NCBI GenBank assembly: GCA_964016885.1
Contig: OZ024742.1
Coordinates: forward strand, 74,772,001 to 74,836,000
Source: Eledone cirrhosa
Lineage: Eukaryota
Direction of reading: 5' to 3'
DNA: 64,000 nucleotides
The notes beneath the pieces were generated by a model that worked only from the letters and a program-made list of their open reading frames with translations, searched no databases and was not told the origin of the DNA. Shown one piece after another: positions 1-64,000 of the stretch (within the stretch, counting starts at the first letter, position 1; each line of letters opens with the position of its first letter). The translations under genes and the position numbers were made by a program.

Positions 1-148
1 TGAACATCGAATGCATTTACCCAAAAAGAAGAACTGGTCTACACCATTGGATGCAAACGAAGTCGCAGGTTTTATATCAGAGTAACCTTCTCCTAAAGAG
101 ATGTCTTAATGAGGACTAGGAGTCCCTCACTCCATCCCCAAAATACTT

Positions 149-198
<50 letters not shown>

Positions 199-262
199 GA
201 TGAAATCGAAAATGCAACTGGAGTCTTATTTAAAAAATATAAATATATATATTTATTTTGTT

Positions 263-300
263 CCTTTACCGGTTTCGCAGTTCTTCTGCTTTTCAAAAGT
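263..300 (-). ncRNA. Minimal type I hammerhead ribozyme, U3-A8 core variant
   Basis: Reverse complement reads actt-TTGAAAA-gcag aagaa ctgc-GAAA-ccgg-TA-aagg. Confidence 0.65.
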
Positions 301-370
301 AGAGTTGAGATGGCGGGTCTGTGGTTTTTCTCAGATGTTAGAAAAACCACAGACCCTCCATCTCAACTCT

Positions 371-408
371 ACTTTTGAAAAGCAGAAGAACTGCGAAACC
401 GGTAAAGG
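371..408 (+). ncRNA. Minimal type I hammerhead ribozyme, U3-A8 core variant
   Basis: actt-TTGAAAA-gcag aagaa ctgc-GAAA-ccgg-TA-aagg; stem III region ACCGGT is palindromic. Confidence 0.65.
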
Positions 409-540
409 AACCAAATAAATATATATATTTAAAAAAAAAAAAATAAGACTCCAGTTGCATTTTCGATTTCATCTTTTTTCTTTATACTTTCGCTCTTGTA
501 GGACACCTCGGTTATTTTTCATTTTGTAAAAAAACCTCAC

Positions 541-673
<133 letters not shown>

Positions 674-689
674 AACTAGAAATTGATTG

Positions 690-1290
690 ACATATATATA
701 TATATATCTAAAATAAACATATGAAACAATTACAGGGAATAATTTGTAAAAGTGTGTAAGCACACATAGCTAAGTAGGTATCTAATTAAAGTTTAACTAG
801 AACTTCAAAAATAGATACCTTATAAATTGATTAATCTACCTTGTATATATTTCATTCAAGAAATATATTTCACCATTAATCGATCGGTAAACCACAGTAG
901 CCAAATATCGTATTTTCAACAAGGGAGAAGATCTAACTATCTGTGTTTACACAGAAAATTCAAATCTGCGAATGACTAACAGCACGTGTCGTATCTTTTT
1001 AAAAATACACACATCGTATCAGCTTCATATCAGTGGCGTGACTAGGGTTATCGACAACTAGAAATAGCAGCCGAGTCCTTTCAACTGAGTTAGCTCTACA
1101 ATTAAGGGGCCGTGTGTATATCCAAAATTAAATTAAGGGTATCATGTTGGAGAGACATGCGCCATATCCACCGTAGAATATGCTCCAAGATTCCAATGAA
1201 TAGATCCGAGCATTCTATTTTAACATGAAATAAATTTACATATATATATATCTAAAATAAATATATGAAACAATCACAGGGAATAATTTG

Positions 1291-1292
<2 letters not shown>
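690..1292. repeat. ~600-bp insertion bounded by ~55-bp direct repeats
   Basis: catatatatat..ctaaaataaa.atatgaaacaat.acagggaataatttgta occurs at ~690-748 and ~1239-1292. Confidence 0.55.
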
Positions 1293-1322
<30 letters not shown>

Positions 1323-1562
1323 CATATATATACATATACATATATATACATATACATATATATATGCATATACATATATATACATATACATATACACAGG
1401 GAATAATATATATATATATATACATTTTTTTTACAAAATGAGGTTTTTTTTACAAAATGAAAAATAACCGAGGTGTCCTACACGAGTGGAAGTATAAAGA
1501 AAAAGAGATGAAATCGAAAATGCAACTGAAGTCTTATTTTTTTTAAAAATATATATATTTAT

Positions 1563-2216
1563 TTGGTTCCTTTACGGAAAGAGAAACAAATTCAAGGTAC
1601 GTCCAATATTCTATCATATATCTCAACACACAACCCAAGAAATGCGGAAGCTTACAACACTATTCACAATAACATCCCACTACTAAAACAAAACCCAAGA
1701 ATGAAAAAAGCCCTTGAAACACACAAAATAATCAAAAGCAAAAGACAACCAAAATCACTGAAAACATTACTCACCAATGCCAAATTACCTACCACAAACC
1801 CACAACCAAGTATCAAAAAATGTGGTCGCTCTAATTGTGGAACCTGCACTAACCTCATTGAAGGCAACACGTTTACATTTAAATCAGGACAAAATTTTAC
1901 TGTAAAAAATCACTTCACTTGCTCATCAAAAAATCTAATTTATGCCATTAAATGTAAAGGATGCAATGAAGATTATATAGGACAAACTAAACTCGCACTC
2001 AGAAACAGAATGACAGTTCATCGCCAACAATTACGAGATCCAACCACGAGACAGATACCACTAAGTGCACATCTAGACATTTGCGCAAGTAATAAGACAC
2101 CCAAATTCCAAGTCTTCCCATTTTACCTTTGCGCTAACAATACAACAGAACAAATGCGAATAAATAAGGAAAATATGTTTATTCAAAAATATAGACCAAC
2201 ATTAAATAAGGTTTAA
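1563..2216 (+). CDS. PLE C-terminal fragment: Cys-rich linker + GIY-YIG endonuclease
   Basis: CGRSNCGTC...FTCSSKNLIYAIKCKGCNEDYIGQT...RMTVHR...E..FIQKYRPTLN; the 5' end is an inversion junction, not a real start. Confidence 0.85.
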   Translation: MVPLRKEKQIQGTSNILSYISTHNPRNAEAYNTIHNNIPLLKQNPRMKKALETHKIIKSKRQPKSLKTLLTNAKLPTTNPQPSIKKCGRSNCGTCTNLIEGNTFTFKSGQNFTVKNHFTCSSKNLIYAIKCKGCNEDYIGQTKLALRNRMTVHRQQLRDPTTRQIPLSAHLDICASNKTPKFQVFPFYLCANNTTEQMRINKENMFIQKYRPTLNKV

Positions 2217-2708
2217 TATACATTATGTCAACACCACAATATGACATACACACACACACATAACACCTTCTACTTTAGAAAATAAAAACCCGAACTAAAT
2301 AAACCTTAACATACGTTTGCACTGGCAATACAACAGCAAACACGAAAAAGTCAGGAAAATATGTTCATTCAAAAATATTCCTACTAAAGGAATCACTTTC
2401 CTACACACATACATACACACACACAATATATATATATATATATATATATTCTCTTCATCTTAACATGCTAACCATACACCCACACACATAACACCCATAC
2501 ACACACATAACAACCCCCACACCTACAACTCCCTCCCCATTTCTACTAATAGAACCACTTTCCTACACACATATATATATACACACACACAAAATATATA
2601 TCCTCTCCATCTTAACATACTCGCACACACACACATAACACCCATATACACACACACACAACTCCCTCCCCCATCTCTACTAATAGAATCATCTTCCAAT
2701 ACACACAT

Positions 2709-2743
<35 letters not shown>

Positions 2744-3252
2744 AGCACACAAATAAACACATATCTTCAGTCTCAATAGAAAATCTGAACTCTGACACCT
2801 GAACTCTGACAGCTGGCCATATTCACTGAACCAGAACATTTCTCCCAATCCCTTTTCCCTTGACCACTATCTCTCCATTGTCATAACATTCACTATAAAG
2901 ACTACAGAATAGTTTTCCAAATAAGGGCGCAAAAATGTAATGAAAACTTGTTCACGTGACAGCCAAATTTCATTTATAACCAACCAAAAAAAGCCTTCGT
3001 GAGCCTCCTTTTTTCAAGTAAAAAGAAATTCAAACACTCATATATGAAAAAACAACCTGTGACAACCCCCCCCTCTCTTATTTGAAGAACTATTGTAACG
3101 CGAACTGGCGCGAAATTTATTATAATTATTGACAAACCAATCAAATTACTTCTCGAAAAACCTGGCTTTCGAGCCACTTTTTCCATATAAAACAAGAACA
3201 TTTAGAGACCAACCAGATGTGAGGAAAACCACAGACCCTCCATCTCAACTCA

Positions 3253-3290
3253 CCTTTTGAAAAGCAGAAGAACTGCGAAACCGGTAAAGG
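3253..3290 (+). ncRNA. Minimal type I hammerhead ribozyme, U3-A8 core variant
   Basis: cctt-TTGAAAA-gcag aagaa ctgc-GAAA-ccgg-TA-aagg with perfect stem I cctt/aagg, located in the PLE 3' pLTR. Confidence 0.75.
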
Positions 3291-3359
3291 AACCAAATAA
3301 ATATATATATTTAAAAAAAAAATAAGACTTCAGTTGCATTTTCGATTTCATCCCTTTTT

Positions 3360-3411
<52 letters not shown>

Positions 3412-3412
<1 letters not shown>

Positions 3413-4205
3413 AAAGCCATCCACCGTACGGATGCTCACGTAGAACAACAGAAACATGCCCACTAGACCAACAGGGTAACACTCCGGTGGTGATATATCA
3501 AGCAGAGTTTACCATCACCAACCAGAACCACGAAACTGAAACCTGGACCTATGTCGGTATGTCCGAGAGCCGGTTCAAAATCAGGTACCTGAATCACGAA
3601 ACAATTTTCAGCCATCCTGACAAAAAACATGCCACCCAGTTCGCAAATCAGATATGGAGCCAGAAGAATAACGGCACACTTTTTCTCATCAAATGAAGTA
3701 TATTAGAAATATCTACCTCTACCACCTATGTTAATGGGACGAAAGTATGTTGCCTTTGTAACTCGGAAAAATGGAATATACTCTCCCAACTAGTTTCAGA
3801 TAAACACTGCCTGAATACACGCTGTCCACACGAAAAGATGTATATTCTTAGTAAATGGCTTAGACATATTTTGTATATCAAGGAATTTGGATACTTTGAA
3901 TCAGCTGGAAAAATTATTTCCCCCCAATTTGATTGTGTTAAGCATTACCTCCCTTGATTTTACCTTTTCGCTCATAATAAAAAATAAAAAAAATAAAACT
4001 ATTTTCTAAATTGTCTGCCTTTGTTTAAACTCTCAAGTTATATTTCTGATATGAAACCAAATTCAACCTCCGGCGGCCATCTTTATTTTTACTTTTTTTA
4101 TGACAGGCTGAATGAGTTACTGTTGTAACTATTTATACCAAACTCGTGCTATGGACTGAGTGTTCTTATCTTTGGACATTTCTACCAAACATTTACTGCA
4201 GTATA
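3412..4205 (+). pseudogene. Degraded PLE GIY-YIG fragment with 3' end
   Basis: CPLDQQG...VIYQAE...YVGMSESRFKIRYLNH with stops. 4110-4170 resembles the reverse complement of the tail at ~34335-34400. Confidence 0.75.
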
Positions 4206-4214
4206 TAAATAAAT

Positions 4215-4262
<48 letters not shown>

Positions 4263-4379
4263 CTTAAAGTATTTATATATATATATGTAAATATACATAT
4301 ATATATTTGTGTGTGTGTGAGAGAGAGTGTGTTATAACTATCCTAAATACACAAATCATTATATTTAAAGGATTTGTCT

Positions 4380-4712
4380 ATTCATGGCTCAGCGACCTTA
4401 TTTCTATCAGTGAGCTGCTCAACATTACCAAACTTACATCAATTATATCAATTGTCAAGTCAAGAGTACTAAAACTATATGGCCATATAAAAAGATCAAC
4501 TCGTGGTGTGAGTAGGTTATGCCTGGAAGGAAGGTTGGCTGGTAAGAGAAGCAGAGGCCGGCAGCCAAAACGATGGCTTGATAATGTCAATTCATGGACT
4601 TGACTTGATCTTCGCTCTTTGAATTATGTTGCTGGTGATCGAACTTTGTGGAGAGAAATATCTCATGTTGGTGCGCAGTCTGCATCTGGTGGAGTTTAGC
4701 GTCACAAGAAGA
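4380..4712 (+). mobile_element. 3' fragment of an RTE-like LINE
   Basis: LKLYGHIKR...LEGRLAGKRSRGRQPKRWLDNV is a typical RTE ORF C-terminus. Confidence 0.65.
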
Positions 4713-4852
4713 TGTATATATATATATATGAATATAGACATAGAATATTCGAAAATATTCTGTATGTTTATAATAAACATTTTGAAGACCTAATCGCTAT
4801 AGAATAGAATACGTCACGTATTACAATTAGATTCTCGATAAAAGCAAGGGAA

Positions 4853-4895
4853 GTAATCTACGCGTTTCATTCTCGTTAGAAATCATCAGGACTAC
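4853..4895 (-). ncRNA. Type I hammerhead ribozyme (first of 7 minus-strand copies, repeating every 310 bp to 6713-6755)
   Basis: Reverse complement reads gtagtc-CTGATGA-tttct aacg agaat-GAAA-cgcg-TA-gattac. Stem I is extended by a 16-bp helix 4831-4846/4904-4919. Confidence 0.9.
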
Positions 4896-7098
4896 ATATC
4901 CAGTGCTTTTATCGAGAATGACACAGCTAGAGACTTATAGAATACTTAGCTGTGTACAGGAACTGGTTTGAAAGAGCGGTTGCCGGTCCGGCAGAAATTA
5001 GAAATTGGAATAAATGCTCTGAAATAGCGATATATATGTGAATATAGACATAGAATATTCGAAAATATTCTGTATGTTTATAATAAACATTTTGAAGACC
5101 TAATCGCTATAGAATAGAATACGTCACGTATTACAATTAGATTCTCGATAAAAGCAAGGGAAGTAATCTACGCGTTTCATTCTCGTTAGAAATCATCAGG
5201 ACTACATATCCAGTGCTTTTATCGAGAATGACACAGCTAGAGACTTATAGAATACTTAGCTGTGTACAGGAACTGGTTTGAAAGAGCGGTTGCCGGTCCG
5301 GCAGAAATTAGAAATTGGAATAAATGCTCTGAAATAGCGATATATATGTGAATATAGACATAGAATATTCGAAAATATTCTGTATGTTTATAATAAACAT
5401 TTTGAAGACCTAATCGCTATAGAATAGAATACGTCACGTATTACAATTAGATTCTCGATAAAAGCAAGGGAAGTAATCTACGCGTTTCATTCTCGTTAGA
5501 AATCATCAGGACTACATATCCAGTGCTTTTATCGAGAATGACACAGCTAGAGACTTATAGAATACTTAGCTGTGTACAGGAACTGGTTTGAAAGAGCGGT
5601 TGCAGGTCCGGCAGAAATTAGAAATTGGAATAAATGCTCTGAAATAGCGATATATATGTGAATATAGACATAGAATATTCGAAAATATTCTGTATGTTTA
5701 TAATAAACATTTTGAAGACCTAATCGCTATAGAATAGAATACGTCACGTATTACAATTAGATTCTCGATAAAAGCAAGGGAAGTAATCTACGCGTTTCAT
5801 TCTCGTTAGAAATCATCAGGACTACATATCCAGTGCTTTTATCGAGAATGACACAGCTAGAGACTTATAGAATACTTAGCTGTGTACAGGAACTGGTTTG
5901 AAAGAGCGGTTGCCGGTCCGGCAGAAATTAGAAATTGGAATAAATGCTCTGAAATAGCGATATATATGTGAATATAGACATAGAATATTCGAAAATATTC
6001 TGTATGTTTATAATAAACATTTTGAAGACCTAATCGCTATAGAATAGAATACGTCACGTATTACAATTAGATTCTCGATAAAAGCAAGGGAAGTAATCTA
6101 CGCGTTTCATTCTCGTTAGAAATCATCAAGACTACATATCCAGTGCTTTTATCGAGAATGACACAGCTAGAGACTTATAGAATACTTAGCTGTGTACAGG
6201 AACTGGTTTGAAAGAGCGGTTGCCGGTCCGGCAGAAATTAGAAATTGGAATAAATGCTCTGAAATAGCGATATATATGTGAATATAGACATAGAATATTC
6301 GAAAATATTCTGTATGTTTATAATAAACATTTTGAAGACCTAATCGCTATAGAATAGAATACGTCACGTATTACAATTAGATTCTCGATAAAAGCAAGGG
6401 AAGTAATCTACGCGTTTCATTCTCGTTAGAAATCATCAGGACTACATATCCAGTGCTTTTATCGAGAATGACACAGCTAGAGACTTATAGAATACTTAGC
6501 TGTGTACAGGAACTGGTTTGAAAGAGCGGTTGCCGGTCCGGCAGAAATTAGAAATTGGAATAAATGCTCTGAAATAGCGATATATATGTGAATATAGACA
6601 TAGAATATTCGAAAATATTCTGTATGTTTATAATAAACATTTTGAAGACCTAATCGCTATAGAATAGAATACGTCACGTATTACAATTAGATTCTCGATA
6701 AAAGCAAGGGAAGTAATCTACGCGTTTCATTCTCGTTAGAAATCATCAGGACTACATATCCAGTGCTTTTATCGAGAATGACACAGCTAGAGACTTATAG
6801 AATACTTAGCTGTGTACAGGAACTGGTTTGAAAGAGCGGTTGCCGGTCCGGCAGAAATTAGAAATTGGAATAAATGCTCTGAAATAGCGATATATATGTG
6901 AATATAGACATAGAATATTCGAAAATATTCTGTATGTTTATAATAAACATTTTGAAGACCTAATCGCTATAGAATAGAATTTATTCCAATTTCTAATTTC
7001 TGCCGGACCGGCAACCGCTCTTTCAAACCAGTTCCTGTACACAGCTAAGTATTCTATAAGTCTCTAGCTGTGTCATTCTCGATAAAAGCACTGGATAT

Positions 7099-7141
7099 GT
7101 AGTCCTGATGATTTCTAACGAGAATGAAACGCGTAGATTAC
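7099..7141 (+). ncRNA. Type I hammerhead ribozyme (first of 7 plus-strand copies, repeating every 310 bp to 8959-9001)
   Basis: gtagtc CTGATGA tttctaacgagaat GAAA cgcg TA gattac; palindromic stem III ACGCGT, GUA cleavage triplet. Confidence 0.9.
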
Positions 7142-9154
7142 TTCCCTTGCTTTTATCGAGAATCTAATTGTAATACGTGACGTATTCTATTCTATAGCGA
7201 TTAGGTCTTCAAAATGTTTATTATAAACATACAGAATATTTTCGAATATTCTATGTCTATATTCACATATATATCGCTATTTCAGAGCATTTATTCCAAT
7301 TTCTAATTTCTGCCGGACCGGCAACCGCTCTTTCAAACCAGTTCCTGTACACAGCTAAGTATTCTATAAGTCTCTAGCTGTGTCATTCTCGATAAAAGCA
7401 CTGGATATGTAGTCCTGATGATTTCTAACGAGAATGAAACGCGTAGATTACTTCCCTTGCTTTTATCGAGAATCTAATTGTAATACGTGACGTATTCTAT
7501 TCTATAGCGATTAGGTCTTCAAAATGTTTATTATAAACATACAGAATATTTTCGAATATTCTATGTCTATATTCACATATATATCGCTATTTCAGAGCAT
7601 TTATTCCAATTTCTAATTTCTGCCGGACCGGCAACCGCTCTTTCAAACCAGTTCCTGTACACAGCTAAGTATTCTATAAGTCTCTAGCTGTGTCATTCTC
7701 GATAAAAGCACTGGATATGTAGTCCTGATGATTTCTAACGAGAATGAAACGCGTAGATTACTTCCCTTGCTTTTATCGAGAATCTAATTGTAATACGTGA
7801 CGTATTCTATTCTATAGCGATTAGGTCTTCAAAATGTTTATTATAAACATACAGAATATTTTCGAATATTCTATGTCTATATTCACATATATATCGCTAT
7901 TTCAGAGCATTTATTCCAATTTCTAATTTCTGCCGGACCGGCAACCGCTCTTTCAAACCAGTTCCTGTACACAGCTAAGTATTCTATAAGTCTCTAGCTG
8001 TGTCATTCTCGATAAAAGCACTGGATATGTAGTCCTGATGATTTCTAACGAGAATGAAACGCGTAGATTACTTCCCTTGCTTTTATCGAGAATCTAATTG
8101 TAATACGTGACGTATTCTATTCTATAGCGATTAGGTCTTCAAAATGTTTATTATAAACATACAGAATATTTTCGAATATTCTATGTCTATATTCACATAT
8201 ATATCGCTATTTCAGAGCATTTATTCCAATTTCTAATTTCTGCCGGACCGGCAACCGCTCTTTCAAACCAGTTCCTGTACACAGCTAAGTATTCTATAAG
8301 TCTCTAGCTGTGTCATTCTCGATAAAAGCACTGGATATGTAGTCCTGATGATTTCTAACGAGAATGAAACGCGTAGATTACTTCCCTTGCTTTTATCGAG
8401 AATCTAATTGTAATACGTGACGTATTCTATTCTATAGCGATTAGGTCTTCAAAATGTTTATTATAAACATACAGAATATTTTCGAATATTCTATGTCTAT
8501 ATTCACATATATATCGCTATTTCAGAGCATTTATTCCAATTTCTAATTTCTGCCGGACCGGCAACCGCTCTTTCAAACCAGTTCCTGTACACAGCTAAGT
8601 ATTCTATAAGTCTCTAGCTGTGTCATTCTCGATAAAAGCACTGGATATGTAGTCCTGATGATTTCTAACGAGAATGAAACGCGTAGATTACTTCCCTTGC
8701 TTTTATCGAGAATCTAATTGTAATACGTGACGTATTCTATTCTATAGCGATTAGGTCTTCAAAATGTTTATTATAAACATACAGAATATTTTCGAATATT
8801 CTATGTCTATATTCACATATATATCGCTATTTCAGAGCATTTATTCCAATTTCTAATTTCTGCCGGACCGGCAACCGCTCTTTCAAACCAGTTCCTGTAC
8901 ACAGCTAAGTATTCTATAAGTCTCTAGCTGTGTCATTCTCGATAAAAGCACTGGATATGTAGTCCTGATGATTTCTAACGAGAATGAAACGCGTAGATTA
9001 CTTCCCTTGCTTTTATCGAGAATCTAATTGTAATACGTGACGTATTCTATTCTATAGCGATTAGGTCTTCAAAATGTTTATTATAAACATACAGAATATT
9101 TTCGAATATTCTATGTCTATATTCACATATATATCGCTATTTCAGAGCATTTAT

Positions 9155-9216
<62 letters not shown>

Positions 9217-9409
9217 TGTGTGTGTATGTGTGTGTGTGTGTGTGTGTGTATAAGCCTTCGCCGTATTTTTAACTGTGTACGTCAATACTCATCTTTTTTC
9301 ATTTCTTCTATTTCTAATTTTCAAACTCGCTCGCTGTTTCAAAAACATACACACACGCACACACACGCACACACACACACAGACACACATAGATATATAT
9401 ACTCGTACA

Positions 9410-10221
<812 letters not shown>

Positions 10222-10333
10222 TAAAATAACAGATTAAAGTTTAAGCAAAGAATCGCTGCTTTCACTCTTAACGGGATCTTCTGAAACTAACAAAGTCAAT
10301 CTGTAAACGCAGAACTGGATATTTAAAAAAACG

Positions 10334-10990
10334 TTGCAACCGGAGGTGGCCACACCATTAGCTAAGATCTTTCTTTCCCTTATTACGAAGCATTTTCCCC
10401 CTACACATAAATATAGTAAAATTTTTAATAGAAATACTATTAAAATTTCTTACTCTACGACTCCTAACCTTGCACGTAACATCACAGCTTCAAATTTAGC
10501 TAAACTACCTAGCCGTAGGAACACGTGCAACCCTGTAGTTAGTACTAACTGTAATTGTAGGAATCGGGCAGATTGTCCCCTATCCGGGAAATACCTCTCT
10601 AGTAACATTGTCTACAAATGTAAGGTTGTAACACTCACGTCCCGTAGGGCCTACATAGGGTTAACCGCCAATAGTTTCAAGCAGCGTCTTTACATGCATA
10701 CCCATTCTTTTCGTTACCCTCTAAGAAGGAATATGACGTCACTTTCAGCTTATATCTGGAGTCTAAAAGACAACCACACCCAATATAAGTTACACTGGGA
10801 GATCCTAGCTAGGGCTAGATCGTATAACGGAAATAAAAGACCATGTGACCTCTGCGCCGCTGAGGCCCTGGAAATACTCTACGCCACAGACAACATCTTA
10901 AACAAAAAATCTGAGGCAATTTCGGCTTGTAAACATAAATTGCACAAAATTTTCCTGTATTACAGCCCCACATTATACCCTAAGGGATAG
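10334..10990 (+). CDS. PLE C-terminal GIY-YIG endonuclease fragment
   Basis: KIFNRNTIKISYS..CNCRNRADCPLSG..NIVYKC..AYIGLTANSFKQRLYMH..TSLSAYIWSLK..CDLCAAE..LNKKSE. Confidence 0.88.
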   Translation: MQPEVATPLAKIFLSLITKHFPPTHKYSKIFNRNTIKISYSTTPNLARNITASNLAKLPSRRNTCNPVVSTNCNCRNRADCPLSGKYLSSNIVYKCKVVTLTSRRAYIGLTANSFKQRLYMHTHSFRYPLRRNMTSLSAYIWSLKDNHTQYKLHWEILARARSYNGNKRPCDLCAAEALEILYATDNILNKKSEAISACKHKLHKIFLYYSPTLYPKG

Positions 10991-11920
10991 CACGATCTAT
11001 ACGTGGATATTTTACGTCTTGATGTGGTAGCTAAGTATGTGTTTTATTTATTCCTTTACTTATTTGCATAGGTAAGTATATATTACCCGTATGTTTTGTG
11101 AAGGTATGTATACCTTCTCGTACGTATATTTGACTGTTATGGCGTATAATCTTTACATATTCTGGTATTTAGGGTTTGGCTATGTGTATACGGGAGTTTT
11201 GCGTCTGCGTGAGTATGCAGGTTCGTACGTATGGTGGGTGTGTGTATATGTGTACTTCTTGTTTTAGTTGACTTACGTCTCCGAACATTCGTGTATTTAT
11301 TTGTAGGTATGTGTGTGCGCTTGTTATATACGTATTTATTTACTTATATACGTTTATATAATTATTTATTTATTTGTACACAAGCATACACACACACACA
11401 CATATTTATATGTGCGTGGTTTTGTATACCTATGGTAAGGTTTTGCGTATGCTTGCGTATGTACGTATCTGTTTGCGTGTATGTGTTTATTTGTTTCTAT
11501 TACTTCTGTATTGTATTTATTTACTTTGTTCTTAACTCTGTAGCGGAGATTCATTTGGTCTCCTAGTTAGAATTTTAGTCTACAACTTCTGCTATACCAT
11601 TTATGTGGGTTTGTCTTTGCGTGCTATTGTTCTCCACGCTCCACATATGACTTATTATCTTCGTTTTTTCGTTCATTGCCAGAGAACGTCTCTATGCACC
11701 ACCTAAGAGAACATTAGTCTACGACCTCTTTTATACCATAAACGTGGTTCTGTCTTTGCGCGTAATTGTTTTTCACCGCTCCTATAAATGACGTATTATT
11801 CGTTTTTTCCCGTTCTTTGCCAGCGAACGTTTCCACGAACCAAAGTATCGTCTTCCTGTCTTCCTCCGGTTGCAACGTTTTTTGAAATATCCAGTTCTGC
11901 GTTTACAGATTGACTTTGTT

Positions 11921-11971
11921 AGTTTCAGAAGATCCCGTTAAGGGTGAAAGCAGCGATTCTTTGCTTAAACT
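11921..11971 (+). ncRNA. Hammerhead-like motif with CAGAAGA (U4A) core
   Basis: agttt-CAGAAGA-tccc gttaa gggt-GAAA-gca gcgattctt tgc-TT-aaact; all three stems pair. Minus-strand copies at ~9654-9704 and ~10238-10288. Confidence 0.6.
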
Positions 11972-12102
11972 TTAATCTGTTATTTTAATAAATATTTGCT
12001 CTTCGGTTCTTATATATTTGATATATATTTTCCTTATCGAGCCCTCTTTGGATTTTAGTCTTCAATTTTATTATTATTACTATATATATATATATACATA
12101 TC

Positions 12103-12172
<70 letters not shown>

Positions 12173-12179
12173 AAAAAAT

Positions 12180-12513
12180 GGGGAGAAGAATACTGCAGGT
12201 TGCACATGGATAACATGTTATAAAATGAGTCCCTCATCAGTGATTTGCCAACGATCATAGATATTTCATTGCATTAAAAATCATATACCTCACGTTGGTG
12301 CAATAATAACTAAATTAAGTTATTAGGACAATTAAAACGTGTAAAGCGAATGAGACAAGTAAACAACAAAGAGGAAAGCTAACCGTAGATAGGAAGGGAA
12401 CAAGCTACATAGTTATTCTGTTAGCATAAGCTAGGTGAATATATGAGCGCTTAGAAAAAAGACCTTTCGAGATGAATCCAAATGTAAGAAAGAAGGAAAA
12501 TGTATTCGTCGCG

Positions 12514-12547
<34 letters not shown>

Positions 12548-12832
12548 CATGAGAAGAAAGAAGAATACTGCGTGGTTGCACATGGGTTACATATGATAAA
12601 AATAGTCCTTCGTCAGTGATTTTCCAACCATCATTGGTATTTCATCGCATTAAAAATCAGATACCCCAGGTTGGTGCGAGCAATAACAAAAAATAGTTAT
12701 TGGGACCAGTAATTCGCGTAAAGCGAGAGGGACAAGTAAACAACATAGAAGGATAAAAGCAAACCGAAGATAGGAAAATAAACAAGCAACATGGTTGTCC
12801 GGTCAGCATAAGGTGGGTGGATTTCATGAGCG
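12180..12832. repeat. Diverged direct repeat, ~375-bp period
   Basis: gaagaatactgc..ggttgcacatgg..tcagtgattt..gcattaaaaatca..gttggtgc..agcataag..atgagcg is present twice (~12185-12450 and ~12560-12832). Confidence 0.65.
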
Positions 12833-13257
12833 ATATATATATATATATATATATAATTCAAAAAAAAATTTCGCTCTACATGGCTGAATACAATATTTGT
12901 AATCTCAGTTTTTCGAATATTAATAATAATATTCGATTCGTTTGCAATTATGCAATTATGAGGCATGTTTGCATAATTGCAAATCCTTTTGAATTTGCCA
13001 CCGACCAAGTAGGCAGTGATTTTTTCAATGTCTTGGAATTTAGTCCACGTTTGCTTTTTTCCATCCACTGAATTATTATTGTATAAGTTCCCTGTGTCCA
13101 CGCATCGCCTGGGAACTTAGCTGAGAATAGACTTCCTGATGACGAAAGGCTTTCACCCTGGGTTCCATTCGGAAACAATGTTTATTCCCTTTCAGAAACT
13201 AATTAGTTGGAGTGAAATTTTAGTAAGTTAATTTTTATAATTTTCTTATTTTACGTC

Positions 13258-13296
<39 letters not shown>

Positions 13297-13305
<9 letters not shown>

Positions 13306-13498
13306 AAAGGCTTCTACAGGACTAGAACTGATTCATTCTGGAGAACTCATCAGGAAGCCGACGGCCTCCTGATGATTTCTCCCGAATGAAACAATTCTAG
13401 TCCCGTAGAAGCCTTTTCTATATTAAATATTTATACTCTGCTTCGTATTGAGTACCTTACTTACTGTGGTTACCCCCGATTGAATCCGGGATAAACTT
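13297..13498. mobile_element. Miniature fold-back element of two back-to-back HHRs plus tail (family D)
   Basis: Arms 13297-13359 and 13363-13425. Minus HHR: ggcttc-CTGATGA-gttctccagaat-GAAT-cag..ctg-TA-gaagcc. Plus HHR at 13363-13413. Tail 13426-13498. Another copy at 31767-31899. Confidence 0.75.
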
Positions 13499-14019
13499 AT
13501 ATATATATATATAAGTATTAAGTTGTTAAACAATATTCGATGATTATGTCAAAGAATGAGTTTTACAGTAGATTGGAATCACTCAACGGAAAATAATTTT
13601 CAGGAGTTATTAATATTAAAATATAAGTATTAATAAAATAGATGTTCTTTTGATCAATTACATTTTATTATACATATTTCGGATGTACAACAGTACGTCC
13701 TCATCAGACAAAATATAATGATACATGACATACCCTGAGATGTTAAATGGTTAAGATTTAATCAAGCTAGTGATTACCCGATAGAAAATTTTGCTCATAT
13801 AATATTTGTGTGAGAGTGCGAAAACGCAATGAATTCATTAGAGAATGTGTGGATAAGAAAAAAACGCTGCATACTTAAAGTGTTCTAAAATTTTAAATTG
13901 TATGATACTATATTTAGGGAAACGTCTCATGAATCATAACAGCCAGTGATAGCCACTGGAAAAAGATTTATAAGGAGGGAAAGATAAAGTGTGGAAAACT
14001 ATAGAACAGACAAACTCTT

Positions 14020-16110
14020 TTATTAGAAGATTAAGATAGGGAGCTTTTCATTTCGAAAATAAAGATGCTGAAAGAAAAACCAACAATAATCAGTTTGAAT
14101 CTTTGTTTAAATCAAGAAAAAATCCTCCATACAACAAACTCCCGGAGGTATTTGAAACAGAAATGCTCGGCATAATCAAAAATATTAAATTTATGATAAA
14201 CCCATATATAGGTCACCAATACCTCAGATCTCTAAAAGATAAAATCACTGAAATAAAAAATGTTAACAAAGTATTGGTTAAATCTGACAAAACTAATAAT
14301 TTATATGGGATAAGCAATGACGAATATAACGACCTGATCCTGAAAGAACTTAGGAAAAATTACAAAAAAGCCCCGGCTGATGATCTTACTGAAATTAATG
14401 AAGAAGCTTATAATTTAATTACCAATCTAGGAATACAAGAAAGTACTGAGCCATTCTTACCTAGACAGCCGAGGATTAACCTGAAGGATTATAAAAGAAA
14501 CTTTAAGGAAGAAATGCCAGTTAAACTGATTGCTCCATCGAAATCGGATATAGGAGTAATCAGTAAAAACATCATAGATAGAATATTACCCACTCTTAAA
14601 TTGAGATCTAGTTTCAGCTTATGGAAAGATACAAACGATGTCATTGAATGGTACAAAAACATTGAAGATAAGAAAAACTATAAATTCATCCAGATGGTAA
14701 TTACTAACTACTATTCTTCTATAACACCTGAACTTCTAAATAAGGCCCTCTCATATGCTTATAAGCATACTGATCTAACCACAAATGGAATAGATATAAT
14801 TTTAACAGCTAGAAGAACTCTCATTAAATTCAATAACGAACTTTGGACACGCTCAGATAGAGAAAGAAACTTTGATATCACTATGGGGGCATCTGATTCC
14901 GCGCAAATCACAGATCTTCTGGGAATTTTCATATTAAACATAGAAAACTGCCGGAGATTACCGGTGGTTTATATATAGATGACATTTTATTTACGGTGCT
15001 CAAACACAATAATATAGAATTAAATAGAGTTAAGAAAAGTATAATAAAATTCTTTAAAACGTACGACCTTAAATTAGAAGTAGAAAATGGTACCAAAATA
15101 GTTAATTTCCTTGACGTTACCTTTAACTTAAACACTGGCTTCTCTTACCCTTTTCATAAGCCTAATGAAAATTTAAACTATGTTAGTAACTATTCAAATC
15201 ACGCTAGATCTGTAAAAAGAAGCTATAGTAAATAGTGTGCAAAAACGTATTAATAAAATATCAGCTAATAAAAATATATTTGATAAAAATGCGGAATATT
15301 ACAACAACGCTTTAAAAAGAGAAGGATATATGAATAATATAGAATATGTAGATAATAACAATCCAAGTATTATTCCTAATAATAATAATAAAAATTATAA
15401 AACATATAAGACTAACTATAATAACTATAACTCAAACACACATACGCTAAATAAATCGAGAATACGAACTAGATCTACACCAGTCATATGGTTTGCACCC
15501 CAGCGTCGGTCGCAGTTAAAACACCAATTGCAAAACTATTCTTTAAAGCTCTTGACACCTCTTTCCCTACTCAACATAAATACCATTCCATTTTTAATAG
15601 ACATACCATTAAATTCGGAAATTCTACAACCAGTAACATGGCCCAAAACATCGCCAAATTAAACGTCAAAATCCTAAAACCAAACCAACATAATGATCAT
15701 AATAATAGAGTTAACATTAATGATACTAAACCAAATTGTAATTGTAGAAATATAAGTACTTGCCCTTTGCAAAATAATTGTTTAGATAGTAATTTGGTTT
15801 ATAAATGCACTGTAAAAACTGACCATAAAACATACAATTACATTGTATCAACCTCGTCCACATTCAAACTTCGTTTCGCGAACCATAAATGCTCATTCTC
15901 GAACTCTAAGAAGAAATCATCCACGTCTTTATCACAACTCATATGGTCTTTAAAAGAGAAGAACCTGGAATACTCCATTCTTTGGACAAAACTTCGGAAC
16001 TGTCGAATTTACCGCACTCTAGTATATCAAATAACTGCCCGCTCTGTACAATGGAGACCCTGTTGATTATTAATAATTATGAGACCTTAATTAACAAAAA
16101 AGTGAATTAT
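14020..16110 (+). pseudogene. PLE RT-GIY-YIG polyprotein, frameshifted
   Basis: KSDKTNNLY, FDITMGASDSAQITDLLG, GLYIDDIL (~14964-14987), VNFLDVTFNL, CNCRNISTCPLQNNCL..LVYKC; split over ORFs starting at 14103, 14996, 15237 and 15488. Confidence 0.9.
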
Positions 16111-17671
16111 TCTCTAATTCCCTCCCTAAAGCTATGTCCACTTTTTCAGCCTCACATAAAACGAGAAAGAAAGAACCAATAACAACTCGGTTACCATGAA
16201 TATATAATCAACAGTAAAAAACATCAATGGCCTTTAATATTGCTTTATTTTATGGATATCTATGGAAAAAACAACGTTAGAATGAATGACAATATTTCAA
16301 TTAGCATGCCTAAACATTGATACACACAATTTTATTTGTTAACTTTGATCAACACCCTCATTTATCTATAATTTAGTACAATACCTAATCCTTACATATC
16401 TATTGAATTTATTTAACTATGAATTTTTAATACATTTGTAATCTCTTTTAAATTTTAGTTTTAATACCCAATCCAAAAAATATTTACGAAACTTATCTAT
16501 AACTCCAAATGTTTAATGACCTTTTGATCTATTATTTATAGTATAATATAGCATATACTTCTTTTAAATATACTTACTGCACTATAATATCTAAATTTGA
16601 GACGGATTCAAACTTATATATAAATGTGAATTTTTTCGCTGTACTTTCGATCTCTTATTTATTTATTTATTTATTTATAATATAATGTTTTATAATATAT
16701 ATGTAGTTATATAATGTATTTTATATATTTTTAAATATTTTTAAATATACCTACCATACTTCTATATACATGATTCAAATATAGAGAAAATATCTAAACT
16801 AAAAAATTATTATAGACATTATTTTGAATTTTATACATGCACTCATTGTTCGTTTTTCTTATATGTATATATATATTTAGATGTAACACGTTGTTAAGAG
16901 TATAACTGTTATCATTTACCTAAAGTATACTACATTAATAATACCTAATATATATCTATATGTATACATCCCTATATCTAATAATACGTTGATATCTTGG
17001 TTATACATATCTATAAATTTTATCTGTAACATATTATTTTATTTTATTTTTACCTTATACATTCTGACTCATTAATATATACCTATATATATAATAGTTA
17101 TTCAAATATTTATAACAATAAGTACTTCAAAAGATTTACATACATAATATGTTGAGATATTTGTTAAAGTTTAGATTTAGGTAATTAATCAACAGTATAA
17201 TATTTCATTCTTTACGTGCCAGCTAAATCCTTTAAAATGTTATTCTCACAATTTAGAAGTTTAGAAATGATAACACACTTATCGAATTTATATAAATAAT
17301 ATATAAATAAATAGCAAATAATCCTGAAATCCGGAGTCTTTGCATTAATATTATAAATTAAATATTTCCAAATTCTAACCGTTTAACTTTCGACCCCCGC
17401 CCACTTTATCTTTCCCTCCTTATAAATCTTTTTCCAGTGGCTATCACTGGCTGTTATGATTCATGAGACGTTTCCCTAGATATAGTATCATACAATTTAA
17501 AATTTTAGAACACTTTAAGTATGCAACGTTTTTTCTTACTCACACATTCTCTAATGAATTCATTACGTTTTCGCACTCTCACACAAATATTATATAAGCA
17601 AAATTTCCTATCGGGTAATCACTACCTTGATTAAATCTTAACCATTTAACATCTCAGGGTATGTCATGTAT

Positions 17672-17731
17672 CATTATATTTTGTCTGATGAGGACGTACT
17701 GTTGTATATCCGAAATATGTATAATAAAATG
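17672..17731 (+). ncRNA. Hammerhead ribozyme motif in PLE pLTR (mirror copy on minus strand ~13661-13720)
   Basis: CTGATGA (17685-17691)-ggacgtac tgtt gtatatcc-GAAA-tatg-TA; stem I pairing is imperfect. Confidence 0.6.
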
Positions 17732-17770
17732 TAATTGATCAAAAGAACATCTATTTTATTAATACTTATA

Positions 17771-17852
<82 letters not shown>

Positions 17853-17857
<5 letters not shown>

Positions 17858-18340
17858 GTAATCTGAGTTTTTCGAATATTAATAATATTCGATTCGTTTG
17901 CAATTATGCAAACAGCCTCTTTAAAGCCATGTCAGTAGAATGACCTCGTCATTCTTGCTCTTGTGTTGGCCTGTAAATAGAACTGCAGACACTAATCGCT
18001 TGTATATATGAAACTGACTGGTTTATCTGCTGATATGCAAATCTGGCTGATCAGTGGGTCTGCTAATATGCAGATCTGACTGATCAGGCAGTCTGCTAAT
18101 ATGCAAATCATGCCGATTTGTCACTGTATATTTTAGAAAATATCATATTTTCACTAGCTCTGACAGTTGGCAGGTAGGGTAATACCTAGAAATATTAGTG
18201 TCTGCAGTTCTGTTTACATTCCAACACAAGAGCAAGAATGATGGGTCATTCTACTGACATGGCTTTAAAGAGGCTGCTTGCATGATTGCAAACGAATCGA
18301 ACATTTTTTATTAATATTCGAAAAACTCAGATTACATTTA
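17853..18340. mobile_element. MITE-like element with ~145-bp terminal inverted repeats
   Basis: 17853-~17996 is the reverse complement of ~18194-18340. Three internal copies of ctgct.atatgca.atc. Flanked by TA repeats. A related terminus lies at 12898-12957. Confidence 0.75.
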
Positions 18341-18833
18341 TATATATATAATAGGGAAAACGAAGAATCAGTGATGCATCGAGACACAATTTATTACGTA
18401 TTACAATTGTTTCTCCGGCGAACAGCTCGAGGTGCGATCTGTTTGTGGATTGAACCTGACTCTGGATTCGCAAGTTCCTCAGATACGTCTAGTGATTTCG
18501 AAGCAAATTCTCTTTCTGCTAGACTCCGACCCTTCGAATTGTTATCATCTGCCATAATCCTGTTTACGCGGCCCTTAGATTGGTTGATAGTTCGCGATGT
18601 CATCATAGTGCTTGACCACTGAAATCTGCCCTCTGGCCTACTCCATTCAGGCGTGAGCTGTCACTCACTCCAATGCCGTCGCCATAAATTACTGGTGTGT
18701 GTAGGATAGTTGTTATGAATTCACATGCCAATCTTTTGTTTGCCTGCCTCCCTATTACATATACAGCCACAGGCACTTGTGCTCACACCTATATACAGGC
18801 ATTCCGAGCTATTAATCGTACACTTATCTGTGT

Positions 18834-18968
<135 letters not shown>

Positions 18969-19102
18969 GCTTGCGTGTTTGCGTTCACACATGTACATAC
19001 ATATATATATTCACCTCTCATATAGTATATTCATACGCAGACACACGCCCCCACGTACACATAAGGGACCCTCTTTTATACATGTATCTATTAATACACA
19101 GT

Positions 19103-19139
<37 letters not shown>

Positions 19140-19400
19140 GTATGTATATATATATATATGCATGCTACACGTGAGATTGTTTCATACACTGACTACTCTA
19201 AACTTTCCTCTTCCTTTATCTTCATAAACTGCCAATGTTTTATTTTTATTTTTATTTTTATCCTTTAACCTTTATATGTAAATTGCCATGCTGGATGGAT
19301 GTCATCCCGCTGTGGGTTATATGCATATGTTATATGCATATGTTTTTATATGTCTCTTGTGTTGAAAAGGAGGTCAAGTATGTTATAGATCACTAAATAG

Positions 19401-19449
19401 TTGCTCCGAAGAATCCAAACCTCGGTTTGGAGGAAACATTTGTAAGCAA
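19401..19449 (+). ncRNA. Type I hammerhead ribozyme, CCGAAGA (U4C) core (family E)
   Basis: ttgct-CCGAAGA-a tccaaacc tc ggtttgga g-GAAA-catttg-TA-agcaa. Confidence 0.7.
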
Positions 19450-19864
19450 ATAAATGATTTAAACTGAACTTTGATTATTGTAATCTCTATATAACTGCTC
19501 TGTAAAACAACTGATGTTATTACATTGAGCTATTTATCTTACTGGTAATAAGATAGTAATGAATGACTATATTTCACTATTTGGGGTTTGTATATAAAAA
19601 ATATATAACCATAAAAGGTTTTATTATATACATAACCATAAATAGTATCCTTAATACTATATACATATATATATATATATTTAATACATTAACAGAGAAA
19701 GCTTTTAGCGATACTCTGACCAACTCCATCTCACTCAACAAACATTAGGATATACCTGAGTATAATCCCAATTAAGTGTTTGGGGTGCTAACTATACTGT
19801 ATTTCGTGGATAGTTGGTTGTATTATTTTATATGAGACATAATTAAATAAATCTCTCTTTCTTG

Positions 19865-19985
19865 CCATACGATCGTTTCGTTATAAGACTTCTACAAGGT
19901 GGGAAAAATAATCTCCAAGTTATGTAGAAGCTTGTATATAATCCATAGATATACATACAAGTGGGCCCTTATATCTCATCAGTGG
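19865..19985 (-). ncRNA. Hammerhead ribozyme with ~100-nt branched stem II
   Basis: Reverse complement reads cca-CTGATGA-gatataag[two internal hairpins]cttataac-GAAA-cgatcg-TA-tgg. Confidence 0.65.
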
Positions 19986-20298
19986 ATGCCCAGGTAATAT
20001 CAATATAAAACCCTACATTGATATTAATATTCAATAATAGTCTCCGTCAGTGCTAGAAGGACCGCTAAGTATGAAAACCCAGTAGTCCTTCAAAAAGAAA
20101 TTTCCCACAGACCCCAAAAGGGAAGAGGTGTTCATCGTAAAATATAAAATAATATACATGTAGGCCATTGAACCCTGTTAGGAATTCTAACCACGTGTGA
20201 AGAACTCAATCGGATATTAAAAAAATAAATATATGTACGTATTATTCATACACACACAGAGATATTAAAAAAATAAATATATGTACGCATTATTTATC

Positions 20299-20490
20299 GG
20301 TGGATTGGCAGTATCGGTAGAGGGTCGGACGCCATGTTTTGAAGCATAGAGTTACCCCCCTTTATGATCTGAGTTCAAATCCCACCGACCTTAACTTTGC
20401 CTTTCATCCTTACAGGGTCGATAAAATAAAGTATCAGTAATGCACTGGGTATTTGCTGGCTTTGTGCTAAAAAGTAGAAACAATTATTTA
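20299..20490 (+). mobile_element. tRNA-derived SINE
   Basis: Box A-like tggcagtatcggtag, box B-like gagttcaaatccc, and central gcctttcatcct..gggtcgataaaataaagta. Other copies at 61323 and ~61728. Confidence 0.8.
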
Positions 20491-20853
20491 TATATACATA
20501 GAAGTATTTTCTCAGGCAAAATAATAGATATGAGATACAGGAAGAAGCAATCAATAATTCATATAAATAATAAATAAAGATAGTCATACCTAAATATCTG
20601 GAATTTTCATATCTGGCCATCCAAGAGTATAATATTTAATACATTAACAGAGAAAGTTTTTAGCGATACTCTGACCAACTCCATCTCATTCAACAAACAT
20701 TAGGATATACCTGAGTATAATCCCAATTATGTGTTTGGGGTGCTAACTATACTGTATTTCGTGGATAGTTGGTTGTATTATTTTATATGAGACATAATTA
20801 TATATATAGTTGGGATTTGGCCGGAGTATCGCTAAATGCTTCCTCCGATAATG

Positions 20854-20931
<78 letters not shown>

Positions 20932-20973
20932 TATGTTTACACACATGTGTACACACACACATATATATATGTG

Positions 20974-21005
<32 letters not shown>

Positions 21006-21015
21006 ATATATATAT

Positions 21016-21604
21016 GTCAGGTGCTACTGGTAACATGTATCCCAGTACAACCTGTCTCATGGTCGGGTCGTTGGCGACTAAACTGGCAACCCCACTAAGG
21101 TTTCTTGGTGAGGAGGGTGACTTTGGACATCCTGCAGGACTAAAAACAAAACCTGTCAAAGGGCAAAGGAGCTCTTGAGAGTCAATGGCCATCCAAAATC
21201 ACCGGGAGCGATGACCCCTTAGCCTTTGTCAAGGCAGAATTCTAGGAGAAGGAAAACTCTGATATAACACCTGCAACCCTGATGGTATCCAATGATGTTG
21301 AAGTGTTCTTCTTTTTGGTAAATATCATCTTGGTTAAGAGAGTGGGACTGGCTTTGTGCAGTGCCTTTGCTCACTATAAAAGCTTCACGGCACAGGCATT
21401 GCTTTATATCTGGAGATCTCTCTGCACTTGTCATCACATGGGCCCAGCACTATGTGTCAATAATTGTCACAAGTGTAGTGTTTGTACCAGAGTTTTCAAG
21501 TCGCTGGCTGGACTAAAAAGTCACACTCGTTCAGCGCATCGGTAGGGGTTCTCCTACATGGATATAAAGTAGTGGCCGTACTCGAAAACTAGTTGGCAGC
21601 CACC
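21016..21604 (+). mobile_element. ~600-bp non-autonomous bipartite RTE-derived retroelement
   Basis: 5' part resembles an RTE 5' UTR (ctaggagaaggaaaactctga). 3' part encodes a terminal C2H2 remnant [22 protein letters not shown]. Fixed 3' end ttggcagccacc. Confidence 0.7.
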
Positions 21605-21639
21605 ATATATATATACATGTGTGTGTGCATGCACACGCG

Positions 21640-21676
<37 letters not shown>

Positions 21677-22627
21677 GTGTGTGTACGTATACACACACAC
21701 ATATATACATATATATACACACATATATACATATATATATACACACACGCACCCATATATACACTCACATCCAGACAGACACACATACACACAGGTGCGC
21801 ACATATATGAAAATAAACTGTACAAAATTATTTGGAAAGTGCATATAAGCATGCACATGATGCTGTACATCATTTACTTCACAATGAAATATTACGTGGG
21901 AAAATACGTGAGAAATACAAAAAAAGTACATATGGGGATACGTCGATGAATATATGCAGCATCTCTCAAAACGGTATATACGTATATGCAGACACACTTT
22001 GCTGCACATGTTGACTGAGTTGGCATTATGGTGCTAACGTGAACTAATGCACATACAGAAACCTTAAACAAAATTACATATGGGAAGCTCATAGGAATAA
22101 TGTAAAGGGTATACCCAAAACATATATAAAAAATATATAAAGAATATATAAAAAATATATAAATAAATATATAAAATATATAAAAAATACACATGGTGTT
22201 GTACATGAAAAAATACATAAAGTGTTACATAATGGAATACATAGAGAAAATACACACACTATTTAAAAAAATACATATGTAGGGAATGCGGAAGAACAGT
22301 TTATAATGTAGTATGTTACTGTGGGTGAAATAGAGTGCCTTAGTGATGAGATGCGGGAGTGATCATACCCATGGAAATTGAACCACCGTGTCCTGGCTAC
22401 TGAGACGGCGGAGTTTAAGATGAGGTGCAGAGTCAAATTGGCAGCATTGAGTGTGTCGATCTACCCCGCAGGGCATACATAGTCATCAGAGTATGGTGTC
22501 GGGTCTCATGGACCCGCAACGCCACTCCGACTGTCGTCCGCTTCCCCGTATAGCTTTAGTTGGGGCCACCCGGGGGTACCCATGCGGAGAGTGTGCATCT
22601 TCGCTGGTGTCTGCATGACATGATGAT

Positions 22628-22960
22628 CTATGATTTCAGGTTGACTGCGACATCCTTTAACCCCACTATCTCCATGGCCTCGGACAGGCATAGCCTGCAC
22701 TTCCTTTCGCCGGCCGAATATGCACTGGTACGTTGAACGATACTCCAGTTGAGATTATACGTGGTGCCGGTGTCCTTCAAGTCCCATATTAGGTCCGGCA
22801 GCCTAGTGGAGTGTTTCTTGCTCCAGTCCTTGAATGAGTTCGTGTGATTGTTCATCCTCGATTTAAAGGTCGTGGATGCTGCGCCGATGTAGGTGCGCTT
22901 GGTGTTGTGCTTGTTAACCACACATTTATATTTTGCTCCTTTATAAGTAGAGCGCTTACA
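22628..22960 (-). pseudogene. PLE GIY-YIG fragment
   Basis: YKCVV..TYIGAASTTFKSRMNNHTNSFKD..IWDLKD..WSIV..CRLCLSEAMEI. An inverted pLTR fragment of the 34.6-kb family lies at 23206-23380. Confidence 0.85.
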
Positions 22961-23592
22961 GTGAATCGCCATGGAGAAATTCCAGTACTCTTCTTCTTCA
23001 AAGGACATCCTGATCCCTTCTGACAACGCATACATGAGCCTAATTATTCCCCACACAAACTCCTTTATTAGACGCATGAGGTGACGCGCATTCCACCACG
23101 ACAAAAGGACCCAGCATCATGCACAGAATAATCCTCACGACCGCCTCAAACGGATTTTTAAATCCAGAGGGCACCGCCCGCATCGCATAACGCATTACTG
23201 GAAATGTGTCACTGAAATATATGTAGCAGTACATCTTTAATAAACGAAGCCAAATCCTTAATATTTGACTTAATTACTTTATTTTACATTACTCCGGAGT
23301 AACCAAACCAACCTGCGTACTTCGTCGAGTGCTCCAATCTGCATACTAAGGTGTCGGTAAACAACCAACATCTACTCAATATATATATATATACACACAC
23401 ATACGTGTGTATATATATTGATGATATTCATTATTCATTTTCCGCTCGTTAATCTGGTATCCGGTTCTATAATCTTTATTGTACAACAAACATAGTTACA
23501 CACACACACACACACACACACACCACACACACACACACATCCACACACACATATATATATATATGTATATATATTTATATACACATACATAT

Positions 23593-23739
23593 CGTGAACC
23601 GACAATTCCGCGCAGGACAACTCAGCGCCGACAATTCAGCGCATGACAATCTAGCGCAACGACAATTTAGCGCAACAACAATTCAGCGCTTCAGCGCAAG
23701 GACAATGCAAAACGATATATAATGTGTGTGTGTGTGTGC

Positions 23740-23818
<79 letters not shown>

Positions 23819-25327
23819 AAAAAAGGAAATAGAATAGAAACTTTTTAAAAAAGGAAATAGAATAGAAACTTTTTAAAAAAGGAAATAGAATAGAAACTTT
23901 ACTTGTGGTTCCAAATAATTTATTTTCTTCAAAAATCCAAAGGTTTACAATTTGAAATTTTTAAAGAGAGCTTGAGATGAAATTCTTAAGCAAAGTCTTT
24001 TCTTAAGTGAAATATGTGTAGGAATGGGGGAGTGTTGAAAGCGGTTGGTGGTAGTAGTGAGTTGAGATAGCGAGTGGTGTGTGGGATTTGGGGGAGGGGG
24101 AGAGAGAAAAAATATATATACAGCAGGTGTGATGTGTTTTGGTCAATTTTAGAATTCTTTTGTTCAAGAAGAATGTTTTTAGGTGTTTGTGAGCAGCACA
24201 TTAGGGGGTATAATTTGTTTGGGTCACTTAAGCTTGGATTCTTTTGTTCAAAAGAATGTGTCCCTAGCAATTTTTAGTACCAAAAACGAATTTGTGTGTG
24301 TGTGTGTGCGTGCAGAATAAAGGATTTCCACTCGCTATCTCAACTCACTACTACCACCAACCGCTTTCAACACTCCCCCATTTCTACACATATTAAAACC
24401 CCATCTACCCACAAACACACCAAATCCATTTATATAGAACCACCCAGTACATACAAATCAGTTTGAAGACCGCGATTCAGCGAGAAAGTTCTTCACACAC
24501 ACACATTATTTATGGTACTTCCTTTTTAGGAATCCAGTTGGTTATAAACATTTACCAAGTTAAGACTAAAAAACGAGCCCTATGGAGCGGATATTATCAG
24601 AGAAAGGACGGAAGCACATTTTATTAAATGGATTCTGCTATCGTTTAGATAGAAAACTTAGAAATGGAAAAGAGTCTTGGCGTTGTACTGAAGACAAATG
24701 TAAAGGTCGTATCCATGTTAATGAAAGTTTATGGGAAGATATTACAACGCATACCCATGTGCCGCAGCCAGCAGTATCAAGGATGAAACAGATGGTTTCA
24801 AACATTCGTGAACGAGCTGGTGTATCTAATGATGTCCCGAGAAGAATGATCCAAGAGGCGCAAGTCTCTTTGCCAGATGAAGCAACAATTTGACTACCTA
24901 AGTATACTTCATTCAGCGCCGTAGAAAATGAGATTATGAGTCAATTCCAGCACCTGATAATGTTAGTAATATTGTATAACGACGTTAGTGACTGAGTATG
25001 GAAATCGAGCAGATAAGTTGGAGTACTTGCGCACTCTAAGTTACCAAATTGAACTACAGAAGTAAATTATTATTAATATTTCTATAAAAATATTTTTTTG
25101 GTATTCATATTTCTATAAATATATCTTATTTTAGTATGCTACTCAATAACTCTTTTATTTTAATTATTGTCTGTCAATAAAATGTTTAAACTCAAAATCT
25201 AATTTCGTTATTCCTTTTCTTCAATTGTCCTTGTATTTGCTTCCTTGCGCTGAATTGTCTTTGTGCTAAATTGTCATGCGCTGAATTGTCGGCGCTGAAT
25301 TGTCCTGCACGGAATTGTCGGTGTGCC
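23593..25327 (+). mobile_element. Internally deleted Mutator-like (MULE) DNA transposon with tandem-repeat TIRs and 9-bp TSD
   Basis: TIRs are built of ~15-bp gacaattcagcgc units (23593-~23706; ~25243-25327). CATACATAT flanks both sides (23584-23592 and 25328-25336). Contains a FLYWCH ORF. Confidence 0.85.
24582..24893 (+). pseudogene. FLYWCH zinc-finger N-terminus of a MULE transposase (truncated)
   Basis: SEKGRKHILLNGFCY...WRCTEDKCKGRIH...HTH; no catalytic domain follows. Confidence 0.85.
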
Positions 25328-25455
25328 CATACATATACATGTATACACAGATACATGTATGTACATGTAAGATATACATAATTATTATAATCAATGGTAC
25401 TTATGATATGCGTAAAAAATATGTACGCGCTCATAACATTGATATATGCACATAC

Positions 25456-25514
<59 letters not shown>

Positions 25515-25841
25515 AGTCTTCTTTTCAACAAGGAAGATGAAAAACACTTACCTCAACACTTAATTTTAAATCTTTAATTTTTAGTTTTTAATTCTTATTT
25601 ATTCTTTTTAATTGTAAATCTCAACATTTGATAGGATGAATTTTACTAATACATCGAAACCGGTTATATTTTATACACTTTATGTACATTATAAAAGACT
25701 TTTTCAAAAGAAATGACCCTCTCATTTTTTCAATAATGTCACCGACGAATCAAGAAAAGAAAAAAAAAGGAAAACTGACCCTTAAATATATTTCCCGTGC
25801 TATTTCCAATTTCACTGTTTTGTATAGAACCTTACTTCACT

Positions 25842-25926
<85 letters not shown>

Positions 25927-25931
25927 AACAC

Positions 25932-25991
<60 letters not shown>

Positions 25992-26006
25992 CCCCCCTAC
26001 ACACAC

Positions 26007-26038
<32 letters not shown>

Positions 26039-26241
26039 CTGTGTGTGCGTGTGTATGAGTTGTGTGTGTATATATATATATATATACGGATTACGGATAT
26101 CTCTACATAAACAATAACTCTCTACTTGTGTGGGCCATGGTGTCTAAATCTTGATTCGAAAGACTTCGCCAGGTGACGCTATTAAGTTAGACATGACCTG
26201 GGCCATTACTGGCTGAAACCTATCAAAGTTAACAAAGCTAA

Positions 26242-26286
<45 letters not shown>

Positions 26287-26290
26287 TGTA

Positions 26291-26374
<84 letters not shown>

Positions 26375-26922
26375 ACGATATCACCAGGCCATTGAAATAT
26401 GTAGAGTGTGAAAGTGATTGGTGTTAGGAAGGACATCCATCTGTAAAAAAAACAAAAAAACTGCGTTCTTAGTCTCGTTATAGTACTTCTGATTGCATCA
26501 CACAGGTATCGGAAAGTTTACACTGTTTCTATTGAACCGTCTGGGCATTTGAAAATGCTTGTATCCTGTGGTCACTTTCTACTGACTGTACCTGAGCATC
26601 GGCTGCATATAAAACCTACGTTCTTTGATAGCCTGCCTGTGATTCCACTACTTTATTATGTACCCATAGCTTGCATTTGGGTCATAAAAGGGAATTTCTA
26701 CCTATTCCTTTCCTGCACACCGTGCAAAGCCATTTCCATTGGGGAATCTGGGCAAAGTTTTTCTTTCTACAAACTAGAAATTGTGTCTTAGACGAGATAC
26801 CTCTCAGACCTTTTGATTCTAGGCCATGCTTCCACGTTTTGAATTTCGTCTCTCTAAATATATATAAACCCTTGCTAGCAGGGAAATCGGACGTTAAGTT
26901 GACAATGATGATGATGATGATG

Positions 26923-27027
<105 letters not shown>

Positions 27028-27174
27028 TGATTTAAATCCGTTCCTGCAATAAACACAGAATTGATCATCAACGTTGAATGAGTTGCGTCACGTAGAGTGC
27101 TTTTTCTACTATTATATCATTGTTAACTAAACAGAATGACCAGTTCTATCCAGTGGTGAACCACTAAATATAAA

Positions 27175-27260
<86 letters not shown>

Positions 27261-27269
27261 TGAAATAAG

Positions 27270-27720
27270 GCTACTACCCCCGAAACCCACCACAGGACGG
27301 GGTCTTGTACAATTGCCACAATAAGGAAGCTTGTCCACTCGAAAATAAATGCCTGACGAATAACATCGTATATAAATGTGATGTCTCAGGCATTGATGAC
27401 AACAACAAAAATACATATATCGGAATGACATCCAACAATTTTAAGACCCGGTGGTATGGTCATATCCACTCGTTCTGAAGACAGGACAAATCCAATCAAA
27501 CAACACTCGCCCCCTATGTCTGGGACCTCAAGAGGAACTACCCCTCTTTCACGCTCAAATGGAAATTACTCCAGGGAACGCGCTCATACACGAGAGGACA
27601 CAATGTTGCGATCTTTGTATTTCAGAGGGCTATGAGATACTATTCGCCAAGGGCTCATTACTGAACAAACTCTCTGAACACTTCCCGAATTGTATGCACA
27701 AAAATTTACAACATACAAAT
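27270..27720 (+). pseudogene. Degraded PLE GIY-YIG fragment
   Basis: [46 protein letters not shown] across frameshifts. Confidence 0.8.
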
Positions 27721-28072
27721 ATTACAAATCAGTCTTGCCACCAGAACGATAGTTTTCAAAAAGACGTTACTCGACAAAATATCCCCTCCCTCTCCATCCC
27801 AGTCTCCCCTCCCCTCAACTCATGCCCCCCTTCGATCCGCCTCATAGTACTGACGTTATGTAAGTACTTTTTACCTACTTACCTTTTGTACTTGTATAAC
27901 TTATTTGTATGTGTGTGCATATACGTGTGTGTATGCCTGTATGCACGTCTTTGCATGTATGCTTTTGCGTGTATATATGTATGTGCGTGTTTATGCATAT
28001 ATGTACGTCTTTGCATGTATGCTTTTGCGTGTATATATATATATATATATATGTGTGCGTGCGTGTGTATAT

Positions 28073-28158
<86 letters not shown>

Positions 28159-28247
28159 CATATGTATATATACACATGCACACACACATATATATATATA
28201 CACGCAAAAGCATACATGCAAAGACGTATATATATGCATAAACACAC

Positions 28248-28282
<35 letters not shown>

Positions 28283-28299
28283 GTGTGTATGTATATATT

Positions 28300-28355
<56 letters not shown>

Positions 28356-28359
28356 CACA

Positions 28360-28433
<74 letters not shown>

Positions 28434-28434
28434 C

Positions 28435-29122
28435 AAAGTGTTAAAACGATCAAATTTTAGTTTAAAACATTTATTTGCTTACAATTGTTTCTTCCAGAGG
28501 GAAGTCTGGCTTCATCGGAGCATAGGGAATGTCGAAACGTGACTAACATGCTAGTCATTCAGAACATTTAGGGTACATAATTGATTTTAGTGTCAAAGGC
28601 ATCATGTGAAGTGTTAGGAGTTAAAAGGATGTTATGCTTGAGAGAACACAATAACGGGCAGCACTGGTTGAAAGTGTAAGAGGCATAATAAAAAAGTACA
28701 GCCGTATTGATGGATTGACTCCTGAATCGTGCACCACTTTTCCTTGCTTGTAACTTTTTTGCCTGTACTTTTTTATTATACCTCTTACACATTCAATCAT
28801 TGCTGCCTGTAATTGTGTTCTCTCAAGCATAACAACTTTTTAACTCCTGACTCTACGCATGATGCATTTGACACTAAAAACAATTATGTACCCTAAATGT
28901 TCTGAATGAATAGGATTTTAGTCACATGTTTCGACATTCCCAGTGCTCCGATGATTTCAGACTTCCCTCTGGAAGAATCAATTGTCAGCAAATAAATGTT
29001 CTAAACTAAAATTTGATCGTTTTAACACTTTCTATCTCGGCTCTGTAAAACACTTGAAAATTTGCATTGAGCCTTTTGTGATACCGGTAACCGGCTGGCT
29101 AATACTTAGAACTACCCTCCAT
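28435..29122. mobile_element. Fold-back non-coding element (family E) with two U4C HHRs and tail
   Basis: 28435-~28650 is the reverse complement of ~28820-29031. HHR minus at 28476-28522 (tgct-CCGATGA..GAAA-caattg-TA-agca) and plus at 28944-28990. Tail 29032-29122. Confidence 0.75.
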
Positions 29123-29165
29123 ATTTATAGTTGTATTAAACATATATAAATATAAATATCCTTAT

Positions 29166-29242
<77 letters not shown>

Positions 29243-29261
29243 TATATATTTATATATATAC

Positions 29262-29351
<90 letters not shown>

Positions 29352-29739
29352 ATATGTGTATCTGTGTGTGTGTATGTGTATATATGTGTATATGTATGAA
29401 TGTGTATGTGTATATATACATGTGTATGTTTGTATGATATATATGTATATATATGTGTGCGCGTATATATATATATATATATAAATTGTTTTTATATGTG
29501 TATGTATATACATGTTTATACGTGTGTATTTATAGATATGTATGTATGTATTTGCACATATGTGGGTGTTTGTGTGTATATGTGTATGGGTGTGTGGGTG
29601 TGAGCGTGTGTGTGTGTGTGCGCGCATGTGTGCCTGTGTGTGATTATAAAGACCTGACCATTTTGTACACTTTAACACAGCATGTTACATACCCACTTAA
29701 AGAATTTCCTTTTTGTCTGCTTAGCATAATCGAACCTTG

Positions 29740-29799
<60 letters not shown>

Positions 29800-29802
<3 letters not shown>

Positions 29803-31440
29803 AGTATATAACAGTTAGTTCATAATACCGAGAACAAATGTTTCACCTTAATCGGATCCTCAGCTCGGTCTAAATGAGGTTGTACGGAAAAGGACAGACA
29901 ACCGTACGAATACGCATGCGCATAAGCAGTCACTTTTCTTGGAGGAGGTAAACCCACGATAGATCGATATGAGGGTGATAACTGTGGATGTCCGGAATAA
30001 ATTAGTCAAGCTACTCAGAATATTATAGATTGTTGATCTGGAGCTTTGTATTTATGTAATAGGTGTTTCTAGATGTGTGGACAACGTGAAAAAGTTCATT
30101 TCTTGAATTTAGGCAATCGTTATTACGTAAACTTCTCAGGATATTGATATTTTCTTCAACGCACAGCCCACAAAGCGGATTTCCCCTTGCGAATGGCTTG
30201 GATTTTGTAATAGCTTTCCATTGGATGGAGTAATCTACATCTGAGTCTTTGGGGGATTATACGTGGCTCCCGAGTTTCGTGGATGATCGTTTGTCAGGGT
30301 ATCTAAAGGTCGACTGATGGTTCAGGAAGCGTTCCTTTACCCGGCCCTCCACCTTACCTACATAGGATTTAACCTCTTGTTATTAATTTGGTCGGTTAGA
30401 GGTGACTACAGCTTCGTAAATTACAGCGGGTGTGTTGCATTGTTGTTGAAGGGGAAAATCTTCAGGCTTTCAGAAAGAGCAACCTGGTGGGGTGTTGCAC
30501 TTAGGGCTGTTGGTGATCTGGGCCTTCATATTCTTAACACAGGAGTATCCTAGTTTCACCCTGCGTCTGTTAAAGATGGAGCGGTATTTGCGACCTACGG
30601 GGAAGTGTCTATCTAAGAGAGCTAAAAAAAGTTCCTACATTAGTTTTAACGTTGAATGCGAAGGTGGCGGGGGACCAAATTGTTTTTCTATCAGCTCGAT
30701 TTCTTTTCCTATTGGTGTTGGTGTTAGCAGGGGAGTGAGTAATTGGTTGTGAGAAGCTGCTGTTAGCTAACTCCGCATTGTAGTAGAGTGCCACTCTGTC
30801 AAAGATTGCTTTATTAGAGGAGAGTTTAGAGATTTTAGTACCGATATTATTCACGAAGTTTCTAAAAACTGTAGGAGGGTGGCATGAGTCCTTGTGTATG
30901 TAATTAAGTTTTTCATTTAGTTTCTGGAAGGGTCTAAAGGTGTGTATGTGTGAAGATCTAAATTTATGTCTAAGTAATCTACGCTAGTGAGGTTGGTAGC
31001 TACCGTTATCCTAAGTCCTAACGCATTAAAAGTTGTAATTAAATCTTTTTTAAACCGTTCCAGGTTGTGACCACTTTTATGGCTCTATAGGGTCAGTCCA
31101 TCGTCGCGGTATAATCTGTGTGGAAGTCCGGGAATCTAGTACGTAACATATCTAAAATAAATAAGCCAACCAAGTCGCATACATCAGCACTATCGAATGA
31201 TCTCATTGAGACGTCGAATAGTTATGAAGTAGTTGACTTCTTTGTCCAGGCTACTCCTTTATTGAAGGGGAGGGTTTTCCGGGAATGTGCAATGCATGGA
31301 CGACAGTGTAAGTGGTAGCAAAGTCCAACGCTTTGTTCAACAGGATCACCGAAATCGACGGGTAAAAATCCACAATGTCGAATTGAGTGAACTTTTTTGA
31401 AGCTGAAAGAGTTAAACCACTTAATGATGGAGTCACTGTT
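29800..31440 (-). mobile_element. Decayed PLE (RT + GIY-YIG) with 3' HHR
   Basis: QFDIVDFYPSIS..LLNKALDFA, LYRDDGL (~31094-31116), GIY-YIG remnants at 30100-30450. Confidence 0.85.
29828..29868 (-). ncRNA. Type I hammerhead ribozyme (family F)
   Basis: Reverse complement reads ccgag-CTGAGGA-tcc gattaa ggt-GAAA-catttg-TT-ctcgg. Confidence 0.8.
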
Positions 31441-31766
31441 CTCCTACTGGAACAGGTTGGACTCTATCCTGTCTGTATGACTGTAGACACCTGATCATCT
31501 TTGCAGACCTCATCATCTTTTAGCAGAGCATTTAATATTGCAACTCAATGAAAACCCATAGTTGGCTTGGAATAAATGAACCTTGAAAATTAGGAGTGCC
31601 TCTCAGCGTGTTTGTGTTTGTCTACTTCTGCGTTTGTATCACTATGTATTTTTCTCTAAATCCCCTTTCTTTAAATCCATCAGCCAATAACCTCCACCCA
31701 TCCCAATCACCACCCTCCCCTACCACCAGAAAATGTAAAATATCACCATATTATATTGACAGTCAT

Positions 31767-31814
31767 CTTTCCTGATGATTTCCTCCGAATGAAACAGTTA
31801 TAGTCCTGTAGAAG
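31767..31814 (+). ncRNA. Type I hammerhead ribozyme (family D)
   Basis: tttc-CTGATGA-tttcctccgaat-GAAA-cag ttatagtc ctg-TA-gaag, followed by the family D tail to ~31899. Confidence 0.7.
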
Positions 31815-31897
31815 CCATTTCTATATTAAATATTCATACTTTGCTTTATATTGAGTACCTTACTTACTGTGGTTACCCCCGATTGAACCCGGGATAA

Positions 31898-31961
<64 letters not shown>

Positions 31962-33053
31962 GAAAACCAAACAATGCATTAGAAAGAAAATTATTGTGAA
32001 AAGATAACAAAAGTATCTTACTTTAGCGAATTTAATATTGACGATTATAATAGATATGCTTGAATACATTATTGATAAATATAATTACGTATATATGACT
32101 ATATTGTACATTAAATCAATATGCATATCAACAGCAATATATATTATATGTATATATATGTGTGTATGTATATATATATATATATATGCATGTGTGTGTA
32201 TACGTGTTTGTATATGTTTACGAATGCATTCGTATGAGCGCGTGTATATGTATATGTGTGTGGATGTGTGTTTTTATATCTATGTTTTTTACATACTTAT
32301 ATATATGTGTGTGTGTGTGTATATATATATATATGGTCGCGTGCGTGCGTGCGATTAGATGTATATGTATGTATATATATGTGCTTCGTGTGTATGTATG
32401 CGCGCTTTTGTATGTATGTACGCATGTATGTGTTTTTGTCTGTACGTATTTATATATATATATGTGTGTGTACGAACCTCTGTATGTTTTCTATTTTTTC
32501 TAGTATTACTTTATAACTGATAACCCCTCCCTCTTACTTTCTCTTTGATTTAATTCTTTTATTCTCATATATTTTTTCATTTTTTCATTTTCATATTTTA
32601 TTTTTTTTATATATGTATCACTCCCTTCCCTGTATATATCACATGCATGTATGCGGTTACGCGTGTGTGTGCTTATACAGCGTGCTTTCATACTTGTATG
32701 TGTATATAGTGCAATCCTTAGTCCCTGAGTATGTACGTACGCTAACTCTATTATCTTACAATTTCTTTTTTCAACAGATATTATATACGTATTTGTGGTC
32801 ACACATACACTGATATGCTTGCCCTCATGTATGTACTTACGCACACATTTGTTCACTATACACATGCATTTGTACATACACACATATGTACATTTGTAGG
32901 TGCATATACACACATTTATACACATACCTTTACTATATTTCCTTATTTTATTCTTATATATCTCTTGCATTAATTTTATTTATATATATATATTTTTTGC
33001 CCGTTAAACTTTTGCCTTTCTTGAGGAGATTTTTCAAATATTTCACTGTTTTA

Positions 33054-33131
33054 AATTGCCTTGTCTGACGAACGAATGAGGACGTTTCTTGTATTCGTCT
33101 TATTCGGGAAACCTCTGGTAATGAGGTAATT
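33054..33131 (+). ncRNA. Type I hammerhead ribozyme with long stems
   Basis: aattgccttgt-CTGACGA-a cgaatgaggacg..cgtcttattcg g-GAAA-cc tct gg-TA-atgaggtaatt; 11-bp stem I including G-U pairs. Confidence 0.85.
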
Positions 33132-33227
33132 ATATTGTATTGTTTATTATACATTAAATTTAGCTCTGTAACTTACATAGAGCACTCTTCACTCCTATGA
33201 CTTTTTCAATTTTCAACGGAAACTTTA

Positions 33228-33351
<124 letters not shown>

Positions 33352-33354
33352 ATG

Positions 33355-33385
<31 letters not shown>

Positions 33386-33391
<6 letters not shown>

Positions 33392-33961
33392 ATAAATGCT
33401 CTGAAATAGCGATATATATGTGAATATAGACATAGAATATTCGAAAATATTCTGTATGTTTATAATAAACATTTTGAAGACCTAATCGCTATAGAATAGA
33501 ATACGTCACGTATTACAATTAGATTCTCGATAAAAGCAAGGGAAGTAAGTCTACGCGTTTCATTCTTGTTAGAATTCATCAGGACTACATATCCAGTGCT
33601 TTTATCGAGAATGGCACAGCTAGAGACTTATAGAATACTTAGCTGTGTACAGGAACTGGTTTGAAAGAGCGGTTGCCGGTCCGGCAGAAATTAGAAATTG
33701 GAATAAATGCTCTGAAATAGCGATATATATGTGAATATAGACATAGAATATTCGAAAATATTCTGTGCCATTCTCGATAAAAGCACTGGATATGTAGTCC
33801 TGATGAATTCTAACAAGAATGAAACGCGTAGACTTACTTCCCTTGCTTTTATCGAGAATCTAATTGTAATACGTGACGTATTCTATTCTATAGCGATTAG
33901 GTCTTCAAAATGTTTATTATAAACATACAGAATATTTTCGAATATTCTATGTCTATATTCA
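33386..33961. mobile_element. Short fold-back copy of the 310-bp HHR family
   Basis: About 1.2 units forward to 33766, then ~0.6 unit inverted (ctgt microhomology at 33763-33766). HHRs at 33545-33588 (-) and 33794-33837 (+). Confidence 0.9.
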
Positions 33962-34071
33962 TATATATATATATATATATTTGTGTATATATATATATGT
34001 GGGTGTATATATATATATATTTGTGTATATATATATATATGTGGGTGTATATATATATATATATTCTATCA

Positions 34072-34206
34072 TTACAACAGCAGAGATCCGACATGTTTTT
34101 GATTCCAGAGTGGGGCCAGATCGATACAGATCGAACTTGAGATGATCAATAGCGAAACGCGTGTCCCCAATCAATAAAAGTAATGAAGGTTTACAAATCG
34201 TCCTTG

Positions 34207-34210
<4 letters not shown>
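34072..34210. repeat. Interspersed repeat adjoining (TAT)n; inverted diverged copy at 39250-39397
   Basis: gattccagagt.gggccagatcga and acaaatcgtccttg occur as reverse complements at the second locus. Confidence 0.65.
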
Positions 34211-34300
<90 letters not shown>

Positions 34301-34305
34301 TATAT

Positions 34306-34542
34306 AGTGGTAGAACACAGGAAGGTAATATCCGTAGTGGTAGAGCACTCAGTCCATGGGACGAGTTAGGTAGAAGTGGTTACACAACAGTTAGTTCACC
34401 ATACCGAGAACAATTGTTTCACCTTAGCGGATCCTCAGCTCGTAATGGACATGGTTATACGGATAACACATGTCCATTACGAGCTGAGGATCCGCTAAGG
34501 TGAATTGTTCTCGGTATGGTGAAATAACTGTATAACCACTTC
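34306..34542. mobile_element. Miniature fold-back element (family F) with HHRs and tail
   Basis: Arms ~34374-34453 and ~34469-34541. Intact minus HHR at 34405-34442 (cgag-CTGAGGA-tccgctaaggt-GAAA-caattg-TT-ctcg). The plus copy 34480-34513 has a 4-nt deletion at GAAA/stem III. Tail 34306-34373. Confidence 0.8.
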
Positions 34543-34569
34543 AATATATATATATATATATATATATAG

Positions 34570-35089
<520 letters not shown>

Positions 35090-35285
35090 CTTAAATGCGA
35101 GGAAAGAATAGACAAAGATATATCTACTTTTTTTTTTTTTTTTTTTCTTGAATACCTTTGTCTTTACTTTCCGCACGTTTATAATTTGATAAAGAGCTCT
35201 TTCGGTCATTGAACAAAAACTTCTCGAAGCGACACACCGCACACACATATACTTATGCATCTGTGTGTTGTGTATCTTATTATGC

Positions 35286-35333
<48 letters not shown>

Positions 35334-35687
35334 CTGTCGATCGATTGGTTATTGATTAGGCGATACCCACTATTGATGCCGCATAAGCCGATTGTACATT
35401 GTTGCATAATATATGCAGACGGATGGTGCAGTGCACCTTACTGCTACATTAGTGCGGCCGAAATTCGAGTCCGGGAATTATATATAGGTTCCCGTGTTAC
35501 GTGTGTTGTATTGAAGCGAATAACTATGTGTATACTCTGGAAATGTATCTTACATTGCCTATTGAGTACGCTGAGATACAACCGATCCTGGCCTTGATAA
35601 ATATGCTGGGTCCGTCAACTCCTTATATAAATATATATATATATATATATACGTATCTCTCTCTCTCAATAATAATAATAATAATAA

Positions 35688-36352
35688 TGCTTTCTTTATT
35701 AACCACAAGGTTTGACACGAAGTATAACATTAAGGACAGCACAGGACAATACAGGACGTTACAAATGGGAATTTCTGCGTGTAAAAAACAAACAAAAACA
35801 GGGGATGTAACAAAAAAGAAACAAGAAGAAATTCCCCAATAGGGGGGGGGGGGAGGACTTCCGGGGGACACTCATTGAGAAATACGTGTCTATCAAATGG
35901 CGACCACACCTGATCGCCGTCGAGGAAAAGGTGGAGATGCCGTAGCCTGAGCGCATGTTTGCGCATCATCAGCCACGGCATACCCAGCACTCCACGTAAC
36001 GGGTGTTGACAGCAAACGGACCACTTGACCATCGGAGCGCGTCCCTTCCACAAAAAGCGAAAGAGCAAACGCTCCAACGCAGTCAGTCGAGGCTTAGGAC
36101 AAGGCACGACGGTCAGGCGGTAGTAGTGGACGGACGCGATGTACGCGTCGCCACCTCCACTCGACCTTTCAAGGATAGCTTCCTCTCGGCCGATTTCTGG
36201 ATGAGATAGGCCACCCTGCTCCTCACCTTGTCCCAGTTTTTGTCCGTCTGGAGGTCCGGACCGAACCAGACCCCTAGCAATTTAACCGGTCCGTCCGTTC
36301 AGTGCCGCACGATGCTGCTGGATGGCATGGACCTGCAACTCCAGGTGCCGGC
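35688..36352 (-). mobile_element. 3' fragment of a Tx1/L1-like LINE
   Basis: PCPKPRLTALERLLFRFLWKG..CCQHP is homologous to 42156-42490. The 3' UTR ends in aataaa next to (TAT)n. Confidence 0.8.
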
Positions 36353-36439
36353 CGATCCGGTATGAGTTTTTATCATTTTACATTGGCTTTATTTTGTTGC
36401 GTTTCATCCTTAACCGCCAAGGGGTAATCATTTCATGTT

Positions 36440-39250
36440 TCCACAGGCGGGATTTAAACTGACATAGAAATTTTAGCAAACTACAAAGTAGGTGTACATG
36501 TTAAACAAACTAAACTCGGAAAATTGAAAAGAAAATACAATATAAAATCAACAAGTGACATAGACATGCTGATAGAAACAATCAAGCAAAAAGTGTTGGC
36601 CAAAGCTGCTCGTATAAGGCGCTTTGAAAAACGCTCTAGATTCTATAAGGACAATAATATATTCAAAAACAACCCAAAAAACTACAGAAAAATTGGCAAG
36701 TCAACAATAACTGCTAAATCAATACCACCCAAGGAGGAAGTGTAAGAATTCTGGGAAAATATCTGGGCCGAAGAAACAGTTCATAATATACATGTCCTAT
36801 GGATAGACAGACAAATGAAAGATACAGCTCACCTTGAGGAACAAACATGGCAAAATATAACAGTTGAACATCTGCGTTTAGCTCTTAGAAAATCCAGCAA
36901 ATGGAAATACCAAGGGAAAGACAAAATATCAAATTTTTGGATAGAAGCCTTCACAGAGTCTCATGAGCTGTTAGCCCAATAAGGAGCAAGAAAATATACC
37001 ATCTTGGCTAGTTAACGGCATTACATTCCTACTTTCGAAGAATGATGAGACAAATAATCCCCAAAATTAAAGACCGATAACTTACTTGACCACAATGAAT
37101 AAAATTTTAACATCAGTCCTAACTGAATATACATATGATCACCTGATAACAAATGATCTATTTCTCAATGAGCAGAAAGGGTGTAAACGAGGCTCATATG
37201 GCTCTAAGGATCAGCTTTTGGGTAACAAAATGATACTGGAAGATTGTCATAATAAACACAAAAATCTATCAACTGCTTGGATAGATTACAAAAAAGCATT
37301 CGTTAGTTTGCCACGGATTGAAAAGTGTTTAGAGATTTTCAAAATATCTCCCGTTATCAGATTTTCAAAATATCTCCTGTCATTCAGTATGAAAACATGG
37401 AAAACGACACTCGTTTTGAATAGTGAAAATAAATCACTGGAATCTGGAGAAGTTAATATTAATTGTGGAATTTTTCAGGGTGACTCTTTATCACCACTTT
37501 TATTCTGCATCGCACTTATACCATTAAGTAAAATGCTCAATGAAACAAAACATGGATATAAAGTCTATGACAAATCATTAATCTCTTGTTCTACATGGAT
37601 GACCCGAAACTATTTGCAAAAATTGATGAGCAATTGCAAGGGCTATTGTCCACTGTGAAGCAATTCAGTGATGATATTAAAATGAAGTTTGGACTAGATA
37701 AATGCGTCAAAGCCACGTTCACCAGAAGAAAGCTGCTGAGAAGTTCAGACATTAATCTTGATCGGGGGGAACTTGCTCAAGAGAAAACTTACAAATATCT
37801 AGGTATTTGTGAAGGAGACGGAATCAAGCACTCGACAACGAGGGAAAGGATAAGGAAGGAATGTTATCGTAGAGCAAGAGCAATCTTAAGAACGGAGTTG
37901 CATGCAAGGAATAGGATCGATGCCATAAACACGCTTGCCATACCATTAGTAACCTACAGTTTCAATGTCATCAACTGGTCAAGCACAGAGATCCGTAGGC
38001 TCGATACAAAAATTAGAAAATTCTTAACCATGCACAGAATGCATCACCCTAAGGCAGATACATATATATCTCCCTAGGAAAGAAGGAGGACGTGGATTAA
38101 TCCAGTTAGATATTGCTTTGAAAACTGCAACAATTGGATTATCTACATATCTAAGTGAGGCACATGATTGGATGATCAAACACGTTTTGAAACATGAAAG
38201 CATCAAAAGATCATATTCCATTACAAAATATGCACAAAGATATAGTAATGAACTATAAATTTCAGAAGTTCCCTTTACTGCTGAAATGAAAAACACAGAA
38301 AAAGCAAAGCAAGTAAAAGTAACTGAAAAGAAAGAACTGCTACAGAAACTGGCTAAGAAATGGCAAGAAAAGCCTCTGTATGGAAAATACCCAGAAAGAG
38401 CTAACAATCCTGTGATTGACAAAACTTTAACCCATCAGTGGTTGGCATTCTCTGGACTGAAATCGGAGACTGAAGCACAAGATCAGTGTCTTCCAACATA
38501 AAATTATCAAGCCAACATATTCAAAAATGGATGTAACCCATTATGCCGTGTATGTAAAAAACACCCAGAGACCATTGATCATATAATTTCAATGTGCAGT
38601 CCTATAGCTCCAACCGAATATCTAAACAGGCACGACAGAGCTGCACAATACATACATTGGATAATGTGTAAGCATTTTGACCTTACCCCATCAAAAGAAT
38701 TGGTGCGAGCATCAACCACCTTCCGTACTTGAAAAAGATCACATCTCAATCTTGTGGAACTTTAGCATCCAAACAGACCGAAAAATAGATGCAAATAGAC
38801 CTGATATAATACTGAAGGACTTTAAAAGGAGGGTATGCCTGCTAATTGATATGTCCGTTCCAATAGACAAGAATGTATCTATAAAAACATTTGAAACATT
38901 GAGCAAGTATAAAGACCTGGAGATAGAAATTGGGAACTAAAACAATATCAGTGGTTGTAGGCGCTCTAAGAATGATACCTAAGGTGTCTAATGATTACTT
39001 ATCCCAAATCCCAGGAATCCCGCGTATAGAAGAAATTCAAAAGATAGTACTAATGGGAACTGCCCATATACTAAGGACGATTCTGTCAATATAAGTACAT
39101 CACAAGTCTAAACACCTAAAGATGCATGTGTGTGTAGGTATGTTCTCTCTTGAACATGGCGGACTTTCTTGGCTCTTGAGGTCACTCGGCTGTGACTTGG
39201 AGATAACTCGTATGAACACAAAGCAAGGCAATTGAAATAATAATAATAAT
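36440..39250 (+). mobile_element. Decayed R4/Dong-like non-LTR retrotransposon (RT + CCHC + restriction-like endonuclease)
   Basis: EQKGCKRG, AWIDYKKAF, GIFQGDSLSPLLF, FYMDD, CRVC..ETIDHIISMC..RHD, RPDIILKD..LLIDMSVP; ends in (TAA)n. Confidence 0.9.
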
Positions 39251-39393
39251 ACAAGGACGATTTGTTAAACCTTGATTACGTTTATACGTTTATTGATTGG
39301 TGATGTGCATTTGGCTATCGATCATCCCAAGATTCGATCTGGCCCGACTCTGGAATCAATAGCTTGTCGGACCTCTGCAGTTGTAATGGCTGA

Positions 39394-39472
<79 letters not shown>

Positions 39473-39477
39473 CATAC

Positions 39478-39830
39478 ATACCCCCTCTATTATCACAAGC
39501 TCCTACATAGTCCCAACGTGCGTCTAAGATGCCATTCTAGTCCCTCGCTAACACTAAGGTGCGAGACGTTTCCAGGAATGGCTCCAGACGCTTGAAAACT
39601 CTGGTCACGATGTCCCAATCCTTTTAGCAGGACACGGTTAAGTGGTGTTTGGCAAGGGGGGGCCCACATCATGTGGGAAGTTCCCTTTTAAGGTGTCGTA
39701 CTGTAGGGTTGTTACCCTGATTAGGTTAAAGTTTGAGGGCGTGTCGTTGGTGGGGAAGGTTTTCCCTTCCATTAGTATTGTGGGACTCCTTTCGGACAGT
39801 TTCCACCAGTTCTTTGTTTCTTGATTTTAT
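39478..39830 (-). mobile_element. Deleted 5' fragment of a Tx1/L1-like element, head-to-head with the next copy
   Basis: 39478-39610 is the reverse complement of ~40418-40549. ~39620-39757 is the reverse complement of ~39840-39980 (diverged). Confidence 0.7.
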
Positions 39831-39839
39831 GTATGTGTA

Positions 39840-42492
39840 TTCCCCATCAACGACCCACCTCCAAACCATAAACTAATCAGGGTAACAACCCGACAGTACG
39901 AAACTTTAAAAAGGGAACTTCCCACATGATGTGACCCCCCACCCACCCCTGCCAAAAAACCCTTAACCCTGTCCTGCTGAAAGGATCCCCTCCCTCCCCA
40001 AACACCCCCAATCTGGACATGTAGATCGAACACCTTTTCTATCCCTAACTCTTCTTCACCAGCATGGTGACTATACAAGTTGGATGTTTGAATATACGTG
40101 GCCTAGGCATGCCCTCGAAACAGGGCCAGTTTTTAAATGATCTCAGGTCACACTGTATAGATGTGATAGCCATCACTGAGTCCAGGATTCACGACAAGCA
40201 ACAGCTAACCCCCATGTTCGATGCATTTGAGATATACGCATCTCTCTGTCAGCCAGGAGGTGGGGGGGGGAGTTGTTGTTCTGTTTCGAAAAAACTTGGA
40301 TCTCAAAGTACAGACGATTCACTTGGACCCAGAGGGTAGCCTGGTGGTCCTGGACGTGAATGGTAGTGAAGGTGGAGCTTTCATACTGGTGGCCGTATAT
40401 GCTCCGACTGGGACACCGCGACCAGTTCTTTAAGCACCTGGAGCCATTCCTGGGAACGTCTCGCTCCTTAGTGTTAGCGGGGGACTGGAATGGCATCTTA
40501 GACGCACGTTGGGACTATGTAGGAGCTTGTGATAATAGAGTGGGGTGTAATAGCCTAAAAAATCCCATCAACCAATTCCAACTAGACTTCCCAAGTGTAC
40601 CACTGTGGACGTGGAGCAACCGCACTGGGTCTTCTAGATCGTATTTAGATAGATTTATAATTAGACAGAATGATAAGGAAACATTAAGCTGTCCACAAAT
40701 GCACATGGTTGTCTATTCAGACCACAAATTTGTCGCCTACATAGTCAACCTTTGTAGAACACACAGACAGGGACCCGGATACTGGAATCTAAACATGTCA
40801 CTCCCGGCACGTAAGACCTACAGTAAACGGGTTAGCGAAAGGAAATGGTAGCTAAAGTAGAAGAGGCACTTAGAAATGGCAGTACAGCTGACGCGCTAAC
40901 GGCGAGAACGGCACCAGACCATTCTTCAACATAAAACACGAAGGTTGTATTGTCAGAAGTAGAACACGTACTCTAAGAAACGAGTGAGACAAATCTGTTA
41001 GCTGGGCAAGAGTGGCTGAGGCTAAAAGTGGCAACAAATCCACAATTCGGTCTTTGCAAGACAAAGATGGACGCATTCTACTTGAATCCAAGCAAATGTG
41101 CACGGCCTTCCAGCAGCACTTTGCACAACTCTTCGGGCAAAGCGGTACGTCGAGCGAGGTGATGGACTTCAGTTCCTACCTCGCCGGCCTACGACGACTC
41201 TAGAGCACGGATCCAGAGAGCGAAAGGCCGATCACAACGGTCGAAATAGAAGATGCTCTAGGCCGCCGTAGGAAACGCAAATCACCCGATTTAGATGGTC
41301 TACCCTATGAGTTTTACATAAGCATGCCAGACTTGTTCTCTGGCTTCCTCGAAGCGGTCTACTACAACTGGCTGCAGAAACGGAGGATTCCCAGTTCTGT
41401 AGGCAGAGGCGTAGTAACACTGATCAGGAAAGATGAGAACAAGAGGGATGAGATAAGCAATTTCAGGCCCATAACTCTGCCCAACACAGAGTTAAATATT
41501 TTGGCCAAGGTGTTAGCAACGAGGCTGGCGCTTGTTGTCGAGAACCTGGTAGGGGAAGCGCAAACGTGTGCAATCCCGACCAGGTCCATACACGACAACC
41601 TCAACCTCATGCGATACACCATAGAAAGGCTAGGGTGTAAACTTGGCTTAGGTGAGACTCTGATCAATTTAGATCAGTCTAAGGCATTTGATAGGCGACC
41701 ATCAATACTTAGAAGCGGTTCTCAAGGTGGCAGGCTTCGGTCCCGTCTTCAGAGGCTGAATCACTGCCACGCACACCAGCATCTGCTCGGCAGTCAAGGT
41801 GAATGGCTACCCACCTGAGCTATTCCAAATCATGCGTTCCATCCGTCAGGGATTCCCCCTCTCCTCTATTCTGTATGTACTGTCTCTCGAGCCATTTCTG
41901 CGGAAGTTGGAGCTGTTGCAGGGCATCCCGATCGAACCATGACTGCGGAAAGCATCGTCGGCCTATGCCGACGACGTAACCGTAATGGTGACGAAAACCT
42001 CGGAAGTCGGGGTAATCGGCAACATATTACAGGAATACGAAACGTTGACAGGAGCAAGGGTAAACCCAAACAAGTCTGTCTGTTTTCAACTCGGCACATG
42101 GAGAGGCAAACCAATGCCTTCCGAGAGTGTCGTTGGACGCTAGACGGAAGGACCGGTGAAATTGCTCGGGGTCTGGTTTGGTCCAGACCTCCAGGTGGAC
42201 AAGAACTGGAACGAGGTCACGGCGAAGGTGTTTGCACTCACCCAGAAGTGGGCTGAGAGCAAACTCTCCTTGAAAGGTCGAGCAGAGGTGGCGAACACTT
42301 ACATAGCATCCGTTATCTACTACCGCTTGACAGTCGTGCCTTGTCCCCGCGAACACCTCACCAAAATGGAACGCCTACTCTTCAAGTTTCCCTGGAAGAA
42401 ACAGGCTCCATTGGTGATGAGATCCATCTGCTGTCAACACCCCTCTAACGCACGGCTGGGCATGTCATGGCTGATGATACGCAAACACACGC
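39840..42492 (+). mobile_element. Tx1/L1-like LINE ORF2 pseudogene (APE + RT)
   Basis: GCLNIRGL, IAITE, VAVYAP, LAGDWN, SDH (APE); SPDLDGLPYEFY, NFRPITL, DQSKAFD, YADD (~41964); frameshifted and 3'-truncated. Confidence 0.9.
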
Positions 42493-42988
42493 ATGACTTT
42501 GTGTGTATATTATTTTTATATATATGTATATATATATATATTTTATGCATGCTTGGGTGTGTATATGAATATGCGCATATTTGTAAGAGTGTATATGCGC
42601 CAGTGTGTGTGTGTGTGTGTATACAAGCACCCGTGTAGGGAAAGGGCTTGTTTGTGTGTATATGTGTGTTTGCGCGCGAGTGCATATCTGTGTGTGTATA
42701 TATGTCTATGTGTACGTGTATATGTGTGTGTGTGTGGGTGGAGGAGGGGTCTATGTATCTGTCTGTATGTGTTTGTGTGTACGGGTATATATACGCGCGT
42801 GCATGTGTATGCACATGTCTGTGTGTACATATGTTGATGTATATAGGCATGTGGGTATGTGTCTATCTGTTTACGTGCCTCTCTGGATGCATGTATGCGT
42901 GTTTATATGTTCTTATGTTCTCCATAAATGTGTGTGTATAGCGAGCGACTATGCGTATGACTGTCATTATCTATGTGCTTGTGTGCGT

Positions 42989-43090
<102 letters not shown>

Positions 43091-43458
43091 CGCGTGGATG
43101 TGTGAACAACCAAACACAGCAGTAATTTATTGAAGTGTAGCAGACATGTGACAACTAACGCCCCTGATGGCCAGCGGACTGGTACCTGTGGTCAGAATTA
43201 TGGTGATGTCGATAACCAGCAGCCAATCACAAGACGCGCGAAGAGGATGAAGTTTTTGACGGTACTGGAAAAGAGGGTCAGATACCCCAGTGAGAGAATA
43301 TGCTCCGAAATGTTTAGACCGTCCGTCGAACCTGCGGTTCCAGAATCAGACAGATCCACACAATGATCGTGTCTCGAGCTGTCCGCCGGCGAAACAATTG
43401 TAACACACACTAAATTGAGTTCAGATGCATCACTGATTTTTCGTTTTTTATTCCCCCC

Positions 43459-43639
<181 letters not shown>

Positions 43640-43899
43640 GGCCATATATCGTTGAAAAACACATAGTATTTTGTACGCATATATATATATAGAACAAAGA
43701 ATATTCTGGAAAATATTCATGGTACAAAGTATTTCTGTCTATACAGTTTAATCCTCGATCTAAGTAATTTATTATACTACATCACAAAAAATTTACTTTG
43801 TTTTGTGTTTGGTTAATAAGTGCTATTCCTGCTTTCTTCTATCTAATAAGCACAGGAAAAGACGATTATTTTCCTCTAATTTTGCTTTGTGACATGGAC

Positions 43900-44517
43900 A
43901 GCCACTAGTTAATCGCCTGAAGGTATTGTTCCCACCACGTTAAATTGGGCCTTATGAAACAGTTTGTCTTAGCTTTTGATAAAGAGTCGGCAGCCTTCAA
44001 ACCCTTTCGAGACTTCTTCCCTAAGCTGTCTGAGGCAAAAGTGAAAGCCGGTCTTTTTGTCCGACCACAAATACGGAAGATCATGGAGTGCAAGGAAATC
44101 CCTCCAAGAAGCTCACTAAGACAGAGGAGGCAGCGTGGAACAGCTTTGTTGCAGTAGTTTGGGTCTTTCTGTGGAATCACAAGGCCGAAAATTATGTGGA
44201 GCTTGTTGAGACCCTGGTGAAAAACTTCGGCAATATGGATTGCAGGATGTCCCTCAAAGTACATATCCTTGACGCTCATCTTGATAAATTCAAGGGGAAC
44301 ATTTTGAATCATATGTCATTTTATTCCAACTTTGCTTGATCGAGAATGTTCACATTTGGCAGTTTTCCCAATGGGATTAGGTAAATGTAGAAATATCATT
44401 ATCATGACCATGAAAGCAAAGTTTAAAAAAAATATTAGCTAATTTTCATACTTTCTAGGCATAAGCAAATAGAAAATAATATTTGGTACCCAGGGACAAT
44501 AACCCTGTTACACAGTG
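43900..44517 (+). mobile_element. Chapaev3-like (CMC) DNA transposon fragment with right terminus
   Basis: HVKLGLMKQFV..FPKLSEAKVKAGLFVRPQIRK..MSLKVHILDAHLDKF; ends tgttacacagtg (reverse complement CACTG terminus). Confidence 0.75.
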
Positions 44518-44559
44518 TTATATATCCTTTAGTAAACTTTAGTAACATTTAGTAAATTT

Positions 44560-45168
44560 TCTAAGTTGAACAAATCTTACAAAACTAATAACTGTACCTT
44601 GAGGAATTATACCAATATATGAACTGTCATGATAACTTAAAAAATAAGTTTAAGAACAGCATATTTACACGTAACAAAACACCTCTTAGTAATGAATCTA
44701 GCATAACCTCATGTAATAATACTAACACTAAGCCTAGGTGTAATTGTATAATATCTAGTAATTGTCCCCTAAATGGCTATTGCGTAAAGAAAAAACAATG
44801 TGTATAAATGCACTGTCTACCCCTAGTTCAACCAATTTCTATATATGGGCCACAGCTAGCTCTTTTAAGACTCGCTATAATTCCCATTTACACTCTTTTA
44901 AAAATAAATTTTGAGCAACTCTACATTCTTGTCTCAATTCATTTCTATCTTTAAAAAAATCTAAAACTAGTTATGATCTACAATGGTTGATCGTAGACTC
45001 TGCTAAGCCATATGATAGAGGCGCCATTCTTGGGGCCGCTGTCTTTCGGAGGTTTATGAAGTTACTATATCCACATGTCAAAACTTAAATCATAGGAATG
45101 AATTTCTGACTGCGTGTCCCTACCGTTCAACATATTCCTTCTTCAATAGGAACTATGATGCCACTTAA
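44560..45168 (+). pseudogene. Degraded PLE GIY-YIG fragment
   Basis: RCNCIISSNCPLNGYC..VYKCTV..FKTRYNSH. Confidence 0.7.
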
Positions 45169-45239
45169 TCTAGCTCTGAATTCCAACCTATGTCATTTTC
45201 TTTAGATCTGTTTAGTATATTACCTTAGTTCAACCAAGT

Positions 45240-46020
45240 AGTCAAAGATGCCATCCGAGAAAAGAAGGGGTCTTACAATGCTAAGCTTGGAAATAAGTCC
45301 TCCTTTTTACACATGCGGTATATGCAGGCACGAATTATCGCAGCAAAGACAGTAAAGGCATCCAAAGTTAAGACATGGGAGGACTTTGAAGTTATGCTGG
45401 AATTCGACTTCAGATCAGAAAGTAACGTGTTCTGGCAGACCATCCGCTGAATTCGTTATAAGCAGTCAACCTCCACGCCTGCTATCAGTAACACGTCTGT
45501 GGTTCCCCCTTCTTCTGTTGGAGAGAGTACTTTGCTGATACCTTAAACCCGGCCACAAGAACATCTGATGTACACGAGATACATCTAGGAGGCTGAGGTC
45601 ACAAGAGGAATTAGCGTGCTCAATCGTGGCAAGCAAGGCCGCTAGGGAGGTTGAAATTCAGCCCGGGATGTTAAACGCTTGGAATAAAAAAGGCAGGCTC
45701 TGTCTGACTTATGTGTACCCAGTGGCCTGGATCTCTGGAAAGGCACCTAAGCAATAACGTTTGGAAATGATAATCCCAATTTTTAAAAAGGGAGAAATGA
45801 CGGTTTATACCAATTGTAGAGGGATCTCCTTGTAAGCGTTCCCGTTAAAATCCATGCTGAGTTTCTGGTATCGTGATGTAGGGATATTGTCGAGACCACG
45901 CTAGCTGACGAACAGTATAGCTTTTGTACCTGATGCAGCCCATCCGACCAAATATTCACACTTTAATAGTACTTCGAGAAATCGTGTGAATATTGCCAAG
46001 ATGTCTATTCTTGTTTCGTA
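45240..46020 (+). mobile_element. Highly degraded RTE-like LINE fragment
   Basis: IIPIFKKG..NCRGIS and FEKSCEYCQDVYSCFV remnants. Related sequence at ~60900-61185. Confidence 0.6.
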
Positions 46021-46660
46021 GTACCCTTTTAGGCCTATTCCTTTGAAGAAGGATCTAATTTTCTTAAGTGTTCTTTCTTGTTTTTGCATGTTGGTGTCTT
46101 TAATTAGAAGAAGAGCATCGTCTCTATAAATTCCTCCTAGTGATTACCATATTCCCTATGGAGATTTTGGCTATGTATAAACCGACTATATCCGTTACTT
46201 GCGCCGAGTCACTGGAGCCCATGGTTATATCGAAGCCATCTATCCTATGCTTACGTTCCCAGTGCTCATCCTCAAAATCAATAACTGATCGTCCAGCTGT
46301 TAATAATACTATGTTAATATCATCCATAGTTAAGTCCGAGTTTTCTAGCGAATGCGAGAGCTTTATTAAGGAGAATAGGGGTTATGGACGAGTAATAGTT
46401 ATTAATATCAAATTGTACGAACTTATATGTCTCTTTGTTTTCTGTTTTACTGAACCATTCAATAACTTATTCCGCGAAATCCCATAGCTTAATTACTATC
46501 CTTTTTTTCATTTCACCTATGGTTCTATCTAGAATATTTTTGCTCAGTTGGCGTACGTCGGATTTGGATGGGCAGATTAGTCTGATGGATGGGTTACAGT
46601 CAAAGTTACTTTTGTGGTACTTGAGCTTAAATGTGAGGTTTGTTGTTCAATTGTGAGATA
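46020..46660 (-). pseudogene. PLE RT fragment
   Basis: FDITMGSSDSAQVTDIVGLY..GIYRDDAL; homologous to the 14.1-15.0 kb RT. Confidence 0.8.
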
Positions 46661-46810
46661 GTGAAACAAATGTCAATTGCATAATAGATGTTAATCCTAA
46701 CACTCCTGGAATTATCTTCATTGTACCCACGGGTAACCACCACGGAAACCACCACGGAAACACTTGATAAACCAATCGAGTCAATTTCCGCTAACGAAAT
46801 CTGATCACTA

Positions 46811-46944
<134 letters not shown>

Positions 46945-47011
46945 ATACGCGCGCGCGCACACACACACACACACACATATTTATATATATGTATGTATGT
47001 ATGTATGTATA

Positions 47012-47310
47012 TTGGGAGTGTTATTTCCAATAAGGAATTGGACAACAGGCCCGCCAAAATTAGAAGTGCTTTTGGGAGACTTCACGAGATGGTCTGGTGT
47101 AATCATGATCTCAAAACAAAGACAAAGCTCAGGGTAGTGTTATACTTATACGGCTCTGGGTCATGGTTCTTGTATCGCTGTCATATCTGCATCCTAGAGA
47201 GATTCTATCAACTCTGCCTGCGCGCCATACTACACATCAACTGGAGTGACTACATCACCATCAGAGGGGTTCTCGAGGAAGCTAAGATCATCAGTATTAA
47301 GGCTTATTCT
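47012..47310 (+). mobile_element. RTE-like LINE fragment
   Basis: [41 protein letters not shown]. Confidence 0.7.
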
Positions 47311-47329
47311 TCTTCTTTCTCTTCTTCTT

Positions 47330-48070
47330 CGCCCACTTATCCATGAGAGAGAGTCGTGGGGGAAAAGTTTTCTAAGATTCCCTCAATCGACTCCTGTTAG
47401 AAGCAATCATCTCCAACTGATCCGGCTTGATCCCCAAGCGAGACCAACCAAGCTCATAGATGTTATCTAATAATCTTGCTCTGGGTCCCATGCCGGTTAG
47501 TTTTACCCGTAAAATAGGTCCAGCGATTCTTTACAGAAACATTCTAACCACATGTCCATAGCATCGGAGTTGTGATCTCTCAATTCGGAGAAGTAGCGGC
47601 TCTACCTGGAGTGCCTCTCTGATCTCCGAGCTACGCACTTTATCGGGTAACGTTATTCTAAAGAGCCTTCGCAGGAGCCCCATCTCGGCTGCTTGTATTC
47701 GCGATCGTATTCTTTCGATCATTACTTAAAATTCATGAGCATAGATAGGTTAGGGTTGACACGAACACAGATTTGAAGATAATGAGTTTGGCGTTTACGC
47801 CTAACTCCTTTCTTCTGATTACCGAATGTGGAAGCTGGCGCATTACTGCACCAGCTCCTTCAATTCTTGCACTTAATTCACCCTCCTGCCTTCCATCACT
47901 CATGAAGACGGCCCCGAGATACTTGAACTTCTCCACCTGCTTCAGTGGAATTCCATTTATATGTATTGTGCACAGGCTTCCATGAGAAGACGAGCGTCTC
48001 AGTTTCGCAGCACTGATTTTCATTCCAGTCATGCAGTTCGAATTCTGTAAGAGATTAATTTGCAGCTTCT
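47330..48070 (-). mobile_element. RTE-like LINE 3' fragment
   Basis: LKQVEKFKYLG..IQAAEMGLLRR..DKVRSSEIREAL..LRCYGHVVRM. Confidence 0.8.
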
Positions 48071-48493
48071 CTCCGGCTTCAGAAAAATAAGTATCAATCA
48101 AATATCGAATACTGATATGCGAAAGGAACTGAGTTCGATGCAATCAACTGCACTCCCACTCCACACTAAAAATCTGTGATCTTGTACATCACAGCTAGCA
48201 TTGTATTCCACGTGGAAGGAGAAGTGTGGTGTACTGCTTCTTTTAATATGTGTTATATAAATATATAAATTTGTTGATTGAAACTTCATACTCTACTTAA
48301 ATCCGTATAACTCTGTTGAAGTGGATGTTGTATCTATGTTTATATAAATGTTGTATCTATGTTTATATAAATCCTGCCAAAGTCAACTGGATATTTGATA
48401 TAAAATATCAATGACTTTTAATTGTGATGCTAAATATCAAAACTACATTCAGTAGAATATCTCTCAGACATTTGTATGTATGTATGTATGTAC

Positions 48494-48793
48494 GTTATCT
48501 CTTTCTCTTAATTTTTAGTATATTTTTGACCGGCCATCTTCCTGGTGGCAAGGTTGTAAAAGAAAAGAAATTGTCATCCCTTGAATCGCAAGAATGTTTT
48601 GCAAATTTTGAAGGTGCCAGCTATCGCAACCATTTGTAGACTATGAATTAGGGAGCTGCACTCTTTGTCCGCAAATCCAAGTTAAGTTATACATTGGTCC
48701 AAGCGGGTTGGTATATAACCCGTAGCTCCAATAATGATGGGTAAGAAGCTAAAGGTGTATCTTGGATACTGGATTTGTAAACTCCACATCAAT
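48494..48793 (-). mobile_element. Short 3' fragment of the (CATA)n-associated R4-like element
   Basis: Diverged copy of 49678-49980, flanked by (TATG)n on both sides. Confidence 0.8.
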
Positions 48794-49149
48794 GTATGTA
48801 TGTATGTATGTATGTATGTATGTATGTATGTATGTATGGATATATGATGGTCAATGGCCATCCAAATAGTAGTTTGTTTTGCTTTTTTCGGGTAGAGTTT
48901 TCGATGCTCAGAGAGTGGGATTGGTCGAGTGCAAGGCCTTTCCTCACTTAATTAACTTACAAACCACAGGCATTGCTTGTTCAGGTTATGTTACACGTTC
49001 GTGTGGGTGGCTGGCCGTAGCCTAAAGGTGCACCATTTTCTGTAATCTGACAAGCAATTGCAATACTCTTAGCAGAGTTTGCAGCCATTATGTATGTATG
49101 TATGTATGTATGTATGTATGTATGTATGTATGTATGTATGTATGTATGT

Positions 49150-49533
49150 TTGTCAAGGCAGAATTCTAGAGAAGAAAAACTCTGATATAACACCTGCAAC
49201 TCTGATGGTATCCAATGATGTTGACTTGTTCTTCTTTTTGGTAAATATCATCTTGGATGAGAGTGGGACTGGCTTTGTGCAGTGCCTTTGCTCACTATAA
49301 AAGCTTCACGGCACAGGTATTGCTTTATATCTGGAGATCTCTCTGCACTTGTCGTCACATGGTACCATGGGCCCAGCACTATGTGTCAATAATTGTCACA
49401 AGTGTAGTGTTTGTACCAGAGTTTTCAAGTCGCTGGCTGGACTAAAAAGTCACACTCGTTCAGCCCATCGGTAATGGTTCTCCTACATGGATATAAAGTA
49501 GTGGCCGTACTCGAAAACGAGTTGGCAGCCACC
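49150..49533 (+). mobile_element. 5'-truncated copy of the RTE-derived non-autonomous element
   Basis: Same sequence and 3' end as 21016-21604. Confidence 0.8.
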
Positions 49534-49677
49534 ATGTATATATGTATGTATGTAAGTATGTATGTATGTATGTATGTATGTATGTATGTATATGTGGATG
49601 TCAGTATGTATGTGAGAATGTATGTATGTACGTATGCATGTATGTATGTAAGTGTATGTATGTATGTATGTATGTAT

Positions 49678-51131
49678 GTTTTCTCTTTCTCTTAATTTCG
49701 AGTATATTTTTTTGACCGGCCACCTTCCTGGTGGCAAGGTTGTAAAAGAAAAGAAATTGTCATCCCTTGAATCGCAAGAATGTTTTGCATATTTTGAAGG
49801 TGCCAGCTATCGCAGCCATTTGTAGACTATGAATTAGGGAGCTGCGCTTTTTGTCCGCAAATCCAAGTTCGGTCATACTTTGGTCTAAGCGGGTTGGTAT
49901 ATAACCCGTAGCACCAATAATGATGGGTATGAAGCTAAAGGTGTATCTTGGATACTGGATTTGTAAGCTCCTCATCAATGGTCCGTAGATGTCCTCCTTC
50001 TCCTGTATTTTTCTGACAACGTTTACATCAAGTGGGCAGCTGATCTCCACAACAGAACACGTTTTCAATGTGTGGTCCCAAACTACAATATCAGGCCGGT
50101 TGTGCTTTAATTTGGTGGCAGTTTTTATTTTCAGGTTCCACCAGTATTCCTTAGTGCCATCTGTCTCAATATATTCTTCCTCGTTTGTTGTTAATTTTGT
50201 TTTCCGAAGTGCGTTCCAGATAGTTCTAGCTATCCCATCGTGTCTCATGGGGAGGTAGTAGCGAGATGACATTCTTTCGCAGCTGGCAACAATGTGGCTT
50301 ACATCCTCGATCTTTGTTTTACATAGCCTACATTTATTGTCAGCTGCTGGCCCTCCTCTTTTGTGCAGCAGATATTTGGTAGGGAGTTCTTGTTCCTGTA
50401 TTGCATAGAGATATCCCTCAAGGTGTGATGTCATAAACTTGTCGGAACTCCATGCCAGGCTTTTTGAGTGGTTTATCCCCTCTATGGTCTGTGTTTTACG
50501 CCTCAAGTATCCATGCACAACTTTCTCTGTAAATTGGTCAATTTTTTTTCTTGTTTGAACATTGAATAGGATCTTCCGATTTCTCTGGGTGAGAGATTTA
50601 TATCAGGCTTTATTCCATATCTCTCCTCCAGATCAGTCGCTATTCTAATGATATTTCTTTTTTCATGCTCATAAACCTGAGCAAGATGGTCGCCAACCTT
50701 TTTCCTCTGTTGAAGGTGTTGCTTCAGTGTTACTATCCGGGTCTCATATGTTGTTAATATTGATTTTAGACCCCGGCCACCTTCCTTGCGTGAGAAGTAT
50801 AGCCTATCCACATCACCATTGATGTTAAAGTTCCCAGTAACACTGAGAAGTTTACGAGTTCTAACATCCATCTCACTTAGTTCTTGCAATGACCAGTTCA
50901 GTAGGCCAAATGTTGGCGTTAGAATTGGCACAGCATAGGTATTGTGGGCAATGTATTTGTTGTATGCTGACAGTTCTGATAACCATATTTTTTTTACTCT
51001 TCTGAGGTATTCAGTTCTGGTTCTCTCCTTATTTATGGGTCCATCATATCTGACATTCTCATCCTGTCCAAGATATCTGTAGTTGTCACCTGACTGCAGA
51101 GGTTGTATTGTCAGGCCGTTCATATCTAGAT
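49678..51131 (-). mobile_element. 5'-truncated R4-like RLE retrotransposon in (CATA)n
   Basis: YRYLG, RKEGGRGL, CRLCKTKIEDVSHIVASC..RHD..RPDIVVWD..VEISCP; one frameshift near 50510. Confidence 0.9.
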
Positions 51132-51323
51132 TTGTATGTATGTATGTATGTATGTATGTATGTATGTATGTATGTATGTATGTATGTATGTATGTATGTA
51201 TGTATGTATGTATGTATGTATGTATGTATGAATCCATGTGTATGTATGTGCGCGTGTGTATGTATATATGTATGCATGTATGTATGTGTATGTGTGTGCT
51301 TGTATCAGTATGTATGTATGTAT

Positions 51324-51651
51324 GTTTTCTCTTTCTCTTAATTTCGAGTATATTTTTTTGACCGGCCACCTTCCTGGTGGCAAGGTTGTAAAAGAAAAGA
51401 AATTGTCATCCCTTGAATCGCAAGAATGTTTTGCATATTTTGAAGGTGCCAGCTATCGCAGCCATTTGTAGACTATGAATTAGGGAGCTGCGCTTTTTGT
51501 CCGCAAATCCAAGTTCGGTCATACTTTGGTCCAAGCGGGTTGGTATATAACCCGTAGCACCAATAATGATGGGTATGAAGCTAAAGGTGTATCTTGGATA
51601 CTGGATTTGTAAGCTCCTCATCAATGGTCCGTAGATGTCCTCCTTCTCCTG
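51324..51651 (-). mobile_element. Short 3' fragment of the same R4-like element
   Basis: Near-identical to 49678-50005, flanked by (TATG)n. Confidence 0.85.
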
Positions 51652-51705
51652 TATGTATGTATGTATGTATGTATGTATGTATGTATGTATGTATGTATGT
51701 ATGTA

Positions 51706-58353
<6,648 letters not shown>

Positions 58354-58371
58354 ATGTATGTATGTATGTAT

Positions 58372-58980
58372 GTCGGGTCACTCTTAAGTGCTACTGGTAA
58401 CATGTAACACAGTACAACCTGTCGTACGGTCGAGTCGTCGGCGACTAAACCGGCAACCCCACCAGGTTTACTTGGTGAAGAGGTTGATTTTGGACACACT
58501 GCTGGCCAAAAAACAAAACCTGACAAAGGGCCTGACAAAACATGACAAAGGGACTCATAAGAGTCAACGGCCATCCAAAAGTGTGTAAATATGTATATAC
58601 ACATGTACATACGTGTATATATACATGGGTGCATGTGTATGTATATGCGCAGGGACATAGAAATAGTCGGGCTGGACACCCGATCGCGCGGTTAAACCAC
58701 TGGGAATGAAGGACCCCTAGCCTTTGTCAGGGCATTCTTCTAGGAGAAGGCAACTCAGGAAACTGGGATAACTCCGATATAAAACCTGCAGCTCAGTAGT
58801 TACCGATGATGTTGATCTTTTATTCTTTTCGGGTTATAGCTACTGTCGCTCAGAGAGTGGCATTGGCTCACTTAAAAAATAGCTTCACGCACAGGCATTG
58901 CACGATAGAATTAATTAATAATTATTAATAATGGTATATCGTGCGTTGGCCATACTCGATAACGAGGGGGCAGCCATCAT
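58372..58980 (+). mobile_element. Diverged relative of the RTE-derived non-autonomous element
   Basis: Collinear similarity (gtgctactggtaacatgta, ctaggagaagg, ggccatactcgataacgag..gcagcca) with insertions. Confidence 0.7.
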
Positions 58981-59059
58981 GCGTGCATGTATGTATGTAT
59001 GTATGTATGTATGTATGTATGTATGGACCGATTAAACCTAGCGGAGCCGTACGGGTGGT

Positions 59060-59134
<75 letters not shown>

Positions 59135-59180
59135 CACTCAAACACACACACAGACACACACACACACACACACACACACA

Positions 59181-60647
59181 TTTTGATTTCATTGTGTTTT
59201 TGCAGAAAACATGTGTATGGCGATGCGTTGAAGTTTGCCAAGGTTCTGATGAAACTAGGAATTAAAAAAAGAGAGAAAATTACATATTGTGTTCCCAACT
59301 GTGTGGAATGAATGAGCTGCGACATTGGAATCATGATGACGGGGGCATATTCTATGAGATTAATGTTTGGATTGGCAAATATGAAATCTGTTTTAGAAGG
59401 ATGTAGTGTAGTTGTATTTGGTTCGAAATTTATTTGTGATAGTTTTCTGTCTATTGCAGAGATAAACGATAACGGAAAGATATCTAGTAGCGCCTGCCCT
59501 AATTTAAGAATAGCTATTGATGTCTCCAGCACATACAGACCACCCAATGCTTTATCTGCTGCTAAGTTAATGGCAGAAATATGTGATGATGATACAATTG
59601 AATTTCCTTACATTGATCCAGAGGACAATGCAACAACCATTCTGACTTCCGGTACTACTGGTGTATTTGTCAGCCATTTTCATTATCTAAACATACCAGA
59701 TGTAGGTTTATATGATGGTAATATTTCTAGTTCTGTTATCGTATTTAGCAAACGCCCAATGGGATATATTGGAGGATATCCTATGTCATTGTTATCTGGA
59801 GGAGTATCGGGTGATGTAAAAATGTTGAATGATGCGAATAACTTAGATTTTCTCATAAATATATGGCAACAAGAAAAATGTACTATGGTTAGAGTTGCAC
59901 CACAGGACTTGAGTTGCCCACAACTTAGCAATCACGAATTCCGTGTAAATAAGTAATGTGAGGCGGGGATACTCTTACACGGAATGCAGTAGAGCATTCT
60001 TTTAAAATTGCAGACTAGTTCATAATGGGTTATGGTAGTACTGAGGCTTTGCCTATATCATATAGCATTTTTACTCCAGAAAATATTTCAGAACATCAAC
60101 AGAGAATGTTGGGTCGACCAATTAAAGGTGCAGAAATTAAAATTGCAGACGACAAGAAAAGAGTTGTATAAATTGGAAAACCGGGTCATTTGTATTTTCG
60201 AAGTAAGTGGACAACAAATCAATTTCTGGATGGTACATCATGCCTAGAAAATGGATGGTATCCAACATCAGATATTTGTTACTTAACAAAAGATGGCGAT
60301 CTTATCATGGTTGGAAGAAGTACAGACTTTATTAAAAAGTGTACAGTAAGGTTATCAATTACACTAATTGAAGATTATGTCGGACGTCACTCGAATATAG
60401 AAGCAGTGGTTGTCGTAGCAATTCCAGACAAGGATGTTGGTGAACGTGTGTGTGCATGTGTTACTGTATTACCTGATCAGGAGTTCAATGAAGATAAATT
60501 AAAGAAGTTCTGTGCAGAAACAATGCCACAACCAACCAACTTTGATTCTGCATCCTGATTATATAGTATATTTTCCTTGTTTTCCACTTTGGCTAGTGGC
60601 AAGTGTGACAGAAAAACTATAACAGCTTTGGCCATTAAAAAGGTAAA
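59181..60647 (+). pseudogene. Intronless acyl-CoA synthetase / AMP-binding (ANL) pseudogene
   Basis: TILTSGTTG (truncated P-loop), GYGSTE (~60028-60045), GWYPTSDI, VGRSTDFIK, VVAIPDKDVGERVCACV; stops and frameshifts between ORFs starting at 59312 and 60190. Confidence 0.85.
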
Positions 60648-61322
60648 AGATTATAATTATAATTAATGCAAATCTCAAGACTAATAAACTGAGTTCGTAC
60701 CCTACTTGCGTCAAATATATCTTTCTTCTATCCGGGTTCAGATAAATTAGACACAATTATAAGAAATATATGAGCAGGTATGTTTGAATGGTTAACAAAA
60801 CCGCAATTTAATTCAATAATTTCATTCTACATTCAATGATATTAGATAACTTTATAATAAATTAATTTGAATAATTTTCCTTTTTTTTATATTACTTTTA
60901 AATGCTGCGAGCGAAAGCGATTCAGTGTGGCGTCGGGTAGCATGAGGACCTGGTTCAATTAGGAGCTTAACGATGCTATCTGTGCAAAGAAGGAAGCTTA
61001 CAAAGCTTGACTTGCAAGTAAGTCCTTCTTGCACTCGAGGTATTAGCAGTTGCGGAATGTCGCAGCAGTTACAATAAAGGCATCCATAGTTAAGTCATGA
61101 AGATGTACACGAGGGTATCTAGCGGACGTAGACTAACCTCTCGGAGGCTAAGGTTACCAGAGCAATCAACGCGCTCAAATGAGATGCTAAGATCGTTATT
61201 ATTTCAATTCAGAAATATTATATCCCAATTTTTTATGGATTTTAATTTGATGTAAAACTTAATTCCACTATAATAAAGATTATGTTTTTTGCAATCATTA
61301 AACATTATCGGTCTTTTCTTAA

Positions 61323-61507
61323 GGGTGGTGAATTGGCAGTATTGGTAGAGGGTCAGACGCCATGCTTTCCACCATAGTTACGTCCCTTTACGGTCTGAGT
61401 TCAAATCCCGTCGAGGTTAACTTTGCCTTTCATCCTTACCAGGTCGATAAAATAAAGTACCAGTAATGAACTGGGTAATTGCTGGCCTTGTGCCAAAAGT
61501 AGAAACA
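61323..61507 (+). mobile_element. tRNA-derived SINE with 18-bp TSD
   Basis: Box A/B motifs; attatcggtcttttctta at 61304-61321 and 61508-61525. Confidence 0.85.
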
Positions 61508-61726
61508 ATTATCGGTCTTTTCTTATTTTCTACCATACTATCCAAATAATAGATTTGTTTTACACAAACGTCAGTTCTAATTTACTAAGATAGATTTTAG
61601 AAAATAAATATTCAAAATTACTGAATGCAGTGTTTAACATATTATTAAGATTGTCAATAAATTCAACAAATTTACACCCAATGTTGCATTGAAACATTAA
61701 ATAAAGCTGCTAGAAGTACATTTAAC

Positions 61727-61930
61727 GTATCGGTAGAGCCTCGAAAAGCCATGTTTTGCAACATAGAGTTACATATCCTTACGTTCTGAGTTCAAATCCC
61801 GCCGAAGTTAGCTTTGCCTTTCAGCGTTACGGGATCGATAAAATAAAGTACCAGCAACTCATTGGGTCGATGTAATCGACATTTTCCTCCACCCAAATTG
61901 TTGGCCTTGTACCGAAATCAGAAGCTATTA
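61727..61930 (+). mobile_element. tRNA-derived SINE, related subfamily, 5'-truncated
   Basis: gagttcaaatccc..ctttgcctttca..gatcgataaaataaagtacca. Confidence 0.75.
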
Positions 61931-62897
61931 AATCGGACTACATCCTACCTATTAGTACTCTTTCTAGCACCAGCTATAAATCTACTTTTATGTAATTTTG
62001 GAATCCGAAATAATGGTGGGATACAAATGTTCTTCTCTTAAACTAAAACGTCTGAAATTTCCTTCTTCAAATACTAGCATATCAACCAGTGTACAAATAT
62101 TCTCTGAAACTATTCTACAGAAGTTATAATCGATATCCATTCCCAATTCTTTATCTTACATCATCAAATAATATTTCTTTCATATTTTATAAACACTGAC
62201 ACAACATTATACTTATCATATATCGTACCTCTAATAACCTGACCCATTCTTCTAATTCTTTCATCTACAGGCACTTTACATTTCCTACTTAATTTTACAC
62301 GCAAGTATTTATTGAACTGATCATTACTTTACTAAATTCTCTACAAGCCCTCCCTTTCATCATTAGCAACATTAAGTCTCCATTATGAATAGATATTTAA
62401 AACTCCTGTATAAAATTTCCCTACCTCCTGGTAGGGAAAATCTTGAAATTCTTGATACTTATGTTAGATAAACGTTTATTATAACTAAATAACTTACATA
62501 CTATAGTTGATCAATTTGCATAAATAACATATTCTAGTTCGATTAAAAAGTTGCTGACACGTTAACAGTGTTTTGATGCTTCAATCTACTATGATATATT
62601 TGCGTAGTACATTATTACATCAAGACAGAATAATACTAACAGATCAGTAATTGATTATTCGACTAATGGCAAATAAGGAAGGTATGTTTGAGGACTGCCC
62701 CAACGACCCTCTCAAGAAGAAGAAAAAAAAAGAAAAAGAAAAAGAAAAAGAAAAAGAAAAAGAAAAAGAAAAAGAAAAACAAGAAAAAGAAGAAGAAACC
62801 TTTGTTTATGCATTTCGATTTATCAGATTTAAGGATGCATCTCATAATATTGGCTCTAAATACGATGTCTTCGTGGACAGGTATAGACGTGCGCTGA

Positions 62898-62938
62898 GTT
62901 GCTGATGAGTCTCAGTATATGACTGAAACTCGTCTAAC
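62898..62938 (+). ncRNA. Minimal type I hammerhead ribozyme
   Basis: gttg-CTGATGA-gtc tcagtatat gac t-GAAA-ctcg-TC-taac. Confidence 0.7.
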
Positions 62939-64000
62939 AGAAGACACATCTGTTTCTGTCTACAAAGATTGTATAAAATACAATTGTTTACGTAGCTAAC
63001 ATAGAAGCTTCACTTGATATATAGGTCATTTCATTCACGAAATATTTATATCAGCGTGAATATTAAATTGCATATCACTTCATTGACGGCAACTAAGCTG
63101 GTAAGTCGTAATACTTTTTTTATTCTTTCCAATAACTGTTACTTGATTTATTTAAAAAAAAACGAATTTAATTGTCAAATTTATGGGTCATACATAGGAG
63201 AGTGTACATTTCTGAAAGGAACCAGCCTAAAGAAGTTTGGGGAATTAAGAAGAAGGCAGTAATCATATATTGTGGTTCTCAGCCACGAAAAGAAGAGAAA
63301 AACAATAAGAGATATCATTGCCTTATACTACCTGATATATCACTCATCTGAATTCAAATTCAACCCTTTTTTCATTACTGAACACATATCAGCTCAAATA
63401 TTAAATTATTTGTAATTTTATTGTTGACAACAAAGTAAGATGTTATTTCTTTATTCTTTCCAAGAACTATAACTTTAATCTTCTTGTTCTTTTGTGGGTG
63501 AGGTGGGGGACTAAATCGTCTAGAGGTACTTATCTATGTAAGCCATTGGGAGAGGCTTAAGATTCACAACTTTCCCTTTACTGCTTTGTCTTGTAAATAA
63601 AAGAAAACACCAATGTAACATACATATTTAATAATTATATAACTAATGCAATTATACAATTATTTCATTTTGGGTCTTTTGATTTCGGTTTGGTGTAATT
63701 TCTTTGTGGGAAATAATTCCGTCAGTTTAAAAAAATTCTTTTGAATGCATTAAAATATATCTAATAAGATGTTGCTAAGGGTATTGTTTAAAGTTTAGTT
63801 TCAATCTACTTCGGAATTTCTTTATTCACATTACCTATATTCATTCATACATTCAGAGCTTACATCGATCACACATATTTGTGTGGATCAGACTAAATTG
63901 AATGCAATACCTACTGGTACTTATTCTATTGAGTCTGGAACATCCTGTCCGCGGGACCACGAGGCGGACGATATATTAAGGCATGTGTAGGTTGGCAGTC

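Follow-up and report, generated by a model that had tools for sequence, protein, structure and literature searches.

Complementary long and short ends in a putative two-armed retrozyme family, probably primed by a PLE enzyme on one RNA

A 310-nt unit carrying a type I hammerhead motif is arranged in this genome as elements of two opposed arms, whose outer ends are, wherever both are seen, one long and one short. We propose that this putative retrozyme was inserted as two opposed arms, likely by a PLE enzyme priming on both sides of one cut and copying one RNA, a reading to which we give, from sequence comparisons, a probability of roughly 0.7.

Two copies of the unit in the window

The window, i.e. 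the whole stretch of 64,000 nt analysed here, is AT-rich, with many microsatellites and retroelement fragments, and belongs to a source assembly of 3.0 Gb (G000). The 310-bp unit is present in it twice, as a 576-nt small copy and as a 4.4-kb big array, with units of 310 or 311 nt. Positions within the unit are numbered R1 to R310 on the hammerhead-sense strand (RNA sense). The two copies are composed as follows:

4729..6980, minus strand: left arm of the big array, 7.3 units, short outer end R275
6979..9160, plus strand: right arm of the big array, 7.0 units, long outer end, tail at 9126-9160
33270..33385, no strand: (TA)n target, left flank of the small copy, seen in the sequence
33386..33766, minus strand: left arm of the small copy (RNA sense on this strand), 381 nt, 1.2 units, long outer end R310
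33386..33420, minus strand: 35-nt tail R276-R310, only at the left outer end of the small copy
33763..33766, no strand: inner junction of the small copy, between two truncated 5' ends of inverted arms, 4-nt microhomology CTGT
33763..33961, plus strand: right arm of the small copy, 199 nt, R78-R275, outer end short
33962..34064, no strand: (TA)n-rich target, right flank of the small copy, seen in the sequence

The arms of the big array are opposed and overlap by 2 nt, and its left arm has single-unit variants at 5604 and 6129 without a mirror in the right arm. The original observation was that the small copy reuses the two outer termini of the big array, about 35 nt apart, and this is borne out: both copies end at R275 (..gtctatattca) and R310 (..ttattccaat), 35 nt apart, and each of these ends abuts (TA)n. 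The sides are swapped, the short end lying on the left in the big array and on the right in the small copy.

Compared with the array unit, the small copy shows four differences (R83 T>C, R122 T>A, R130 G>A and an additional C at R148), all of which are found in both arms, as had been noticed for its variants. Judged by eye, R122A changes a U.U into an A-U pair at the base of helix II, the C added at R148 changes a G.U into a G-C pair in helix I at the price of one bulged U, and R130 is located in loop 2.

Elsewhere in the window, a frame at 59312-59956 resembles by eye what we take to be a fragment of an acyl-CoA synthetase/AMP-binding enzyme. Two further inverted-repeat elements, at 9595-12030 and 13608-17784, are arranged around PLE-like ORF fragments in (TA)n, the latter with a hammerhead-like core in each arm, and a GIY-YIG endonuclease fragment at 1530-2216 (PF01541, E 2e-7) is likely the 3' end of another PLE.

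Anatomy of the unit

The structural features of the unit, located here on the small copy, are:

33545..33588, minus strand: type I hammerhead motif of the left arm, CUGAUGA..GAAAC-GC-GUA
33770..33860, plus strand: 16-bp perfect stem closing the hammerhead domain (z -6.3, 0/200 shuffles)
33794..33837, plus strand: type I hammerhead motif of the right arm, CUGAUGA..GAAAC-GC-GUA, predicted cleavage after 33830
33912..33961, plus strand: hairpin given by fold prediction, about R226-R277, its 3' base coinciding with the short end

The full hammerhead core motif is found at 15 of the 16 hammerhead positions of the window, the unmatched one being that of the unit with the 6129 variant. Rfam aligns the hammerhead correctly to HH9, yet with 17.8 bits and an E-value of 0.14, far under the gathering threshold of 52, and at that threshold it yields 0 matches within the window. 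Helix III is reduced to 1 bp around a palindromic CGCG, a design that, according to the available text of PMC4209133, cleaves poorly as a monomer and needs dimers. The 10 array-wide alleles located within the hammerhead avoid the core and, by eye, preserve pairing.

In each arm the hammerhead sense runs towards the outside, which makes both outer ends RNA 3' ends; at the inner junction, two 5'-truncated ends meet. There is no stop-to-stop frame of at least 150 aa over the small copy or the big array, which indicates that the unit is non-coding, and its G+C content is 107/310 (34.5%). A tandem arrangement in units of ~170-400 nt, a GC content below 45-50%, a type I hammerhead motif and no protein coding are all features of metazoan non-LTR retrozymes, and the 310-nt unit has each of them; the ORF with RT and GIY-YIG endonuclease that characterises an autonomous PLE is absent from it. 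As judged from its sequence, the unit acts like a PLE passenger and not like an autonomous PLE, and the element is a putative young non-LTR retrozyme with a Penelope insertion signature.

Outer ends across the genome

In G000, the 24-mer of the tail has 16,661 matches. The long end adjoins (AT)6 at 980 junctions and the short end at 714, compared with 0 for reversed-pattern controls, which shows that the ends shared by the small copy and the array are not due to chance. Extrapolation from contig C1 gives a family of ~1,300-1,900 insertions. A sample was assembled by fetching 133 regions around the first 100 long-end and 76 short-end (AT)6 matches, which lie within the first 284 Mb of contig C1, and to these regions 5 additional loci were added from tail 24-mer matches; the resulting 138 regions and the two window copies, with two duplicates removed, provide 140 elements. 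This sample represents one contig, and 133 of its 138 regions were picked by one end, so that the other end is free of selection. In six cases the parsing script halted at an internal variant and the end was set manually.

Both arms and both ends are seen in 124 of the 140 elements, and every one of these 124 has one long and one short end, 64 in short-long and 60 in long-short orientation, without any pair of like ends. Eleven elements are scored as one-armed (one with a 20-nt second arm, one running into N) and 5 run off their region. The same holds when the end that was free of selection is considered. At the 100 long-picked loci, this end is short in 90 and long in 0, while 5 loci have no clear second arm, 4 run off the region and the remaining one combines a short end with an arm of only 20 nt that has a long end; at the 76 short-picked loci, it is long in 72 and short in 0, with 3 loci devoid of a second arm and 1 off region. 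Furthermore, the 16 loci behind the first 100 tail 24-mer matches, which were not picked by an end, include 13 two-armed elements, all 13 of them long plus short. Such strict complementarity of ends (124/124) implies coupled priming.

The short end is located at R275 in 84 elements, at R276-277 in 32 and at R267-273 in 7 (123 of 124 resolved), and the long end at R308-310 in 94, at R1-R5 in 28 and at R299 in one where the script stopped at a variant (123 of 124 resolved); these are minimal positions, and their modes are inflated by selection. The ends thus form two clusters, the short one at about R271-277 and the long one at R308-R317, with a modal offset of 35 nt. The histogram that had been suggested as a check therefore shows outer ends in two sharp groups, whereas inner junctions are spread widely (see below), and the outer termini are not randomly scattered. 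What stands of the two defined termini initially claimed is two tight clusters across the sample; that they would be two exact bases does not.

Perfect AT alternation over at least 6 nt is present on both sides in 116 of 123 elements, most loci having been picked by one (AT)6 junction. A duplicated interrupted stretch of target is found at 6 loci (12 nt, 14 nt and four of at least 30 nt) against a shuffled mean of 0.34, and target duplication is present in only 3 of the 11 loci that have an (AT)n break near an end. L164 and L168 are insertions in imperfect targets with a 12-14-nt target duplication. The family displays the Penelope insertion signature, i.e. an inverted 5'-truncated arm, a tail of 30-40 bp at one end and a (TA)n or AT-rich target.

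A single template for both arms

The 121 elements of simple structure have 184 variants that every unit of both arms carries, 155 restricted to a single unit and 3 fixed in just one of the arms. Array-wide variants that are private to one sampled locus number 14 (e.g. 3/3 and 19/19 units of the two arms in L045, 11/11 and 14/14 in L101). Arm haplotypes are flagged as discordant in 6 of 96 elements, compared with a mean of 80.8 under random pairing, and, on inspection of the discordant set, L058 is the sole true difference at a common site, L105 differing at a rare one. Array-wide alleles (n=35, unpolarised) include 10 A>G and 6 T>C, counts that bear on a possible A-to-G editing of the template.

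When the two arms are compared inward from their outer ends, they share 115 kb of common register, in which 100 minority variants are unmirrored and 6 unit-specific variants are mirrored, against a chance expectation of 0.016. The latter belong to L069, L078 and L094. In L094, whose arms measure 934 and 5473 nt, one haplotype extends over two units and is then replaced by another in both arms, and the first one never returns in 15 further units. As this change occurs in register in spite of the unequal arms, both arms must have read the same molecule from the same unit. The mirrored variants of these three loci also indicate that some templates are heterogeneous multimers and not a pure monomer circle. 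Haplotype concordance, the 14 private fixed variants and the mirrored variants at three loci all support the view, put forward from the window alone, that both arms derive from one template lineage, with L058 and L105 as exceptions.

The majority of arrays are uniform, as would fit a monomer that is copied by rolling circle. We infer that most inherited changes have probably passed through a monomer bottleneck, as rolling-circle copying predicts, and that a few templates would be heterogeneous multimers. In L045, a minority variant pair recurs 7 units apart within an arm, and in L046 a minority variant recurs in units 1, 3 and 7 of an arm; each case could reflect a multimeric template or a DNA duplication.

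Sequencing runs X4, X5, X7 and X11 contain one 340-nt single-haplotype contig each, closing on the monomer, and X8 contains a 280-nt piece (compared with window positions 7420-7729); two raw Hi-C runs with the same organism code as X7 contain 0 reads of the unit. The closing contigs, from runs with differing organism codes, could correspond to a circular RNA, a tandem array or cross-contamination, and as the latter two would look just like the first, the X4, X5, X7, X8 and X11 contigs are not used as evidence. Among the runs containing the unit, none is recorded as an RNA run.

Inner junctions and arm lengths

The 242 inner ends are distributed over 154 positions, the commonest of which is used 6 times; with 15-36 ends per 31-nt bin, the distribution is not uniform (p 0.004). 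At the predicted cleavage site, no excess is observed among these 242 ends (6 versus 5.5 expected), and the genome therefore offers no direct sign of cutting. Among the 109 resolved inner junctions, 76 are blunt or overlapping and 33 have extra bases or a junction variant; microhomology of at least 3 nt is present in 30 of the 76, compared with 6.6% in the null. Arms have up to 23 units. Their length shows no bias between long-end and short-end arms (p 0.22), and the lengths of the two arms are weakly correlated (rho 0.30), region size limiting the lengths.

Two inner junctions have a particular content, consisting of 272 nt of unrelated sequence in L046 (L046:1451-1722) and of 123 nt of stuttered unit sequence in L158, which suggests template switching at the join.

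PLEs and sister families in the same genome

ORF-bearing PLEs of this genome have a comparable layout. L119, inserted in (TA)n, is an element with RVT_1 and GIY-YIG domains and an inverted arm; its left end is the short one, and its right side extends ~40 nt further. The Hydra-type family C, with 7,717 pattern matches, includes the ORF-bearing L201 (motifs RWR, DKT and CxCX5C), in which L201:630-7620 appears to be a Hydra-type PLE inserted in full, including the inverted arm, with a frameshifted ORF and long and short ends ~68 nt apart. In 11 of 12 examined family C regions with two nearby matches, these are a long and a short end on opposite strands, ~68 nt apart, in regions that were hand-picked and of which the larger may contain separate insertions. 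The hammerhead core of family C is identical to that of the 310-nt unit at 26 of 28 nt, the closest connection to an ORF-bearing PLE among the fetched loci; as its tail differs, family C is at most a candidate driver.

The sister retrozyme family B has a ~320-nt unit with ~65% identity to the 310-nt unit and 2,691 pattern matches (examples: L036:700-1030, L105, L153, L166 and L168, and loci L209-L238). It conserves the long end as well as the region of the hairpin and tail, the equivalent long position being an end in 16 of 30 loci, and a PLE ORF is attached in 0 of 30 loci. Among the fetched loci, including those of families B and C, neither an autonomous PLE with the tail of the 310-nt unit nor a parent pLTR was found.

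Proposed mechanism and alternative explanations

We infer a retrozyme RNA, its cleavage, its circle and its driver enzyme, which could act as follows. Arrays would be transcribed, and the predicted hammerheads, probably as dimers, would cut part of the RNA into monomers that circularise. A PLE RT-endonuclease, probably a dimer, would bind the hairpin/tail region and nick both (TA)n strands, and the two target 3' ends would then prime at two internal positions of one shared RNA, namely the base of the hairpin (R275) and a site 35-42 nt downstream (R310). Both cDNAs would extend 5'-ward, usually along many turns of the monomer circle and sometimes along an uncut multimer, until they halt at scattered points; they would be joined via microhomology or a few added bases, before repair. 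In its most specific form, a PLE dimer loads both RT sites, staggered, on one ribozyme-made circular RNA, each site priming from one cut side for up to ~23 turns per arm, to which we give slightly better than even odds. The initial idea that the ends are set by two RT start sites is in agreement with the two end clusters, which are what this family itself contributes; the start sites are carried over from the published Penelope result (PMC11167929).

The same two-site PLE priming on one RNA could alternatively use, as its usual template, a long linear read-through transcript of a young, uniform array, in which case there would be no circle and the ribozyme would be mostly idle. This rather unlikely possibility accommodates the in-register mirrored variants of L069, L078 and L094, including the absence of the first L094 haplotype from 15 later units, and the inner ends without excess at the cleavage site. 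It is also in line with the available texts reporting that hammerhead cleavage is dispensable for PAc insertion in vitro (PMC11167929) and that monomers with a helix III of 1 bp are poor at cleaving (PMC4209133). However, variants are mostly array-wide (184 fixed and 14 sample-private, over up to 25 units), whereas unit-specific variants are mirrored at 3 loci and 100 are not. As inherited variants are nearly always array-wide, a monomer bottleneck is needed in most cycles. The 10 array-wide hammerhead alleles, which leave the core intact with pairing kept by eye, also speak against an idle ribozyme.

The arms could also have been copied from two RNA molecules and then homogenised by gene conversion within the palindrome. 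Long palindromes are able to undergo conversion, and L058 and L105 have arm-specific alleles. Nevertheless, mirroring tracks the distance from the outer ends, and not from the centre, in elements with unequal arms (1476/1051 nt in L078, 934/5473 nt in L094), and 100 minority variants remain unconverted. Independent priming would moreover produce pairs of like ends in about half of the elements, while 0 of 124 are observed, and we consider two RNA molecules very improbable.

Equally improbable is an origin by DNA-level amplification (extrachromosomal circles, unequal exchange or fold-back replication) or by a LINE-type enzyme with twin priming, in spite of the LINE fragments in the window and of the variant pair repeated 7 units apart in L045, a possible DNA duplication. 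DNA routes yield neither fixed outer ends nor a fixed strand polarity, and poly(A) is absent. The one-sided 35-nt tail is a PLE signature in the available text of PMC11167929 and is seen again on ORF-bearing PLEs of G000. This explanation is already largely refuted by the outer-end histogram.

Finally, that the palindromes would be an assembly or library artefact due to fold-back reads, as multi-kb and near-perfect inverted repeats may evoke, is the least probable of all and was rightly doubted for the large palindrome at the outset, given the 124 loci whose arms are unequal, whose ends are unlike and whose flanks are unique, the 100 minority variants unmirrored in shared register, the ORF-bearing PLEs with the same layout and the short-read contigs of X1, possibly the source sample, which carry the same classes of (AT)n junction as loose ends, 9 contigs having theirs at R284 and 1 contig at R5.

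PLE priming of both sides of one cut on one RNA thus remains our preferred reading. It predicts that every insertion is primed at both of two specified positions, once at each, on a single template that is usually a monomer. If the most specific form described above is true, the long-plus-short rule together with the in-register mirrored variants would prove, at the level of the genome, that a single RNA is reverse-transcribed twice in a coupled manner, and such coupled twin copying would explain retrozyme arrays and the inverted-repeat and tail structure of PLEs alike. Builders of RT-based insertion tools would also be interested in a small circle being copied processively, over many turns, from either end of a cut.

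Comparison with known systems

The family links two open questions in the available literature (PMC7229834, PMC8557442, PMC11167929, 10.64898/2026.07.22.740005), namely how retrozymes return to DNA and how the inverted arms and one-sided tail of Penelope arise. In the available text of their report, Cervera and de la Pena (2020; PMC7229834) demonstrate circular retrozyme RNAs and propose that PLE RTs make tandem cDNA. Li, Clavereau and Pollet (2026; 10.64898/2026.07.22.740005), in the part available, derive a PLE origin from co-occurrence and pLTR homology, ascribe arrays to local amplification and leave the mechanism open. A circRNA template and mobilisation by PLEs are thus already proposed for retrozymes in these two sources. 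Like the metazoan non-LTR retrozymes they describe, the present family has ~300-nt tandem non-coding units of low GC, in thousands of copies with co-occurring PLEs, and one type I hammerhead per unit with a weak palindromic helix III. Unlike published retrozymes, as far as these texts go, it has two opposed arms, fixed alternative ends and one template for both arms, as known here from genomic sequence; the term 'inverted' has 0 matches in the available text of PMC7229834.

On the PLE side, the available text of Craig et al. (2021; PMC8557442) reports PLEs with an inverted truncated copy, a (TA)n bias and a tail of 30-40 bp that is often confined to one end. That of Frangieh et al. (2024; PMC11167929) reports a PLE, predicted to be a dimer, that in vitro cleaves and extends both strands, with RT starting at two internal sites, which delimit the tail, a start site alike on both strands and no need for hammerhead cleavage. 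With these EN+ PLEs, the present family shares, in the terms of both sources, a hammerhead near the 3' end, an inverted 5'-truncated copy, a tail at one end and (TA)n targets; it differs from them by having no ORF and by arms that are multimers of one unit, up to 23 per arm. Whereas the in vitro PLE shows no strand difference in start in the available data (PMC11167929), the ends are here strictly complementary in 124/124 elements. The family also resembles non-autonomous Chlamys PLEs such as MRC1, described in the available text of PMC8557442, in being a putative non-autonomous PLE derivative with multicopy head-to-tail insertions. Unlike these Chlamys elements, whose 3' ends resemble those of their autonomous partners and whose clade is there described as lacking canonical hammerheads, the 310-nt unit has a hammerhead motif.

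The 35-nt offset is the known PLE tail, and the inverted truncated arm, the two RT start sites and the idea of PLE mobilisation are also known. A literature search of limited coverage, in which absence is not proof, returned no description of retrozyme arrays that have two arms and strictly paired ends, nor of evidence for one template. The new part is the strict coupling of one long with one short end, together with the evidence for a single template, including a minority of multimer templates.
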